64,000 bases of DNA from a virus (Duplodnaviria > Caudoviricetes): positions 1 through 64,000 of IMG/VR virus record IMGVR_UViG_3300034082_002867; one strand, given 5' to 3'. Below the pieces are notes generated by a model. It saw only the letters and a list, made by a program, of their open reading frames with translations. It did no database searches and was not told the DNA's origin. Shown in pieces: positions 1 through 64,000 of the stretch. Position 1 is the first letter of the stretch, and every line of letters starts with the position of its first letter. The position numbers were made by a program, and so were the translations under genes.

Positions 1-37
1 AGTAGACTTGAGTGGATTTAAAATGTATTGAAAGAGT

Positions 38-117
38 TGGAGTAGCTAGACTTGCACTAGCGTAGGCTTGCGCCGGGAGATTTACAGTCTCCTGTAATTG
101 CTGCTATACGATACTCC
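38..117 (-). tRNA. tRNA-Tyr(GUA), long variable arm, non-canonical T-loop UGCAAGU
   Basis: Cloverleaf on minus strand; anticodon arm GGAGA-CU GUA AA-UCUCC; encoded CCA. Confidence 0.9.
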
Positions 118-128
118 AGTTAAAAAAA

Positions 129-203
129 TGGCTCCAGAGGAAGGATTCGAACCTCCAACACGCGCATTAACAGTGCGCTACTCTACCATTGAGCTACTCT
201 GGA
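129..203 (-). tRNA. tRNA-Asn(GUU)
   Basis: Anticodon arm GCGCA-CU GUU AA-UGCGC; GGUUCGAAUCC T-arm; CCA. Confidence 0.95.
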
Positions 204-210
204 ACTAAAG

Positions 211-287
211 TGGCGTTCCCGGCAGGATTTGAACCTGCGACCATCCGCTTAGAAGGCGGATGCTCTATCCAACTGAGCTACGGGAAC
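211..287 (-). tRNA. tRNA-Arg(UCU)
   Basis: Anticodon arm UCCGC-CU UCU AA-GCGGA; canonical D and T arms; CCA. Confidence 0.95.
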
Positions 288-302
288 GTAAAATCTACAA
301 CT

Positions 303-330
303 ATCTTATACTCTATTATAGTATTGTCAA
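303..330 (-). promoter_or_regulatory. sigma70-type promoter TTGACA-N16-TAAGAT upstream of Arg/Asn/Tyr tRNAs
   Basis: Motif read on minus strand; same geometry as ten other sites in the window. Confidence 0.7.
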
Positions 331-348
331 TAGTTTTTTAAAAAAGAA

Positions 349-657
349 CTAAGCTTCAACAAGCTTATATTTTACACCATCAATTTCCACTATCTTGCCT
401 ACACAAGGAGCCTTAGTCTTTTGAATTTGCTTGCGCCAGTCAGTTTCAGTTAGTTCTTTGCCATTCAAATACCAAAACTTGTTTCCATTCGCCCATTCCA
501 CAGCAGGTCCATCAGTACGATCACGCTCACCATTCAAATACCAAAACTTGGTTCCATCAGAATATTCAACAGCAGGTCCATGTTCACAATGGAGCTTGTC
601 ATTGAAACGCCAAAGCTTGGTTCCGTATTCGTCAACAGTTACAGTATATGTAATCAT
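349..657 (-). CDS. Small protein with tandem 23-aa GPAVE-x-DG-x-K-x-WYLNG (MORN-like) repeats
   Basis: ORF track; 69-bp DNA repeat unit visible at about 462 and 531. Confidence 0.75.
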   Translation of the reverse strand: MITYTVTVDEYGTKLWRFNDKLHCEHGPAVEYSDGTKFWYLNGERDRTDGPAVEWANGNKFWYLNGKELTETDWRKQIQKTKAPCVGKIVEIDGVKYKLVEA

Positions 658-666
658 AGTTTTAAT

Positions 667-694
667 AGTTTATCAGAGTTTTCAGACAAGTCAA
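667..694 (-). promoter_or_regulatory. sigma70-type promoter TTGACT-N16-TAAACT with extended -10 TG
   Basis: Motif directly upstream of the 657 start. Confidence 0.65.
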
Positions 695-711
695 TAGTTT
701 TAAAAATTGTT

Positions 712-918
712 TTAATACTGAGGAATGATAGTAACAATATTCTTGAGTTTAACAACTTTAGTATATTTAATTATCAATCCACAGCAATACACTTTGACCT
801 GTTGATTTTTGTTCTTTTTGAGAATACTTTCAGTTACATAACCAGTCTCAGTAAGCTCATCGCCCCACTGATTAGTTTCACCCGTCTTAAACTCAACAAA
901 AGCGTAGAACAATTTCAT
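712..918 (-). CDS. Hypothetical protein, 68 aa
   Basis: ORF track; co-oriented with neighbours. Confidence 0.5.
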   Translation of the reverse strand: MKLFYAFVEFKTGETNQWGDELTETGYVTESILKKNKNQQVKVYCCGLIIKYTKVVKLKNIVTIIPQY

Positions 919-978
919 CTTGGATACATCCTACAGGAATTCTTCAGGGAAGTCAACGATTTTTTATAAAAAAATTAA

Positions 979-1042
979 ATCCCACTAGAAGTAAGTCTTT
1001 TTAAAGAACGGGGCATGAAGCCCCTTGTCCTTCTAATGAGAT
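979..1042 (-). ncRNA. Candidate structured RNA: 13-bp closing stem plus inner GGGGC/GCCCC hairpin
   Basis: AUCUCAUUAGAAG pairs with CUUCUAGUGGGAU using two G-U pairs that exist only on the minus strand; follows a boxA-like motif. Confidence 0.4.
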
Positions 1043-1254
1043 AAATTATTTAAAGAACTGGATGACCATGACTTGCGAATATACGAGGATTTCACTATTG
1101 TTCCATATATTATGGAAAATCAATACATTTACTTTCGAACATATATGTACTTTTTTTCCAAATGTCTTCTCGTTCAATTTCAGTCTCTTCTACTGTCTTG
1201 TAGTGTGCTATAATTCTATACACCAATGGTCAAAATTAATACCCATTTTTTTCT

Positions 1255-1393
1255 CAGTGTAAAGTGACTAGAAACATTATCACTTGGGCGCACTGTATGT
1301 TTTTTCGCAGATCAGGTCGCTCAGTTGTCTAATATACCGGATTATTTCCAGTACCTCAAACTACGTCTTAGTGACGACTGCCCTCATTGCTGC
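1255..1393 (-). ncRNA. Candidate multi-stem ncRNA downstream of tRNA-Leu
   Basis: GCAG/CUGC closing ends (1307-1393), hairpins UACUGGA/UCCGGUA and CGUC/GACG, further hairpin 1255-1295; no credible ORF. Confidence 0.45.
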
Positions 1394-1422
1394 AAAATTA
1401 TTAAAAGAACAAAAAAGCTCTG

Positions 1423-1795
1423 TCCAGCGAGGGGGACTTGAACCCCCACAGTGTTATTAGCACCTGCGGATTTTACCTGCCACTATAGTTTTCACTACCA
1501 GATTTCTCTGTTTGTGGTCTGGACTATGCCTTCTCCGTATTGATTTCAAGTCAATCTTAGGAGGGTGATTATAGTCTCTACACCTTATCAATTGAAGCTG
1601 ATTTAAATTGACAACTTCAATTAAGCTTGGCTCGGCGTTGGGATATAGTAAGATATTATTTCAATCTCTCCCCAAACCATTTCTGCTAAGGGGTTGCACT
1701 ATGAACCGTTCACCGAATTTACACCATACTCATACACAATTTCTCATGTATGGACCCTTAAGAGTCCGCTGCGTCTGCCATTTCGCCATCGCTGG
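1423..1795 (-). tRNA. tRNA-Leu(UAA), split: 5' exon 1795-1763, 3' exon 1475-1423
   Basis: Joined exons give acceptor CCAGCGA/UCGCUGG, anticodon arm GCGGA-CU UAA AA-UCCGC, long variable arm, GGGGG-UUCAAGU-CCCCC T-arm. Confidence 0.9.
1476..1762 (-). mobile_element. Group I self-splicing intron, 287 nt, no ORF, inserted after U33 of tRNA-Leu
   Basis: P1 GGACU|C-UUAA-GGGUCC with U-G at the splice site; P AAAUUCGGUGAA, Q AACGCCGAGCCAAG, R GUAGAGACUAUAA, S AAGGCAUAGUCC (P7 GACUAU/AUAGUC); terminal G. Confidence 0.92.
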
Positions 1796-1831
1796 ACAGA
1801 ACTTTCTTATTCAGTTGTAAAGAACACGCAC

Positions 1832-1860
1832 AATCTACTAGAGATTATGGCCCCTGTCAA
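1832..1860 (-). promoter_or_regulatory. sigma70-type promoter TTGACA-N17-TAGATT followed by boxA-like GTTCTTTACAA, upstream of tRNA-Leu
   Basis: Motifs read directly. Confidence 0.7.
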
Positions 1861-1871
1861 GGGGAAAAAAT

Positions 1872-1946
1872 TGGCAGTCCATAAGAGAATCGAACTCTTG
1901 TTCCCGCCGTGAAAGGGCAGTGTCATAACCACTAGACTAATGGACC
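1872..1946 (-). tRNA. tRNA-Glu(UUC)
   Basis: Anticodon arm CUGCC-CU UUC AC-GGCGG; CCA. Confidence 0.95.
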
Positions 1947-2008
1947 GTTAAAATTTTATTGAAAGAGCTAGCCCAAGTCTTATAATAATGTGTAATAAGA
2001 ATTGAACT

Positions 2009-2587
2009 ATGGATAAATCTACACTAGAGACCTACGTTAGTCAAGGACTTTCACTCGGACAAATTTCAAAAATTACTAACAAAAGTAGAACGAGCATTCG
2101 CCATTGGCTTAAAAAATTTGATTTAAAAACTAAAAACAAATCTTTTAAAGAACAGCCACGAACTAAAAGTATTGTACTTATTAATGATATACAATTCAAG
2201 AAATGTCCTAAATGTGAAGGAGTGAAAAACTTGCAAAATGAATTTTACACTTCTAAAAATGGTGATGTTCATGGATGGTGTAAGCCGTGTAATAATAAAA
2301 TCACTTATGAAAAACAATTAGCTAGAAAAGTAGAATGTGTGAAATATAAAGGAGGCAAATGCATTGTTTGCAATTACGATAAATATATTGGTGCATTAGA
2401 TTTTCATCATATAAACCCAGAAGAAAAAGAATTTAATATAGCTCAACTAAGAAGTTATAGTTTAGAATTCTTAACTAAGGAATTGAATAAATGCGTTCTG
2501 CTTTGTAAAAACTGTCACGCTGAAGTGCATCATGGATTAGTAGATTTAAAAGAACAAATTAAAATTGGTGGTCTGAGCGGGGCTTGA
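2009..2587 (+). CDS. HNH endonuclease with N-terminal HTH and Zn-ribbon, free-standing, antisense to the tRNA array
   Basis: CIVC...LDFHH...CVLLCKNCHAEVH; last codons overlap tRNA-Ile antisense. Confidence 0.9.
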   Translation: MDKSTLETYVSQGLSLGQISKITNKSRTSIRHWLKKFDLKTKNKSFKEQPRTKSIVLINDIQFKKCPKCEGVKNLQNEFYTSKNGDVHGWCKPCNNKITYEKQLARKVECVKYKGGKCIVCNYDKYIGALDFHHINPEEKEFNIAQLRSYSLEFLTKELNKCVLLCKNCHAEVHHGLVDLKEQIKIGGLSGA

Positions 2588-2643
2588 ACCCGCAACTTCA
2601 CGCTTATAAAGCATGTACTCTGAACCAGTTGAGTTACCAGACC
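2566..2643 (-). tRNA. tRNA-Ile(UAU)
   Basis: Anticodon arm CAUGC-UU UAU AA-GCGUG; A73; CCA. Confidence 0.9.
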
Positions 2644-2668
2644 AACAAGAAATATGCAATAGTCTCTG

Positions 2669-2745
2669 TGGGCCGTGTCGAGATCGAATCGACAATCAAC
2701 ATTTTATGAGAATGCTGCTTTAAGTCCAGTTTAAGCTAACGGCCC
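2669..2745 (-). tRNA. tRNA with CAU anticodon, probably Ile2 (lysidine type); elongator Met not excluded
   Basis: Anticodon arm GCAUU-CU CAU AA-AAUGU; acceptor GGGCCGU/ACGGCCC has C4-G69 and C5-G68; no encoded CCA. Confidence 0.85.
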
Positions 2746-2786
2746 ATAGAAACTACTACATATTAAATTTTAAAGAACGAAATATA

Positions 2787-2859
2787 TTAAGCAGCGGGAA
2801 ACGTATTTCCATCTATCATAAATAACACACGTTATAATGATAGTGACTTCACTGCTTAA
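2787..2859 (-). ncRNA. Candidate three-way-junction RNA
   Basis: UUAAGCAG/CUGCUUAA closing stem; hairpins CUAUCAU/AUGAUAG and GGAAA-UACG-UUUCC. Confidence 0.4.
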
Positions 2860-2867
2860 AATTATAA

Positions 2868-2996
2868 AATTAGATTAAGGATTTCACGGCGAGCTAATTA
2901 GGCTCAATAGATTTTTTAGATCCTTCCGTTCAGCCCATATACGCATCTTTTGCTAAAAGGATTCTAACCTCAGATGGGGCCATCTATCTTCTAATT
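2868..2996 (-). ncRNA. Candidate multi-stem ncRNA downstream of tRNA-Lys
   Basis: AAUUAGA/UCUAAUU closing stem; hairpins AGAUG/CAUCU, GAGC/GCUC, AAGGAU/AUCCUU. Confidence 0.45.
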
Positions 2997-3021
2997 TAAA
3001 TTGTAAAAGAACTGAAAAAAT

Positions 3022-3096
3022 TGGTGCATCCGGTGAGATTCGAACTCACAACCAACGGCTTAAAAGGCCGCTGCGCTGCCATTGCGCCACGGATGC
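3022..3096 (-). tRNA. tRNA-Lys(UUU)
   Basis: Anticodon arm GCGGC-CU UUU AA-GCCGU; CCA. Confidence 0.95.
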
Positions 3097-3116
3097 ATTA
3101 TTGAAAGAACATTGAC

Positions 3117-3144
3117 AATCTATCACACTTTCTTCAATTGTCAA
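3117..3144 (-). promoter_or_regulatory. Promoter TTGACA-N16-TAGATT (TG extended) plus boxA-like motif, upstream of tRNA-Lys
   Basis: Motifs read directly. Confidence 0.7.
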
Positions 3145-3203
3145 GCGGACTTAGCAGAAACTTCAAACTACCTTCAACTACCTGCTGCATCCAAAGAACA
3201 CGA

Positions 3204-3668
3204 TCAATTTATCATACTTTCACTGATTGTCAAGGGATTCTTGATACCTTCTGGAATTTCTGTGATCCCCGCATGAATCTCACCGTGACAATTCGCACAA
3301 ACCAAAATACATTTTTTCAACTCATTCACTAATTCTTCATCTGATTTTCTTTTTCTTACTATCGCATCTGAAATAGTAAACTTTTTATTTGTACCGGGAA
3401 GATGATGAAAACTCAGTACGCTTTGACACTTATCATAAGAACAAATTTGACATTTGCCGCCAAACTTATTTCTTACTTCTTCTTTCTTTGCAAATCTATT
3501 AGTCTTTTTAAAAGTCTTAGATCGATTTTGATGGCTTTTTTGATAACCTAGATCTATGTAATAAGAAACTAATGTTCTTGAACATTTGAGAAGCTTAGAA
3601 ATTTCATTTCCTGTTTTGCCCTCAGATCTTAATCTGAGGATTTCTTCTTTATACAAACTTCTTTTCAT
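3204..3668 (-). CDS. HNH endonuclease with N-terminal HTH (start revised to ATG at 3668)
   Basis: CQIC...LSFHH...CILVCANCHGEIH; the longer track ORF overlaps tRNA-Thr. Confidence 0.88.
   Translation of the reverse strand: MKRSLYKEEILRLRSEGKTGNEISKLLKCSRTLVSYYIDLGYQKSHQNRSKTFKKTNRFAKKEEVRNKFGGKCQICSYDKCQSVLSFHHLPGTNKKFTISDAIVRKRKSDEELVNELKKCILVCANCHGEIHAGITEIPEGIKNPLTISESMIN
3206..3233 (-). promoter_or_regulatory. Promoter TTGACA-N16-TAAATT (TG extended) plus boxA-like motif, upstream of a small hairpin RNA
   Basis: Motifs read directly; embedded in the end of the HNH ORF. Confidence 0.65.
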
Positions 3669-3674
3669 AAAAAT

Positions 3675-3749
3675 TGGAGCTTCGCCAGAGACTTGAACTC
3701 TGCTCTGAGGTTTACAAAACCTCTGCATCGCCATCTATGCTTGCGAAGC
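3675..3749 (-). tRNA. tRNA-Thr(UGU)
   Basis: Anticodon arm GAGGU-UU UGU AA-ACCUC; CCA. Confidence 0.92.
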
Positions 3750-3767
3750 TTGCTTGAATATCTTACA

Positions 3768-4697
3768 CTATTTCTTTATAGTTTCTAAAGCTTTACATCC
3801 ATTAGTAGTAATATATCTAATACTATCAATACTAATAAAGCCTTTACGAATTAAATACAATTCATGATCGCGCTGAATCGCGGTTCTTGACAAACCAGTT
3901 TTTGCAGCGAGCATAGAAAGAGTACAGCTACCTTCTTTACGCAAGATATTTAATATCTGCCATTCAATTCTATTTAAACCATAAGGTAAAATACCAAGAA
4001 TAAAGAAAAGCTTTTGTGCATCTTCTTTTGTGAAGTCAGTTATCTCGTATCTATCTGTATATAACTTAACCTCTTTAGCGCGGAGGACGCAAGACCGTGC
4101 GTTACCTCTGGATGTTTCGGACAACATTGAAAGAGCATCTTCATCAAAATTAATATTTGGCAAAGACTTTTGAAAGATCTCTCTCAACTCGCTCGTATTG
4201 TAATCTGCAAATTCAATCGTCGTCAATCGATCACGCAACGGAATAAATAGCTTATCTGATTCAGTTGTCGCGAATATAAAATGATGCTTCTTGAAATTGA
4301 AGATGTAATTATTTTTGCCGCCATTATATTCTATTACATGATCTTTCTCTGTAGATAGAATAGATAGTAGTGCATAACTAAAATCTCTTGGCAAACAATG
4401 CGCTTCATCAAAGAAACAAATAATTTCTTGATCTTGAATGTGGGGCAGAAAAACTTGTTCGAAAAACTGATTCCCCGATTTAATACTAGAACTATTTAGT
4501 TCAAGTAGTGGCTTATTAACTCCGGTGGTGTTATAAATGTTCTTAGCAAATTCGCGAACAAACGCGGTCTTACCTAAACCTTTTGCACCAACGAAGTTTA
4601 AAAACGGTACAAGTTCAGTCTTAGCGTGAGCTTCCAAATAAAAGGAAAGCTTGCGTTTAACTTCTTCTTGTCCAACAAGTTCAGCGAAGTGATTCAT
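3768..4697 (-). CDS. ruvB: RuvB-like Holliday junction branch-migration AAA+ ATPase
   Basis: LVGQEEVK, GAKGLGKT, FFDEAH, FATTE..PLRDR, GNARS, C-terminal winged helix ending ELYLIRKGFI. Confidence 0.85.
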   Translation of the reverse strand: MNHFAELVGQEEVKRKLSFYLEAHAKTELVPFLNFVGAKGLGKTAFVREFAKNIYNTTGVNKPLLELNSSSIKSGNQFFEQVFLPHIQDQEIICFFDEAHCLPRDFSYALLSILSTEKDHVIEYNGGKNNYIFNFKKHHFIFATTESDKLFIPLRDRLTTIEFADYNTSELREIFQKSLPNINFDEDALSMLSETSRGNARSCVLRAKEVKLYTDRYEITDFTKEDAQKLFFILGILPYGLNRIEWQILNILRKEGSCTLSMLAAKTGLSRTAIQRDHELYLIRKGFISIDSIRYITTNGCKALETIKK

Positions 4698-4948
4698 TAC
4701 TGAGAGATAGTAAACTCTGCAACAGGCTCTTCGTCAAGCTGATTCAGAATGTCTTGAGGAATCGAATCACCGTCCTGAACCGACGCTGTAGGAACGTTGC
4801 TGTACTTGCCATACCAAACACGGCCAACAGTAACAGTGGCATTCACATCGTTGTTAAGCTTCGCGAGAAGCTCGGCCAACGTGATTTCAATAGTGGAGGT
4901 TGCACCAATGGGGCGACCACGACCTTTTTTAGCTGATGGGTTTTCCAT
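4697..4948 (-). CDS. Small putative DNA-binding protein with AT-hook-like KKGRGRP (start revised to ATG at 4948)
   Basis: MENPSAKKGRGRPIG..., acidic C-terminus. Confidence 0.6.
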   Translation of the reverse strand: MENPSAKKGRGRPIGATSTIEITLAELLAKLNNDVNATVTVGRVWYGKYSNVPTASVQDGDSIPQDILNQLDEEPVAEFTISQ

Positions 4949-5138
4949 ACGAGATGACTTTAGCAGGTTTTTAGAGGTTGTCAACGGCTTACGCAAGATT
5001 TTTTGAAAAAAGTGAGGAGTGGGGACGAAAAAAGACCCGATATCAAACACAAGCTTGATGCGCTTCGGGTCTTGCTGTTTTTTAATCAATAGATCAAAGT
5101 TTAAACAGTTTATGTTGCGCTAATATATATTACACTAT

Positions 5139-5309
5139 TTATTCATTTTCACGACAATTATCTTCTTCTTCATCATCATCTGTAAGATTGTTGTCTATTT
5201 CATCTGCATAATCTTCGTAGCAAAATATGCAAACTATCTTTTTACCGACTTTTTGGTAATCGTCGTTTTCAGTGTCGATAAATTCGTTGCAGTATAAACA
5301 TTTTTTCAT
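5139..5309 (-). CDS. 56-aa CxxC...CxxC protein with acidic tail (not in ORF track)
   Basis: Hand translation MKKCLYCNEF...VCIFCYEDYADEIDNNLTDDDEEED. Confidence 0.65.
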   Translation of the reverse strand: MKKCLYCNEFIDTENDDYQKVGKKIVCIFCYEDYADEIDNNLTDDDEEEDNCRENE

Positions 5310-5361
5310 ACTTATATTCTATTTGTACATATCATACAAGTAAATGGGAAAAAATAAAACA

Positions 5362-5637
5362 TTATTCTTTACTTTTTGCGATAAACTTATTATATACAAG
5401 TTTACCTAGATTGGCGGCGAACTTTCTGGCTTTTCTTTCTGGTAAATCAAATAGATGAGCATGAAATACTTCTTCAATCAATACGTTAAGTTGGCGGCGA
5501 GTTAATAATCTAGGATCAACATGAATTTGAGGGTTTTCTATTTCTGGAGAATCGCACAAACCAGAAGCGTTTTGTCGCCCTAATGGTTTATTATAATTAA
5601 CTGTATATTCTACACCCTCGAAATTCTTGAATTTCAT
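5362..5637 (-). CDS. Hypothetical protein, possible degenerate zincin-like motif (EEVFHA)
   Basis: ORF track; overlap-coupled to upstream gene. Confidence 0.55.
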   Translation of the reverse strand: MKFKNFEGVEYTVNYNKPLGRQNASGLCDSPEIENPQIHVDPRLLTRRQLNVLIEEVFHAHLFDLPERKARKFAANLGKLVYNKFIAKSKE

Positions 5638-6164
5638 ACTTCGTTCATTTTAGATAGACCAACGATATAATTCAATGGATTTTTAGCTCCGTAACGCTTT
5701 ATTGTTTTATTTGTATCGAAATCGTTTCTTGAGATAACGCCTAGTAGTTCGATATCAATTGCATTTTCTGCATTTACTGTTAACGCTTTTAAGATTTTTT
5801 CTTTATTTGTTCTCGCTAAAATGTATTTTTTTGGCTTTTTAGAGTCAAACTCTGTAACTTTTATTTTTAACTCTGGTTCGCCATAACCATAATAAGTTAT
5901 TGTTTTAATTTCCTCACCATCAAAATCTTCAGAGTCTCGTACTTCATATATATTTTCATCAACAGATCGATTTGTGTGCTTGGCCCACGCATATTCGCCA
6001 ACTATACCTATAAAATGAGGCAAATAGTTCTCGACTGGATTATTAAGATCTCTATCCATTAATATTCCAGTATTTTTTATATTATCTGATTTAGCATCGT
6101 GCCTTTTTTTAGCCAAAGCTAATATGTAATTTATTTCTTTTTTTGTAATTGTTATAGTTTTCAT
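5634..6164 (-). CDS. Hypothetical protein, possible PD-(D/E)xK nuclease fold
   Basis: GIVGEYAW...DFDGEEIK pattern. Confidence 0.45.
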   Translation of the reverse strand: MKTITITKKEINYILALAKKRHDAKSDNIKNTGILMDRDLNNPVENYLPHFIGIVGEYAWAKHTNRSVDENIYEVRDSEDFDGEEIKTITYYGYGEPELKIKVTEFDSKKPKKYILARTNKEKILKALTVNAENAIDIELLGVISRNDFDTNKTIKRYGAKNPLNYIVGLSKMNEV

Positions 6165-6536
6165 TTAATATTTAGACCAGCCTCCTGACCAATAATCATC
6201 TCCGTAGTGAATAAAAATTTCTTCTTCAGCATTTATTTCTTTTATTGTTTTTATGCAAATACCATTACTTGTAGTTACCCATATAGCATTATTATTATCG
6301 TTATGATTGTAAATTGAGATGTGACCCAATGCAATAACATAATTATCTTCGTTTTTAGGAAAAGAAAAAACAATTTTTCTAAGATTTTCAGGAGTATCTT
6401 GCCATTTACTAGCCCAACAACTGCTAAATGGAGAATGTTCCACTATGACATCAGCACAATGATGTATTTTTGTAAAGACACCAAGACCTCGCGTAGTATT
6501 TCTAATCTCTAAAGAAGAAGAAATAAAATAATTCAT
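6165..6536 (-). CDS. SET-domain lysine methyltransferase
   Basis: RGLGVFT, IYNHND..N, KEINAEEEIFIHYGDDYW match SET motifs GxGxF, NHS and EEIxxxYG. Confidence 0.85.
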   Translation of the reverse strand: MNYFISSSLEIRNTTRGLGVFTKIHHCADVIVEHSPFSSCWASKWQDTPENLRKIVFSFPKNEDNYVIALGHISIYNHNDNNNAIWVTTSNGICIKTIKEINAEEEIFIHYGDDYWSGGWSKY

Positions 6537-6787
6537 TTGTTTTCTAAGAACTGTTTTAATCTTTTTTGATTATCTGTATTTAATATTATAAAATCAGACC
6601 AAGGCTTTCCGTATCTAAGGATTTGCCAACACCATCTTAATCTTTCTGACCATCTTAAGATTCTGCCATCCATTCCTCTTTCAAATAGACTCAAACACAC
6701 TTCTTCTTCGCCTTCGAACTTCTCGACAAGAAGTCCATGACTAAAACAATCGCAAATAAGAAATGCCGAATCTTTTTCTTCTTTCAT
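6533..6787 (-). CDS. Hypothetical protein
   Basis: ORF track; coupled overlaps. Confidence 0.6.
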   Translation of the reverse strand: MKEEKDSAFLICDCFSHGLLVEKFEGEEEVCLSLFERGMDGRILRWSERLRWCWQILRYGKPWSDFIILNTDNQKRLKQFLENK

Positions 6788-7374
6788 TCTATTCTGATAT
6801 TTCTTTCTATCTTATAAAGCGTAGTAGATAAGAAAGATAAAACTTTAATGGTTTTAAAGAATATAAAACTAACGCTGCGATTATACGGCTTTACAAAATA
6901 CTTGTATTTCCAAGTCTGTCTAAATTGATAGTTTTCTTTATTTTTCTTGGCAAACTCGGCATCTCGGATCTTTCTTTTGGCGTTTTCATTCGCTTCGAAA
7001 TTAATAATCTTTACTGAAGATATTTTGCCGTTAATAAATACAGCTTCGTAAGTTATGAAGTAATCATAATCAGTCTTATTAGAATCAATAAAATCATAAA
7101 ATTGTATTGTACAAGTATTAGTCAAAGGTTCAAGCCAAGTCTTTATGGTTTTTAAATGACCTATTTTACTTAGGAAGCCTTCGCCATTTGGATCTCCTTC
7201 TATCCATTCTGTATCTCGACGTTCAATAAGCAATTGACCATCTTTATCAATAATATAAACATCTAAAGCGCATTCAAAATCTTTAGTTTGAAAGCCATGC
7301 GAACCAGTATAACCTTTTGGGTCTTCTGGCATTGGCAATGGAAAATAACAATCTACACTATTATACATTCCCAT
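6784..7374 (-). CDS. Hypothetical phage protein
   Basis: ORF track; MGMYN...FQTKDFECALDVY pattern typical of phage hypotheticals. Confidence 0.65.
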   Translation of the reverse strand: MGMYNSVDCYFPLPMPEDPKGYTGSHGFQTKDFECALDVYIIDKDGQLLIERRDTEWIEGDPNGEGFLSKIGHLKTIKTWLEPLTNTCTIQFYDFIDSNKTDYDYFITYEAVFINGKISSVKIINFEANENAKRKIRDAEFAKKNKENYQFRQTWKYKYFVKPYNRSVSFIFFKTIKVLSFLSTTLYKIERNIRIE

Positions 7375-7377
7375 AAA

Positions 7378-7608
7378 TTAATTTCCTTTATTTTTAAACT
7401 CTTGCACATCATACAAGAAATTGCGAAACAACTGATAATCCTCAATATCGACTAAAGGCACTCCATTAAGCTTGTAATCTTTAACATAGTCCAAGATGGT
7501 ATCAACATAATAAGATGGAATAATAATATTCTTTCCATCATACTTTAAATCGTCACTTTGAACAAGTATCTTGTCATTAATATTCTTCATATATAAATCT
7601 TTAATCAT
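7378..7608 (-). CDS. Hypothetical protein
   Basis: ORF track; preceded by TTGACT-N16-TATTAT promoter at 7616-7643. Confidence 0.6.
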   Translation of the reverse strand: MIKDLYMKNINDKILVQSDDLKYDGKNIIIPSYYVDTILDYVKDYKLNGVPLVDIEDYQLFRNFLYDVQEFKNKGN

Positions 7609-7645
7609 TTCGTTTATAATAATCTATGCTCAGACATAGTCAAGG

Positions 7646-8038
7646 TTAATTTGATAATTTTTCAATATTACCTTCAGTGTCTGAATAAAAAACCTCATTG
7701 ACGTTGTATGACTTAATTAAGCTCAAACAGCCGGGACACGGTTTACTGTTAGCTAAACGGCCTTTCCTGTCAACTCTAAGAACGATCATAGAGTGATCGT
7801 CGAGATTGTCAAGCCCTGATTTGAGAATGACATCTAACTCCGCATGAGTACCAACGTATCCATCGTGATACGGATGTTTCGCGATTTTGGGGTGAGTTCT
7901 TTTTCTATTCCAACCAATTTTAACTATCTTATTTTTCTTGATAAGAAAAGCTATATGAGAATTGTTTACGTTCTTCCAATTGGTGGGGCATAAAGCGTGC
8001 GCGGTTTCAACCGCTCGTTTCAATATTCGCAACTTCAT
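7646..8038 (-). CDS. Zn-dependent cytidine/nucleotide deaminase-superfamily protein
   Basis: HAE...SKPCPGC. Confidence 0.85.
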   Translation of the reverse strand: MKLRILKRAVETAHALCPTNWKNVNNSHIAFLIKKNKIVKIGWNRKRTHPKIAKHPYHDGYVGTHAELDVILKSGLDNLDDHSMIVLRVDRKGRLANSKPCPGCLSLIKSYNVNEVFYSDTEGNIEKLSN

Positions 8039-8332
8039 TTACGACCAGATACGATGTTTTTCACGGATAACTTCTTTTCCATTTATAGCATCGACCCGCC
8101 ATTCAACATCATCTGGTATTTCTACAATCTTTAATGTAGTATACAAACCATTGGCTTTAGCACCAAGTTTTTGCACAGCTTCTACAAGTAAAGGATGACT
8201 TCTATCATTATCAAAAGCATAAGCATTTATTTGCGACTTGGCTTTTGGGTTTTTTATCTTTTTTTGAATAAGTGATATAGCATCAGCACTTATAGCAAAA
8301 TTACTATAAGAAGTATTAATTACGACTTGCAT
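8039..8332 (-). CDS. Conserved phage hypothetical protein
   Basis: ORF track; RSHPLLVEAVQKLG...LKIVEIPDDVEW. Confidence 0.7.
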   Translation of the reverse strand: MQVVINTSYSNFAISADAISLIQKKIKNPKAKSQINAYAFDNDRSHPLLVEAVQKLGAKANGLYTTLKIVEIPDDVEWRVDAINGKEVIREKHRIWS

Positions 8333-8486
8333 ATATTGAAATTAGTTTTTCGAGTTCGTCACAGACGGTTTTAATATCTGCGGTTAATTGGCTAGGTTGG
8401 ATTCCGACTTCATCCATCGTGCGGTCATCTTCTCCGGTACGCCATTTATTGTATGCGCGAAGACGTTCTATAGATTGTTCAATCAT
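8316..8486 (-). CDS. 56-aa hypothetical protein (not in ORF track)
   Basis: Hand translation MIEQSIERLRAYNKWRTGED... Confidence 0.6.
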   Translation of the reverse strand: MIEQSIERLRAYNKWRTGEDDRTMDEVGIQPSQLTADIKTVCDELEKLISIYASRN

Positions 8487-8489
8487 GAG

Positions 8490-8849
8490 TTAAATAAAAA
8501 TTTGGTTTAAATATAGCTTGAATATTATCCAGATAGTAAAAATGTGCCACACGTTATCAACAACGATTAATGACCACGGTGCAAGAGGTGGTTTTGTGAA
8601 ATTCTTTTGCCCTATAGTTCTCATGTACCAAGGTATTAATTGCCATCTATCTTGTATGTAATGTGTTATAAATAAAACGATAAATGCTGTAGGGTTCCAT
8701 ATAGAACCCATTAAACATACGCAACTCGCCCAAATTAAACAGTGAAGCGCACAAATGTAATTATCTTTTTTCTTGTTTTCAGCGATAAAATCAAATTGCA
8801 GCAGATAATCTGCTACTAAATGTCCTATGATTGCTGAAGTTAAGTCCAT
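8490..8849 (-). CDS. Membrane protein, DUF3307-like
   Basis: GHLVADYLLQ...LH...HYIQD...DNVWH, hydrophobic helices. Confidence 0.75.
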   Translation of the reverse strand: MDLTSAIIGHLVADYLLQFDFIAENKKKDNYICALHCLIWASCVCLMGSIWNPTAFIVLFITHYIQDRWQLIPWYMRTIGQKNFTKPPLAPWSLIVVDNVWHIFTIWIIFKLYLNQIFI

Positions 8850-9049
8850 TACATCCTCGCTTCTATATCATCTATCGAACCATACTCATTATAAATATAA
8901 TCAAACAGCCAATCTTCGGCGTAAATAGTTATATTTAATTCTTTTGTTAGATTGTCGTATAATGCGTGCTGTTTGGCATTCATATCTCTGATTTCATCAC
9001 GGGTTTTGCAAATCAGTTCGTATTGTTGGGGTGTAAATTTCATTTCCAA
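8849..9049 (-). CDS. Hypothetical protein
   Basis: ORF track. Confidence 0.6.
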   Translation of the reverse strand: MEMKFTPQQYELICKTRDEIRDMNAKQHALYDNLTKELNITIYAEDWLFDYIYNEYGSIDDIEARM

Positions 9050-9378
9050 AATATTTGAAGCGCGACTATACTAGCGCAAAAAAATAACAATGTCAACGTC
9101 TTTAAGTTTAATTTTTCACCAAAATGATAAGAAGTTAAAATTGTAAATAATACTATACCGATACTGAATGTAAGTATTCTATTCGGCCAAATTAATCCGT
9201 TAAAGTGTTCATTGATTAGTTTGATTGCGCGAATAGATATTAAAGTTGATGGTACGCTTATCCATATTAAATAGTATTCATACTTCTTAAACCATTCAGA
9301 TAAAAATTGTCCATGTATTTGATACCATCCAATTACATAAACTAAGCTAAGTAATAATATTGCTAATAGTAGTTTCAT
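9040..9378 (-). CDS. Four-TM small membrane protein (SMR/DMT-like size)
   Basis: Four hydrophobic segments in 112 aa. Confidence 0.55.
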   Translation of the reverse strand: MKLLLAILLLSLVYVIGWYQIHGQFLSEWFKKYEYYLIWISVPSTLISIRAIKLINEHFNGLIWPNRILTFSIGIVLFTILTSYHFGEKLNLKTLTLLFFCASIVALQIFWK

Positions 9379-10047
9379 TTATATCCACAGCATATCCATG
9401 TGGTCTACGAATAATTGTAAACCTTGTTTTTTACGAGTTTCGAGTTGATCGCATGTTTTTGTATATTCGTCCCAAGCTTGTTTTGCTTCAAGAGTTCTTT
9501 CTCTATTGAAGTAATTTTTATCTTTAATGTCCGAACTACACGATTTAGGAAAAGGTGCATACTTATCAGGATCGATAATATAATCAAAAGCAAAAATCAT
9601 TTCATCCAAAATGCGATTGATTTCTTTTTCACCGATCTTTTCCGCTTTTTCTCTATCTTCATCTTGTAGATTGTCATAATTACTAGGCAAAAATTTCATT
9701 GGGATACCCATCTTACCTTTTTTCTTAAAATATTGCAAACGAGGAACCATATATTTAGCAATATTAGTTTCTAAAGAGTAAACTTCATCATCGGAAACTC
9801 CATAACGGAATTTCTGATATTGGCATTTGATCCACCAACGCAATTCATTATAATTTCCTCTGAGTCCCCATCCAAGTCGATAAGGAAGAAAATCAATAAA
9901 CTCATCTACATATTTATTATAAATATAATAATCATTAGCTTTTCCTTCAAACATCTTGTCTAGTTTTACTTGTTGATCATGCCAGTCTTTAAGACGTTTT
10001 TCTTTTTGTTCTAGCGTTTCGAAATCAAATTGTAATTGATAGCTCAT
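9379..10047 (-). CDS. Hypothetical phage protein
   Basis: ORF track. Confidence 0.65.
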   Translation of the reverse strand: MSYQLQFDFETLEQKEKRLKDWHDQQVKLDKMFEGKANDYYIYNKYVDEFIDFLPYRLGWGLRGNYNELRWWIKCQYQKFRYGVSDDEVYSLETNIAKYMVPRLQYFKKKGKMGIPMKFLPSNYDNLQDEDREKAEKIGEKEINRILDEMIFAFDYIIDPDKYAPFPKSCSSDIKDKNYFNRERTLEAKQAWDEYTKTCDQLETRKKQGLQLFVDHMDMLWI

Positions 10048-10418
10048 AGTGTTTTATTATAAGAATCAATATAAGATTCTATATTGTATTTTCCTATGGG
10101 ATTCATAGAATGCACAACATACGGTGGATGTTTAATTCCACGCTCCATACAGTAATTTACTAACCATTTAGCTGCGTCATATCCTGTCTTTTCCTTATAA
10201 GAATCATAAGGAATATCATCGTTATTTAAACCGTGGCCGTAATGAATATCTGCTAGATCGTGATCGTAACAAACATACTTTGGAACTTCTCTTCTCAACG
10301 TGATTAAATCTACAAATTCCTTGTAGCTTCGTACAACAGAATAATGTTGATCAACTGGTATGTTAACCCAAGTGACATCGGTTGGGACGCGAATATCATC
10401 AAGCCATAAATTATACAT
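10044..10418 (-). CDS. Cyclic-phosphate-processing receiver (cREC)-like domain protein
   Basis: LWLDDIR.P, VRSYKEF, YDHDL, TGYDAAKWL, VHSMNPIG. Confidence 0.75.
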   Translation of the reverse strand: MYNLWLDDIRVPTDVTWVNIPVDQHYSVVRSYKEFVDLITLRREVPKYVCYDHDLADIHYGHGLNNDDIPYDSYKEKTGYDAAKWLVNYCMERGIKHPPYVVHSMNPIGKYNIESYIDSYNKTL

Positions 10419-11169
10419 AATTAAATAATCCCTTTTTTATTTTAAAGTGAACTTGATGAATAGTCAAGTTTAATTCGTTTGCTGCTTCTTTTATTGATTT
10501 CCATATCTTTAAGGTTTTGGGGCATTTGATGCTCCTCCATCTCCAAGGAGCTTCAGTAAAATGATTCTTTTTGTATTCAATAAATAAATTTTCAAAAGAC
10601 CAAAAATATCCTTTTGCGCTTTTAGTTATTTTTCTACAGCATCCAGATATAGCTTGGTGTTGAATTCCAGTTTTATTTTCAGCATCTAATAAAGAATCGT
10701 ATTTTTTTATAAAATTACCTTTTAAATCAAATTGATAAACAGTTTTATATTGAGATTCTGATATTTTCTTTTTGCTTTCTGAAGTATGTTTATGACCTAA
10801 ATGAGCTAGACTCATATTTCGGCGACTTTCGTCTGTATGCTTTAGTCCTAAATTCGAATAAGCTGCTGGGCATAAATTATATCCTTTTTTTCTGTCAGAA
10901 CTTCCAAAAAAATCAATCCAATATTGTTCTCTTTCTTGAAGATTATTAACGTCAATAAATTCTACAACTTCCCAACTAAAATTTTCTTTTCCGTATTTTT
11001 TATACGCAGCAAGCAAATGTTCATTATAATGTTTTTCTCTATTCAAAAGAGTTCTATGCGCTTTCCATCTTTTTCTAATATTTTTAGAACTACCAATATA
11101 AATTTTTTGAGTTATTTTGTTAGTTATTTTATAAATTCCGCTTTGATTTAATGGACTCTTTATGTTCAC
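10411..11169 (-). CDS. Free-standing GIY-YIG homing endonuclease with NUMOD3/NUMOD1 repeats
   Basis: GIYKITNKITQKIYIGSS; KHTDESRRNMS, KHTSESKKKIS; VYQFDLKGNFIKKY. Confidence 0.92.
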   Translation of the reverse strand: MNIKSPLNQSGIYKITNKITQKIYIGSSKNIRKRWKAHRTLLNREKHYNEHLLAAYKKYGKENFSWEVVEFIDVNNLQEREQYWIDFFGSSDRKKGYNLCPAAYSNLGLKHTDESRRNMSLAHLGHKHTSESKKKISESQYKTVYQFDLKGNFIKKYDSLLDAENKTGIQHQAISGCCRKITKSAKGYFWSFENLFIEYKKNHFTEAPWRWRSIKCPKTLKIWKSIKEAANELNLTIHQVHFKIKKGLFNYV

Positions 11170-11226
11170 TAACTATGTTACACTCAAAAACGAAATTATC
11201 ATCAAGAAAAATATTATATTTAGTTA

Positions 11227-11901
11227 TCATAGCTCAAATGCGGCAATTGTATGTTGGAAAGGGTTGCCTTCTATATTCTTTACTAGATTTAACATCTCAG
11301 CAGCAATCTCTCGGATTTCTTTCTGAGCATCAGGCTTGTTGCGAAGCTCAAGGAAGTGATAAAAACTGCGCCAATTAAACATAACGTCAGCTTGAATTTG
11401 AGAATTATAAGCCTTAAAGAATCGAGCAGATTCCTTAGCTCGCTTGCGACCTAAACTTGGTTCAAGATCTTTAACGCATTGATGATAAAGAGTATTGCCA
11501 AGGTGAGTGTAATCTTCAAGTATTGTAGTCCATTTACTATTTTGGACTCCTTCTTTATCAAAGGTAGATTCAATATCTCCCCAATCACTAGGAATCAAAT
11601 ACTTATCTTCCTTTATCTCCTTGTACCTAGCAGACTCTCCATTAATAGATACGCCGACTCGATGCTTAAGAAGATGAATGTGACTAGCAATATCAGTATC
11701 TACTAAGAAGTGAATGCTAGACTTTTCAAAGGGAGTATGATGCCCCGCATCAGCGAGCATCTTAAGGAGCTTAGGGATTCTATTAATTTTATCTTCATTT
11801 AAATCTCGGCTTGTAGAAGTCCAAGCTGAACAAGCATGAACTTGATCATTGCCATAATAGCCAAGCAACTGAACTTTGTTGTCGTTTTTATCGTTAATCA
11901 T
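11227..11901 (-). CDS. thyX: FAD-dependent thymidylate synthase
   Basis: GHHTPFEKS, HLLKHRVGVSINGESARY, NWRSFYHFLELR..AQKEIR. Confidence 0.93.
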   Translation of the reverse strand: MINDKNDNKVQLLGYYGNDQVHACSAWTSTSRDLNEDKINRIPKLLKMLADAGHHTPFEKSSIHFLVDTDIASHIHLLKHRVGVSINGESARYKEIKEDKYLIPSDWGDIESTFDKEGVQNSKWTTILEDYTHLGNTLYHQCVKDLEPSLGRKRAKESARFFKAYNSQIQADVMFNWRSFYHFLELRNKPDAQKEIREIAAEMLNLVKNIEGNPFQHTIAAFEL

Positions 11902-11902
11902 T

Positions 11903-12358
11903 TTACTTTATCCCTGCTTCAACGTAAGTCATAGACACTTCCTTGTTATTAATCAAGAATTTACGATTAGATAAATGAGCTTGTGCGACTTTGTCTTTAT
12001 TTTCTCCATTGTAAGCTACTGCATAATGACTAATAATCAACCAATCATTAAGAACAGTATTATCTTTTGGATTAATAATTTTGCCAAGCAAACGTCCAAA
12101 CTTTTCTTCGCTGTCACTTAGTACAGTCTGTAGGATAATTTGACCTTCGCATTTGTCAATGAATTCTTTGACTTTATTTTTACTGAGAGTCCCGAAAACT
12201 TTTTCTGCCTTATCGGATGTTCGGCTTTCAGGAGTGTCGATCCCAAGAAGACGTACACTTTGATTGGACAATACTACATTAAATCCTAGATCAAGATCGA
12301 CATTGATAGTGTCGCCGTCTATTACTTTATTTACTTTTGCGTGATATTCGAAAGGCAT
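11903..12358 (-). CDS. Thermonuclease (SNase-like)
   Basis: VIDGDTI..D..VRLLGIDTPE..KFGRLL. Confidence 0.9.
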   Translation of the reverse strand: MPFEYHAKVNKVIDGDTINVDLDLGFNVVLSNQSVRLLGIDTPESRTSDKAEKVFGTLSKNKVKEFIDKCEGQIILQTVLSDSEEKFGRLLGKIINPKDNTVLNDWLIISHYAVAYNGENKDKVAQAHLSNRKFLINNKEVSMTYVEAGIK

Positions 12359-12361
12359 AAA

Positions 12362-13159
12362 TTATATATTTGAGAATTTTTTTATTTCTAACTTACCGTT
12401 GCTAAATACTATATACTCATTTAGTCCGTTGTCAATGCAAAGATTGTCGCAATCTGCTGGATTCACATTGCCATCTAAATGATGAGGATTAACTCTACCG
12501 TTTTTATGATAAGTGTGACCAACGATTTGTTTTAATCCTTCAATAGGTTGAAACTCTTGTTTAAAATCTAGCCAAACAATTCCTCCACCTTTCTTGGGAC
12601 CACCTCGACTTCGGCCAGCATAATAAAACCAATGATTTTGATCTGTCCGTAAAGCAATGTTTGCGCGTTCTATTTCTTTCACAAAAAATAGATTCAAGTC
12701 ATCATTATTTTTAACAGATGGATCTATGTAATCAGAAAACAGTCCAGCATGAGTACAAAGATAGTCATCAATCCAAAAACGCCATTTGAATTTGTTGGTA
12801 ATATTCTGACGCTCAGATCCTAGTATTTCATCGATAGCAAAATACTTTCTATCTTCATATCCACTACATATAGTATAATGATTATTGAATAAATAATGCA
12901 AATCATGATTACCAAAAAGAGTATAATTATTTGGCGCAGATAGATATCGCATCAAATAATCAGCAGTCTTTTTGTAATCATCGGAATCGTCCAAATTAAA
13001 ACTATCAAACCAATCGCCAAGACAAATATTTATGTCTGCCGATTCGTGCTGAATAATCTTATTGAACTTCTCAATGTTATTGTGAAGATCAGAAAGTAAT
13101 ACTATTTTCTTATTGTGACTATCGAATGTCATTTCTAAATTGTGTTTTAAAAGGATCAA
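12362..13159 (-). CDS. Calcineurin-like metallophosphoesterase (start may be ATG at 13132)
   Basis: SDLH, LGDWFD, GNHD, THAG, GHT motifs. Confidence 0.88.
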   Translation of the reverse strand: MILLKHNLEMTFDSHNKKIVLLSDLHNNIEKFNKIIQHESADINICLGDWFDSFNLDDSDDYKKTADYLMRYLSAPNNYTLFGNHDLHYLFNNHYTICSGYEDRKYFAIDEILGSERQNITNKFKWRFWIDDYLCTHAGLFSDYIDPSVKNNDDLNLFFVKEIERANIALRTDQNHWFYYAGRSRGGPKKGGGIVWLDFKQEFQPIEGLKQIVGHTYHKNGRVNPHHLDGNVNPADCDNLCIDNGLNEYIVFSNGKLEIKKFSNI

Positions 13160-13496
13160 TCGTTGGTTTGCTGATTATGATTCTTGTATTAGTTTCGTTT
13201 TCTTTAACTTCTAACCATTTGACTTCAAAGTCGCCTTTTTCATTTCCACTCATTTCTAGCGTTCGATCATTAACATGAAAAATAATACCGTGGACATGGA
13301 GCTTAGTAATGGGCATGCTAGTTCCTAATCCAACGTTATCTGATCCTCCAATACCAAGATTGCCATTATTAAGTGAAAAATCTTTTGACGGTTGAATATT
13401 CTCTTCTGCTTTGATTAGAGATGGAGTCGCTGCTGCCGCTACAAAACCGCCGAATATAGATTTAAAGAATCCCTTACGAGTGAATTTCATACTCAT
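13119..13496 (-). CDS. Exported protein with Tat-like signal (TRKGFFK) and GNLGIG/GLGT..P.TKLHV.G motif
   Basis: N-terminus resembles S/T-R-R-x-F-L-K plus hydrophobic stretch and IKA cleavage site. Confidence 0.55.
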   Translation of the reverse strand: MSMKFTRKGFFKSIFGGFVAAAATPSLIKAEENIQPSKDFSLNNGNLGIGGSDNVGLGTSMPITKLHVHGIIFHVNDRTLEMSGNEKGDFEVKWLEVKENETNTRIIISKPTIDPFKTQFRNDIR

Positions 13497-13507
13497 ATAT
13501 TATAACT

Positions 13508-13924
13508 TTACTTGTCATAATCTATTTTTCCAATGACGTTTATGCGAAAAGTATTAGTTACTTTTCCATCATTAGAACTGGTTATAATGTAGCTCTCTTC
13601 AATCGTACCGTCAAGAAAAAAAATAATTTTTGTTGCAGATGATTCTATAATTTTTAAATCGTTAGTTATTGCGGCGAGTTCATCTGGATTCTCAAGAGAG
13701 TTTATAGTGTATTCTTCATCGAAAGATAATTCAATATCTTTTTGATGGTATGCTGCTTGATGACGTTTGTTTATTAAAAATGTTTTTAAATTCTCTCGCG
13801 CTTCTTGATACCTGTTTCCGTTGAAAGAATCAAAATTAATAACAATCGCGGCAATTATTGATAATAAAATCGTAGTTGCCAATACTATCTCTATAAGAGT
13901 AAACCCTTTGGATTTACCAATCAT
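13508..13924 (-). CDS. Type IV pilin/pseudopilin-like protein (GspH/FimT-like)
   Basis: KG|FTLIE class III signal with E5, hydrophobic helix, C-terminal IFFLDG beta strands. Confidence 0.85.
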   Translation of the reverse strand: MIGKSKGFTLIEIVLATTILLSIIAAIVINFDSFNGNRYQEARENLKTFLINKRHQAAYHQKDIELSFDEEYTINSLENPDELAAITNDLKIIESSATKIIFFLDGTIEESYIITSSNDGKVTNTFRINVIGKIDYDK

Positions 13925-14198
13925 TATATTTTGGTAGTTTTTCTAACTCTTTTTGTCTTTCAATAGCTCGTTTTAAAATGGTTTTTAACTCCATTAGTGC
14001 TGTCTCGTAAGAAACACAAGTTATTTCTATATTATCGGTGACATATCCATGATGTAACACTCTATATTTTGGCTGCTCGCCATAAGACCAGCGCGTTTCT
14101 ATATACCAATGACAGTCTTTATCTTTATGGTGATCGCCGCTGATAAGATCGTGCCATTCTTCAGATAACTTTACTATATCTTTTTGTATGTCAGTCAT
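13914..14198 (-). CDS. Hypothetical phage protein
   Basis: ORF track. Confidence 0.65.
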   Translation of the reverse strand: MTDIQKDIVKLSEEWHDLISGDHHKDKDCHWYIETRWSYGEQPKYRVLHHGYVTDNIEITCVSYETALMELKTILKRAIERQKELEKLPKYNDW

Positions 14199-14412
14199 GA
14201 ATATCTATGTGTCGAGCGTTAAGTTCATCATACAAAATTGTATGAATGGTGTCAAGAGCTTCACTCACATTTTCGAAATCGTTACCGTGCTTGCGGTAGC
14301 TTCTTAATCTTTCAGCAAGATGACAAATCACTGCATACATATCAGCAGATTGGTTTGCTATTTCAAATTGCTTTTGATCTTCAGGAAGATTGAATTCTAA
14401 GATTGCTTTCAT
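14191..14412 (-). CDS. Hypothetical phage protein (MKAILEFNLPED type)
   Basis: ORF track. Confidence 0.7.
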   Translation of the reverse strand: MKAILEFNLPEDQKQFEIANQSADMYAVICHLAERLRSYRKHGNDFENVSEALDTIHTILYDELNARHIDIHD

Positions 14413-15070
14413 ATTTTAAAATTTGTTCACCGATGTATTTAGTATACGCAGGAGGAATGGCTTCAGTTAATTCCCAACCACGACCTGCCCAAGGCATATC
14501 CATTACCTTGCGCCAAACATCGATTGAGCCTTTGCGACGACTCTTGCCGGTAACGCTCATATCGCGATAATCGATGCCATTATCTTCGGCGTATTTTTTA
14601 GAATATCCACGTTTAGTAATGCTTTTTAATTCTGCAACTGGAAAATTACATTCAAAATATCGCGTTCTTTCGATTGGCATATTAAACATATAGCCAGTTA
14701 ACTTAAACGGTTCTATAAGATATTCTTTTGCGCCAGCAACGTTTTCAATAATATAATATTTACCAGTATTGATTAGCGCACTGCGAACTGGCTCAATTAG
14801 TTTTGGCGTGTCTTTGCCTTGAGAGTAATGAACGTAGACTGAATCAGGCTTTGTAGCGTTACTATATCCCTGACAAGGAGGTGATGCGTGAATAACGTCA
14901 AATGAGCCAAGAAACTCTTTATCTTTCAGGATTTCCATTACATCTCCTTTAATGAATTTAAAAGGATAACTAGGCTGATCTTTAATATCAACTCCGGTCA
15001 CTTCGAATCCTGCTTGGCTGTAACCCATGCTGGCTCCACCAGCGCAACAAAATAAATCAAGTAATTTCAT
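14381..15070 (-). CDS. DNA cytosine-5 methyltransferase, short type
   Basis: DLFCCAGG (motif I), ASPPCQ (IV), IENV (VI), AIPPAY (X). Confidence 0.9.
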   Translation of the reverse strand: MKLLDLFCCAGGASMGYSQAGFEVTGVDIKDQPSYPFKFIKGDVMEILKDKEFLGSFDVIHASPPCQGYSNATKPDSVYVHYSQGKDTPKLIEPVRSALINTGKYYIIENVAGAKEYLIEPFKLTGYMFNMPIERTRYFECNFPVAELKSITKRGYSKKYAEDNGIDYRDMSVTGKSRRKGSIDVWRKVMDMPWAGRGWELTEAIPPAYTKYIGEQILKYESNLRIQSS

Positions 15071-15135
15071 AAATTTGTAAAGGAAATGTAAAAATTGTAT
15101 CTTTTTGATTGTTTAACGTGTCAATTATTGTAGAT

Positions 15136-15402
15136 ATGAAATATCTACTATCAATTATCGCGCTGACTCTTTCACTCAGCGCACAAGGTAAACCAGAAAA
15201 TCCTCCCGGTCAAGGGGAAAATCGTCGCAAACCTCCTGAAATTTCGAAAGAATTTCGAGAAGAGATGCTAAAAAAATACGATACGAATAAAGATGGAAAA
15301 TTAGATAAAGAAGAAAGATCTAAAATTTCCTCTGAAGATCGCAAAAAGGTGGGTCCACCTCGCAGAGGACCAAAAGGCCCGCCTTCTCCAAGAAAAAATT
15401 AA
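15136..15402 (+). CDS. Secreted EF-hand protein (start revised to ATG at 15136)
   Basis: Sec-type signal MKYLLSIIALTLSLSAQ; EF loop DTNKDGKLDKEE; Pro/Gly/Arg-rich tails. Confidence 0.75.
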   Translation: MKYLLSIIALTLSLSAQGKPENPPGQGENRRKPPEISKEFREEMLKKYDTNKDGKLDKEERSKISSEDRKKVGPPRRGPKGPPSPRKN

Positions 15403-15407
15403 TAAAA

Positions 15408-15436
15408 AACCCACAGATTTAACTCTGTGGGTTGTT
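15408..15436. terminator. Bidirectional intrinsic terminator between convergent genes
   Basis: ACCCACAGA/TCTGTGGGT hairpin with A- and T-rich flanks. Confidence 0.75.
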
Positions 15437-15451
15437 TGCTTATATCAATAA

Positions 15452-15751
15452 TTACTCAGAAACTGTATTTGAATCGTTGTCAGAAGCAGCTTGTAGACGA
15501 TCTGCTTGAGCGTTGATTACGTCTGCGGCTGCTTGAATAGCCTCTTCAGTAGGATGTGGAGTGTTTAGCACCTTTACGGCCTGATCAGTGATTGAAGATA
15601 GGCGGGTGATAGCGTCTTGTAGGTTAGTTAGTGAGGACATAATATGTTCTATTTGTTTTTGTAACGATGCTTGCTTATCTGCGATCTCTTTAATCTGTTT
15701 ATTTTCACTTAAAAATATAGATTTAAGATTTTTTAGAAAAGTATTCATCAT
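15452..15751 (-). CDS. Hypothetical coiled-coil protein
   Basis: ORF track. Confidence 0.65.
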   Translation of the reverse strand: MMNTFLKNLKSIFLSENKQIKEIADKQASLQKQIEHIMSSLTNLQDAITRLSSITDQAVKVLNTPHPTEEAIQAAADVINAQADRLQAASDNDSNTVSE

Positions 15752-15800
15752 TAAAATATTTTATATAAAAAATTGAATTTGTAAGTCACAAACAAGTTAA

Positions 15801-16172
15801 TTATTCACACTTTTTAAAACCCAGCAGTATTGCCGATTGTGTAGATAGTGTTTTGTACCATCCATGTTTTTCGCAAAGATGTCCTTTGCCGCCAGTCACT
15901 TCACAAGTTTTAGATGAAAGTTTCGCATACTTGTCAATCATAGCAGAGGTCACTTCATTTCCGCCGCTCGCATAAAACCGAAGTCCTGCAAATTTCTCCT
16001 TGACTTGAGCCGCGACGACTTGTTGGCAACCAGAGTTATTAATTTCATGTTGCATGTCTTTGCAAAGATCAAAGATAATATCAAACCATCCATCATCACA
16101 TTCAAAATAAAAATTCTCCTTAAAGATGTCAGGAAATCTATTAATTAGTTTATCGCTATTCTTGTTAGTCAT
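15801..16172 (-). CDS. Conserved phage hypothetical protein
   Basis: CDDGW..QVKEKFAGLRFY..SSKTCEVTG. Confidence 0.75.
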   Translation of the reverse strand: MTNKNSDKLINRFPDIFKENFYFECDDGWFDIIFDLCKDMQHEINNSGCQQVVAAQVKEKFAGLRFYASGGNEVTSAMIDKYAKLSSKTCEVTGGKGHLCEKHGWYKTLSTQSAILLGFKKCE

Positions 16173-16308
16173 TGTATTTATCTTTTTTGTTTAAATCAAA
16201 AGGGTTTTCGTCTTGTTCTTCGATTTCTCCAAGACAGTCTATGCAAACAGAACAATAATTCAAATCTTCTAAAAATGCGGTTTTTTTGCCGCAGTAATCG
16301 CAGTTCAT
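16165..16308 (-). CDS. 47-aa CxxC...CxxC protein with acidic tail (not in ORF track)
   Basis: Hand translation MNCDYCGKKTAFLEDLNYCSVCIDCLGEIEEQDENPF. Confidence 0.6.
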   Translation of the reverse strand: MNCDYCGKKTAFLEDLNYCSVCIDCLGEIEEQDENPFDLNKKDKYND

Positions 16309-16526
16309 TATAGAGCGGATAATTTAAGAATTTCGTCTAAGCTCTCTTTTACTCTAATTGGATGCATGGTACTATTTTTAGTAAAAATCAGACTATGAAT
16401 ATGAGACTGTTCTACATTAACAACCATATCTAAATTAATGAGTTGAGGATTGTATTGTCTATTAGTTTTATTTACCAAGTCGTCATGACCGGGATCTAAT
16501 ACGTTTAATTTTACAAAGTGAGCCAT
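16308..16526 (-). CDS. Hypothetical protein (FlbD-like small domain)
   Basis: ORF track; INLDMV..VE...VKESLDEI. Confidence 0.55.
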   Translation of the reverse strand: MAHFVKLNVLDPGHDDLVNKTNRQYNPQLINLDMVVNVEQSHIHSLIFTKNSTMHPIRVKESLDEILKLSAL

Positions 16527-16571
16527 ATAAAAATAATATGCGGTTTCAAGGATAACCGCAAACCTTTTTAA

Positions 16572-16766
16572 TTAAAACCTGCGAGGCTCAGGAGCGCGAA
16601 AAACTTCTTGCTCTTTACTCATGTCGCCTTCGACATAATAAATTACGCCGTTTACAGATTTAGCGCACTGCATAGCCCAATCATACGCTTGCTTCTTTCC
16701 TAGCGCAAGATTATAGGCTGACTGATACGCACCATCTCGGTCTCTGACAATATAACGCTTGTTCAT
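16572..16766 (-). CDS. Hypothetical protein
   Basis: ORF track. Confidence 0.6.
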   Translation of the reverse strand: MNKRYIVRDRDGAYQSAYNLALGKKQAYDWAMQCAKSVNGVIYYVEGDMSKEQEVFRAPEPRRF

Positions 16767-16767
16767 A

Positions 16768-17052
16768 TTAAGAGTTTTGAATTAGAATGTCGTGAATTAG
16801 ATGACGAGTCTTATGGTCAAGAATTCGACCAGTCTCGTCCTTCGGGAGATCTGTAACTACCTTATCAAAATTAAGTCCAAGCACAGAACTCATGCACTTA
16901 ATCTTTCGGTAGATGCCAATCTCCTTGTACTTTAGAATTGACCACAATGTGTCAACTTGTTCTGGAGTCGCCTTAGTAATTGCATTAGTCAAGGCAACTG
17001 GTTGTGTAATAACATCAGTCTTTTCACTCATATATTTTATATTACTGATCAT
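16768..17052 (-). CDS. Hypothetical protein
   Basis: ORF track. Confidence 0.6.
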   Translation of the reverse strand: MISNIKYMSEKTDVITQPVALTNAITKATPEQVDTLWSILKYKEIGIYRKIKCMSSVLGLNFDKVVTDLPKDETGRILDHKTRHLIHDILIQNS

Positions 17053-18121
17053 CAGACTCTGAACCGATAGTTACAACACTGTTCGACAAAGCAGTATCAT
17101 CATCTTCCTGAACCGTAAATTCTAGGTCCAAACAAATATCCTTGATTTCTTGACAAGTGATAAAAATACCCTTTAGACGGGATTGAATGGATTTGAGAGT
17201 AGGAGGCAATCCAGCCTCAATACGACCCTCAACGTAATTCTTGATAGCGAGATAAGTAGAATCGCTATAGTTGTGGCCTTCACTGATATTGCAACCACAA
17301 TCGTCATCGACGCTGATTTCTTCTTCAGTGTTGTAATAAGGCTCATTGAGCGGAGCTTCAGTTTCCTTAACGCGCTCGAAAGGAACTTCACCAATGACCT
17401 TGTACTTAGAAACGCGAAGCTTCTGGAAGTTGCAATCAGTAGGCACACTAACTGCATCACAAGGATTAAATTCAACCATCATTAGATGGCCGTCGTTACC
17501 AGCCCAATCCTTTGCATAGTCATAGCTGCCAATGTGCAAGCCATGAGAACAATGATTGTCTTTGTTATCATCAACACTGTTGCGAGCGACTTCAATAGTT
17601 TCGCCCACCTTATTAAGAATACAACCATTCTTATTTACAGTACCAGTGATAACAATGGTATTAGTATTACCACGCTTTGAATAATAATCAGCATCAACGC
17701 CTTTATATCCAATAACATTGCCAGTCTCAGTCAATGGCAAAGTCTTATAAGAAAGAAAAGTATACAACTGATCGACACTGTTCTTGCTAGGATTGAACAT
17801 AAGCTTCTCAATAAAATTGAGAATAGGTTGAGCATCCTTAGCTCCTGAGCGCAAAAACTCAAGCAACTTATCAATTACAAAACCCTTCAGTTCGTAATTG
17901 CCGTAATAAACCTTTTCAGCGACAACCTTGATGCTGTTATGCGAGAAGTCTTCAATCTGCTTCTTGATATCAAGAAACCGACCAATACTGTCGTATTCTG
18001 CATTAAGCAGAGCGTTCTTCAATCCGGTATAATTGGGATTATCCGTATTCACCGTGTACGGTTGACCTTCCCAAATGACCGTGATTGCGTTGCTGGTGAC
18101 AATGTATGCTGGCTTGTTCAT
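17042..18121 (-). CDS. rIIB: rIIB-like protein
   Basis: IGYKGV...CSHGLH...DYA...VEFNPCDAVSVPTD...KLRVSKYKVI; directly after rIIA. Confidence 0.88.
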   Translation of the reverse strand: MNKPAYIVTSNAITVIWEGQPYTVNTDNPNYTGLKNALLNAEYDSIGRFLDIKKQIEDFSHNSIKVVAEKVYYGNYELKGFVIDKLLEFLRSGAKDAQPILNFIEKLMFNPSKNSVDQLYTFLSYKTLPLTETGNVIGYKGVDADYYSKRGNTNTIVITGTVNKNGCILNKVGETIEVARNSVDDNKDNHCSHGLHIGSYDYAKDWAGNDGHLMMVEFNPCDAVSVPTDCNFQKLRVSKYKVIGEVPFERVKETEAPLNEPYYNTEEEISVDDDCGCNISEGHNYSDSTYLAIKNYVEGRIEAGLPPTLKSIQSRLKGIFITCQEIKDICLDLEFTVQEDDDTALSNSVVTIGSESDDQ

Positions 18122-18158
18122 AATATTTTTTACACCTTAACCGTTCAACTATGCTAAC

Positions 18159-20351
18159 TCAAATTTTCGAAAAGTCAACCGAATTTTGCTGGTTGATGAA
18201 GGAAATGTATGCCTTAAATTCAACTTCATTTTTATTGCGATCAGTATGGTAAAGATCGGAGTGAATTTTAAGCATTGGATAATTTTTATAAATTTCTTCA
18301 GTAGCTTCTTTTAAATATTTTCCGCAGATAGAAATTGGAGTTTCATTATTGTGAGATATATTAATTTTAAGAGCTTCCAACGGATACCGCCATTTTTTAA
18401 TAAATTCAGCAAATTCAAGCGCACCTGCTTTCTTAAGAAGTTCTGAACAAAATTTCAGCTTGTAATCGTATTTCTGATAAGTGATAACGTCTCCAACCAT
18501 AGAAACGAAAGTCATAATATTATATACGTCATCAGTCTTGCAGGAAATGTATTCAAGAGTCAACGACTTAACTTCATCAGAGCAAGCGTTCCATTTGTCT
18601 TGGACATACTTAATAACATCAACGAAGTCAGCGCGGCTTTTAAATTTACTAGTTATGGCTATATTATTTGATACTCCATAAACATTGATCTTAAACAATT
18701 TACTTACATCGTATAAAAAATGAGTATTGAGTTTATTCTTTTCATAATAAAAATGCGAATACTGATTGATGGGCTTACCGTTAGAAATAGGAAAATAAAG
18801 TTTAACAACAGATGCATCGTTTATCTCTTGAGAATAAGAATTTGAAGAAAGAAAAATGCGGTCATCAACCTTGTAAAAATAACTAGGCGTATATGGAATG
18901 GTAGAAGCTTTCTTATTAGAAGGAAGCTTAACAGCATTCAATTCACTTAGATTACAATAACCAGACTTAACAAGATCAAATCGATTAACCTCTTTAAACT
19001 TATCAACACCATTGATAGTAGCGGAACTAACGATTGATTCATCGTGAGCGATAACGATTATGGTTTTATATTTTTTAGCTAATTCATAAAGGCGAGGAAC
19101 AACTTTAGTATTATTCGGTAAATCATTAAATACAATATAATAATTTTTATCATTAGGAACAGTATAGCATTTACTAATAATTACGCGATCACCAGATAGA
19201 GTATAAGTTTTAGTATAAACAGGAATTCTAGTAGCCCTACCGTTTTCTTCGTAACTGACACGATTAAAAGTATAAGTATCAATTTTATACCCTTTAAATA
19301 CAAAAACATCTTGATCTTGAAGTTGGTCAAAAACGTTTCTAGGAAAAGTATTTTTAATATCAAAATAATAACTCATAGCATCACGCAAACAATCAAATTG
19401 CGCGATCTTATTCTTAATCGAATCCGTAAACTCTTTACAGAAAGCTTGATAACGAGACTTCAAATAAGTCTTAGTAGTCTTATTATACTCAAGTGTTTCG
19501 CGTGAGTGATGCAGCGAAACAGATCCAATATCAGCAATAAAAACAAGCTTATTAAGATACTTAGCCCATGCGTAATCCTCGCCAATCTTAAAATCAACAA
19601 GCTCAGAATTAATAGGATAATAAATGCCGCCCATTACAATACCCTGCTCGCCAACTGAATAATGATTATAACTGTTAAAAGATTTGCGAATCTGCCAATC
19701 ATTACCAGAAGCAACAATCTCAGGCTTGACAATGTGATTTTGAATATTTAGAAACGTAGGAAGAACCTCAAAATTACTAAAGAATGAAGCGATTTCTTGA
19801 TTGAATTTATTTATATCAGCATTCGCGACTCCGACAGAAATACAAATACCATTACATTCAGAAGTATGCCCAAGGAATACTTCATCAATCTTAGTGTCAT
19901 TCTCTTCAGAGATATAAAGGCTATAGATAGATTGAATACCATTGTAATAAGAAGTAACAGTAAAACTATCTTTGTAAGAAAGAGGTGCGAAGCGTCCGAC
20001 TCCAAAACCTCCAATGTTTGTATTAGAATCGCGCTTTGTAGACTTGCCAAACTTACTATACAGATTAAAAATTTGATCGCGACTCAAACCGGGACCAAAA
20101 TCACGAACAGAAAAAGTCTGATCAAGAGAGGTTGGGGATTTGACTTCAATAAGTTCTGGCGATAATCCATTTTCTTTATTAGCATCAACTGCATTCGCAT
20201 AAGGCTCACGAATGGTAGCTAAAATTGTATTCGAATAATTGTTTCGCAGAAGAGAGGAAATGTACCTCATATCTTCTGGATCAATCGAGCAGTTTACGGT
20301 TGGGAAATCGTGCGAAGTCGCAACGACTCTATCAGCAACAAGGATCTTCAT
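18159..20351 (-). CDS. rIIA: rIIA-like protein (GHKL ATPase N-terminus)
   Basis: IREPYANAVDA, VRDFGPGLS, STKRDSN..IGGFGVG. Confidence 0.9.
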   Translation of the reverse strand: MKILVADRVVATSHDFPTVNCSIDPEDMRYISSLLRNNYSNTILATIREPYANAVDANKENGLSPELIEVKSPTSLDQTFSVRDFGPGLSRDQIFNLYSKFGKSTKRDSNTNIGGFGVGRFAPLSYKDSFTVTSYYNGIQSIYSLYISEENDTKIDEVFLGHTSECNGICISVGVANADINKFNQEIASFFSNFEVLPTFLNIQNHIVKPEIVASGNDWQIRKSFNSYNHYSVGEQGIVMGGIYYPINSELVDFKIGEDYAWAKYLNKLVFIADIGSVSLHHSRETLEYNKTTKTYLKSRYQAFCKEFTDSIKNKIAQFDCLRDAMSYYFDIKNTFPRNVFDQLQDQDVFVFKGYKIDTYTFNRVSYEENGRATRIPVYTKTYTLSGDRVIISKCYTVPNDKNYYIVFNDLPNNTKVVPRLYELAKKYKTIIVIAHDESIVSSATINGVDKFKEVNRFDLVKSGYCNLSELNAVKLPSNKKASTIPYTPSYFYKVDDRIFLSSNSYSQEINDASVVKLYFPISNGKPINQYSHFYYEKNKLNTHFLYDVSKLFKINVYGVSNNIAITSKFKSRADFVDVIKYVQDKWNACSDEVKSLTLEYISCKTDDVYNIMTFVSMVGDVITYQKYDYKLKFCSELLKKAGALEFAEFIKKWRYPLEALKINISHNNETPISICGKYLKEATEEIYKNYPMLKIHSDLYHTDRNKNEVEFKAYISFINQQNSVDFSKI

Positions 20352-20370
20352 ACGCCATGATTATGGCAGG

Positions 20371-20655
20371 TCATTCGAAATCGTCAAGGGGTTTTTCAAA
20401 AAAATCATCAAGGTATCCACTACTCAATTCAAGATAAAAAATAACTGATTTTTCATCTTCAAACATTCTTACTTCATTGGAAATACTTTTGGCGCATTTA
20501 TAAAATATATCACTGCTATATTTATCTACGCTTTCTTCATTGGGGACTAACGCTCGTATAACATCTAACACTAAAACGCGCAAATAAAAATCAGAATTGT
20601 TTTGTATCTGATTGTAGAATTTTTTATCTACAATTACTGCAAATTTATGAGTCAT
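20371..20655 (-). CDS. Hypothetical protein
   Basis: ORF track. Confidence 0.6.
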   Translation of the reverse strand: MTHKFAVIVDKKFYNQIQNNSDFYLRVLVLDVIRALVPNEESVDKYSSDIFYKCAKSISNEVRMFEDEKSVIFYLELSSGYLDDFFEKPLDDFE

Positions 20656-20660
20656 GAAAT

Positions 20661-20734
20661 TGGAGCATCATATCGGTACTGCCCCGATTTGTCCTGTTTG
20701 GAAAACAGGAACATTACTTTTATGCTAATGATGC
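20661..20734 (-). tRNA. Isolated tRNA-Gly(UCC) with atypical D-loop (no GG) and T-loop GGCAGUA
   Basis: Acceptor GCAUCAU/AUGAUGC, U73, CCA; anticodon arm CCUGU-UU UCC AA-ACAGG; T-stem AUCGG/CCGAU. Confidence 0.85.
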
Positions 20735-20741
20735 TTTAAAA

Positions 20742-21041
20742 TTATGGATTAATAATCTTTTCTAAACCACAAACTGGCTTTAGCCTTAGTAAAGCTTTGC
20801 CGCCTTGTTTATCGTCATGTTGTATAGCAAAACATTGTATAAAAATAAATTCATTAATAAACCTTACGTCTATTAATTGTACACTATGTTGTTTGCCGTC
20901 TTCAGTCTTAAGAATAGCGAGTGGCGGCGAATTAATATCAATATCCTTATACAAAGAATCAATATTTACTTCTTGCCCAACATAGTTTTCCAAGAATTTA
21001 CCACCAGCATTGCTGCCGTCTATGTTGAGAATAAACTTCAT
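20742..21041 (-). CDS. Hypothetical protein
   Basis: ORF track. Confidence 0.6.
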   Translation of the reverse strand: MKFILNIDGSNAGGKFLENYVGQEVNIDSLYKDIDINSPPLAILKTEDGKQHSVQLIDVRFINEFIFIQCFAIQHDDKQGGKALLRLKPVCGLEKIINP

Positions 21042-21239
21042 GCTTCGATATCTATAATTTCGTTCTTGGGATTATTAAGAACTTGCTTAAGGATCTCGAT
21101 AATAAGCAAGTCTTGTTGAGCTTGAGGCTTAAAATCAGCTTCGCTCTTAAAGATATCCTTCAATACTTCAAGATCATTATCTCCGATCTTAATTGTTACA
21201 TTTTTCATGTATTAATAATATATATGAATAGCGTATTTT

Positions 21240-22184
21240 TCAATTATGAAGACGCTTGATTAGATGAATAAAAGCTTTGTCTTTACCTTTCACTTCGATC
21301 TCCCAAGTAACATCAAGACCCATATCAGGAGGAGCGGTAGTTAGGTTCTTGGCGTGATTTCTTTTTGTACCAACTTCAGCTTCAGACCAATGAAATACCG
21401 GGGGAAAATCCCAAGTCTGAAAAAATCGCATAAAATTATTTTTAAAAGATACGACAGAACCATCAGGCAAGATGCTTGGGTTGGCAGTATCGTGCAAGTT
21501 ATCATAAGTCAAAGGAAAGTAAAAACTATAAGCTTGTTTCATATAGTTATGAAAATAATCATAAAGATTACTGCAAGTCCAGAAGCCTTTGTCTTCGTTT
21601 TCCAAGACTAAGCGATTGCGAACTCCCATATCGCAACGGAAAAAATTAAGAATAAACTTGTCAACAAACTTCTCAGCAGATTCAAAATTAGACAAACTAG
21701 GATGAATATTAATTGGGCATTGATGAGTTTGCGGCATCTTCATTTGATCTAAAACCCAAGCATGAAAATTAAGTTCCGCTATAGATTTGGCACAAATATC
21801 ATCAGAATTAGATCCAAGAACCACGAACTGATCAGGATGAATTGACATCGTAATATTTAGTTCGCGAGATACACGGCCAATCTCCATCAGCTTTTGCTCA
21901 AGAATACTCCAGTAAGGAAGTAATTCAACTTGAATCTTAAGAGTAGGATCAGTAACTAAAGGAAACAATTTACAAGACAAACGATAATGTTTAATGCCTA
22001 CTTCTTTACAATGCTTCAGTGTTTCAATCGTAACCGTAAGGTTATGAGAGATGCGGCGAGAAAGTTCACCGATAGATTCGTCGCGATTCTTTTTAAGGAA
22101 CTGAGTACGAGTCATGGTTTTGAACGCTAATTCGGGGTTTTTATCCCGCAAAAGTTCAGAGATGCAAACGAGTCCATATTTCAT
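21240..22184 (-). CDS. uvdE: UV-damage endonuclease (start revised to ATG at 22184)
   Basis: MKYGLVC, YRLS, IHPDQF, RLVLENED, YDNLH, FHWSE, EVKGKD. Confidence 0.9.
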   Translation of the reverse strand: MKYGLVCISELLRDKNPELAFKTMTRTQFLKKNRDESIGELSRRISHNLTVTIETLKHCKEVGIKHYRLSCKLFPLVTDPTLKIQVELLPYWSILEQKLMEIGRVSRELNITMSIHPDQFVVLGSNSDDICAKSIAELNFHAWVLDQMKMPQTHQCPINIHPSLSNFESAEKFVDKFILNFFRCDMGVRNRLVLENEDKGFWTCSNLYDYFHNYMKQAYSFYFPLTYDNLHDTANPSILPDGSVVSFKNNFMRFFQTWDFPPVFHWSEAEVGTKRNHAKNLTTAPPDMGLDVTWEIEVKGKDKAFIHLIKRLHN

Positions 22185-22191
22185 CTTGATC

Positions 22192-22219
22192 ACGATATCA
22201 GATTTTCGGAAGATGTCAA
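22192..22219 (-). promoter_or_regulatory. Promoter TTGACA-N16-TATCGT (TG extended) for uvdE
   Basis: Directly after a terminator and before the revised start. Confidence 0.72.
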
Positions 22220-22222
22220 GGC

Positions 22223-22250
22223 AAAAAAAAGCCCCCATTTCTGGGGGCTT
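22223..22250 (-). terminator. Intrinsic terminator
   Basis: GCCCCCA-GAAA-UGGGGGC followed by U8 on minus strand. Confidence 0.85.
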
Positions 22251-22257
22251 CGCTCAT

Positions 22258-22581
22258 TCACATTGGAATACCATCGTCATCTTCAACAGACGCTGGTTGC
22301 GGTACTCGCTTAGGTGGTGCAGTCTTTGCCTTCGCTGGTGCTGTAGCAGCTTCGCCGTTCTCTTGCTCATTAGACAAATAAATAATAAAGTCTGGCGACT
22401 TCTCGTTACTCTTTGTCTTGTTGCTGAACATGATTACCCGTTGCTTCACTTTGTTTCCTAGCTCATCGGAAATGATATAGCCAGTACAAAACGAACTCTT
22501 TCCATTAGCGGCTGCTTTCTTCCAAAGCGCACCAACTTCACGATTCTTCCAATCTGATTGCTTATCTGTGGTATTACTCAT
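22258..22581 (-). CDS. DUF736-like small OB-fold protein with acidic tail (possible SSB)
   Basis: EVGALWKK...KSPDF; C-terminal EDDDGIPM. Confidence 0.6.
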   Translation of the reverse strand: MSNTTDKQSDWKNREVGALWKKAAANGKSSFCTGYIISDELGNKVKQRVIMFSNKTKSNEKSPDFIIYLSNEQENGEAATAPAKAKTAPPKRVPQPASVEDDDGIPM

Positions 22582-22719
22582 ATTTTTTATTGTGATGTAT
22601 AACTAAAACTAACGAAGTGAATATTATTATTAATAGTAGCACTAATTTTTATCTTCATGTTAGCAATTATTTACGCGAACTCACTTTAGCAGATTTTTTG
22701 AGGCTGTCAAGAGGTGATT

Positions 22720-22908
22720 TCAAAAATTATCGAGATCTCCCAACATTTTCACTTCTAAAGTTATTCTGTTTTTTAATGCGATCAATTGTTTCAAATATTT
22801 TAATCTGCTTTTTTCTGTTTTTGCTCTTGTTGTTTTTAAAATAACCTTGTCAACCTCTTTATTAAAAAATGCAGCGGAATCTTCAACTATTTTTTTATGG
22901 TTTGACAT
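22720..22908 (-). CDS. Hypothetical protein
   Basis: ORF track. Confidence 0.55.
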   Translation of the reverse strand: MSNHKKIVEDSAAFFNKEVDKVILKTTRAKTEKSRLKYLKQLIALKNRITLEVKMLGDLDNF

Positions 22909-23413
22909 ATAGAGCTTGTAAAAAATCTTGGTCTTTTTTGACCCAATGCAAGATTTTTTCGATACTCTTATTATTCAATTGGATGTTGTTTATTCCATAA
23001 AATTTAAATATTTCTTGGTACTTTAAATCAGGTTCTTGAACCGAGCCTTTTATATATTGTTGAATGAAATAAACATTTTTTATTTTTGAAGCAGCAATAG
23101 TTTTGGCGCAATGAACACACGGGCTGTAAACCATACAAGCGTAGTGCGGTTGACGAGATGCATATAAAATAGCATTGATTTCGGCATGATTAATTAAACA
23201 AGATTTAGTTTCGCGATCTTTAAAAACATCTTCTTTTGGTAAAAAACCGGGACCGAATCCGTTAAAACCAGTAGACACTGTTCGCCATTCTTGGTCGAAT
23301 AGCGCAACGCCTACTTGTGTGTGAGGATCTTCAGATCGCGATCTTGCAGAAAGAGCGATATAACATCCATATTCTGGTTTACTTAATCTTGGGTTATTCG
23401 GATTGAAACTCAT
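22895..23413 (-). CDS. dCMP deaminase
   Basis: RSEDPHTQVG, TGFNG, HAEINAI, PCVHCAK. Confidence 0.88.
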   Translation of the reverse strand: MSFNPNNPRLSKPEYGCYIALSARSRSEDPHTQVGVALFDQEWRTVSTGFNGFGPGFLPKEDVFKDRETKSCLINHAEINAILYASRQPHYACMVYSPCVHCAKTIAASKIKNVYFIQQYIKGSVQEPDLKYQEIFKFYGINNIQLNNKSIEKILHWVKKDQDFLQALYVKP

Positions 23414-24038
23414 AATACATTAATTCAGCATCCCCTGCGGTCCACTTGTGAGCGAGACCTTCACAGGAAAATTCTTTCGAAAACGGTTTCCATGTTTTCG
23501 CTTCTGGAGGTAGTTTATTAGATATCCATGCTCCACTGTCTCTAAAAATTATTCTGTTGTTTGGTTGAGCGAACATTTGTCCGCCTTCGCCCCAAAAAAT
23601 ATGAGCGCATTTGTGTCCAGCAGATATTTCAGAATAGCCTAAATTATAATCTTCACCATTGCACCAATCAATTGTGAATAGATATTTTGCAACATGCATT
23701 CTTTTATCTTTAAGATAAATATATGCGCTGCTATTTTTTAAATATTCAAATCTTTGAATTGTAAAATAATAACTATAAGTATCCCATAGTTGCAACCAGT
23801 CTAACTCATATTTGGTGATAGGTTGTTCACTATTGGAAAGATAATGAATAGGCACTCTGGCAAATTGTGCGCCGTATTCACTCATGACATTAAACATCAA
23901 ACATCGTCGAGGTATAGATACTATAGAAAATATTTCTACAGGAATAAATTTTCCTGTTGTTCTTGGCGCACTGTCATTAAGAAAAGAAGTATCTAAATAT
24001 CCTAACTGAGTTGGTATATTTGTCGATAGATAGCTCAT
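23394..24038 (-). CDS. Conserved phage hypothetical protein
   Basis: ORF track; YLFTIDW...HKC..I..GQMFAQPNNRI. Confidence 0.75.
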   Translation of the reverse strand: MSYLSTNIPTQLGYLDTSFLNDSAPRTTGKFIPVEIFSIVSIPRRCLMFNVMSEYGAQFARVPIHYLSNSEQPITKYELDWLQLWDTYSYYFTIQRFEYLKNSSAYIYLKDKRMHVAKYLFTIDWCNGEDYNLGYSEISAGHKCAHIFWGEGGQMFAQPNNRIIFRDSGAWISNKLPPEAKTWKPFSKEFSCEGLAHKWTAGDAELMYYEFQSE

Positions 24039-24223
24039 TATTCGCCTTTTTTAAACGACTCCATGAGATCATGCACGGATTTTAGCATCGTGTCAAGAGT
24101 GGCGATACGATTGGCGTAAAGATTTTCGGTTTTTATCTGTTCTTCTTTAATTAGTTTTTCGAGTTCTTTTATTTTTCTAAAAGTATTAACTGGTTTATTT
24201 CTTTCGAATTCAGATACGTTCAT
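24038..24223 (-). CDS. Hypothetical protein
   Basis: ORF track. Confidence 0.55.
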   Translation of the reverse strand: MNVSEFERNKPVNTFRKIKELEKLIKEEQIKTENLYANRIATLDTMLKSVHDLMESFKKGE

Positions 24224-24813
24224 ATTTTTTTATAAATAAAATACTTTTGCCATTCTTCTCTATTTTTTACTGGCTTGTTAGGGAGTACGGGAATAGGCAT
24301 TGGAACAGATTTTATATCGCGATTCTTATTGTCTAAAAATGGATATAAGTCTTTCTTTATTTGATTACACCGCGCACAGGTAAGCGTGATGTTTTCTATT
24401 TCTTTAGTTCCACCTTTGGAGCGTGGAAAGATATGTTCAACGGTCATATCTTTTTTATCAAATTGATCGTAACAAATTTGACAAGTATAATCAAAAATAA
24501 TGCATAATTTTTGAAGACTCAATGTGCGAGGCATTTTTTTTCTTTTTGAATAAAAAGAAACTTTGATAACAGCGGTAGTGGGTAAAAACCAAATTCTATC
24601 TTTAGAAGTTAAAAAAGGTTGATCTTCGTGAAAATCAATTCCCTGATTAGAAATCCATTGTAGATTGTTATCTATTAGATTTTCGCTCGCATCAAAGCAT
24701 TTGATATTATTTTTTATTAAATGCAAGAATGTAGCCCTACCCGTTAAAAAGGTGTAAGGCATAAACGAAGAATCTAAAAGTAAAGTGGTTATTTGATTAG
24801 AATAACTTGACAT
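24220..24813 (-). CDS. HNH endonuclease (McrA-like type)
   Basis: TLLLDSSFMP; CQIC..MTVEHIFPRSKGG..NITLTCARCN. Confidence 0.85.
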   Translation of the reverse strand: MSSYSNQITTLLLDSSFMPYTFLTGRATFLHLIKNNIKCFDASENLIDNNLQWISNQGIDFHEDQPFLTSKDRIWFLPTTAVIKVSFYSKRKKMPRTLSLQKLCIIFDYTCQICYDQFDKKDMTVEHIFPRSKGGTKEIENITLTCARCNQIKKDLYPFLDNKNRDIKSVPMPIPVLPNKPVKNREEWQKYFIYKKI

Positions 24814-24819
24814 ACTATG

Positions 24820-24880
24820 AAAATAGCAGAAAAATCAAAATTGTCAACACAAAAAAACCGCTAACTTTCGTTAACGGTAT
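24820..24880 (-). promoter_or_regulatory. Terminator (ACCG..GAAA..CGGU-U7) immediately followed by promoter TTGACA-N16-TATTTT
   Basis: Hairpin about 24857-24878; -35 at 24842-24847. Confidence 0.72.
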
Positions 24881-24903
24881 ATTTGACTAAATATCGTTCA
24901 CTA

Positions 24904-25611
24904 TTAGAAGTTCCAGCGAACTCCCGCAATAGCAACTACATCACCGCTGAACTCTTGGCGTGCGAAGTTATACTTGGAAGACTGAAAATTATTGTCATAA
25001 TATCCAACTTCAGCATAAGGTTGAAGGTGATTAAAGAAAGTGCGAGAGACACCAATCTTGGCTGCTACGACATCATAATCAGTGAACTTGCCATATTCGA
25101 CAGCAGGAGTAACAGTAAACCAGCCGAACACATCGGTTGGGCGTTCAGCACCAACGATATAACCTGATTGACCAAGGTTAAAGTCATGTGAACCACGGAT
25201 GTAAGGAGTTAGATATGGATTTACCAAAGCAATCTTTGGAGCGATTTCAGTGGAATTACGACCTCCAAGAATTGAGCTTTGATGGCGAAGAACTTGCAAA
25301 TCACCGCGAAGGGAGAACTTTTCGGTAATCTTTAGAGCCTTACCAACACCCACCTTCCAATGAGATTCGTCGATGTTATTAGAATTAGGAAGAACGACAC
25401 CACCGACGTAAGCATCTACACCAAAATAGGTCTTTCCAATGTCGAAACCAGCAAATGCTGATCCGCTAGTCTTTGCTAGACCATTGACGATGTAGTGGTT
25501 GTTGTAACCAGCGTTAATACTGGCGTTGATTGTTGATTCCTCGGCATCCGCAGCAAAAACTGCGACTGAGGCTAGAACTGATACGATGAATAACTTAAAT
25601 GACTTAATCAT
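24904..25611 (-). CDS. Outer-membrane beta-barrel protein (TorF/TIGR02001-like)
   Basis: Signal peptide ending AVFA|A, alternating amphipathic strands, C-terminal VRWNF BAM motif. Confidence 0.8.
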   Translation of the reverse strand: MIKSFKLFIVSVLASVAVFAADAEESTINASINAGYNNHYIVNGLAKTSGSAFAGFDIGKTYFGVDAYVGGVVLPNSNNIDESHWKVGVGKALKITEKFSLRGDLQVLRHQSSILGGRNSTEIAPKIALVNPYLTPYIRGSHDFNLGQSGYIVGAERPTDVFGWFTVTPAVEYGKFTDYDVVAAKIGVSRTFFNHLQPYAEVGYYDNNFQSSKYNFARQEFSGDVVAIAGVRWNF

Positions 25612-25661
25612 AGGCGTATAATTTTACACCTTTTTAGCGAGAAGTCAACAAGTTTTTTTCG

Positions 25662-25883
25662 TCAAACGCCTTTTATTTTGTTCATTAAATAATTAGCCCC
25701 AACTGAAACCGCCGCAACTATTCCTGCTAAATAATATTTAAAATACTCAAGGCCAGCGACTCGCGTTTCTAAGTCTTTGTGGCTTTTTTTAATATCGTCT
25801 ATATTGTCAGAGATAGTATCTAATTTTTGTTCCATTCTTGAGAGAACAGCATCGTAACTATTATTTTCGTACTTGTCTGACAT
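25662..25883 (-). CDS. Small coiled-coil protein with C-terminal TM helix (holin/XhlA-like)
   Basis: SRMEQKLD..LETRV..LE then hydrophobic helix. Confidence 0.55.
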   Translation of the reverse strand: MSDKYENNSYDAVLSRMEQKLDTISDNIDDIKKSHKDLETRVAGLEYFKYYLAGIVAAVSVGANYLMNKIKGV

Positions 25884-25956
25884 GTAGTTTTTTACACTAG
25901 AAGCAGAGCTTTGGGAGCGTTGTTTTTTTAATGTTAAATTTTAGTATTTTTTAAGT

Positions 25957-26169
25957 CTATATAAAATAAAAAAGACCTTTAGAGTTATAAACTACTATTT
26001 TAATTTTAGTTTCATTGATCCTGTTTGAGCCAAGTATGTCAGTCACTTGAAAAGGGTCTGGAGTGGGGCTTATTGGAGCGGCCATAACTCTATCTTTTAC
26101 TTTATATATATCTAAATTAGTATCAACAATACTTGGATGGTATTGTCTTGTTAAAGGTGCCATTTTCAT
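25957..26169 (-). CDS. Hypothetical protein
   Basis: ORF track. Confidence 0.5.
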   Translation of the reverse strand: MKMAPLTRQYHPSIVDTNLDIYKVKDRVMAAPISPTPDPFQVTDILGSNRINETKIKIVVYNSKGLFYFI

Positions 26170-27938
26170 ATTGTTTTAGGTGTTGATTCTGTTTTTTTAA
26201 CCCTAGAAGTTGGAAACGCTTTGTTTCCAAAGTCAGATGCGTATAAGCTATATAATCTCATAATAACTCCATGTTTAACAGTAACGTCGCCAAGATCTTC
26301 GACTAATACATAATTTGGCCTATCGTATTTAGCTACAACATCAGAACTAACTAATAAATGATTAGTTTCTCCTGAATCCATTACTCTTTGTGCATAATTA
26401 ATTCCATCACCACTAATGTTTAAATTGCCATTGATATCTTCAAGCGGGCAAACATCGCCACAATGAATACCCATTCTCATTTCTAAATCTGGTCTATTTT
26501 TTACAGCTTTTGCTACGGTAATGCCACAATTGATAGCGTCTTCAAGATAAGTAAAAAATCCGAGAATCATTCCATCTCCTGTCGGTAGAACGATTAATTT
26601 TTCAAGTGCGTTTGCGGTTTTAAATTGTATAGTTGATTTAACTATTTCGCCCAAATCTTTAAAGCATTTTCTCTGCTCATCAGTGGTTTTTTTACTATAT
26701 CCAACTATGTCCATGAAAAAAATATAGCCATCTTGTATTTTGTCCAATTCAAGACGACTAGATTTAACTTCAGCATCAATAGCTGCTACTTGATTTATTA
26801 TTTTTTTAAGTGGTTTCGGAGCTTCGACTTTTTTAACTTCTTCGATTTTCTTTTCTTCGACGACTTTGTTTTTGCTTTTTAAAAATTCTTTCCAGTTGAT
26901 TGTTTTTTTATCTTTTTTCTTTGGATCTTTTGCGACTTCTTCTTCGTGTATTTTTTTTAATTTATCTTCTTCTTCATTTCTTTTATCAATATAAGCTTGC
27001 ATTTGTTTTTTAAATTCTTCGCTGATGTGAATTGTAACGTCTTTACCGTTGCCTCCATTGTCGATTTTTTTCTTTCTTGCCGCTCCTTTTAATTGAAGCA
27101 GTGTTTGCATTTTAATATTGCCGGTTTTAAAAGCCAAATCTAATGGAGCTATTTCGCCTTTAAAATCCGCTCCATTAACATTAGCTCCTAAACATATCAA
27201 AAACTCGACCATTTCTATATCGTTAGCGTTAACGGCATAATGAATAGGCATCCATCCATTTTTTTCATCCCTACCGTTTATGCGACCATCAACATCAAAA
27301 TACTTTTGAACACCTTCAAAATCTCCTGTTTCAGCACAAAAATGAAGGCTTGAACCACCAGAAGATTTTGCGCCAGCTTTAGTTAATATTCTTACTATTT
27401 CGCCTCTATTACCTAAAGCTAATACGTCTATTGGATTATTCTTTCCTAAGAAGTCTTTAGCGTTAACATCTGCACCTTTGATTAATAAATATTCTACAAG
27501 ATGTTTTTGTCCGTAGTGAGCCGCGTAATGCAGAGCGGTCCAGCCTTTTGCGGCATCAACTTCATTTAAAGTATGTCCTTTGTTCAACATCTCTTCGATA
27601 GAGACTATATCTCCATTTTTAGCGGCTAAATGAAAACTGCTACCACTGCCGTATTTTGCGCCACGTTTTTGAAGAGTATCAACAATTGATAAAAACCCTT
27701 TTTGTTCTGCAATATCAAGTGCTGTATTTTTACTTGTCCAGTCTTTACAATTAACATCAGCACCATGATTCAATAATAATTCAACAATTTCTTTATTGTT
27801 TTCTGACACGGCTACGATAAGAGGAGGGTTGCCGGTATCCTCATCTCTTTCGTTTATATTAACTTTATCTTTAACTATGCAATTGTAGACATTATCATAT
27901 AAATTGCGGCGGATATGAGTGAAAATATTAATTGCCAT
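26166..27938 (-). CDS. Ankyrin-repeat protein fused to class III nucleotide cyclase
   Basis: About 7-8 ankyrin repeats; K/E-rich linker; FMDIVGYSK, PTGDG, RMGIHCG, GDGINYAQRV. Confidence 0.9.
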   Translation of the reverse strand: MAINIFTHIRRNLYDNVYNCIVKDKVNINERDEDTGNPPLIVAVSENNKEIVELLLNHGADVNCKDWTSKNTALDIAEQKGFLSIVDTLQKRGAKYGSGSSFHLAAKNGDIVSIEEMLNKGHTLNEVDAAKGWTALHYAAHYGQKHLVEYLLIKGADVNAKDFLGKNNPIDVLALGNRGEIVRILTKAGAKSSGGSSLHFCAETGDFEGVQKYFDVDGRINGRDEKNGWMPIHYAVNANDIEMVEFLICLGANVNGADFKGEIAPLDLAFKTGNIKMQTLLQLKGAARKKKIDNGGNGKDVTIHISEEFKKQMQAYIDKRNEEEDKLKKIHEEEVAKDPKKKDKKTINWKEFLKSKNKVVEEKKIEEVKKVEAPKPLKKIINQVAAIDAEVKSSRLELDKIQDGYIFFMDIVGYSKKTTDEQRKCFKDLGEIVKSTIQFKTANALEKLIVLPTGDGMILGFFTYLEDAINCGITVAKAVKNRPDLEMRMGIHCGDVCPLEDINGNLNISGDGINYAQRVMDSGETNHLLVSSDVVAKYDRPNYVLVEDLGDVTVKHGVIMRLYSLYASDFGNKAFPTSRVKKTESTPKTI

Positions 27939-27939
27939 T

Positions 27940-28320
27940 TTAGTCTTGCTTTTTAAATCTACTTAGATCTAAGTTAGCAAGAGGCTTTTCAATATTTAAT
28001 GATGCTAGTCTTTCGTTTTGGACGACTAGTTTGCTGCCGCCCAAAACCTTTCCGTCAACAACATCGTATATGAAGAATACGGTCTTTGTTAAACCCACTC
28101 TAACTATTCTTCCAGGTTTACCATCTACATAAACGACATCATCTTCTTTATAATCATTTCCAACAAACATGAATAAAGCTGCGGCAAGTTTTTCGATACT
28201 AGACTTAAACATTAATGCTACAAGTCCAATAATAAATAACCAAACATATTTGCCGGTCAAATCTTGACCAGTTGATTCTAATACTTGTTGTGATATAACG
28301 TGTGCGTCGTTTGTGTTCAT
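27940..28320 (-). CDS. Truncated MscS-like protein (TM plus beta domain)
   Basis: TM helix then YKEDDVVYVDGKPGRIVRVGLTKTVF. Confidence 0.6.
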   Translation of the reverse strand: MNTNDAHVISQQVLESTGQDLTGKYVWLFIIGLVALMFKSSIEKLAAALFMFVGNDYKEDDVVYVDGKPGRIVRVGLTKTVFFIYDVVDGKVLGGSKLVVQNERLASLNIEKPLANLDLSRFKKQD

Positions 28321-28406
28321 ATAATCAGTTGTGTCATAACTGATTACACTAAAATAAATAAAATAGATTTTTTAAAGTTCTCCGGTATTTTTTAGTATAT
28401 TGCCGG

Positions 28407-29366
28407 TTATTTGATCCACTTTTGTTCTCTTAATATATTATCTATTAAATCTTTTTCATCGCTATCCATTTCTTTCTCGAAACGTTTTAGTAATTCATTT
28501 AATGGATATACTCTATCAGGAGATTCTTTCTGTTTTACTTTCAATTCTTGAATAACATCTACAATTTTAACAAGAGGAGATTTAAATTCATCAACCTTAT
28601 CTTTTGTTGCGAAATCACACATTTCAAAAGCTTTGGGAGTAAGAGCTTTAAGAATAGATATGATTGCAGATCCCAACATATTAAATATTGAGAATGCAGC
28701 GGCGGCAGCAGGATGAACCGTAGCCAATAAACGAAGAAGAACGAATACCACAACAAATACTAATATTGCAGTTAACGCGCTAACAATAAATTTCTTTAAT
28801 CCCCAAAATACTGCATTAAGACCAAACATTCCGCTCATTGAATCTAATACAGCTTTATTTTGATCAGCTTCTTTGGCTACTTCTTTAGCTTTATCGGTTA
28901 GTTGCCAGAGTTGATCGTCGTATTTTTGATTTAATTCTGATTTTTCTTTTTGAAGTTTATTTATTAGCTCGTCTCTTTGAGTTAATAACTCTTCGCCTTT
29001 TTTACGTTCTTCAACTAAAGCGGAGTTTAAAAGATCTACTGTAGCTTTAATTCTTTTTGTTTCGTCTATGTGAGGCGAACCGACAATGGAAATAACTCTT
29101 TCGTTCAATTTTAATGCCGTGTCTACTTGCACAGGAGCATTAGTAACTTGATTTAAAGAATGTTGAATGCCGATTGAAAGCCCAGAGGTTTGTATTTTCT
29201 TACCTTTGTCGTTCTTTTCGATTTCTACTAAAGTGTTATCTACTTTTTTTTCTTCTTTCGCGATAATCTTTTGATTGTCATCGATTTGTTTAGAAGGTTT
29301 AACAGTAGAAAAACATCCAGTTAATAAAAAAACCAATATAATAAATATTGGTAGCTTGAAAGTCAT
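28407..29366 (-). CDS. Lipoprotein with coiled coil and C-terminal TM segment(s); possible unimolecular spanin
   Basis: Lipobox LLTG|C17, heptad-rich middle, hydrophobic segment FIVSALTAILVFVVVFVLL. Confidence 0.65.
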   Translation of the reverse strand: MTFKLPIFIILVFLLTGCFSTVKPSKQIDDNQKIIAKEEKKVDNTLVEIEKNDKGKKIQTSGLSIGIQHSLNQVTNAPVQVDTALKLNERVISIVGSPHIDETKRIKATVDLLNSALVEERKKGEELLTQRDELINKLQKEKSELNQKYDDQLWQLTDKAKEVAKEADQNKAVLDSMSGMFGLNAVFWGLKKFIVSALTAILVFVVVFVLLRLLATVHPAAAAAFSIFNMLGSAIISILKALTPKAFEMCDFATKDKVDEFKSPLVKIVDVIQELKVKQKESPDRVYPLNELLKRFEKEMDSDEKDLIDNILREQKWIK

Positions 29367-29408
29367 ATCTATGATTACACAGATAATGATAAAAAGAAAA
29401 TATAAAAA

Positions 29409-30719
29409 TTATCTGCTTACTTCTTCCCAATCTATAGCCGCAAAAATAGTTTCATTACCAGTCGCAGCGGTAACAACAAGTGTTAATTCATTTGGAGTTG
29501 AAGTTAGACCGTTTCTTTCTAGTTGAAACTTAAAAACGGCTTCTCTGACAATGTCAATTGATGGAGAACCTCGATTTGATGAATTTAAAAATCCACTTGC
29601 AAGTATTCTTCCTCCGCTAAAAGAGGTTCCAGTGATATTATATTCAACTGCGCTATCGCTTCCAGCACTGACCCAAGTTCCTGCTGATGTTGTTCCGGCT
29701 ACTATTATTCGCCAATTGTAATTAATACCATTAGCAGTTCCCATCATAGAAAATGCAGTTGGAATCACAATTGCATCTAAAAAAGCACTTTTTAATCTTA
29801 TACTAATTATTGGATAATAAGTTCCAGCGGTAGTCAAAGCTCTTGGAGAGGTGATCGGTATATTTATTGATTGTTGCAATCCATTGAGTTCAAAACCGCC
29901 TTCAGAAACAACAGTAGAGCAAATTTGTTTTAATGTGCTATTACCAGAAGTTGCGGCAGTGTTTTTAATTTCATAACGAAGCGGCAAAGATGCTGATGTG
30001 ATATACGTTGAGGTTATTAAATTTGCATGATAAAATATATGACATAAAACAAACTGACCATTTATAACAAATCCTGTTCTAACAGAACCTACACCCAACC
30101 ATTCAATATCCATCCATAAAATTTGAGCTTTAGAAATGTCTAAAGTTAAACCAGAAGGCCCACTTCCATCTAACTTGTCGTTGCTCCAAGAAGATTGTGC
30201 TATTCTAGTATCTACTAAAACGCCGCTTACAGAACTTCTTTTAACTATATATAAAACAGAATTGGCGAGTTCAATATATATTCCATTATTAGCACCATAA
30301 TATCCAACTCTTTGACGAAGACCAGTTTTTGCTGATTGCATTACAAAGGTATTCATTACTAATAATGATTTTCCCGGTTGATAAGCAAACACTTTTACAG
30401 TTTCTCTAACTACTTCGGAATTAATAGTATTATCAACTTCTAAATCAACTAGACCTTCATTAGCGTCGAATGTTGCTGATGCTGTTCCTGTAGTCGCCGT
30501 ACTCCAAAGATTGTTATCCTTAAATCTATGAGAGCTATCAAATAAAGTAAAAGGATTTGAAACTCTTTGGCGACCAAAAGCATCATTAGATGGGTTCGTG
30601 ACTGAATTTCCACCGTAAAAATCACTATCCTTAAATGGTCTATAATACTCTTTTTGAGTATCATAAATCAAATTAGTATTTACATTTTGAGGAAACTGAG
30701 CGGCGAACAATTGAGCCAT
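29409..30719 (-). CDS. Beta-rich phage protein, probably virion structural
   Basis: DAFGRQRVSNPFTLFDS N-terminal motif; S/T/G-rich strands. Confidence 0.6.
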   Translation of the reverse strand: MAQLFAAQFPQNVNTNLIYDTQKEYYRPFKDSDFYGGNSVTNPSNDAFGRQRVSNPFTLFDSSHRFKDNNLWSTATTGTASATFDANEGLVDLEVDNTINSEVVRETVKVFAYQPGKSLLVMNTFVMQSAKTGLRQRVGYYGANNGIYIELANSVLYIVKRSSVSGVLVDTRIAQSSWSNDKLDGSGPSGLTLDISKAQILWMDIEWLGVGSVRTGFVINGQFVLCHIFYHANLITSTYITSASLPLRYEIKNTAATSGNSTLKQICSTVVSEGGFELNGLQQSINIPITSPRALTTAGTYYPIISIRLKSAFLDAIVIPTAFSMMGTANGINYNWRIIVAGTTSAGTWVSAGSDSAVEYNITGTSFSGGRILASGFLNSSNRGSPSIDIVREAVFKFQLERNGLTSTPNELTLVVTAATGNETIFAAIDWEEVSR

Positions 30720-30733
30720 AAATAGTTTTACAC

Positions 30734-31063
30734 TTACTTTTTTCTATACACGGAGTTTTCTTTTGTTATCTTAATTTTTAAAAGACGGTTTCCATCGCCA
30801 ATTTTAACGTATTGATCGTCGTACAGTAATACATAATCATCTTTTTTAAATAACTCGCCTATTTTAACTAGGTTGTATTTTTTAATATCTTTATCGGATA
30901 AGGTAAAAACATTAACTGCTCTATGTATATTTGAAACATTATCGTTCACTATTGGAGCCTTTTTTAATTTTCTTTGTATTCTTGCGTCCCCAATTGATTG
31001 AATCGTGATTATCTTTATATTGTTTGCTAAAACAATTCCTTGGTTTATCGCCTTTGCCAGCAC
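30734..31063 (-). CDS. Hypothetical protein
   Basis: ORF track. Confidence 0.55.
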   Translation of the reverse strand: MLAKAINQGIVLANNIKIITIQSIGDARIQRKLKKAPIVNDNVSNIHRAVNVFTLSDKDIKKYNLVKIGELFKKDDYVLLYDDQYVKIGDGNRLLKIKITKENSVYRKK

Positions 31064-31099
31064 TCATATTTTTTATTTATATAATTCTTGCTTATAAAA

Positions 31100-31173
31100 T
31101 GGTTGTCCGAACAGGATTTGAACCTATACAAAAAGAGTCAAAGTCTTTTGTGCTACCGTTACACCATCGGACA
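31100..31173 (-). tRNA. tRNA-Gln(UUG)
   Basis: U1-A72; anticodon arm AAAGA-CU UUG AC-UCUUU; CCA. Confidence 0.93.
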
Positions 31174-31181
31174 ATTTAAAT

Positions 31182-31274
31182 TGGCGGTGAGAGAAGGATT
31201 TGAACCTTCGGTACTCTTTTGGAGTACGGAATTTTAGTAGAATTCTGCCATAAACCAGACTCGGCCACCTCACC
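31182..31274 (-). tRNA. tRNA-Ser(ACU)
   Basis: Anticodon arm GAAUU-CU ACU AA-AAUUC; G73; long variable arm GUACUC/GAGUAC; CCA. Confidence 0.9.
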
Positions 31275-31551
31275 TAAGCTTTTCTACTTCAAAACATCCA
31301 AAACCAGCTTGATGTTCAAAAGTTAGTAGTCCACATCTTTTACTTTTTTTATTTGCACAGACTCCGTAATCAAAGTCTGCATCTCTATATTTCTGATTGT
31401 ATAAAGGAATAAAATGCTTACACCCGCCGCTACAATCATTGTACTCAGCATCAGGATCAGCCCAGCGAGATATTTTTCCTCCATAATCTATATAATCAGT
31501 ATCAAGAACTTTACAAAGATCCAATAGACCTAAATCTTTGTTTTTTTTCAC
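31270..31551 (-). CDS. Cys-rich hypothetical protein
   Basis: DCSGGCKHF..GVCAN..RCGLLTFEHQAGFGC. Confidence 0.65.
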   Translation of the reverse strand: MKKNKDLGLLDLCKVLDTDYIDYGGKISRWADPDAEYNDCSGGCKHFIPLYNQKYRDADFDYGVCANKKSKRCGLLTFEHQAGFGCFEVEKLR

Positions 31552-31841
31552 TTCTTCTTTCTATTTTTCACAGAACGAGTTGAAGTATTAAGACCAAAAT
31601 TCAAATCTATCCACGCTGTTTCTATTAACGCTTTGTCTTTAGTGAGCTTCATCTTTTCGCGCATATACTTCATCGTCCAGTTCTTCCACTTCTCATTCTC
31701 TTCTGGGGAATATGTATACTTCTGATACCAATTTGGTACTTGATTATTGCAAATATCTTCGTATTTTATATCTAAATTCGCAATTTTAAATTGTTTATCT
31801 ATTATCTTTTTAATATGTTTATCGTTCATACGCCGGTCCAT
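31548..31841 (-). CDS. Hypothetical protein
   Basis: ORF track. Confidence 0.6.
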   Translation of the reverse strand: MDRRMNDKHIKKIIDKQFKIANLDIKYEDICNNQVPNWYQKYTYSPEENEKWKNWTMKYMREKMKLTKDKALIETAWIDLNFGLNTSTRSVKNRKKK

Positions 31842-32266
31842 CCAAATCCACCGTCTTCTCTTACGGTATTATCAAGAGTGTTGGTTTCATTAAAGTTTAC
31901 CGAATAACAAGCTTCAAATATAATTTGAGCAATTCGATCACCTTTCTTAACTATAAAATCAATATCCTTGTCTGTATTATAAAGAATAACTCCAATATCT
32001 CCACGATAATCGCAATCAATCACGCCAGCCAGAACATCAATACCATTTTTATAAGCCAAGCCAGAACGAGGAGCAATACGTCCGTAGTGGCCGGTAGTAA
32101 TTGCCATTGAAATATTAGTCTTTACTAATTTGCGAGTTCCGCAAACGATTGTAGCGTCTTCTGCCGCATATAAATCATATCCAGCCGCAAAATTTGTTCC
32201 TTGAGTGGGAATTGTTGCGTTATCAGAAAGCTTCTTAATATTTATTTGTAGAACTTCTTTATACAT
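31826..32266 (-). CDS. dut: Trimeric dUTPase
   Basis: AAGYDL, RIAPRSGLA, GVIDCDYRG, GDRIAQ, REDGGFGWTG. Confidence 0.95.
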   Translation of the reverse strand: MYKEVLQINIKKLSDNATIPTQGTNFAAGYDLYAAEDATIVCGTRKLVKTNISMAITTGHYGRIAPRSGLAYKNGIDVLAGVIDCDYRGDIGVILYNTDKDIDFIVKKGDRIAQIIFEACYSVNFNETNTLDNTVREDGGFGWTGV

Positions 32267-32267
32267 A

Positions 32268-33017
32268 TTACTTATCTTTTAACATTGACATTAAAATTCT
32301 AGCTTCTTTTGCGGGAATATCATTGTAACAAGTCCAAACTTTAGCTTCGGCATTCTTATAAACACCAAGCTTCCAAGCGTTTCGAAGGTAATCTTGAAAC
32401 TCTTCAAAATTACTGAGTCCAGAATTTTTAGCAGTCTTTTCTAACATACCTTGAGAAGAAGGAAGAGCGACTTCATTATCGTCTTCAAACACTGAAGGGG
32501 TTCCCTTCTTGGAAGCATCGATTTCATCGCTACCTACGATATGTACGCCTAGAAAGTTTCTTACAGACCTAACGAATGCACGATTAGCTGCAATCGTCTC
32601 CAAAAATTTGACAGCAAAATCTGAAGTGTTATTGACTGTAGCATTTGCGATATCTTCGTAGTAGCTTTCATGTTCTGATTCATAATTTGAAATCCATGTT
32701 ATACCGCATTTAATGGCGACATAAGACGCTTCACATTTAACAACATCGTATTTTACGCTTGTATAACCTCGTAGTTTTGCAAGTTCTTTAATACCAGACA
32801 GCTTGATAAGAAGTTGATTGTCAGCAAGACCTTCAATCGAAGTTGGCATCTGCTGTTTGCGCGATTCAAACCAGCCTCTATTAGGAAATAGATGCTCTGG
32901 TTTAACCATTGCTCGCCAGTTGATTGAGCCGTCTTCATTTGTCTTGTAATCTATTCCTTGAATTAGACCCCATGCATTACGCGATTGGGGTGTTAGATGT
33001 GGGTTCTTCTCGCTCAT
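32268..33017 (-). CDS. Putative Rad52/Erf-like single-strand annealing protein (start revised to ATG at 33017)
   Basis: ETIAANRAFVRSVRNFLG helix after beta strands; location among replication genes. Confidence 0.45.
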   Translation of the reverse strand: MSEKNPHLTPQSRNAWGLIQGIDYKTNEDGSINWRAMVKPEHLFPNRGWFESRKQQMPTSIEGLADNQLLIKLSGIKELAKLRGYTSVKYDVVKCEASYVAIKCGITWISNYESEHESYYEDIANATVNNTSDFAVKFLETIAANRAFVRSVRNFLGVHIVGSDEIDASKKGTPSVFEDDNEVALPSSQGMLEKTAKNSGLSNFEEFQDYLRNAWKLGVYKNAEAKVWTCYNDIPAKEARILMSMLKDK

Positions 33018-34170
33018 TGTAGATTTTAAAGAATTCGATTTCTTTTTCGAACTCTCTTGAGAGAATAACACATTCGTCTGAATTGTCAAGGTGTTTGTTC
33101 AAGGTATGATTGGCCTTGCAGGAAAATTGTTTCCCTTTGGATATTAAAATCTTAGAGCTAATGAATTTAGACTTCTCTGAAATTGTTGGCAGCTTTTCCA
33201 AAGCCGAGTCGTTTTCAAAATCTTTATTTATGTCCCAATCTAAAAATTTAAATTTATATTCATTTAGCTTTTCTTTGTCGTCGCAAAATATTTTTAATTT
33301 AAGACCTATCGTTTTGCAGTGTTTTAAGAATTTTTCAGATATGTTCTCTGACATCATTATAGTCATAAGAATGATATTGCTTCTATGAGGAGCTATAAGA
33401 TTTATGTTTATATCTTTGTCTGTGATAATATTTACTTTTCTATTAGCCATCCAATAATTAAACACAGAAACGTTTAAATTTTTTATGTAATCTAGTCGTA
33501 AATTTATTGATCGCCCTTTCATGAAATCTTCTCCAGATATAAAATCTGGAACAATCTCTACGATTTTTTGATTAAAACTATTGCCAAGACTTACCAGTTC
33601 AAATCTATGAAGATCATTTTCAATATTTAAATTATCTAATATGTTTTTGGCGATTACATAAGGGCTAATTAAATTAATTGTTTTTGGCGTTTCTTTCAAG
33701 CTTCCGTATGAAGGTAAGTTGCCTTCTCTGTCAGATTCTAAAATTATTTGAGAATTTTGATTCCAAACTGGTTGTGTGTTTTTTGGATTGAATACAGAAT
33801 ATAAACCAATAGATTTTACATTAAAAACAGAAGCAATATATAAACTATAATTTTCATTAGAAATTAACAGTTTAGCTTTTGATATCAAATAGTTTTCTTG
33901 TTTTTTGTTTATCGTTATGTAGCATTTACTGCAAGCAAGTTTAGTATTTTTCTCGGTTGCTAGTTGAAAAACATCTATATTAGCTTCTTTTAAGTAATCT
34001 TTAATAAGATCAAGGACATCATTAAAATAATCATATTCACCAGTATCGTTTTTGCTTCTTGTGTCGATGATTATATAATTATCATTTTTGATTGGCAGAA
34101 AATATTTATCAAGATAAGGCTTAGAGATTTTAACTCCGCAATCTAAAGCCATTTTTTCAGTTAGATTCAT
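32977..34170 (-). CDS. Hypothetical protein, GT9-like N-terminal half (start revised to ATG at 34170)
   Basis: YDYFNDV..L...VFQL..AKLLISNE..LYIAS..VKSIGLY pattern. Confidence 0.5.
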   Translation of the reverse strand: MNLTEKMALDCGVKISKPYLDKYFLPIKNDNYIIIDTRSKNDTGEYDYFNDVLDLIKDYLKEANIDVFQLATEKNTKLACSKCYITINKKQENYLISKAKLLISNENYSLYIASVFNVKSIGLYSVFNPKNTQPVWNQNSQIILESDREGNLPSYGSLKETPKTINLISPYVIAKNILDNLNIENDLHRFELVSLGNSFNQKIVEIVPDFISGEDFMKGRSINLRLDYIKNLNVSVFNYWMANRKVNIITDKDININLIAPHRSNIILMTIMMSENISEKFLKHCKTIGLKLKIFCDDKEKLNEYKFKFLDWDINKDFENDSALEKLPTISEKSKFISSKILISKGKQFSCKANHTLNKHLDNSDECVILSREFEKEIEFFKIYNEREEPTSNTPIA

Positions 34171-36052
34171 ATATGTTGTATTGAATAATATCTTCTGCGT
34201 TTCTGAAATAATTATTATTAATAGATAGATATGGCGCAAACACTATATCAAAATATTTATTATTAGCCCCTTTGCCTTCGAAAAATAACGGATCATCCAT
34301 TTTATTAAAATAGTTTAAGACTTTTTTAACATCAGGGTGCGAGTTTATTAAATCAAAATACTCGTTTCTTGTGAAGAAATAAATATCATAATCAGGGTAG
34401 GTCTTTTTAATGGAAGTCACTAAAGATGTGGCAATAATAATTTCTTCAACTCCATTGGGTTGAATAAATGCTATTTTTTTTGAATCTTTATTTTCTTTGA
34501 GAGAAGAAAGCATTTCATCTAAAAACGAATTTTGATTTTCTGACAAAGCTACTTTTCTGAAATAATTTAATACATCAGATCTTTTAAGATCAGCTTTTAA
34601 TCTTTGCATCCAATGAACGACACCTGCTGGATCTTGTTTCGTTAAGATGTTGTCATATAAAGATTCTACCCATTCTTTATCTTGTAAATTGGGATCTGGA
34701 TCGTAAAATGCATCGCATTTTAATTTTTTATTTTCAAAAACATAATCTACATGCGGAAAACTATCGAATAAATTTTCAAAAAACTTACCAACGACTTCTA
34801 TGCTATAATTATCTATTACAAATTGTCTTGCTGATTTACCCAATAGTTTCTTGGTTTCTAATGGTAAATTATATACATGCTGTAATTGAGAAAAAATGCT
34901 AGTTGGCAATGTAGAAGCTTTAATGAATTGAGTTCCAGGCTCTCTGTATTCAGCCCATTCAAGAGGAAAGCCTCCACTAGCTTCTGTGGAACAATCTTCG
35001 CCGCAACTATAATTAGTGACAAGAGTTATTAGTTCGGTCAGTTTTGCTTCTTGAATCGGGATTTCTTGTCCGCCAGAAGTGAATGGATGACAATATACAT
35101 CCATAAGATTATATATTTCATTCAATTGTTGTTCGTTTACTCCTGTTTTAACATTGGTGGTTTCGCAACTGTTTTGTGTGCGACAAAAATCACAATTTAC
35201 AACGTGAGACGAGAATGATTTTACATTATAAGCGTTGCAATTTTTACATATATAAGTAGTTAATATGTTTTTTGTATCAATTTCTTTTTCTTTTAAAAGC
35301 TTTAATATATCCCAACCTTCGTTCCAAGAGGTGTGTAAAAGAAGTTTTACTTTGGATTGTTTATTATTTTCTTGAAATAGTTTGAAACCATCGAGTAAAT
35401 TTGGAACTGATTTACGCAATTGGTTTCTAAAAACGAAACCAATAATGTATTCATCTGATAGCTTAAATCTATTTCTTAATTTTAATCTATCTTCATCAGT
35501 AAGACGATAAAAAGAAGAAGCGTCTAATGTTCCATGTACGGTTTTTACATGAGTGTGACCAAGTTTATGCATCGCTTTTTCAGCGAAAGATGCCCAAACA
35601 AAATAATTCTTTATCTTATCTGCGGCGTTAACCGCATCAGGAAGTATTGGAAGACTGTCTAATGTCGTATGAACGATGCAATGAATTTTATTCCACCATT
35701 CTTTTTCTATAAAGCCATTGAACGCCCAAACGTCTTCGATTCCTAAATAAATATCGGGTTTTAATTCTTTTACTGCATGATCAATCATTTCGGCTCCATA
35801 GCCAGCAGCATTTTTACGTCTTTCATCAATAGCTATTTCTTTATGAATCTCTGGATCGCTAGGTAACGTACCGTAAGATTCCCAAGGAACAAATTTTAAT
35901 TGTTCAGATTCCCAAGTATATCCATTACTTAATTCTATTATATCGTATTTGCCGGTATTATATAAATATGATAATAGATTCTTTTTATGCTTACCGAAGC
36001 CGGTAAACATTTTGCAAAAATTGCTATGAATTAAAACCCGTTTTTTACGCAT
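34157..36052 (-). CDS. GT-B glycosyltransferase (GT4-like) with C-terminal GT9-like segment
   Basis: FVFRNQLRKSVPNL, IYNLMDVYCHPFTSGGQEIPIQEA. Confidence 0.85.
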   Translation of the reverse strand: MRKKRVLIHSNFCKMFTGFGKHKKNLLSYLYNTGKYDIIELSNGYTWESEQLKFVPWESYGTLPSDPEIHKEIAIDERRKNAAGYGAEMIDHAVKELKPDIYLGIEDVWAFNGFIEKEWWNKIHCIVHTTLDSLPILPDAVNAADKIKNYFVWASFAEKAMHKLGHTHVKTVHGTLDASSFYRLTDEDRLKLRNRFKLSDEYIIGFVFRNQLRKSVPNLLDGFKLFQENNKQSKVKLLLHTSWNEGWDILKLLKEKEIDTKNILTTYICKNCNAYNVKSFSSHVVNCDFCRTQNSCETTNVKTGVNEQQLNEIYNLMDVYCHPFTSGGQEIPIQEAKLTELITLVTNYSCGEDCSTEASGGFPLEWAEYREPGTQFIKASTLPTSIFSQLQHVYNLPLETKKLLGKSARQFVIDNYSIEVVGKFFENLFDSFPHVDYVFENKKLKCDAFYDPDPNLQDKEWVESLYDNILTKQDPAGVVHWMQRLKADLKRSDVLNYFRKVALSENQNSFLDEMLSSLKENKDSKKIAFIQPNGVEEIIIATSLVTSIKKTYPDYDIYFFTRNEYFDLINSHPDVKKVLNYFNKMDDPLFFEGKGANNKYFDIVFAPYLSINNNYFRNAEDIIQYNIYESN

Positions 36053-36651
36053 TAGAAATCCATTTCTTCTGAATCAGCAACAACTGGTTCTACCTTCTTA
36101 GTCTTTGGAGCGGATTCTTGAACTGGTTCGCGCTTTTGTACTGGCGTTTGCGCTGGAGCTTGATCTGTCTTCGGAATCATCTTCCGAGAATCATCGAGAA
36201 CAGAATAAAACTTATTAATAAAAGCGATTAACCTAACAGCTTCTCCCGGTTCTAGTGGAACCTTGAAAGTGTCAGCACCGTTTCTAATAAAAGAAATACC
36301 GAATGCAGTATACTTTACAGCGTAATCGCCAGTACCCTTAGTCTTTTCATAAGGAGCTAACTTAATTTGCGTCTTATTTGATTCACTTGAATGGAATGCG
36401 GAATAAGAAGTCTTTTGTTGAAATGCATTGATCATTTCTCCAAGTTCAAATTCGTTGAACTTAACAGCAATAGTCTTTGAAGGATTATTTCTGCTTTCTG
36501 CGAATGATGCAGTCTTGGTCTGATCGTTCCAAGAGTGTTGAGCAATACAGTTTACATAAAACTGAGGCTCATTGTTTGGCTTTTGTGAGATTTGAAAACT
36601 AATTGCACAACCTTGATTCTTTGGGTTGGGCTTGTAAATCTGAAGATTCAT
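36052..36651 (-). CDS. Hypothetical protein, possible PC4/Whirly-like ssDNA-binding protein with acidic tail
   Basis: Beta-beta-beta-alpha repeat pattern (KFNEFELGEM; VPLEPGEAVRL); ends DSEEMDF. Confidence 0.45.
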   Translation of the reverse strand: MNLQIYKPNPKNQGCAISFQISQKPNNEPQFYVNCIAQHSWNDQTKTASFAESRNNPSKTIAVKFNEFELGEMINAFQQKTSYSAFHSSESNKTQIKLAPYEKTKGTGDYAVKYTAFGISFIRNGADTFKVPLEPGEAVRLIAFINKFYSVLDDSRKMIPKTDQAPAQTPVQKREPVQESAPKTKKVEPVVADSEEMDF

Positions 36652-36684
36652 ATATCGCAGGATATTATTAGTATCCTGCGATAT
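36652..36684 (-). promoter_or_regulatory. Perfect 13-bp hairpin abutting the start codon at 36651
   Basis: ATATCGCAGGATA-N7-TATCCTGCGATAT; no U-tract. Confidence 0.65.
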
Positions 36685-36695
36685 TTCTAGCCAAA

Positions 36696-36923
36696 TTATT
36701 CGAAATAATAAAACAAACTTCTAGCAGTTCCGCTAACAACTGGACTAGAAATTTTAATTGGAACGGTAGGATTTAAAGACTGATTTGCGCCTACAGTTAC
36801 AGTGCCAAAATCGCCGCTAAATGAAGCTAGTGCAGAAACGATATAGACATCTTTATCGCTAGTTGGGGTGATAGTTGTTCCAGTATTGAAATAACAAAAT
36901 TGTAAATCTTGATTATAAGACAT
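36696..36923 (-). CDS. Hypothetical protein
   Basis: ORF track; GTGTAA box 8 nt upstream. Confidence 0.6.
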   Translation of the reverse strand: MSYNQDLQFCYFNTGTTITPTSDKDVYIVSALASFSGDFGTVTVGANQSLNPTVPIKISSPVVSGTARSLFYYFE

Positions 36924-36937
36924 ATAATTTATTACAC

Positions 36938-38086
36938 TTATTGACTAGCTTTTAGAAGAGCGTCTAATTTATCAGTAGGAGTTGCAATGCCTCCGATAGC
37001 GGTAAATATAGAAAGACCTTCTTTCACTCCTTTGTAAACGCCTTGGTGAACTGTGCTGTTGGTTTTAAGAGTTCTATTTAATTGATTGAAAGCGTTGTCT
37101 AAGTATTCTTGAGGAATACTATCTAATGTCTTTTCATCGCAAATAGCCACAGCAGCAGCGGTGCTACCAGTAGAAAGATCAAGCTCGCCGCAAAGAACAT
37201 TTCTCTTAAGATTTTCGCGTACTGCTTTGCTGATCTCGGATTCACTACTAACATTAGTAATGTTAGCTGCACCAAAAACCATAATACCAGAATCGAGAAC
37301 AGTTCTGAAATCATTTGTGTCAAATGTGCTATACTGACTATTTTTAGTAATTATGTTGTTAAACAAATGGAACAAAGAACAAATATTTGCATTTGCTACT
37401 TGCCAGAATTTATTTACAGATAATTTTGGATAAAGAGAATTGATTCTTTCGTTATCAAGAATGATAAGAGGAGAAACAATCTTTTGTTCTACTAGTTCGC
37501 AAGCTTCTTTTAATGTTTCATAAGCGTTTTGACTCACCTTCTTACCTTCAGAAAGTTTTGGCAGAGCTAGAATCAAGCCAACGTAAGGAGAGCCAGCTTT
37601 AATCGTGTTCTGATATTCTTTAACGGTTTTAACAAGCTCAGAACAAACACCAGCGCCAGTTCCACCGCCAGCACCAACTGTTACAAAGATACGATCTATA
37701 TCAGTACCGATAGAAGACTTAATAAAATCAACGACATCTTCTTTACTGTTTAAAAAAGCCTGTTTAGCGAATTCTCTGTTTTTTCCTGCTCCTTGTTGTT
37801 CGCCAAATTTCATTTTATTTGGTACATTAATTGTCGCAAGATCTTGATCGGCGGTATTAATAACACCAACGCGAGCGTAACCAATTTGAGAAAATGTTTC
37901 AGCCAATTTTCCGCCACCTTGACCAGCACCAATAAATCCAAATTTAAAACCTACAGAATCTCTATCTTTAGGTTCTGGCTTTTCATTTTGCGGTGGTTCA
38001 GGAATGTCTGGCATCACAAAATCAAATGTGTCATTAGATGATGGCGGATTTGGATTTATACCATAAATAGGGTTATGTTCATTCAT
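36938..38086 (-). CDS. Tubulin/FtsZ-superfamily GTPase
   Basis: GAGQGGGK (T1), INTADQDL (T2), GAGKNREFA (T3), GAGGGTGAG (T4 signature), FDTNDF (T7). Confidence 0.92.
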   Translation of the reverse strand: MNEHNPIYGINPNPPSSNDTFDFVMPDIPEPPQNEKPEPKDRDSVGFKFGFIGAGQGGGKLAETFSQIGYARVGVINTADQDLATINVPNKMKFGEQQGAGKNREFAKQAFLNSKEDVVDFIKSSIGTDIDRIFVTVGAGGGTGAGVCSELVKTVKEYQNTIKAGSPYVGLILALPKLSEGKKVSQNAYETLKEACELVEQKIVSPLIILDNERINSLYPKLSVNKFWQVANANICSLFHLFNNIITKNSQYSTFDTNDFRTVLDSGIMVFGAANITNVSSESEISKAVRENLKRNVLCGELDLSTGSTAAAVAICDEKTLDSIPQEYLDNAFNQLNRTLKTNSTVHQGVYKGVKEGLSIFTAIGGIATPTDKLDALLKASQ

Positions 38087-38089
38087 ATA

Positions 38090-38293
38090 TTATAGAATAT
38101 TTAAACTGTCACCTTTACGAACGTCATCCCAACTGGTTTCGCCTTTAGATTTATGACGAATCTTATATTGAGAATAACAAACAGCAACGCGCTGCTTTTG
38201 ATCTTTAAAGTCTTTATTCATCATATCGTCACCCATGCAACGACTAACGAATTCTTGTTCTGTTTCTTTTTTAGATGGTTTCGGAAGCGGCAT
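38090..38293 (-). CDS. Conserved small phage protein (MPLPKP..EFVSRCM..QRVAVCY)
   Basis: ORF track. Confidence 0.7.
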
Positions 38294-38296
38294 AGA

Positions 38297-40705
38297 TTAT
38301 ATTACACAAATATTACCATCTTTGATAGAAATTTCTAAATTCAATTTCTTGTCCGCATCTAGCATTTTTTCTGCAACTTGAGTTTGCAATTCACGTTGAA
38401 TGGTTTTGATAACTTGTCTTGCGCCAAAATTATTAAATTGAATCTTACTGAAGATATGATTTGTAACTTCTGAAGAATATTTAATAGTTACGTCTCTATT
38501 AGATAGATCGCTTTTAAATAGTTGAAGTTCTTTCTCTATGATTGATTTGATATTCTCTTCACCAAGGGAATCAAAAATAACAATTTCATCGATTCGATTA
38601 AGTAAATCAGCGGGAAAATGTTTTTTAATTGATGATAGCACATCTGATTTGCTAGATTTTTGTTTGCCGAATCCAATAGCAGAATGATTGATGCTTTCGG
38701 CACCAATGTTTGTAGTCATGACAATCATGGAATTAGAAAAATCAACCGTTTTTCCTGAAGAGTCGGTTATCTTGCCTTCTTCTAAAATTTGTAACAAACA
38801 ATACAAAACATCTTCATCAGCTTTTTGTATTTCATCAAAAAGAATCAAAGAGTATGGATTCTTTCTAACTTTCTCTGTTAGAACTCCTCCTTTATCAAAT
38901 CCAATATAACCGGGGTTAGAACCAACTAATTTATTTACAGCCGCTTTGTCTGTGTATTCAGACATATCGATTGTTATAAAATTATTTTTATTAATAAATA
39001 GACACTCAGCTATGATTTTTGCAGTCATGGTCTTTCCAACACCTGTTGGACCTGCATAAAGCATAGAACATATCGGTTTGCTAGGGTTGCGAAAGCCAGC
39101 CTTGACCCTAATTAAAGATTTATAAATATGTTCTATTTGAGGTTCTTGACCGAAAACTTGTTCTTTCAGTTTGATCTTGAGAGATTTAACTTTTTCAAAG
39201 TCTTGTAATTTTAAATCATCAATTGGAATATTTGTTTTATCAGATATAACTTCTAAAATATCAGAGTTTGTTATTTGATATTTATTATTTCGCCAATTGT
39301 TTATCATCTTTTTTGTTGATTCTTCATATTCAACTAAAAGAGTTTCTAAAGAAGCTATTTTTTTGTTTTCGCTAACTCGTTCGTTTGAGCCGACAAATTT
39401 GCTGAGTTTTTTTTCTATCTTGATCATCTCGGCGGATTTTACAAAATTTTTCAATTTAACTTTCGCTCCAACTTGATCAATAATATCTAAAGCTTTATCA
39501 GGGAATCTTCCTTCAATATATTTCTCAGCACTGTTAATAGTAAAGCGTAAAACTTCGTCAGTAAAATCAATAATATGAAAACTCTCGTATCCGCCTTTAA
39601 TATTTTTAATTAAATTAAAAGTTTGTTCTTTTGTCGGCTCTTCAATTTTAATGATTTGAAAACGCCTAGATAAAGCTGGATCGTCTGAAATGGTTTTTTT
39701 ATATTCATCAAATGTTGTTGCTCCAATACAGCTAATCTCTCCTCTAGCTAAATATGGTTTTAAAATATTAGCCATGTCGTTTCCATTCTCTGGATTACCA
39801 GCACCAATAATAGTGTGAATTTCATCTATAAAAAGAATAATGTATGGATCATCAGTTATTTCTTTTAATAGGTTCTTAATCTTTTCTTCAAATTCGCCGC
39901 GAAATTTACAACCAGCAATCATCATGGGAATGTCTAGGCTATAAATTTGTTTAAGACTAAGCAAATCCGAAGCTTCTCCTTTTACTATCGCTTGAGCCAA
40001 AGATTCAACAAGTGCGGTTTTACCTACACCGGCTTCGCCAACAATTAAAGGATTGTTCTTATTTTTGCGGCAAAGGACTTCTGAAATTTTTTGTATTAGT
40101 TCTTTATTTAAATGTAAGTTATTAATTTTTCCATTAACTACTTGTGTATTTAAATTGTTAGCATAAGTGTTTAAGATTTTATACTTCTTAATATCAAAGG
40201 TTTGCTTCGCTTTATTAGGAACATTTATTTCTTCTTCTTCAACACTTGGAAGCATGTCGTCGTTTTCTAGCTTTTGTTCAACGTAATCTACTATTTTAAC
40301 AAAGTCATAATTATAATCTATTAAGTATAGTTCAAACTTTTGATCAGGCACTTCAAATAAACTTATAAATACATGTTCTAAACCAATATACTTATGATCA
40401 AATTTAGAAGATATACTCTTGGCGCATTTAAAAATGGTCTTTATGCCTTCAGATAATAAAGGTCTAGTTACTGCTTTCTTTTGCGCTGTAGTGTTGGTTT
40501 TTAAAAATTTTATAGCACTGTTTTTTATTTTTAAAGAATCTATTCCAAAATTACCAAACGCTTCTTCTATTTGGCTTTGACTAAGATTAAGAAAACTTAT
40601 AAACAAATGAAGATGCGTGATCTCTGTGTGCTTGAAATCTACGGCTATTTTATAAGCTTCTTTGATTAGTTTTTGCGCTCTAGGAGTAAGATTTAAATTT
40701 TTCAT
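38297..40705 (-). CDS. ClpC/ClpA-type Hsp100 ATPase
   Basis: Clp N-domain, GEAGVGKT, GPTGVGKT, LFIDEIH, LFDEIQK, ClpP-docking IGF loop. Confidence 0.92.
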   Translation of the reverse strand: MKNLNLTPRAQKLIKEAYKIAVDFKHTEITHLHLFISFLNLSQSQIEEAFGNFGIDSLKIKNSAIKFLKTNTTAQKKAVTRPLLSEGIKTIFKCAKSISSKFDHKYIGLEHVFISLFEVPDQKFELYLIDYNYDFVKIVDYVEQKLENDDMLPSVEEEEINVPNKAKQTFDIKKYKILNTYANNLNTQVVNGKINNLHLNKELIQKISEVLCRKNKNNPLIVGEAGVGKTALVESLAQAIVKGEASDLLSLKQIYSLDIPMMIAGCKFRGEFEEKIKNLLKEITDDPYIILFIDEIHTIIGAGNPENGNDMANILKPYLARGEISCIGATTFDEYKKTISDDPALSRRFQIIKIEEPTKEQTFNLIKNIKGGYESFHIIDFTDEVLRFTINSAEKYIEGRFPDKALDIIDQVGAKVKLKNFVKSAEMIKIEKKLSKFVGSNERVSENKKIASLETLLVEYEESTKKMINNWRNNKYQITNSDILEVISDKTNIPIDDLKLQDFEKVKSLKIKLKEQVFGQEPQIEHIYKSLIRVKAGFRNPSKPICSMLYAGPTGVGKTMTAKIIAECLFINKNNFITIDMSEYTDKAAVNKLVGSNPGYIGFDKGGVLTEKVRKNPYSLILFDEIQKADEDVLYCLLQILEEGKITDSSGKTVDFSNSMIVMTTNIGAESINHSAIGFGKQKSSKSDVLSSIKKHFPADLLNRIDEIVIFDSLGEENIKSIIEKELQLFKSDLSNRDVTIKYSSEVTNHIFSKIQFNNFGARQVIKTIQRELQTQVAEKMLDADKKLNLEISIKDGNICVI

Positions 40706-43254
40706 TCTATATCAGATAATTTCATGTAGATCTTTTCGTCTAAGATTCCTATGTTCTCTATCCATAACACATCATCTCCTTTTCTGCCAGTGAAAACTAC
40801 AATACTTTCTTTCTCTGGTATCTTTAGACCGTCTTCAAGATATTCTGTTAATCTCTGATGTTTTCCACCATCTAAAAACATAGCACTTATGCTGCCCACT
40901 TCATCTTTTAATTGAAAACGATAAAACGTAGAGTTAGATTTTTTAGTCTTTCCTTTATATACGTCATCTATTACACCAATCATTTTAATTCTGTCTTCTT
41001 TAAAAGCAGAATGAAACTCTAACGTATCTGTGAAAGTGCATTCAGATTGTTGGAAAATTGTCTTTAGTCTAATTGTTGGAGTGTATCCTAACAACCTGTT
41101 TTCAAAGACCCAGTTTGCAAATTTTTCATAATTCTTGTTTTGCTCGTAGATTTTCTTATACTCATCATACTTTTTCTTGAATGTGACCTTACGCTTTTCA
41201 TTCATGAATGGTTTTCCGCTTTCATTAAGAGATTGAGCTTTGAACGCGCATTCACTAATAATATTTAAGATATCATAATCGTATTTTGGGCCGACACTAC
41301 AAGCGAACTTCTTTTCTTTGTCTGTTAAGACATTAAAAGCTTGAGCTTCAAGGACCAAGCGTGATCGTCGATGAGTATATGAGCCAAGAGTTCCAGCTTG
41401 AATCAAAGATGAAAGTACGCCTATATTAATTCCTGCTTGTTTTGCAGAAATAAAGATATCGAATTTTGTGGGAGTAGTTGTTTCGCGAAAATTCTGAAGA
41501 GATTGAAGAGTCTTTTCTGAAACGCCTTTGATAGAATTCAAACCAAATCTAATATTTCCATCTTCAATCTTGAAATCAAGAGATGACTTGGCTAGATCAG
41601 GAGGCAAAAGCTTAATGTCAAAGAATACTAACTCTTTAGATATTTTGTTAATTTCTTGATGTGAATCAGGTTCAAATTTAGACAATCGAAGAAGAGCTAA
41701 GAAAAATTCATGTGGATATTTGAATTTAAGATAAATCGTCCATGCAGCTAAAATAGCGTATGAAATCGAGTGCGATTTATTAAAAGAATAATTTGCTGAG
41801 TCTTCAGCTACCTTCCATAACACATCTCCAATTGCTGGGTCTAAATTCTGCTCTGTAACTTTTTGACGGATCTTGCCTTGCCAAGCTGGCATTTGATCTA
41901 CTTTCTTTTTACCAACAATTCGACGCAACTGTTCAGATTCATCAAGAGTAAATCCAAGACGCACGGCCATCTTCATTAATTGCTCCTGATAGAGAGGAAT
42001 GCCTCCAGTGTATGAAAGCTCGTCTTTAAAGAAATCATGCACCAATTGGAATACTCCTGATGCGGAATATGTAGCGTACTGATCAGCGAAGTCCAAAGCA
42101 CCGGGGCGAGCAATAGCCACCACTGCACTAAGTTGTTCTAGCGACTTGGGTTGAACTTTACGACATACTTTAAAATTAGTTTCAGCTTCAATTTGAAATA
42201 ATCCTTGTGGAGTTCTAAGACCCTGCAAGTTTTCATAAATAAAAGGATCTTCTGGATCAATAGAAGCCATTTGTATATTTAACCTCTTGCAAACCTCACT
42301 AACCACAGTTAAAGTCCTCAACCCAAGAACGTCAAACTTCACCATCAACTCAGCTACATAATTCATATCGTAGCCGCTAACTAAATCGCCATCCGAAGTC
42401 TTTTGTACTGGGCAGACTTCTTCAATCTTGTAATAAGAAATAGCGATACCGGAAGGATGAACGCCAGTATTCTTGTTCAAGCCTTCAATCTTCTTTCCTA
42501 TTTCGAAAACGAATTTATTCTGATCCACCCAAGCTTTGAATTTATCGTTAGCTTTATAAGCCTCTTCTAATTCAAAAACTCGACCAAATAGTTTTGGAAT
42601 ATTATCGCTGACTTCGTTTACCTCTGTCTCGGAAAGACCGCCGACAATTTTTCCACATTCTTTGATGCAAAGTTTACTAGATAAAGTATTAAGAGTTAAT
42701 ATCTTTGATGTTTTACCTAGATGCTTTTGCTCGATATATTTAATTACTTCAATACGTCGATCATAACTAATGTCGTTATCAACGTCAGGAAGCAAAGAAC
42801 CGTCAAGATAAGTTATGTCATCTTTAATAATCTTCTTTGCGCGAGAGCGACTAACGAAACGCTCAAAGAACAACTCGTATCTTATTGGATCGACTTTCGT
42901 AACACCCACGATAAACAAAACCAAAGAACCCGCAGCACTACCACGGCCAGCACCAGTTGGAATATTATTTTCATGGCAGAAATTAAGAATATCCCAGTTG
43001 AGAAGTACATAGTCAACGAAGTCAAGCTCTTTGAAGATTTCTAACTCCATCTCCATTCGCTCAACATATTGATTATTATTTAATCCTAAATTATTTAAAC
43101 TCTTGTAACACAAAGTCTTCAGAAATGTAAAATTATCTGAAGAAGTGGGTATGCTCAACAAGTCGTAATATTTACTTTCGATGGAGATCTGTGGCAATCG
43201 AACGCCGGGAAGCATGGCGTTATCATAAGGCTTTATGTCTTGTAAAAAATTCAT
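40702..43254 (-). CDS. dnaE: DNA polymerase III alpha catalytic core lacking the PHP domain
   Basis: GRGSAAGS, LLFERF-like region, PDVDND, GVHPSG, KFDVLGL, YSFNKSH, OB-fold end. Confidence 0.95.
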   Translation of the reverse strand: MNFLQDIKPYDNAMLPGVRLPQISIESKYYDLLSIPTSSDNFTFLKTLCYKSLNNLGLNNNQYVERMEMELEIFKELDFVDYVLLNWDILNFCHENNIPTGAGRGSAAGSLVLFIVGVTKVDPIRYELFFERFVSRSRAKKIIKDDITYLDGSLLPDVDNDISYDRRIEVIKYIEQKHLGKTSKILTLNTLSSKLCIKECGKIVGGLSETEVNEVSDNIPKLFGRVFELEEAYKANDKFKAWVDQNKFVFEIGKKIEGLNKNTGVHPSGIAISYYKIEEVCPVQKTSDGDLVSGYDMNYVAELMVKFDVLGLRTLTVVSEVCKRLNIQMASIDPEDPFIYENLQGLRTPQGLFQIEAETNFKVCRKVQPKSLEQLSAVVAIARPGALDFADQYATYSASGVFQLVHDFFKDELSYTGGIPLYQEQLMKMAVRLGFTLDESEQLRRIVGKKKVDQMPAWQGKIRQKVTEQNLDPAIGDVLWKVAEDSANYSFNKSHSISYAILAAWTIYLKFKYPHEFFLALLRLSKFEPDSHQEINKISKELVFFDIKLLPPDLAKSSLDFKIEDGNIRFGLNSIKGVSEKTLQSLQNFRETTTPTKFDIFISAKQAGINIGVLSSLIQAGTLGSYTHRRSRLVLEAQAFNVLTDKEKKFACSVGPKYDYDILNIISECAFKAQSLNESGKPFMNEKRKVTFKKKYDEYKKIYEQNKNYEKFANWVFENRLLGYTPTIRLKTIFQQSECTFTDTLEFHSAFKEDRIKMIGVIDDVYKGKTKKSNSTFYRFQLKDEVGSISAMFLDGGKHQRLTEYLEDGLKIPEKESIVVFTGRKGDDVLWIENIGILDEKIYMKLSDIE

Positions 43255-43880
43255 ATTTCAATTTGCCAAAGCTGCTTCTGAAAAATCTTAAAATTCATCT
43301 GAACGTCGTACATAGAATTATGTAGCATGTTCTCGTCAAAGTCAATCTTATATTCTTTCAATTGAGTTTTAATGCTGGTCTTCAAGCCTTTTTCTCGAAA
43401 ATCATTTAATCTATACTGCCAGAAAGTAAAATCAGAATCTCTTTGGGGTTTTAGATTCTTTTTAATGGCTTTGGCGATACAGTTAGTATCAACAATCCTC
43501 TTAACGTAAGAGAAATCACTTTTATAACCGAGAAGTCTTCTGTATGTGTTGTGGATATAAACGTCAAAACCAAGAAGATTTTGTCCTATAATTAAGTATT
43601 GATCATCATAAATGATCTCCTCAAACGCAGCCAACACTTCTTTTGGATCGACTGCTAGTGAACGATATTTGCGCTCATCAAAATGAGTGACGAGTTTGGC
43701 TCCTTCAGAAAGCTTTAAATCAGGCCAATAGATATGATTATCTACTTCTTTAATTATGTTGCTACCTTTAGCTATTAAATAGCTTAGTTGCCAAGGTTTA
43801 TTGCTGTTGTCTAAAAGATTGAGATGGCAGGTCTCAAAATCAAAGCAAATGTATTTTTGTTCTTTATTAAATCGTAACAT
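43251..43880 (-). CDS. DEDDh 3'-5' exonuclease (epsilon/DnaQ-like)
   Basis: DFET, GQNLLGFD, HNSMYDV. Confidence 0.88.
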   Translation of the reverse strand: MLRFNKEQKYICFDFETCHLNLLDNSNKPWQLSYLIAKGSNIIKEVDNHIYWPDLKLSEGAKLVTHFDERKYRSLAVDPKEVLAAFEEIIYDDQYLIIGQNLLGFDVYIHNTYRRLLGYKSDFSYVKRIVDTNCIAKAIKKNLKPQRDSDFTFWQYRLNDFREKGLKTSIKTQLKEYKIDFDENMLHNSMYDVQMNFKIFQKQLWQIEI

Positions 43881-44625
43881 TCTCTTCCTTCCAAGCTTCG
43901 AAGCTAAATTTATCGCTGCAAAAATGCGGCAGTTCTGGTTTATCTAAAGATCTATCTCGACCAAAAGTTCTATTACAAATTATCTTATAAGCCATAAAGG
44001 CTTTAACGTCTGACTTTTTGTTGTAATAAATGCTACGAACTTTAGTCATTGGGATATCATTGTTAATAGAAAATTCTTTTACCTTCTCTTTTAAAATGAA
44101 ATCTAACGCCAAATCATTCTCTTCGAAGAATAAGGTTGGTTTTGTAAAAGAAATATCAGGCACGGCATTTCCAAAAGATAGGTTATTTATATAAATAAAC
44201 GAATCGTAAAATGGAATAGCGAGCTTGAGAGAATCTTCGCTCCATAAGTCTTTAAGATCATTATAATCTAAGAATCCAGTATTAGTGCAAAATGCTTTAG
44301 AATATATTTTGTTAAGCAGCTTGCATCCGAGATCATCTTTTGCAAAGATGATTATCTTATGTTGGCTTCCTTCGTCTTCTGGCAAAGCCGAATTTCTCAT
44401 TGATAATCTAAGACCAAATATTAATTGAATGCCCATCTCTTTGCTGCGCTTGTACGCCTCAAAGAAACCAATTAAAGTATCTTCGACTAAAATGACTTGT
44501 TTAAGACCGTTATCTTTTGCGATCTTAAAAACGCTATCTGATCCACCTTCAGTTACTTTTTTTGGATCATCTAAAGTTAGTATAGATTTTCCTATACTAA
44601 AGTGTGATTTAAACAATGGCAGCAT
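43867..44625 (-). CDS. Stand-alone degenerate PHP domain of Pol III alpha
   Basis: HFSIGKSIL, VEDTLIGF, IFGLRL, IIFAKDDLG..LNKIYS match the DnaE N-terminus. Confidence 0.85.
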   Translation of the reverse strand: MLPLFKSHFSIGKSILTLDDPKKVTEGGSDSVFKIAKDNGLKQVILVEDTLIGFFEAYKRSKEMGIQLIFGLRLSMRNSALPEDEGSQHKIIIFAKDDLGCKLLNKIYSKAFCTNTGFLDYNDLKDLWSEDSLKLAIPFYDSFIYINNLSFGNAVPDISFTKPTLFFEENDLALDFILKEKVKEFSINNDIPMTKVRSIYYNKKSDVKAFMAYKIICNRTFGRDRSLDKPELPHFCSDKFSFEAWKEENVTI

Positions 44626-44634
44626 GCTGCATAC

Positions 44635-44662
44635 ACTTTAGCAAAAGACTAAAACTTGTCAA
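44635..44662 (-). promoter_or_regulatory. Promoter TTGACA-N16-TAAAGT (TG extended) for the polymerase operon
   Basis: Motif directly upstream of the PHP gene. Confidence 0.7.
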
Positions 44663-45707
44663 GGTCGAAAGCGTCAAAATCATCAGGAGTTTCAGTGGGT
44701 TTAGGTTTAAAACAAGGACATCCATCGTATTTGTTTTTTATTATCTTGTCTCCTTCTTGAAGTTTTATTTTCTCTAGTTCTTTTTTTGTGAATGCAGATT
44801 TTTTAATCTTATTATCTTTGTCTACAATCGCATAATAATCAAATCCAAATTTATATGTGCAATACCACATTGGGGTTCCATCTTTTTTAATCTGATTAGG
44901 CTCTTTAGCGAAACCACATAAAAGTTTTCCTGAAAAGCTGCCATCTTTTGGCATTCCTTGATTCGCGGCCATGTTAGATGTGGCGGTCTTTTCAACGAAA
45001 GAATCAGCGTATTTTTGATAACCACTTAACTCATGTTCAAAACCCAAAAGTTCGTATTTGTCTTTGGGATGCATTGGCATGGCCCCACCATCATTTAAAT
45101 CTTGTTTCAAAAACAAGAATTCCATTTTTACATCTTTTAATTCAGGGTAAAGCTTTCTAATAGCAAGCGTGTACATGTAATCTTGTAGATTATCAGTAAC
45201 TTCTTTACCTTCATATTTCTTTTTATTTGTTTTGAAGTCTCTTATTAGGACGACTCCATGATTTCCATAGATAAAGAGCTTATCTATAAATCCTTTTATT
45301 TTGTATTCAATGCCTTCTTCTTGGACAACTATTTCAAAATCTTTTTCTGACACGACTTCTGTAGGTTCGCCGTATTTCTTTCCGAAGAAATCGTAAGTCA
45401 AACCATTCAAAGCCATTGAACGAATATTTTCTAAATCAGTGGTCTCATTAAGATTTTTTCTCTTAATGTGTTTATACACCATTCTTTTTATAGCTTTAGA
45501 TGCAAAAATGTCTTTATTCTTTACTATCTTATTGTAATGACTCTTGTGCCTTGCAGAGCCAAGGCATTCAAGAATAATATGAACAGTATCTCCAATCAAA
45601 GCTCCAGAGTTAGTCTTGTCTGGAAGTTTTAAAATATATTTGCACCAATACTGCCATGAGCAGGATTTTAGCGTTTTAATTTTGCTGGCTGATAATGTTT
45701 CTTTCAA
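44649..45707 (-). CDS. PD-(D/E)xK RecB/Cas4-like exonuclease
   Basis: LSASKIKTLKSCSWQY, GDTVH, GFIDKL, DFKT, QDYMY, Cys cluster. Confidence 0.85.
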   Translation of the reverse strand: MKETLSASKIKTLKSCSWQYWCKYILKLPDKTNSGALIGDTVHIILECLGSARHKSHYNKIVKNKDIFASKAIKRMVYKHIKRKNLNETTDLENIRSMALNGLTYDFFGKKYGEPTEVVSEKDFEIVVQEEGIEYKIKGFIDKLFIYGNHGVVLIRDFKTNKKKYEGKEVTDNLQDYMYTLAIRKLYPELKDVKMEFLFLKQDLNDGGAMPMHPKDKYELLGFEHELSGYQKYADSFVEKTATSNMAANQGMPKDGSFSGKLLCGFAKEPNQIKKDGTPMWYCTYKFGFDYYAIVDKDNKIKKSAFTKKELEKIKLQEGDKIIKNKYDGCPCFKPKPTETPDDFDAFDLDKF

Positions 45708-46783
45708 AGGTTTAAGCTTTCTAGGTAATCTTTAAGAATAGAAATAACCTTCTTATCCTTGTCGTTATTATACACATAGTCAAGAATGTATTCCACTTGA
45801 GTTATCCTATTCCTTTTCTTATTTTCCCATCTTTCCATTGAAATATCTTTTTCCAACATCTCACCAAAATCTTTACAGATAGGAAGCATAATTTTAACCT
45901 TATCAATATCAATGTATTTAATAAGTTTTAAGAATATTTTAATAGCAGCTTGTAAGCCGCGATTGTCAGTTTTATCGGCATCGTTGTTTGTGGAGATTAT
46001 TATTTCGTCCACAGACAAAGACATTAGATATGACAATTGTTTAGAACTGATTTCAAGACCAAAAATAACAAGATGATTATAATAACCTTGTTGCGACAAA
46101 GCTAGACTGTCGCCGATTCCTTCAACAAGAATTATTTTTCGTTTTTCTTCAATAGTTTTCTTGAATACATTATCTTCTTCTCCTTGAATATTTATAGGAT
46201 ATATCCAATTACCTTTTCTACCAATATGTTTCCACTTAGGAGCGGAACTGTTTGGTTTCCATAGCAAATGTCTTCCGCTGATACCTATTACTTTTTTATT
46301 TTCATCGAATATCGGAAACACAAATCGGCCATTCATCTTTCCAGACATTGAAAAACCAGATCGATAAAGCTCAAGAGTTTGTGAACTTATGGCTTTTTTA
46401 TTGTAAAAATCATAATGAGGAAGCAGTGTCTTTACTTCTTCATGGTCAAAAAATTGGTCTGATTCCATTTTGGGCGTTCTAATTGATTCTATACAAGGAT
46501 CGTTATTGTTCTTAATTGAATGTAAAATATCGTCTATCTTAGAATCATCTTTACAAGATAGTTCAAGTAATCTTTTAAAAGGTTGATACGTTGTGTTGGC
46601 TACGAAATCTTTCCAAATTCCAGTGTCTTTCCAGATTTGTAAAGCAGTTCTGTTGTCGCCATCACGATAAATAGCATTACATTGCCAATACTTGCCACGA
46701 TCTGATAATTGATATCCTAAATCAATCAAAGTTTTTTCTATAACTTCCGCTCGATTATTAATGGAGGTTAGGTACGTCGTCAT
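45704..46783 (-). CDS. DNA primase (TOPRIM), degenerate Zn-finger
   Basis: RFVFPI..ISGR, LVEGIGD, STNNDAD, CKDFGE. Confidence 0.85.
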   Translation of the reverse strand: MTTYLTSINNRAEVIEKTLIDLGYQLSDRGKYWQCNAIYRDGDNRTALQIWKDTGIWKDFVANTTYQPFKRLLELSCKDDSKIDDILHSIKNNNDPCIESIRTPKMESDQFFDHEEVKTLLPHYDFYNKKAISSQTLELYRSGFSMSGKMNGRFVFPIFDENKKVIGISGRHLLWKPNSSAPKWKHIGRKGNWIYPINIQGEEDNVFKKTIEEKRKIILVEGIGDSLALSQQGYYNHLVIFGLEISSKQLSYLMSLSVDEIIISTNNDADKTDNRGLQAAIKIFLKLIKYIDIDKVKIMLPICKDFGEMLEKDISMERWENKKRNRITQVEYILDYVYNNDKDKKVISILKDYLESLNL

Positions 46784-48272
46784 CGTTATCTTTAATCACA
46801 TTTGCATTAGCACCGAGAGCGTCCACTATATCTCTGTAATCACCTTTTTCTGAAACACAGAAATTAGCGATTTCAAGATTAACAAAATTCTTTTTAAGAG
46901 TACCGTCTGCGAGCTTTACTGGATTAATAGCTCCTGCAATATCTTTACCAAGATGGCGAGCTTTTACGTTGATAAACTTATGAGTTCCGAAGCTGACTTC
47001 GTTCTGTAGTTCATCAGACGTTTTCTGTCTTAGGATGAACATGTGAGATGAAAATTGAGTAATACGATCAGAGAGAGAAACAATGCTTTCGTCGTCAGTT
47101 ATACTTGATGAATTTTTGTTCGTGACAATACCTGCGCGATTAGACTGTACAGAAGTCATCATTGATATGCATGGCCCTTTATCGCTTACTATATCTTTCT
47201 GAATGCAGCGTTTATATTTATCGACCATTTCTCCAACAAGTTGCCATTCTGTTTTATTACCTCCGCTTTCACTTGTAGTTTTAATATAATCAAAACTAAA
47301 AATCATAGGATTTCCGCGACCTATCTTGGAATAGTAGAATCTTTTTAGAACACTAATCTGAGCATCAACGCTCATGCCGCCTACGTTATAATAATATAAA
47401 TGCTTGTACCGTTTGTTGATGGTACTCCATACTGCCCTAACATTATCTACAACTTCTGCGCCAGCCTTTCGCCAGTTGCCGCTTTCTAGTAGATACATTG
47501 GAACTTTAGACATTGCAGCGCATTGTCTAAAAATAAGTTCTTCTTTGCTCATTTCTCCATTATCAAAATGAAGAACTGGAACTTCGTATTGTTCAGATAC
47601 TTTTGTAGTGAAATCTAAACAGAATTGAGTTTTACCTACGCCTGAACGAGCTACAATAACTGTGATGTTACCCGGTCTCAAAAGAGAGCCGTACATATCT
47701 TGAATTTTAGGATGAGGTCCAGCAAATCCAAATTCTGTAACCGGATTGTTTCCTCGCTCTTCAATGAGAGCTTCCATTTCAGAAAAGATGTTTTCTGGTT
47801 GATCGCTGCCAGTTTCGTACAAATTGATCTGATCATTATAAAGCTTATCAGCAGTCTCAATAATGACGTTGTAATCAGAAGATGGAGATATTGACTTCAT
47901 CTTCTTGTTTATTTCTGCTCCACACATCGCTATTTCGCGGCGTATAGTGTATTTCTTTAATTCTTTAGCAACGCTAATAATTGATTCTGGAGATAGCTTT
48001 TTAAGAGATAGTGATTCAATATAATCTGATGGATTAATATTATCTTCGAAAGTTACTCCAAAGTTCTTTACTCTTTGAGAAATAACTACATCATCAATTT
48101 TTTCTCCGTTATCGATTGCTTGACGAAGCACGCAAAAGATAGTTCTATTAATTTTGGAACTTTCGCTCCAAAAGTCTTTTTCAGTTATAAAAACAGCGAC
48201 ATCTGAATATCGTTCTGGATATTTAATCAATCCAGCAAGCAACTGAGTCTCTAAATCATACGAATAAATCAT
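46758..48272 (-). CDS. dnaB: DnaB-like replicative helicase
   Basis: ARSGVGKT, FDNGEM, FDYIK, VQSNR, VKARH. Confidence 0.9.
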   Translation of the reverse strand: MIYSYDLETQLLAGLIKYPERYSDVAVFITEKDFWSESSKINRTIFCVLRQAIDNGEKIDDVVISQRVKNFGVTFEDNINPSDYIESLSLKKLSPESIISVAKELKKYTIRREIAMCGAEINKKMKSISPSSDYNVIIETADKLYNDQINLYETGSDQPENIFSEMEALIEERGNNPVTEFGFAGPHPKIQDMYGSLLRPGNITVIVARSGVGKTQFCLDFTTKVSEQYEVPVLHFDNGEMSKEELIFRQCAAMSKVPMYLLESGNWRKAGAEVVDNVRAVWSTINKRYKHLYYYNVGGMSVDAQISVLKRFYYSKIGRGNPMIFSFDYIKTTSESGGNKTEWQLVGEMVDKYKRCIQKDIVSDKGPCISMMTSVQSNRAGIVTNKNSSSITDDESIVSLSDRITQFSSHMFILRQKTSDELQNEVSFGTHKFINVKARHLGKDIAGAINPVKLADGTLKKNFVNLEIANFCVSEKGDYRDIVDALGANANVIKDNDDDVPNLH

Positions 48273-48287
48273 GCCAACCGCACATTA

Positions 48288-48548
48288 TCACTCTTCATCG
48301 GTGATGTCAATCGAATCTTGACTATTGTTCACTTCGTTTAAATATTTTTCGAGAGCTTTGACGAGTCCCATTTCAACGATTGGGTTGGAGACTTTGGTAT
48401 AAATCATTGGGCATCCATCTTGAGAGACGTAAGCCACTATAAATCCTTTGGAGGACTCATCGGAACCAGTAAACTCATAGAGTTTATTAAAATAGTTTTC
48501 AGGAATTTTAAACTGTTTAAAATTCTCTGATTGTGAATCTCTCTTCAT
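48288..48548 (-). CDS. Hypothetical protein
   Basis: ORF track; GTGTAA box 9 nt upstream. Confidence 0.65.
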   Translation of the reverse strand: MKRDSQSENFKQFKIPENYFNKLYEFTGSDESSKGFIVAYVSQDGCPMIYTKVSNPIVEMGLVKALEKYLNEVNNSQDSIDITDEE

Positions 48549-48549
48549 A

Positions 48550-48963
48550 TTATAATATTACACCTTGACTCTCGAAAAGCTCTTTATTTATAGTATCGTT
48601 TTCAAATATAGTTACAAGTGTAATTTTATTAAGTTCGCAAAAACGTTCTTTTTTCTTATCTCTATTGAGTTGATGAAGAAAATTCATTCTATTTGTATGG
48701 AAGAACTTAACAAATCCAGTGTGTTGTCTGCCTTGAACTTCTATAGCTATCTTTTTATTAGCGTTATAAAAGTCCAAGGTAAGACGAGTTCCAACTATTG
48801 GAAACTCTTCAAACACAATATTCTGTTGCCAATAGTTGCTTAAAAATTTCTTAGCTTCTGTTTGAAATTTACTACGACTATTCGCGCTCCAATCAATTAA
48901 ATAATTGCGAGCATTCTTGCAACGTCTTTTTTTATTACTCAGTGATAGAAATTCCATCGCCAA
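48550..48963 (-). CDS. DUF559/Vsr-like endonuclease
   Basis: LDFY..KIAIEVQGRQH..RDKKKERFC. Confidence 0.8.
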   Translation of the reverse strand: MAMEFLSLSNKKRRCKNARNYLIDWSANSRSKFQTEAKKFLSNYWQQNIVFEEFPIVGTRLTLDFYNANKKIAIEVQGRQHTGFVKFFHTNRMNFLHQLNRDKKKERFCELNKITLVTIFENDTINKELFESQGVIL

Positions 48964-50113
48964 AATTTAATAAGTTTTCACTGATGTATTTAAAGAAAAA
49001 CGATTTCAACTTTTCGTTGTTGTTGACCATCTGTTCAAATTTAGCAGACCCTTGAATCTGAGCAGGAAAGTCTGTGAACCCAGCTTCTTTTAGAATATTC
49101 AGAAACTCTTCGTCGAAACTAATCCAAGCTCCCTTTTTAATGGCGATCTCCCACATAGTTAGAAAGTCAAAGATTTCCTTTTCGATCCAATTTGACGTTC
49201 CATTCTTTCTTCCATACTTAATAGGATAACGAATAGTACAGTTAGTTCTTTCGTTTGGCGACTTTTTAACTATAATTTTTACAAAATGACCTAGATAAGG
49301 ATTCTTTTGTTCGTCGTAAGAAGCGGTAGGATCTTCAAGAATCAAATCACTCTTGAAGCGAGAATCAAATTCAAAAATCCAATTAGCAAAATGTAGTAAA
49401 GCGTTTCCGCCTGTAGCTGTAGTTTGGCGAATTGGAGCCTTGCTATAAGGATCGAGCTTGATATCAGCGCGAACTTGAGAAACGAATACCGCAACATGAC
49501 CGCGTTTTTGCAACGCAATGGACATGCGCTTCATTAGATCGGCGGCAATAACTGCGCCACCGGCAACTTTTTGAGATTCTTCAAAAGTCTTTTCTAAATC
49601 ACCTTTACGAATCAAGCCATCGACAGAATCGAGTAAAAAGAAATATTGAATCTTTTCATCGTTTTTTCCGACTAGTTCTCGCATTGAATCAAATACTGTT
49701 TCATGAATATTAGATTCAAATACAAAACATGTGCCTTCCACCCATTCGTCACCATTAAATACAAATTTAACTCCAGAACGGTCAATCATCTCCTTGCTCA
49801 ATCGCCCTTCGGCTTTGATATAAAAGCCTTTACGCTTCTTAGGTTGATCTAAGAAGTTCTTCATGAACTGAAGCGCACAGCTAGTTTTGCCGCCTTCATT
49901 GATGCCGCAGAAACGATGCAGCCCAGTACCAATGCCGCCATTTAAAAAGTAATCAAGAAGAAGGCTTCCGCTAGAAATTTTATACTCTATACTTTCTTCA
50001 AAATTATAATGCGAATCTTTATTGTTCTTCAAGAAACTTTTTAGTTGATCTTGAGAAGTGATTATTTTACCGCTTTCTGTTTCTACTTTTACTTCTTTTA
50101 TTTTCTTAGTCAT
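48935..50113 (-). CDS. recA: RecA/UvsX-like recombinase
   Basis: ISSGSLLLD, GINEGGKT, LLDSV, VSQVR, TGGNALLHFA. Confidence 0.9.
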   Translation of the reverse strand: MTKKIKEVKVETESGKIITSQDQLKSFLKNNKDSHYNFEESIEYKISSGSLLLDYFLNGGIGTGLHRFCGINEGGKTSCALQFMKNFLDQPKKRKGFYIKAEGRLSKEMIDRSGVKFVFNGDEWVEGTCFVFESNIHETVFDSMRELVGKNDEKIQYFFLLDSVDGLIRKGDLEKTFEESQKVAGGAVIAADLMKRMSIALQKRGHVAVFVSQVRADIKLDPYSKAPIRQTTATGGNALLHFANWIFEFDSRFKSDLILEDPTASYDEQKNPYLGHFVKIIVKKSPNERTNCTIRYPIKYGRKNGTSNWIEKEIFDFLTMWEIAIKKGAWISFDEEFLNILKEAGFTDFPAQIQGSAKFEQMVNNNEKLKSFFFKYISENLLNFGDGISITE

Positions 50114-50430
50114 TTTAAAAAGTCTTTAACTGTCTTAGGTTTTATACTAATATTATAGTCTTGTCCAGTCTTTTCGCCAATCTGTACTTCTGTATTTTTA
50201 AATTCAGGTTGAAAAACGTATTTCTTGTATTTTTCCGATATTCCGTTCGCGTCTTCTCCTGCATATAAAGTCAAACAATTGACTTTAACTACAACAATCT
50301 GTTCCCAGAATTTTAAATCAGGAAACTTCTTTAGTAGAGAATTTAATATTCTAAACTGTTTTCCCCAAAATGAAGGCTGCACCTTTTGAGGAATATGCAA
50401 AAGCTTTCTTAGTAGCTCTCTTTTATTCAT
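50110..50430 (-). CDS. Hypothetical protein
   Basis: ORF track; follows promoter at 50438-50465. Confidence 0.65.
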   Translation of the reverse strand: MNKRELLRKLLHIPQKVQPSFWGKQFRILNSLLKKFPDLKFWEQIVVVKVNCLTLYAGEDANGISEKYKKYVFQPEFKNTEVQIGEKTGQDYNISIKPKTVKDFLK

Positions 50431-50437
50431 CTTGGAT

Positions 50438-50496
50438 AGATTAGCACGAAGACAAAGGATGTCAACAGCAAAAAACCGCTAGTTTCCTAGCGGTTG
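50438..50496 (-). promoter_or_regulatory. Terminator (AACCGCUAG-GAAA-CUAGCGGUU-U tract) immediately followed by promoter TTGACA-N16-TAATCT
   Basis: Read directly. Confidence 0.75.
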
Positions 50497-50514
50497 ATTT
50501 TGATTTATTTTTTA

Positions 50515-51045
50515 TTAAGCTTTTGGATCGAAGCCAGCACTCTGAAGACCGGGATTTTTAGGAGCAGATTTTTCCTGTTGTATTTTTAATTTTTCATCTA
50601 TACTTAAACCTTCGATGGCTGCATCTGGGGTGATATTTCCTGATGGAGCGGCGGGGGTTTCTGGAAAAACAGCTATCTGAGCGGCTTCGGACTTTTCAGC
50701 TTCTGGTGATTCTCCAGCTTCTTTCTTGCCTTCTTCATTTAGCTTTCCTTTTTTTTGCATATTTTTAAGAATAGCTTTTTGAAGAGCAGGAGGAAGAGTT
50801 TTTTGTTTTTCAGTTAATTGCCCAGCCATTTCAGTAAGCATTGGGCGGTTTTTCATGTATGACATGCCGCACATATACTTAGCGTCACTTGTGGACATTC
50901 CGGCAGTGTTGATCAAAGATTCATCTTTGAGCATACACTCGCTCATGTATTCGCTATGCATTTCAGTTTCGTCTTCCTCCATTATGTTGGAGATGGAGAC
51001 TTCAGCTATGAGATTTTTTGTATCGAATTTTAAATTTGATTTCAT
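50515..51045 (-). CDS. Hypothetical low-complexity protein
   Basis: ORF track. Confidence 0.65.
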   Translation of the reverse strand: MKSNLKFDTKNLIAEVSISNIMEEDETEMHSEYMSECMLKDESLINTAGMSTSDAKYMCGMSYMKNRPMLTEMAGQLTEKQKTLPPALQKAILKNMQKKGKLNEEGKKEAGESPEAEKSEAAQIAVFPETPAAPSGNITPDAAIEGLSIDEKLKIQQEKSAPKNPGLQSAGFDPKA

Positions 51046-51046
51046 A

Positions 51047-51907
51047 TTATTTATTACCTTCTAGGATTTTGATTTGATCTATTGTTTTTGTTAAAATATC
51101 GCCCTTCTTAAAAGTTTGCCCATCATTGATAACTTCATAAGCAATTATTTTTCCCATGTCATCAGGAAGATCTTTAATTTCTTTAACGATTCCTTCGCTA
51201 TTATAATGTTTACATGAAGCGTTGATGTTTAGAATTCTCATTCCAGCTTCAATTACGTTTTTATTGTCTTCTCCTTTTTGGGAATATACAAGATAATTGT
51301 AAATAGCAAATAAATAATCTTCCATTAAAGTAATCTTGCTCTGAACCCAAGACTCAATCTCTTCAGACATCTTCGGATTTGCACGAAGTTTCTCAAGCAA
51401 ATCTTTAGAATAGTCTGAAATGTAAGCTAATTGTGCCATTGCCATCTCGGCAGCTTCTTCATTTACGTCTTCGGATTCAGTTTCTATTTCTTCAGTGATT
51501 TCTTCAGCTTTAGCTAGATGAGGAGCTAGCTTTAAAAGATCAGATTCTTCCCACAAGGTGATACCATCCCATTGATGAACGACATCATCGACTCCACCTT
51601 TAGAAGTATAATCAGTTACAGACTTCTTTGATTCCCACATTTTGCAGCTCCAGAAATTAGCTTTCCAACGAGGGCCGGGGTTTGTGTCGCATTTCATTCG
51701 GGCGCGAAAACTCTTTCTACGAGCGGGATCATCACGCTTGATCTCCATATTTGGATCGCCAAAATTAACTTTTACAACATTACCTTTTTCATTTTTAACA
51801 TAAACAGAAAACTTTTTAGGGCCTTTTGATGTTCTAAAAGGTTTATTAAGAGCTTTCTTGTCTTTTGCAGCACGAATTTCGTTAGTAAAATTTACTGATA
51901 TGTTCAT
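51047..51907 (-). CDS. Multidomain conserved phage protein
   Basis: KKFSVYVK..FGDP..RRKSFRARMKC..FWSCKMW and WVQSKIT..DYL modules. Confidence 0.7.
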   Translation of the reverse strand: MNISVNFTNEIRAAKDKKALNKPFRTSKGPKKFSVYVKNEKGNVVKVNFGDPNMEIKRDDPARRKSFRARMKCDTNPGPRWKANFWSCKMWESKKSVTDYTSKGGVDDVVHQWDGITLWEESDLLKLAPHLAKAEEITEEIETESEDVNEEAAEMAMAQLAYISDYSKDLLEKLRANPKMSEEIESWVQSKITLMEDYLFAIYNYLVYSQKGEDNKNVIEAGMRILNINASCKHYNSEGIVKEIKDLPDDMGKIIAYEVINDGQTFKKGDILTKTIDQIKILEGNK

Positions 51908-51911
51908 TTTT

Positions 51912-52277
51912 TTACTTTAGGGTTAAAAGATACTTTGTTTGATTTACAGAAGCTAGTATTTCATCTCTTATATTTAATAGATCTGTGTCTTTTTTTGGAT
52001 CAAGCATTGTTGGTAATTCATTTATTAAATAGTTTTCCATATCAAGCATTAAACCCATAGGAGGCATATTTTTATAATTTTCCAACGTTAAATTGAAATT
52101 AATCTGAGCTATTATTCTACCATACTTACCCATAAAAGTCTCAACAAATTCATCAATATTTCCAGAAAGGCTTCCATATAGCCCATCAAGAGTTTTATGT
52201 TCAGAAAAAGAAGTTGTTTGCCAATGAAGAATTTTTACTTGATTTTGATAAGTAAGTAATTTGGTGACTATGTTCAT
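51912..52277 (-). CDS. Ferritin/Dps-like four-helix protein (DUF5856-like)
   Basis: LHWQT..EHKTLDGLY...DEFVE..MGKYGR. Confidence 0.7.
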   Translation of the reverse strand: MNIVTKLLTYQNQVKILHWQTTSFSEHKTLDGLYGSLSGNIDEFVETFMGKYGRIIAQINFNLTLENYKNMPPMGLMLDMENYLINELPTMLDPKKDTDLLNIRDEILASVNQTKYLLTLK

Positions 52278-52421
52278 TTTTATTCTTCTATGTTAATAAA
52301 ATTAAGATTCAATTCATCTTCATTTACACCAAATTGCTTAAGATCAGAAAGAGATTCATCAAAATCAGCCTCTTCAAAATCATTAAATGAATAAATGTCT
52401 ACTATTTTATCGTTCATGTTA

Positions 52422-52889
52422 TTAGTTGGCTATATCTTGATCTGCGCGACGATAAGCGTCTTTGACTTTACCACCACTTTGCATTCTTAAAAATGTATTC
52501 ACACGCGCCATACTCCAAGCCGCTCTTGATTGTCCCGGTCTATGACTAGAACTAAACGCGCCTGATCCTCTGCGATATACCTTCTTTAATTGTCCAAGAG
52601 TTACTTTCTTGGAATGTTTAGCGTTGTGATTTTTTACTTTTTCTTTTAAAGCGTTAGTTACCTTTTGGCTAAAAGTGATTTCAGCTTTACTTACTAATTG
52701 CTTTTCGTCTTTTTTATTTAACGCTTCTTTAGCTTTTTCTTTAGCGTCTGGACTTGTGCCAGCAGATCCCGGTTTATTTACGCTAGAACCTTTTTTGCGT
52801 TCATCTGGTTTCGCTGGAGTTTGGGCCGAGCTTTTTGGGCCTTGTCTTTTTTTTGCAATAAGCTCAGAAAAATCTAATATTAAATTCAT
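52422..52889 (-). CDS. Basic conserved phage protein
   Basis: LKKVYRRG..AF.SSHRPG...WSMARVNTF. Confidence 0.7.
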   Translation of the reverse strand: MNLILDFSELIAKKRQGPKSSAQTPAKPDERKKGSSVNKPGSAGTSPDAKEKAKEALNKKDEKQLVSKAEITFSQKVTNALKEKVKNHNAKHSKKVTLGQLKKVYRRGSGAFSSSHRPGQSRAAWSMARVNTFLRMQSGGKVKDAYRRADQDIAN

Positions 52890-52929
52890 ATTTAAAATTA
52901 CACTAATTTAACAATGTGTAGAAAAAAGT

Positions 52930-52957
52930 AAAGCCGCTTTTTTAGAGCGGCTTTTTT
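52930..52957. terminator. Intrinsic terminator, possibly bidirectional
   Basis: AAAGCCGC...GCGGCTTT with A/T tracts on both sides. Confidence 0.75.
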
Positions 52958-52972
52958 TGTTTTAATTGACTA

Positions 52973-53086
52973 TTACTTCTTCTTTACTGGAGGCTTGGCT
53001 GGAACTGGAGGCTTTCCAGTGGGCTTTGCAACCTTAGCGGAAGCGGTGGGAGTCTTAGTCATTGTCTTTACTGTAGTCTTGCTCAT
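52973..53086 (-). CDS. 37-aa K/P/T/A-rich histone-like peptide (not in ORF track)
   Basis: MSKTTVKTMTKTPTASAKVAKPTGKPPVPAKPPVKKK; followed by terminator. Confidence 0.6.
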   Translation of the reverse strand: MSKTTVKTMTKTPTASAKVAKPTGKPPVPAKPPVKKK

Positions 53087-53134
53087 ATTTGTATATGTAG
53101 TTTATGTTATATTTGTGAAAATGTTTTTCAACTT

Positions 53135-55117
53135 TTATCTGATTGGACATGCACCACCGGCACATTCGGCCATATCTAGCATTTCAATGTTTCCTGATAG
53201 GATGGTAATTAAAGGTTTAACTTTAGCATTGGCTGCTAAATATGCGGCTTCGTCAATTTCTTGATATGGAGCTTGTTTGAATCCATGATCCTTGAACAAA
53301 AGAAAACTGACGCTCTTGATATTGTTTTCGTAATTATCTTTTAGCCAAACTTTGAGAGACTCAAGTTCTTCTGGTTTGTAATAAGCGGTTACAGAAACAG
53401 CGTTATCTGACCAAATAGTTTGTAACTTTTTAACCATATCAAGCTGCTTGATAACATCCATATCCTTTGTAAGGATAGATCCTTCAGGAGTCTTGCATGG
53501 GAAATAAACAACAACCGTATCACGATTCTCAGTTCCATCAAAATTAATAATGAACTCTACATGATAACCCATGTCTTTGCATGTTTGAACGAGACTGTCA
53601 GAGCTAGACATGCGTACTGTACGCATATAATATTCACTAAAAGCTGGATGAACACCGGGAGTAGCTCCACCAAGTAAACTTAATGTTCCGCTGGGTTTGA
53701 TGGTTGTAAGCTTAATGCTTTCAGGCCAACCACGATGCTTACTCCAAGACTTGTCAAAATTGCGTAGAGCAACATAACAATCATCAAGCCAATCAAGCTT
53801 ATCAAGAGACTGGCACACGCCAGTAACGCCAAGGCCAAGGCGCATGTTCTTGTGGACAATACGATTAGTTTCTTCGTGTATGAAAGGTAACGCAGCAATA
53901 GCCTTTTGAGTTTTATAAAGAAGTTTTGCACAGTCAATTAATTCCTCTTTAGAGGTAATGTTGTTTAAATAAAGTTCAGAAAGGTTGCAGCACTCATAAT
54001 TTGCAAGGCTGATTTCAGCGCATGGATTTGTCATTTCACAATTATCTGCATCCGTTGGGTATAAAAGATTTTGAGAAATTGGTCCATCTTTAATACGTCC
54101 AAATTTTTGAGAAAGAGGAAGGTTAAAGAATCCATAAGGCTCACCATTTGCATAACCTGAATCTTTATTTATTTCGTATCCATTTTTCCAAACTTCTTCA
54201 AGAACATGATCGTAGCTATCTGCATAGATAGTATTGTTGCTCATTGCTCGCCAATTTGGAACGTTGCTAGAACCCCAATTCTTGGCGCGAAGATAAAGAA
54301 TATCATCAGGATCGCCTAGAGCGATTTCCGCACTGCGCCGCACATTGCCAGCGACAACAACACTGCCAATAATATTGCAGATATCCAACACATCAATCGA
54401 GCGAAGTTTTTTGCCTTCGCGAGCTTGGAATATTTTTGTGATTTTATCGATTCCGTCAATAAGGATTTGTGGACCACTAGCTTTTCCGCCAAAACCCTTG
54501 ATTGGTTCGCCGTAACCTCTGATGAGAATAGTTGAATACGAAAACGATTTACCTGTAACGTAAAAAGCATCCAGAACTTTAGAAAGTAGATTAACCCAAC
54601 CTTCGCGTTTATCTGGCACAATATAATCAGCGTCTTTAGTGGCTTCATGAATAACATTTACACCTTTCTTAATTTTTGGTAGTTCGTGAACATCTTCGCG
54701 ACGAATACTGTAACCCACACCGCCACCAAGCATTAGATTCTCAAAGAGAAACAAAAAAGCCTTTGGCTCGCGCATTGCTGTTGCCCAGCAATTAAGAAGA
54801 GAATTCGCTCCAAAACGATCTACAGTTGAAGTGCCGAGTTGCCAAAGCATTCGACCTGCAAAATTGCATTTTAAATTAAAAACGTAATCATAAATACGTT
54901 CTGCTTCTTCTTTTGTATATTGTGCGCCAATTTTCTGTGCGCCATTGATACAACGTTCTACTGTTTCATTCCATTCTTCTGTTGTTCCATCTTCCTTTTG
55001 GCGAGCATAAGTTCTTTTGTATACAATATATCCAAGACCGCTAAAGCCCCAGTTGGGTTGTTTGTTTTTATATTGTGCTAAAAAAGAAGAAGACAGAATA
55101 TTTAATTCATCGTTCAT
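53135..55117 (-). CDS. nrdJ: Class II (B12-dependent) monomeric ribonucleotide reductase
   Basis: YKRTYAR, NCWA, TNPCAEI, CNLSE, TIKPSGT, C-terminal CAGGACPIR. Confidence 0.9.
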   Translation of the reverse strand: MNDELNILSSSFLAQYKNKQPNWGFSGLGYIVYKRTYARQKEDGTTEEWNETVERCINGAQKIGAQYTKEEAERIYDYVFNLKCNFAGRMLWQLGTSTVDRFGANSLLNCWATAMREPKAFLFLFENLMLGGGVGYSIRREDVHELPKIKKGVNVIHEATKDADYIVPDKREGWVNLLSKVLDAFYVTGKSFSYSTILIRGYGEPIKGFGGKASGPQILIDGIDKITKIFQAREGKKLRSIDVLDICNIIGSVVVAGNVRRSAEIALGDPDDILYLRAKNWGSSNVPNWRAMSNNTIYADSYDHVLEEVWKNGYEINKDSGYANGEPYGFFNLPLSQKFGRIKDGPISQNLLYPTDADNCEMTNPCAEISLANYECCNLSELYLNNITSKEELIDCAKLLYKTQKAIAALPFIHEETNRIVHKNMRLGLGVTGVCQSLDKLDWLDDCYVALRNFDKSWSKHRGWPESIKLTTIKPSGTLSLLGGATPGVHPAFSEYYMRTVRMSSSDSLVQTCKDMGYHVEFIINFDGTENRDTVVVYFPCKTPEGSILTKDMDVIKQLDMVKKLQTIWSDNAVSVTAYYKPEELESLKVWLKDNYENNIKSVSFLLFKDHGFKQAPYQEIDEAAYLAANAKVKPLITILSGNIEMLDMAECAGGACPIR

Positions 55118-55135
55118 GGTAAAAAGTATTATACA

Positions 55136-56191
55136 CTAGATTTTAAAAATCTCTATGTCGTACTTTACCATACGTTCTACGAGGTTGTCAAAGGAAATTT
55201 TCGGTTTCCAACCTAATTCTTTTCTGGCTGGAGTCGAGTCTCCCAAAAGAAGCTCAACTTCGGCGGGCCTGTAAAATTTAGGATTAATTTTAACTAAAAT
55301 AGACGATTGAATTTCATTTTTAATGGCGTATTCAGTAGACACGCTCATCTGTTCTTCTTGTCCGCATCCATGCCAAACACCTTCGATCCCGGCGCAAACA
55401 AAAGATTTATTAATGAATTCCCTAATTGTGTGTGTTTCGTTGCTTGAGAGAACGTAATCTTTTGGTTTTTCTTGATTCATTATTTTCCAAACGCCATCGA
55501 CAAAATCTTCAGAATCTGACCAGTCTCTTTGAGCGTCTAAATTTCCAAGTTCAATTGGAGAGAATGGTTGATTGTTTTTAATAGCATGGTGTATGCGAGC
55601 AACGCCTTTGCTGATTTTTCTTGTTACAAATTCTTCTCCACGTTTAGTTCCTTCGTGATTAAAAAGAATGCCATGCACAGCATATAGATTATAAGATTCA
55701 CGATAAACTTTAACCAAATGACGAGCAGCGGCTTTGCTTGCTCCGTATGGGCTTCTTGGTCTAACTGGATGAAGAATGTCTTGTGGATTATATTGAACAT
55801 CTCCAAATTCTTCGCTAGACCCAGCGGAATAAAATCGACACTTTGGTTGAAAACGACGAATAGCTTCAAGGCATCTTGCTACACCAGTAGCGTTGACATC
55901 GAAAGTTTGCAAAGGTATTTCCCAACTGCATCCAACAAAACTTTGTGCGCCAAAATTAATAAAATAGTCTGGTTGAATATCTCTTACAATATTGTCTAAA
56001 CTTATAGAATCAGCAAGATCGCCATATACAAATTTAAATCTAGTATTTTTAATGAATGCATTACAATTTATAAAATTAGGATTAGAGGTTCTTCGCATCA
56101 TGCCATAAATTTGAGCGTCAGTATTCTTAAGCAAATATTCGCACATGTTTGCGCCATCTTGTCCTAAAATTCCAGTTATAATTATTTTCAT
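55136..56191 (-). CDS. gmd: GDP-mannose 4,6-dehydratase
   Basis: ITGILGQDG, AQSFV, SEEFG, PRSPYGASK, LFNHEG..RGEEFVTRKI. Confidence 0.93.
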   Translation of the reverse strand: MKIIITGILGQDGANMCEYLLKNTDAQIYGMMRRTSNPNFINCNAFIKNTRFKFVYGDLADSISLDNIVRDIQPDYFINFGAQSFVGCSWEIPLQTFDVNATGVARCLEAIRRFQPKCRFYSAGSSEEFGDVQYNPQDILHPVRPRSPYGASKAAARHLVKVYRESYNLYAVHGILFNHEGTKRGEEFVTRKISKGVARIHHAIKNNQPFSPIELGNLDAQRDWSDSEDFVDGVWKIMNQEKPKDYVLSSNETHTIREFINKSFVCAGIEGVWHGCGQEEQMSVSTEYAIKNEIQSSILVKINPKFYRPAEVELLLGDSTPARKELGWKPKISFDNLVERMVKYDIEIFKI

Positions 56192-56631
56192 ATATTTTGA
56201 TATTTTATAACGTAGTCAGTGCATATTCCATAACATATTGATAGATCACCATCAAAACCTAGTTCTGGTAGTACGCAGATACTATTGGTAAATAATTTTT
56301 TATTTGGATAAGTCCAAATATATTTCTTACTTGTTAAAATCCAATCTTCAGTAGTATGCCAAAATACATTGAAATTGAAGTTTTTATCATTAAGCAATTT
56401 ATAAAATACTTCACCATTTTTAGCGTGTAACCAAAATCGAGAATCAAATAAAAAATTATATTTTATTTCGTATCTAGGATCATCATGACCTAAATAAAAT
56501 TTATTATTAATAAACCAAACGTCGATTTCAACGTTATGACCTAATTTAATTGCTTCATTTATATAATCAGGATGATTTTCTTTTTCTGGATTTGATCCAT
56601 TTATATTACCGCGATGTGCTATCAACTTCAT
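56188..56631 (-). CDS. GDPD-like short phosphodiesterase
   Basis: IAHRGN..EN..VEIDVW..LGHD. Confidence 0.7.
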   Translation of the reverse strand: MKLIAHRGNINGSNPEKENHPDYINEAIKLGHNVEIDVWFINNKFYLGHDDPRYEIKYNFLFDSRFWLHAKNGEVFYKLLNDKNFNFNVFWHTTEDWILTSKKYIWTYPNKKLFTNSICVLPELGFDGDLSICYGICTDYVIKYQNI

Positions 56632-57334
56632 AATTTTTTAAAAAATATTGCAAATCTTCAGGAGTTCCTAGTCCCCACATTTTTTCTATATTATATGTTT
56701 TGATTTTTTTTCCGTCTTGGATGGCTTCGTTAAATACAGGGCATACATAAAATTCATTATTAACTCTAATGTTTTTATTTATCATCTGTTCGGAATATTT
56801 AACGTATTGGCTACCTTTTTTCCAAAAATATATTCCAGCGGTAGCTATATCGCTTATAACTTTTTTTTCTGCAACTTCTATAACATGACCATTTTCATTT
56901 AATTTTACGAAACTCCATTTAGCATCTGTATTATTAAATACGGTTATGTTTCCATCTATTTCATTGTGTAAGCATTCATTAAAAAAGTTTTTAGCATTCC
57001 ATTCGAAAAAATGATCGCTATTAGAAATAAATAAAGGATCATTGGTATTTATATATTCTTTCGCTAATAAAGTTGTGCAAGCAGCGCCTTCAGTTAAGCG
57101 ATCTGTTTCAATTATTTTACAGTTTTTAGATATTTTTTTAAGAATATTATCTAAGTCATATAATTGCCTATGTTCCTTTTGAACAATAAATATATATTGA
57201 CCTTCAACATTTAAATTCTCAACAACATGTTGAATCATTGGTTTTCCTCTTATATCTATTAAAGGTTTAGGTAGATCATATCCTGCATTTTTAAATCGAC
57301 TTCCAGCACCAGCCATTGGTATTAAAATATTCAT
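56606..57334 (-). CDS. Sugar nucleotidyltransferase (GT-A fold)
   Basis: IPMAGAGSRF..LPKPLI, TEGAACT, GLGTPEDL. Confidence 0.88.
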   Translation of the reverse strand: MNILIPMAGAGSRFKNAGYDLPKPLIDIRGKPMIQHVVENLNVEGQYIFIVQKEHRQLYDLDNILKKISKNCKIIETDRLTEGAACTTLLAKEYINTNDPLFISNSDHFFEWNAKNFFNECLHNEIDGNITVFNNTDAKWSFVKLNENGHVIEVAEKKVISDIATAGIYFWKKGSQYVKYSEQMINKNIRVNNEFYVCPVFNEAIQDGKKIKTYNIEKMWGLGTPEDLQYFLKNYEVDSTSR

Positions 57335-57660
57335 ATTTTTTTTATGATATCTATTTTATCGTTCTTAGAGGGGGTTTTCACTACTATTATTTCGCAGTCT
57401 TCTATAAATTCAGGATCTGAAATTTCATAAGGATAGACAACGAATATATCATTTTTTTGTAATATTTTATTTTGGAATTTAATTTTTCCGTTTATTATCA
57501 AATTTATTTCTACTACATCTGTATGGTAGTGCGGATTCCAAATATCAGATTTGAGATGTTTTTTAAAAGCGACTTCAAAGTCATCGGTTTTATACGCTGT
57601 AGGGTTAAAATTTCCTACAAACCATCCTCCTTTCATGTTGTTAAAATCGAATATGTTCAT
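57331..57660 (-). CDS. Cupin-domain protein
   Basis: KGGWFVGNF..HYH..EIN. Confidence 0.78.
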   Translation of the reverse strand: MNIFDFNNMKGGWFVGNFNPTAYKTDDFEVAFKKHLKSDIWNPHYHTDVVEINLIINGKIKFQNKILQKNDIFVVYPYEISDPEFIEDCEIIVVKTPSKNDKIDIIKKI

Positions 57661-58709
57661 TTTGACATTTCAGATTGAATCATTTTATAAATAATTTTAT
57701 CAATTGAATGGTTAAGTTTCCAATTTGGATAGTCTTTGTTAAATTTATTTAAATTGGTTATATACCATTTGTGGTCTCCTATTCTGTTTTCTTCTAAAAT
57801 TGTATGTTTATTCCAATTGATATTGGCTATATTATTAATTTTTTCTATAGCTTCAATTATAGATATAGAGTTTTCTCTGCCTCCTCCAGCATTATAAACT
57901 TCGCCTTTTTTAGGATTTAAGTGAAAACTCCAAAACATATCTACTAAATCGTTACTATAAATATTATCTCTAACTTGTTTACCTTTATATCCAAAAATAT
58001 TATATGATTTATTCTTGATCATGCATTTAATCAAATAAGATAAAAATCCATGCATTTCTGAACCTTTATGATTTTGCCCAGTTAAACAGCCGCCTCTAAA
58101 TGATACAGTGTTCAGATCAAAGTATTTACCATACTCTTGAACCATAATATCTGCTGAAACTTTAGAAGCTCCAAAAACAGAATGTTTACAATTATCTATA
58201 GACATAGATTCATCTATAGATGAAGGAATATTATTTTCAAAAAAATCAAATCTTTTTTCTAATTCTGTTAAGTTTAAAAAATTAGGTCTGTCTCCGTAAA
58301 CCTTATTAGTTGAAGTGAATATAAAACTAGCCTTTGGGCAATACTTTCTAAACATTTCTAACAAATTAATTGTGCCTAAAGCGTTTATTGAAAAATCTGT
58401 AATAGGTTCTTTTGCTGCCCAGTCATGAGATGGTTGGGCCGCTGTATGTATTACAATAGATATGTCAGAATTAAATTTATTGAAAATCATTTCAAGATTT
58501 GATAAATCTCTTATATCTATATTAAAAGATTGAAAATTTTGAAATTCTTGTTTTAGACTATGTTCGACTTCCGAGGTAGAGCATTCTTGTCCAAAAAAAT
58601 AAGATCTCATGTCATTGTCAATCCCAATAACTCTAAAGCCTTTTTTTGAAAAAAATTCAACACAAGAAGATCCAATCAATCCAGAAGATCCAGTTATTAA
58701 AGCTATCAT
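57657..58709 (-). CDS. NAD-dependent epimerase (CDP-paratose 2-epimerase-like)
   Basis: ITGSSGLIG, HTAAQPSHD, STNKVYG, FGASK, QVRDN. Confidence 0.88.
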   Translation of the reverse strand: MIALITGSSGLIGSSCVEFFSKKGFRVIGIDNDMRSYFFGQECSTSEVEHSLKQEFQNFQSFNIDIRDLSNLEMIFNKFNSDISIVIHTAAQPSHDWAAKEPITDFSINALGTINLLEMFRKYCPKASFIFTSTNKVYGDRPNFLNLTELEKRFDFFENNIPSSIDESMSIDNCKHSVFGASKVSADIMVQEYGKYFDLNTVSFRGGCLTGQNHKGSEMHGFLSYLIKCMIKNKSYNIFGYKGKQVRDNIYSNDLVDMFWSFHLNPKKGEVYNAGGGRENSISIIEAIEKINNIANINWNKHTILEENRIGDHKWYITNLNKFNKDYPNWKLNHSIDKIIYKMIQSEMSK

Positions 58710-59335
58710 AATTCGTTATTCTTATAAACATCATCTATGATTAACCTGTTAACAAATGTAAAATTAGCTTTCTCTAAAACTTGTTTAATTTGATAATTGT
58801 TATAATTATTTTCGACTGAAATATATTTTATTTTAAATTTTGAAAAGTCTATTTTTTTTAAAATTTCAATTTCGCCACCTTCTACATCAATTGATAAAAA
58901 ATCAATATTGTATAAATTATATTTTGACAGCAAAGCGTTGATGTCTACGCATTGTATTTCTATTTCAATTGATTTTTGATTAAAAGATTGTATTTCAGAA
59001 TCTATTCTTTTTTTATGTTCGCCTTCGTAACAATCGATTAATCCACTTAACATTTCTGAATAGCCCTCAATTATCTTAAATTTTTTTATATCGTTTTCTT
59101 TCCAAGCTGCAACTTGTTCGCAAAAACAATTTCTATTTTTAATTAATTTTTTAAATACAGATGGAATAGGTTCTATGCATAGACCTTCCCAGTCTAAATA
59201 TTTTTCAAAAAAATAAGAATTGCTTCCATCTATTCCATCGTAAGCTCCAATGTCTACGAAGATGCCATTTCTTTTGTTTTTAAAAAAGTTTTCGTTTAGA
59301 AATTCATCTTGTTTGTATTGGGAAAAATATTTCAT
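58706..59335 (-). CDS. FkbM-family methyltransferase
   Basis: FVDIGAYDG..SNS, IEP, IDFLSIDVEGGE. Confidence 0.9.
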   Translation of the reverse strand: MKYFSQYKQDEFLNENFFKNKRNGIFVDIGAYDGIDGSNSYFFEKYLDWEGLCIEPIPSVFKKLIKNRNCFCEQVAAWKENDIKKFKIIEGYSEMLSGLIDCYEGEHKKRIDSEIQSFNQKSIEIEIQCVDINALLSKYNLYNIDFLSIDVEGGEIEILKKIDFSKFKIKYISVENNYNNYQIKQVLEKANFTFVNRLIIDDVYKNNEL

Positions 59336-59340
59336 TTATT

Positions 59341-60117
59341 TTACTCTCTTATTAAATTATATTCTAAATCAACAGTGGAAATGCTAATTTTATTTATTCC
59401 GCGACTTATGTATCCAAGATAAGCTTCGGCATAAACAAATGGATAAATATCATTATATATTTTTTCAAAATTTGGATATATTTCACAACATATATTTATA
59501 TTTTTAGAAGAACCCATTAACCAAGTGTCAGACAAACTACTATAAGAAAAATTGGACTTTGTTGGATAACTATCGTTCATTCTGCATTCTTGATACTTTT
59601 TTGCACAAAAAATATTATTTTCGTAGTTATCATTAATTAGTTTTAATATATCTAGTTGCTGATTGTATTCTATGTCAATTCTTGTTTTTATAACTAAATC
59701 ATATATAAATCCATTTTCATGTTCGTATTCTTTTTTTAGTTGATTGCAACGATACATTGAATAAAACATACTGGCAAGTTTTGTTTGTTTAGCTGTTGGA
59801 AGATCTACCAAGTGAGAAAATTCTTCAAAATTTTTAGGTTGCTCTAAAATTATTTTTTTTGGAGAAAGGTTGTTGAGAATAGATTCTGTTTTTTCACTTT
59901 GATGTCCAGTTTTAGAATCTAAATAAAATTGAGAAGAATCAAATTTTTTATTTTTATTGTTTTTATCGTACCAGTTATGAATAAATATATCAACATTATT
60001 ATTTTTTAAAATATTTTTTTGAAAACTGTCAACCCCTTTTTCTACAAATCTCGGTTGACCTGATAGACAAAAGGCTATTTTCATTTTTGGATGTTTGGTG
60101 ATAGATATTGTTTCCAT
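59341..60117 (-). CDS. Putative glycosyltransferase-like protein
   Basis: KIAFCLSGQPR..DIFIHNW..YDLVIKTRID. Confidence 0.65.
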   Translation of the reverse strand: METISITKHPKMKIAFCLSGQPRFVEKGVDSFQKNILKNNNVDIFIHNWYDKNNKNKKFDSSQFYLDSKTGHQSEKTESILNNLSPKKIILEQPKNFEEFSHLVDLPTAKQTKLASMFYSMYRCNQLKKEYEHENGFIYDLVIKTRIDIEYNQQLDILKLINDNYENNIFCAKKYQECRMNDSYPTKSNFSYSSLSDTWLMGSSKNINICCEIYPNFEKIYNDIYPFVYAEAYLGYISRGINKISISTVDLEYNLIRE

Positions 60118-60908
60118 AAGTAGTCTTCTGCAACTTTATACTGCAAAGCTAAATGGAAGTTTTGTATTATAATGTTTTTATTTTTTGTATAAAAATCTAA
60201 TAAAAAATTTTTGTTTTCTACTATTTCTCTAACTTCTTCTAAAGTATTAAATGTAAAAAACCCATTCTTATCAAAGAAATTACCGATTGATGGGCATCCC
60301 CAATAAATTGGAATAACTCCAGTAAGAAAACAATCTATAATTTTTTCTGTAAAATAACAATCTTCTTTACAGTTTTCAATTACAATAGAGTATTTAAAAT
60401 TTTTACAGGATTCTATTTTTGGAACATGAATACCGTTTTGTCCGCTTCCCATTACGTTGACAAAATCGGATAAGGTGTTTGCTATTTGAAAACGAATATT
60501 ATGTCCAGGAGCAAATCGTTTGAAAGAATACATCATAGATACTAATTTATTTTTTTCGTGTTCGTATGATATATCGTTTTCATTTATGTGGCAACCTCCG
60601 ATTGGGAGAAGATGTGCATTAGGTCTTTCTAAAATCCTGTTTGAATGAGTAAAAATTTTGTCAAACTTATTCCAATTTTCATAAATATAACTGTATGCTT
60701 GCGGAGTAACTGCTGGCGACTCAACTAGCCATGCGTATTTTTTTATATTAGAATATGAATCAACTTTATGTAAATTATTATCGGTAAAAAAAAGAATATT
60801 ACCATCAATATTTTTGAAATCCCATTCGAAAAACGTTGGTTTAAACCAATTGCTTGATGAATAGGCGTGTGAAAATAAATTATCGATTATAGAAATTTTA
60901 GGAAGCAT
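60081..60908 (-). CDS. GT10 (fucosyltransferase-like) glycosyltransferase
   Basis: FKYSIVIEN..YFTEKIIDCF..IPIYWG. Confidence 0.85.
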   Translation of the reverse strand: MLPKISIIDNLFSHAYSSSNWFKPTFFEWDFKNIDGNILFFTDNNLHKVDSYSNIKKYAWLVESPAVTPQAYSYIYENWNKFDKIFTHSNRILERPNAHLLPIGGCHINENDISYEHEKNKLVSMMYSFKRFAPGHNIRFQIANTLSDFVNVMGSGQNGIHVPKIESCKNFKYSIVIENCKEDCYFTEKIIDCFLTGVIPIYWGCPSIGNFFDKNGFFTFNTLEEVREIVENKNFLLDFYTKNKNIIIQNFHLALQYKVAEDYLWKQYLSPNIQK

Positions 60909-60911
60909 TTT

Positions 60912-61586
60912 TTATTTTTCAGTTGTTAGTATTTGTTCAAGTCGATCATACGTTTCCCAATTAGCAGCAAAAGATGGGAAAATTTGTAATCTTTCTTTAT
61001 TTATTAATTGTTTCCAAACATCAATCCAATTGTCGCATGGAGATATAATTTTATTTACTATAGATGGAGTTAACGCTTGTAGACCGCTCGCGCATATACT
61101 GCATCCTTTATATGAAGACCCTCTGCCTATAGAAGTGACTTTATATTTTAATTGTTTATCTTTGCATTTAATAAAATCAGGATTCATTCCTTTTTTATAT
61201 TTTACTGGTAAAATATAAGAGTCTTCTTCAGAAATATATTCTTTATTCAATTGTTTAAAATTAAAAGACATAATGATATCACAAGGCATGATAATTACAG
61301 GTTTATTTATATATTTAATTACGGTATTAAATAAAAAATAAGAATTGTCTTGACTTATTGTGTTTATTAGGCCGCTAACTTTTTTTTCAATATGAGAAGT
61401 TAATAATTCTGATTTATAGTTATATGTTACATAAATATTGTTTATGCCATTTTCTTTTAAATTATCTATGCAATGATCGATTAATGTTTTGTTTTTTACT
61501 TTAACGAGCGGCTTGGGTACATAATCAGAAACAGGAAACATTCTAGCTCCTTTGCCTCCTGCCATTATTATAGCCGTATCAAACAT
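60912..61586 (-). CDS. NDP-sugar pyrophosphorylase-family nucleotidyltransferase
   Basis: IMAGGKGARM.P..VPKPL. Confidence 0.85.
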   Translation of the reverse strand: MFDTAIIMAGGKGARMFPVSDYVPKPLVKVKNKTLIDHCIDNLKENGINNIYVTYNYKSELLTSHIEKKVSGLINTISQDNSYFLFNTVIKYINKPVIIMPCDIIMSFNFKQLNKEYISEEDSYILPVKYKKGMNPDFIKCKDKQLKYKVTSIGRGSSYKGCSICASGLQALTPSIVNKIISPCDNWIDVWKQLINKERLQIFPSFAANWETYDRLEQILTTEK

Positions 61587-61588
61587 GA

Positions 61589-62536
61589 TTAAATTGAATC
61601 AGAATGCGCGTTTAGCAGTTTAATAATTTCTTCTTCGGTTAATCGAATTGCATTTCCAGAGTGAAGTGTATTTGTTAATGGATTTTTAGATTTTTCATTT
61701 GGTGATATAACGAAATGTTTAACATTATCAATTGCCAATTCCTCGCAAAAAGGTAATTCAGCTTCTCCCATTAGATATTCGTCAAGTCTATCTCCAGGTC
61801 TACCTTCTATTTTTTCATAAGTTCCACCAAACGTTTTAACCCAACATTTTAATATGTCTTCCATTTGGGCTGACTTCATTTCTCTAGATAATATTTTACC
61901 TGCAATAGTTTCTTTTAAATTAATAGCATTAATAACAAGATTTACAGCTTCATCAATTGTAAAAAAGAATCTTCTCATCTCTGGTCCTGTAGTCTTTAAA
62001 ATTTTAGTGTCTTCCCACATTTTTTTCCATAGAGGAAGAACAGATCCAGTTGACCATGCAACATTTCCATATCTAACGCATGCAAATTTAGTATTGGTTT
62101 TTCCGTTCATTAAACAGAACATTTTTTCCATAGTTGCTTTAGATATTCCATAGATATTTCTAATTGGAGGTGCAGCTTTATCAGTAGAAATTCCAATTAC
62201 ATATTCTACGCCACACTCTATTGCCACTCTGGCTATATTTTGAGATCCAACCACGTTTACATCTATCGTTTCCATTGGATATTTTTCAGATAGATCAACA
62301 AATTTAGTTGCAGCAGCATGAATAATAATATCTGGTTTTACAGTATTAATAACATCTCTTACTGAATTTATATTTGATACATCTAGTGGTAAGCTTTCGC
62401 AATCAGTTATTTTACTTGCATAAAAATTATTTTTATTATTTCGCGAACCAAGATATACTTTATAGTTTGATTTTAGTGATTGCGCGAGATTTCTTCCTAA
62501 AAATCCGCTGCCTCCTGTAATTAATATCTTTTTCAT
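61589..62536 (-). CDS. UDP-GlcNAc 4,6-dehydratase (PseB/CapD-like)
   Basis: ITGGSGFLG, HAAA.K.V, ISTDKA, YGISKA, VRYGNV..STGSV. Confidence 0.88.
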   Translation of the reverse strand: MKKILITGGSGFLGRNLAQSLKSNYKVYLGSRNNKNNFYASKITDCESLPLDVSNINSVRDVINTVKPDIIIHAAATKFVDLSEKYPMETIDVNVVGSQNIARVAIECGVEYVIGISTDKAAPPIRNIYGISKATMEKMFCLMNGKTNTKFACVRYGNVAWSTGSVLPLWKKMWEDTKILKTTGPEMRRFFFTIDEAVNLVINAINLKETIAGKILSREMKSAQMEDILKCWVKTFGGTYEKIEGRPGDRLDEYLMGEAELPFCEELAIDNVKHFVISPNEKSKNPLTNTLHSGNAIRLTEEEIIKLLNAHSDSI

Positions 62537-62537
62537 T

Positions 62538-63917
62538 TTATTGATTGCTTTTTTCAGTGCTGCTATTTGTACCGATGTGTTTACAATAGCTATTCTTTAA
62601 ACATGCTGAAATTTTTCCAGAAGAAAAATATTTATTTCCAACTCCGCTTTCTTCATTATACTGTTTATAAGGTTTTATTTCATTATAATCAGATAATTTT
62701 CTTAAGCCGGGATTCCAAGAAAATCCATGCCACACACCAAGATAACCGGGAATATATTCGTGATAAAAATTTTCTTTATTTGTTTTTAGAGTGTTTGAAA
62801 CTGGATGCATACTTCCTTTTTCTCCATCGAATCTTACTCTTAAATTAACGTTTATTATTCTTTTATCAAATTTTAATAAATCTATAGATTTTTGAATAAA
62901 TCCTTTATCGAAAAATTCCCAATCATCTTCGCAATGAAAAATATATTCAGTTTCTACAAAAGAATAGGCTTTATCTATGCTGGCAACTTGACCTATATTT
63001 TCTTCATTTATTATGATTTGACAATTTTTTAAATTTTTTGTTATTTTTTTTAAATTTTCTTCTGTATTTTTTCTTCCAGAATTTTCAATTATGATATATT
63101 TTTCTATTGGATAAGTGTTATTTTTTACAAATGAATTAATAGTTTTTTCAAGCAAATCGAATCTTGCGCATGAAGTAAATACCGCTGTAACTAAATCATC
63201 TTTAAATATCGACTCAGCAAAATGATTATAGTTATTTAACATCCAATTTTTATAATTATATGTATTTTGTTCAATGTCGGAAAAATCTTCTTGCTGAAGA
63301 ATTAAAAGAGGATTTATTATAAAAGCGTTACTGAAATAAAGGACTTCTTGATTTAAAAATACATCGATAGTTCCTTTTTTAATAATCCATTGTACGATAT
63401 TATCTACATAACCTATTTTTTGAGCTGTTTTTTGCATTCCGCTTCGATTGAAAGCTATTGCGTGTGTAGTATGACATGACTTAACTTGATATAGAGATTT
63501 TGAATATTTTTCTATTGGAGCTTTACCGTATACATCAGTCAGGTTTCCTCCTAAATATAAGACGTCCCAATCAGATGGAAGTTCTGCCAAACTGTTTTTT
63601 AAATTTGATAAAACGTCTATTTGTGCGTCATTTATTTCAAAATCATCTTCTAAAACTAAATAATTAGAATAATTATTATCTAAAGCTTTCTTTAGTATAG
63701 TCATATGAGATAACGTGCATCCTGCTTGTCCTAGCAATTTTTTAAATTCAATGTTTTCGTGTTTTAGTTTAAAAGCCGAGAATCTTTCGACTTTATTTAA
63801 AATTCCTAATTTTTTAAATTTTTCTTGACACTTTGCCCATCTGTCTGTTCTGTGGTCTAAATTAATGCAATATATTTTTTCAAAAAAATCAAATGGATTG
63901 TTCATATTTTGTTCCAA
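62538..63917 (-). CDS. GT25-like plus GT2-like glycosyltransferase fusion
   Basis: YCINLDHRTDRW..GCTLSH..VLEDD; second domain TSCARFDLL..FHCEDDW. Confidence 0.85.
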   Translation of the reverse strand: MEQNMNNPFDFFEKIYCINLDHRTDRWAKCQEKFKKLGILNKVERFSAFKLKHENIEFKKLLGQAGCTLSHMTILKKALDNNYSNYLVLEDDFEINDAQIDVLSNLKNSLAELPSDWDVLYLGGNLTDVYGKAPIEKYSKSLYQVKSCHTTHAIAFNRSGMQKTAQKIGYVDNIVQWIIKKGTIDVFLNQEVLYFSNAFIINPLLILQQEDFSDIEQNTYNYKNWMLNNYNHFAESIFKDDLVTAVFTSCARFDLLEKTINSFVKNNTYPIEKYIIIENSGRKNTEENLKKITKNLKNCQIIINEENIGQVASIDKAYSFVETEYIFHCEDDWEFFDKGFIQKSIDLLKFDKRIINVNLRVRFDGEKGSMHPVSNTLKTNKENFYHEYIPGYLGVWHGFSWNPGLRKLSDYNEIKPYKQYNEESGVGNKYFSSGKISACLKNSYCKHIGTNSSTEKSNQ

Positions 63918-64000
63918 AAATCAACCGAAGCGTTTTTACAATTATCTTTAAACTTTTCTGTGCCATATTTTTCTATGTCATGAATACATCCTATCTGAGA

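Follow-up and report, generated by a model that had tools for sequence, protein, structure and literature searches.

The window analyzed here, a 64,000-nucleotide stretch of viral DNA (positions 1 to 64,000 of IMG/VR record IMGVR_UViG_3300034082_002867), carries on its minus strand an intact open reading frame that runs from an ATG to a TGA stop codon (26166..27938, with the stop at 26166-26168) and that the ORF list and its translation give as a protein of 590 amino acids. A 100% identical copy of the gene is present in IMG/VR (record G001). The protein consists of ankyrin repeats, a linker, a class III nucleotide cyclase domain and a conserved tail. An earlier note had read ankyrin repeats, a K/E-rich linker and a cyclase from the sequence, and this architecture is borne out by the ORF, by Pfam and by AlphaFold2; the motifs picked out at the time (DIVG, LPTGDG, NISGDG and GINYAQR) are all present in the translated ORF.

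The ankyrin domain occupies residues 1-290 (27069..27938, minus strand). Pfam matches it over residues ~11-290 (E 3e-36), with five Ank families matching this N-terminal part at E values from 1e-23 to 1e-36; AlphaFold2 predicts nine helix pairs over residues 5-283 (pLDDT 80-90), and the best Foldseek matches are DARPins and ankyrin-B/R. All three approaches identify tandem helix-turn-helix ankyrin repeats. The earlier count of seven to eight has to be revised to about nine helix-hairpin repeats, the first of them probably a cap. The domain is presumed to be a protein-binding or regulatory module, and nothing resembling a signal peptide or secretion signal is evident at the start of the protein.

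The linker (residues 291-399; 26742..27068, minus strand) was delimited from AlphaFold2 secondary structure and pLDDT and comprises a long helix (residues 307-337) followed by a disordered K/E-rich stretch (340-393). It is the least conserved part of the protein, with 51-59% identity between clades; at its end, directly N-terminal of the catalytic domain, lies a conserved segment, EVKSSRLELD, and residues E390, V391, S393, R395, L396, L398 and D399 are invariant. The catalytic domain (residues 400-566; 26241..26741, minus strand) is described from its structure model, HMMER residue mapping, conservation and a codon check. The C-terminal tail (residues 567-590; 26169..26240, minus strand), recognized by its conservation, carries the motif FGN..FP..R, which the phage protein has in common with cellular members of its subfamily (see below); G571, N572 and P576 show little or no variation in phage and cellular sequences.

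The cyclase gene is closely flanked by two short genes on the same strand, both known from their translations. Upstream, a gene for a protein of 126 amino acids with one TM helix and a small beta domain (27940..28320) ends 1 nt before the cyclase ATG (junction TAA-A-ATG); downstream, the ATG of a gene for a 70-aa protein of no family found (25957..26169) overlaps the cyclase TGA (ATGA). The 126-aa protein is 83-89% identical in the relatives L004, L007 and L008, and its gene lies directly upstream of the cyclase in 72 of 75 IMG/VR loci; in L008 two genes intervene, and in four of seven loci from the far phage clade a homologue with 35-37% identity is found within 1-3 kb. An 'MscS-like' label for this protein was considered and set aside as a hint only (MS_channel_2nd, E 0.036, 14.6 bits against a cut-off of 20.2). 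The 70-aa protein has counterparts in 41 protein clusters (69-99% identity), and its gene is directly downstream of the cyclase in 60 of 72 IMG/VR loci and absent beside the bacterial (Verrucomicrobiota) orthologues. Its likeness to a WAC domain (best ESM Atlas value 0.85, to eukaryotic clusters) was at chance level. In PHROGs, neither the cyclase part nor the 126-aa and 70-aa proteins have a family.

A GTGTAA box, a candidate phage promoter element recognized from motif positions, is located 24 nt before the 126-aa gene (28344..28349, minus strand). There is no such box ahead of the cyclase or the 70-aa gene, and no minus-strand terminator-like site was found in 25400-29600. The layout suggests a tight, operon-like unit of three genes (126 aa, cyclase, 70 aa) with the GTGTAA box as candidate promoter, and the 126-aa gene is probably the first gene of the cyclase transcription unit. 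The conserved neighbors could, on the other hand, mirror the general synteny of related phages, not function. A scan of ten flanking ORFs revealed no cNMP receptor, phosphodiesterase, TIR or other pathway partner. The gene's habitat is lake plankton, and near-identical lake metatranscriptome contigs from four studies cover it; one contig of 1355 nt reaches from the downstream genes into the 3' end of the cyclase gene. Such RNA-library contigs may include DNA and give neither strand nor level.

The catalytic domain and its base-selecting residues

The Pfam match of the catalytic domain to Guanylate_cyc (PF00211) is marginal; it covers residues 479-562 (E 8.8e-5; 22.6 bits versus a curated cut-off of 21.9) and only model positions 94-178, the C-terminal half of the model. 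AlphaFold2 predicts a compact alpha/beta domain over residues 400-566, with a pLDDT of 93.9 when the domain is modelled alone, and this model has the class III catalytic fold (beta-alpha-beta-beta-alpha-beta). Structure comparison gave Z scores of 19.6 to 1y10 (Rv1264), 19.4 to 3et6 (a eukaryotic guanylate cyclase) and 19.0 to 1ybt (Rv1900c), with 158-167 residues aligned at 2.4-2.7 A, and Foldseek matched the domain to 1ybt at E 3e-11.

Alignment with HMMER to the solved cyclases 3mr7 and 1ybt places the two metal-binding aspartates at D410 (26709-26711) and D455 (26574-26576) and the transition-state residues at N514 (26397-26399) and R518 (26385-26387), both within GINYAQR; the earlier assertion that all four are retained therefore stands. 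Conservation points in addition to an invariant K555-H556 pair (26271-26276), in which K555 is the phosphate Lys; all of these codons are on the minus strand. D410, D455, N514, R518 and K555 do not vary among 11 orthologues from phages and bacteria. Among 150 cellular representatives, D410, D455 and R518 were each found in all 150 and N514 in 149, and K555 is invariant or nearly so. The domain is probably a catalytically active cyclase.

The positions that select the base are a different matter. Leu451 (26586-26588, minus strand), which aligns with N342 of Rv1900c and the Lys of 3mr7, stands at the Lys position, and HMMER alignment puts Asn507 (26418-26420, minus strand) at the Asp position. 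The adenine-selecting Lys and Asp (or Thr) are thus absent, and for this reason we do not class the protein as an adenylate cyclase by sequence; the guanine-selecting Glu and Cys (or Gly/Ser) of guanylyl cyclases are absent as well. The replacement had been singled out earlier as non-canonical. It is present, but it is not peculiar to the phage, as the domain belongs to a large cellular subfamily of Leu/Asn class III cyclases, comprising hundreds of clusters at 50% identity, in which the pair is a near-invariant signature: among the 150 nearest representatives the Lys position is Leu or Ile in 148 and the Asp position is Asn in 147. There is, therefore, nothing special about the phage in this respect. 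Subfamily members are 38-49% identical to the phage catalytic domain over its full length and have in common FMDIVGYS, (L/I)PTGDG, N(V/I)(A/S)GxGINxAQR, VKHG and the FGNxxxP tail; PF00211 is matched by 61 of 63 members (best E 4e-30). Their fusion partners include TPR, TolB-like, Ser/Thr kinase and WD40/PD40 domains. The order of domains differs, however, in that 102 of 154 cellular representatives have the cyclase N-terminal with a long C-terminal sensor, whereas the phage cyclase is C-terminal, behind the ankyrin repeats. Our literature search found no assayed member of the subfamily.

For the likely product, the nearest guide is a mycobacterial class III enzyme whose adenylyl and guanylyl activities, as cited in 10.1101/2024.03.06.583649, depend on a Gln-Asn pair. 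Reported to be active, it resembles the phage enzyme in having Asn in place of the adenine-selecting Asp and a residue other than Lys at the Lys position. We take this enzyme to be Rv0386 (Castro et al., FEBS J 2005). The likeness is one of residue pairs, and the first residue differs in that Gln is capable of hydrogen bonding and the phage Leu is not. An 'amide switch' was reportedly proposed for Rv0386, and since Leu cannot hydrogen-bond this switch is not transferable as such. By analogy with this precedent, cAMP would be the likeliest main product, at about even odds; there may perhaps be a guanylyl side activity, which we allow for because the specificity pair is Leu/Asn and not Lys/Asp.

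Among solved structures, the best sequence matches are the mycobacterial soluble class III (IIIc-type) adenylyl cyclases Rv1264 (1y10), Rv1900c/LipJ (catalytic domain, 1ybt/1ybu) and Ma1120 (4wp3/4wp9), and also 3mr7 from Silicibacter pomeroyi. They share the fold (Z 19.6, 19.0, 18.0 and 15.3, respectively), have the metal Asp pair and the transition-state Arg in the same places and, like the phage enzyme, a compact dimerization arm, yet sequence identity is only 22-26%. Rv1900c, like the phage enzyme, is without the canonical Lys (Asn342). The specificity pair is Leu/Asn in the phage enzyme, Lys/Asp in 3mr7, Asn/Asp in Rv1900c and K101/D157 in Ma1120 (PMC4215837); the transition-state Asn is kept in the phage enzyme and replaced by His in Rv1900c. 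The regulatory domains also differ, with an ankyrin solenoid in the phage protein and a hydrolase-like or pH-sensing domain in the mycobacterial enzymes. The Pycsar cyclases (PycC; 7r65, 8jsz, 8jsf) have in common with the phage enzyme the superfamily fold, the two metal aspartates and the possession of non-canonical base-selecting residues. Their Z scores are 13.9-16.0, however, versus 17-19.6 for ordinary adenylyl and guanylyl cyclases, and the PADLOC PycC profile matched only domain residues 93-113 (E 0.014, 12.5 bits), which does not identify the protein as a Pycsar cyclase. None of the ten flanking ORFs encodes a Pycsar effector (PycTIR/PycTM, cNMP_binding, TIR), and this cyclase is on a lytic-type phage, not in a defense island.

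There is precedent for cyclase genes and for ankyrin repeats on phages. Uncultured pelagiphage genomes contain adenylate cyclase genes, in a curli/T8SS-FecR-HK-AC cluster (PMC9599517). Both cases come from uncultured aquatic phages and are known from sequence alone, and the pelagiphage cyclases have likewise been read as regulators of host behavior. The architectures differ, the present one being an ankyrin fusion, and the curli, FecR and histidine kinase genes of the pelagiphage context do not occur beside the ankyrin-cyclase in the stretch scanned. Ankyrin repeats are found in Wolbachia WO phage and in the ANKp proteins of sponge 'Ankyphages', which are without a cyclase domain. A tblastn search of 50,697 deposited phage genomes returned only such ankyrin proteins, matched over the repeat region, and nothing for the cyclase part.

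Residence in phages and exchange with bacteria

The window is viral throughout: it encodes RIIA, a virion protein, a DnaE-type polymerase and 10 tRNAs, with all genes on one strand, and its relatives encode T4-type gp23, portal, gp13 and gp15. The survey of viral databases that had been called for found the fusion gene on 76 IMG/VR contigs of up to 296 kb, which hold it in the same place; of 72 full-length copies, 71 keep the catalytic motifs. Two near phage clades, 68-75% identical to each other, keep all the motifs, and a far, deeper clade (43-46% identity) has the same architecture and the same motifs. Against a relative of 92% nucleotide identity, dN/dS was 0.012/0.257 (~0.05), indicating purifying selection; for the ankyrin part, against relative L029, it was 0.006/0.241. 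The gene has phage values of GC (0.34) and GC3 (0.23), as opposed to 0.61 and 0.80 in the bacterial copies. We regard it as almost certain that this is a real, expressed and selected phage gene, and it is an old, selected resident of a large aquatic phage lineage. As had been surmised, no biochemically characterized phage example came up in our literature search; the search included class III cyclases in phages and jumbo/huge phages and turned up no paper on this protein.

The architecture is not exclusive to phages, since orthologues with ~70% identity occupy syntenic chromosomal sites in a few Verrucomicrobiota. The orthologue is rare there (3 of 81 genomes of one family) and sits among housekeeping genes (ligA, kdsB-like and flagellar genes), not in defense islands. 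In a cyclase-domain tree with cellular outgroups, the topology shifted with outgroup sampling and the phage copies were paraphyletic or monophyletic (support 49); an AU test did not reject a single bacterial clade (p 0.63). A quick tree of full-length proteins, rooted on the far phage clade, placed one bacterial branch first, followed by a three-way polytomy. Going by these sequences, the gene has been exchanged at least once between the phage lineage and Verrucomicrobiota; we draw no direction from the trees. An assembly labelled Gammaproteobacteria also contains the gene, at 98% identity. The contigs concerned have 33% GC in an assembly of 45-47% GC and match the window at 90-94% identity over 12 kb, from which we conclude that they are phage DNA within a gammaproteobacterial assembly.

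The hints as to the host conflict and none is decisive: gene sharing points to Verrucomicrobiota, co-assembly points to a 45%-GC gammaproteobacterium, and the third hint is a virion protein with 65% identity to its counterparts in cyanomyoviruses and HMO-2011. Both the Verrucomicrobiota carriers and the gammaproteobacterial assembly have genes for 5-9 cNMP-binding proteins apiece, so that, as far as their sequences tell, the candidate hosts possess receptors for a cyclic nucleotide.

Proposed role and rival explanations

We favor the view, at a probability of roughly 60%, that the protein is a soluble, sensor-type, homodimeric class III cyclase expressed during infection; the phage would then probably make its own second messenger inside the infected cell. 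Class III cyclases work as head-to-tail dimers with active sites at the interface and two divalent metals. On this model, which extends from the predicted fold to what is established for such enzymes, one chain would contribute D410, D455, L451 and K555 to each active site and its partner N507, N514 and R518, and a nucleoside triphosphate would be converted to its 3',5'-cyclic monophosphate. The ankyrin solenoid would serve as the regulatory input by binding a host or phage protein partner, the linker would relay its state to the catalytic dimer, and the cyclic nucleotide may act on host cNMP-binding regulators and so reprogram the infected cell. Such a rewiring of host second-messenger signaling, one of the two purposes put forward in the earlier note, is our best guess, and we hold a takeover of host cNMP signaling as the purpose to be only tentative, at a little under even odds.

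Several other readings have to be weighed against this one. The enzyme may be active with cGMP, cCMP/cUMP or another nucleotide as its main product, in which case the Leu/Asn subfamily would represent a distinct signaling chemistry and the phage would own a private messenger. The enzyme has neither the Lys/Asp pair for adenine nor the Glu/Cys pair for guanine, and the near-invariance of Leu/Ile and Asn in 150 representatives would argue for selection on a specific substrate contact; there is also the precedent of the Pycsar enzymes, which make cCMP or cUMP from a class III fold through residues particular to each clade and not predictable by sequence rules (PMC11224242). We nevertheless consider this reading unlikely, given that the Pycsar structures score below the ordinary cyclases and the PycC profile barely matches, that the PycC pyrimidine residues (Y50/D94/R97; F100/R142/Q144; F60/K104/F109) have no evident counterparts in the phage enzyme, apart from a general Phe located two positions ahead of the first metal Asp, and that the nearest assayed precedent with Asn is said to give cAMP with cGMP side activity. 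A bolder version, a long shot in our estimation, is a circuit owned by the phage in which a non-cAMP messenger made by the Leu/Asn enzyme is set by a host or phage protein sensed through the ankyrin repeats and is read by a phage membrane partner. If true, the reader would be the 126-aa TM protein or lysis-type genes around it, and the circuit would time lysis or exclude competitors and would later have been handed to a few bacteria. That the protein is a pseudo-enzyme, a nucleotide-binding scaffold in which cyclization is lost and the effect comes from the ankyrin domain, which might for instance sequester a host protein, is improbable. Inactive, ATP-binding class III cyclase-like proteins do exist (6yii is in our fold list), the specificity Lys is lost and the ankyrin domain is constrained at least as much as the cyclase domain; against this, the metal Asp pair, the transition-state Asn/Arg and the phosphate Lys are invariant across phage, bacterial and far-clade copies, and such invariance of chemistry residues over very deep divergence is unexpected for a dead enzyme.

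Interference with cyclic-nucleotide immunity, the other purpose suggested earlier, found no support. Cyclic nucleotides are bacterial immune signals and known phage targets, and phages attack them with nucleases (PMC9117128). A protein-binding sensor joined to a cyclase formally resembles a sensor-effector layout, and PADLOC ankyrin models match the N-terminal part (PDC-M72A, E 5e-29), so that a device that floods or mimics Pycsar/CBASS-like signals, or an abortive or superinfection-exclusion sensor, might be imagined. The PADLOC matches are, however, confined to the ankyrin repeats and generic; the poor PycC match and the lower Z scores give no sign of a Pycsar link; no cNMP-binding, TIR or TM-effector domain is next to the gene, and the bacterial orthologues are outside defense islands. 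Moreover, the anti-Pycsar and anti-CBASS proteins known so far break down or sequester signals; they do not make them. We give the defense reading little credence. An effector aimed at eukaryotes, altering cAMP in a grazer or animal in the manner of the sponge-symbiont 'Ankyphages' or Legionella Ank proteins, appears very improbable: ankyrin repeats are typical of such effectors and Legionella Ank effectors are weak NCBIfam matches, but these are far under the cut-off (74 bits versus 600) and to the repeat only, no secretion signal is evident, the habitat is lake plankton, and the cyclase is of the bacterial signaling type, not the class II toxin type. Finally, next to no weight attaches to a host gene on a bacterial contig, a misassembly or a recent passenger useless to the phage. 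The 70% identical chromosomal orthologues and the 98% copy would be in keeping with it; the viral window, the phage-like GC and GC3, the 76 contigs with the gene in the same place, the phage origin of the gammaproteobacterial copies and purifying selection within phages speak against it. The earlier proviso that this might be simply a common host gene on a host contig likewise fails on the viral window and on the 3 of 81 family genomes.

The usual view of cyclic nucleotides is as the cell's own signals or as immune alarms to be destroyed by phages. In the present case a complete sensor-cyclase has been kept, under strong selection and over deep divergence, by a widespread lineage of large lake phages, which implies that the phage gains from producing a cyclic nucleotide as it infects. 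That the gene has passed between phages of 33% GC and Verrucomicrobiota of 63% GC, in whichever direction, gives a rare pointer to the bacteria that this uncultured phage group infects. The phage protein also offers a handle on a very large cellular subfamily whose base-selecting residues lie outside the adenylyl and guanylyl rules; its catalytic domain is small (~200 aa), confidently folded and should express easily, and the partner of the ankyrin domain would show what the phage 'listens to' in its host.

Architecture and fold of the ankyrin cyclase

The ORF at 26166..27938 (minus strand, ATG to TGA, 590 residues) encodes a protein of class III cyclase fold, here termed Ank-cyclase, that would operate in the manner of the modular sensor cyclases of bacteria. 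Pfam places ankyrin repeats at residues ~11-290 (E about 1e-36) and the class III cyclase family PF00211 at residues 479-562, the latter at 22.6 bits and barely above the cut-off of 21.9. A whole-protein AlphaFold2 model built on a 58-sequence alignment contains nine helix-hairpins at residues 5-283 (pLDDT 80-90), a 31-residue helix at 307-337, a disordered K/E-rich stretch at 340-393 and a compact alpha/beta domain at 400-566. Modelled by itself from 75 sequences, the C-terminal domain reached a pLDDT of 93.9 and matched solved class III cyclases with Z scores of 19.6 (Rv1264), 19.4 (a eukaryotic guanylate cyclase), 19.0 (Rv1900c) and 18.0 (3mr7); Foldseek also matched it to 1ybt (E 3e-11). 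A fold search with the entire protein returned ankyrin proteins only, as expected.

HMMER alignments to 3mr7 and 1ybt were used to place the catalytic residues, and the full set is present. The metal-binding Asp pair is D410 (FFMDIVGY) and D455 (LPTGDG), the transition-state pair is N514 and R518 (both in GINYAQR), and K555-H556 (VKHG) form an invariant motif, whose Lys we infer to bind phosphate in the beta7-beta8 turn. The ORF, Pfam, AlphaFold2 and HMMER results bear out in every point the earlier note's description of ankyrin repeats, linker, cyclase and motifs, except that its 7-8 repeats become about nine.

By analogy with the family, the enzyme would work as a homodimer whose two sites lie where the chains meet, using two-metal catalysis to make a 3',5'-cyclic product. 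The architecture suggests that the ankyrin solenoid binds protein, and that binding might gate the catalytic dimer, with the helical linker and the conserved EVKSSRLELD segment as the coupling elements. A sequence-based study has described cyclase genes in uncultured pelagiphages (PMC9599517); the literature searched yielded no description of a cyclase fused to ankyrin repeats, whether in phages or in bacteria.

Specificity residues and the cyclase subfamily

Leu451 lies at the position of a Lys in 3mr7 and of Asn342 in Rv1900c, and Asn507 (NLNISGDG) lies at the position of an Asp in both. A full HMMER search of the 206-residue domain against 1.84 billion cluster representatives gave 5501 matches at E<=1e-3 and 529 at E<=1e-30. 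The close relatives of the phage protein all fall in a single 50% cluster, and the next 149 representatives are 38-49% identical to its cyclase domain. D410, D455, R518 and K555-H556 occur in all aligned representatives and N514 in 149 of 150, with Leu/Ile at the Lys position in 148/150 and Asn at the Asp position in 147/150. The substitutions that the earlier note called non-canonical are real, but they are a family signature rather than a phage oddity. These shared residues indicate that the phage catalytic domain belongs to a large cellular family of signalling cyclases. In a sample of 62 subfamily members the partner domains were TPR repeats (about 30), Ser/Thr kinases (13), WD40/PD40 propellers and FlgO/TolB-like parts. 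Across the subfamily representatives the cyclase is mostly N-terminal.

Ank-cyclase fails the sequence definitions of both adenylyl and guanylyl cyclases, and no assay of any subfamily member was found in the literature searched. The nearest precedent for its specificity residues is a cyclase of the Rv0386 group, with Gln-Asn there and Leu/Asn here; that enzyme was reportedly described by Castro et al. (FEBS J 2005). In a more recent source, adenylyl and guanylyl activity of this mycobacterial cyclase is said to need the Gln-Asn pair (10.1101/2024.03.06.583649). We consider cAMP the most likely product of the phage enzyme. Leu cannot substitute for the Lys contact and Asn is both a hydrogen-bond donor and acceptor, and so specificity may be loose or different.

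A Pycsar-type cyclase, which the earlier note had brought into consideration, is a poor match, and Ank-cyclase is not a member of that group. The PycC profile matched 20 residues of the phage cyclase (E 0.014), and Pycsar cyclase structures scored Z 13.9-16.0 against the phage domain model, lower than ordinary cyclases. Moreover, the base-selecting residues reported for the PycC clades (PMC11224242) are without clear counterpart in the phage cyclase, and no cNMP-binding or TIR domain was found in the ten scanned ORFs flanking Ank-cyclase.

Phage context, gene neighbourhood and occurrence in lakes

The window is phage DNA. Its long ORFs all lie on a single strand, it has ten tRNA genes, GC content is 27-38% along the entire length, and PHROGs matches include RIIA, a virion structural protein, a DnaE-type polymerase, a DnaB-type helicase and a Lon/Clp-like ATPase. 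In a relative with a 79% identical Ank-cyclase, T4-type gp23, portal, prohead protease, gp13 and gp15 lie a few kb away. Cultured phages are all distant: the polymerase shares 26% identity with its counterpart in Streptomyces phages, and the virion structural protein (phrog_1645; 29409-30719, minus strand) is 64-65% identical to proteins of Synechococcus myoviruses and of podovirus HMO-2011. The genome is mosaic, combining structural genes of T4-like type with non-T4, DnaE-type replication genes that are only 26% identical to any cultured phage. Two 33%-GC contigs (C179 and C457; loci L028-L033), 90-94% identical to window positions 24.4-38.1 kb, occur in an assembly (G005) labelled 'Gammaproteobacteria bacterium strain CCP3-SC1AL1', whose sampled contigs have 44-48% GC; they are either mis-binned phage DNA or a hint of the host.

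Upstream of Ank-cyclase, a 126-aa gene (27940..28320, minus strand) stops 1 nt ahead of the cyclase ATG; its product combines a single TM helix with a small beta domain that matches the MscS beta-domain below threshold. Downstream, the ATG of a 70-aa gene (25957..26169, minus strand) overlaps the cyclase stop (ATGA). A GTGTAA box lies 24 nt ahead of the 126-aa gene, with none before Ank-cyclase or the 70-aa gene, and this placement suggests that the three genes may form one unit. The box also precedes genes for a 319-aa lipoprotein, a 73-aa and a 235-aa protein. The whole window holds 22 copies on the coding (minus) strand and 12 on the other, and all four minus-strand copies at 25-30 kb lie 9-24 nt ahead of a start codon. 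In the near phage clade the 126-aa neighbour is present in 72/75 loci and the 70-aa neighbour, whose protein forms 41 clusters, in 60/72; neither was found beside the bacterial orthologues. Adjacency of the 126-aa gene and cyclase is not obligate, since two genes intervene in one relative (L008).

The lipoprotein (28407-29366, minus strand; lipobox LTGC, long coiled coil, C-terminal TM segments) and the 73-aa protein (25662-25883, minus strand; C-terminal TM helix, weak XhlA likeness) flank the cyclase unit, each downstream of a GTGTAA box, and from their sequence features may act in lysis. Another relative (L004) has the lipoprotein at 65% identity, and it occurs in 70/76 IMG/VR loci. An HNH endonuclease gene (24220-24813, minus strand; HNH_5, E 2e-14) separates the cyclase block from the dCMP deaminase; because relatives have other genes at this variable site, it resembles a mobile insertion. 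The 214-aa protein at 23394-24038 (minus strand) matches phrog_3704 ('ferredoxin', host-takeover category; E 6e-43) and no Pfam family; homologues with 25% identity adjoin the far-clade Ank-cyclase on two contigs (L121 and L122). A phage contig of the second near clade carries a second cyclase (L007:12744-14096, 450 aa) three genes downstream of Ank-cyclase, with a probable TM segment in its N-terminal region and canonical motifs (FSDIEGFT, KFIGDAVMAF, TVTGDTVNLASR; Lys present, Thr at the Asp position). By tblastn this type occurs in 5/61 IMG/VR loci with room; the window has the 73-aa, 235-aa and HNH endonuclease genes there instead.

Ank-cyclase is under purifying selection, with dN/dS measured against a 92% nucleotide-identical relative (L029) of 0.012/0.257 overall, 0.006/0.241 in the ankyrin part and 0.022/0.268 in the cyclase part. 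All sampled words of the stretch were found in 14 lake-water metagenome runs, and it was partly found in six metatranscriptome runs from five studies. Contigs from four metatranscriptome runs, each of a different study, lie on Ank-cyclase at >=99% identity, and one 1355-nt metatranscriptome contig spans the cyclase 3' end and the three genes that follow it. These contigs fit transcription in lakes, though strand and level cannot be read from assembled contigs and DNA carry-over is possible.

Distribution and direction of transfer

The full architecture is deeply conserved, occurring in >115 clusters of a 5.8-billion-protein collection (cyclase part 62-97% identical), which amino-acid composition splits into about 100 AT-type and 12 GC-type. 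The AT-type clusters examined are all on phage contigs. In IMG/VR, Ank-cyclase is on 76 viral contigs (GC 29-36%, up to 296 kb), with catalytic motifs intact in 71/72 full-length copies. A far phage clade (P0138, P0139) keeps these cyclase motifs behind five or six ankyrin repeats and a K/E linker, with identity of 43-46% over the cyclase part and 30-40% over the ankyrin part. Its relatives are on seven IMG/VR contigs (up to 201 kb, GC 35-38%) that have at least five other genes in common with the window phage (25-51% identity); one of these encodes a homologue of the 126-aa upstream protein and lies within 1-3 kb of the cyclase in 4/7 loci. The architecture is thus old in the window's phage group. 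A short marine contig with many small ORFs, which may be viral or cellular, carries a far-clade copy (L114:2561-4211); its other strand encodes P-II and an ammonium transporter.

GC-type copies are on bacterial chromosomes. A scan of one genome per species identified the organisms carrying representatives P0035 and P0054 as Verrucomicrobiota or Verrucomicrobiales MAGs, and only 3/81 genomes of the Verrucomicrobiota carriers' family have the gene. In these carriers it is single-copy, with no subfamily paralogue found, alongside one to four additional PF00211 matches and seven to nine cNMP-binding proteins. P0035 and P0054 occupy the same chromosomal site (contigs 62-65% GC, one 194 kb long), in the order lpoB, a kdsB-like gene, ligA, Ank-cyclase, an FGE-sulfatase-like gene, an HDOD gene, a channel gene and fliS-fliD-motAB. 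A more divergent copy (P0116, 57-62% identical) adjoins gltB/gltD on a different bacterial contig.

Cyclase-domain trees rooted on cellular relatives vary in topology with outgroup sampling. When the far phage clade serves as root, the full-length tree has bacterial P0116 branching first, followed by an unresolved three-way split among the Verrucomicrobiota clade and two phage clades (support 96-99 each); two transfers are required whichever their direction. The catalytic domain itself may be of cellular origin, as its subfamily is cellular. Phages may nevertheless be the long-term home of Ank-cyclase, given its far higher diversity in phages, its scarcity in bacteria and the persistence of the 126-aa neighbour gene in both phage clades. 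Phage and bacterial copies each match the composition of their own genomes (GC3 0.23 vs 0.80), which argues that the exchange between phages and bacteria is old.
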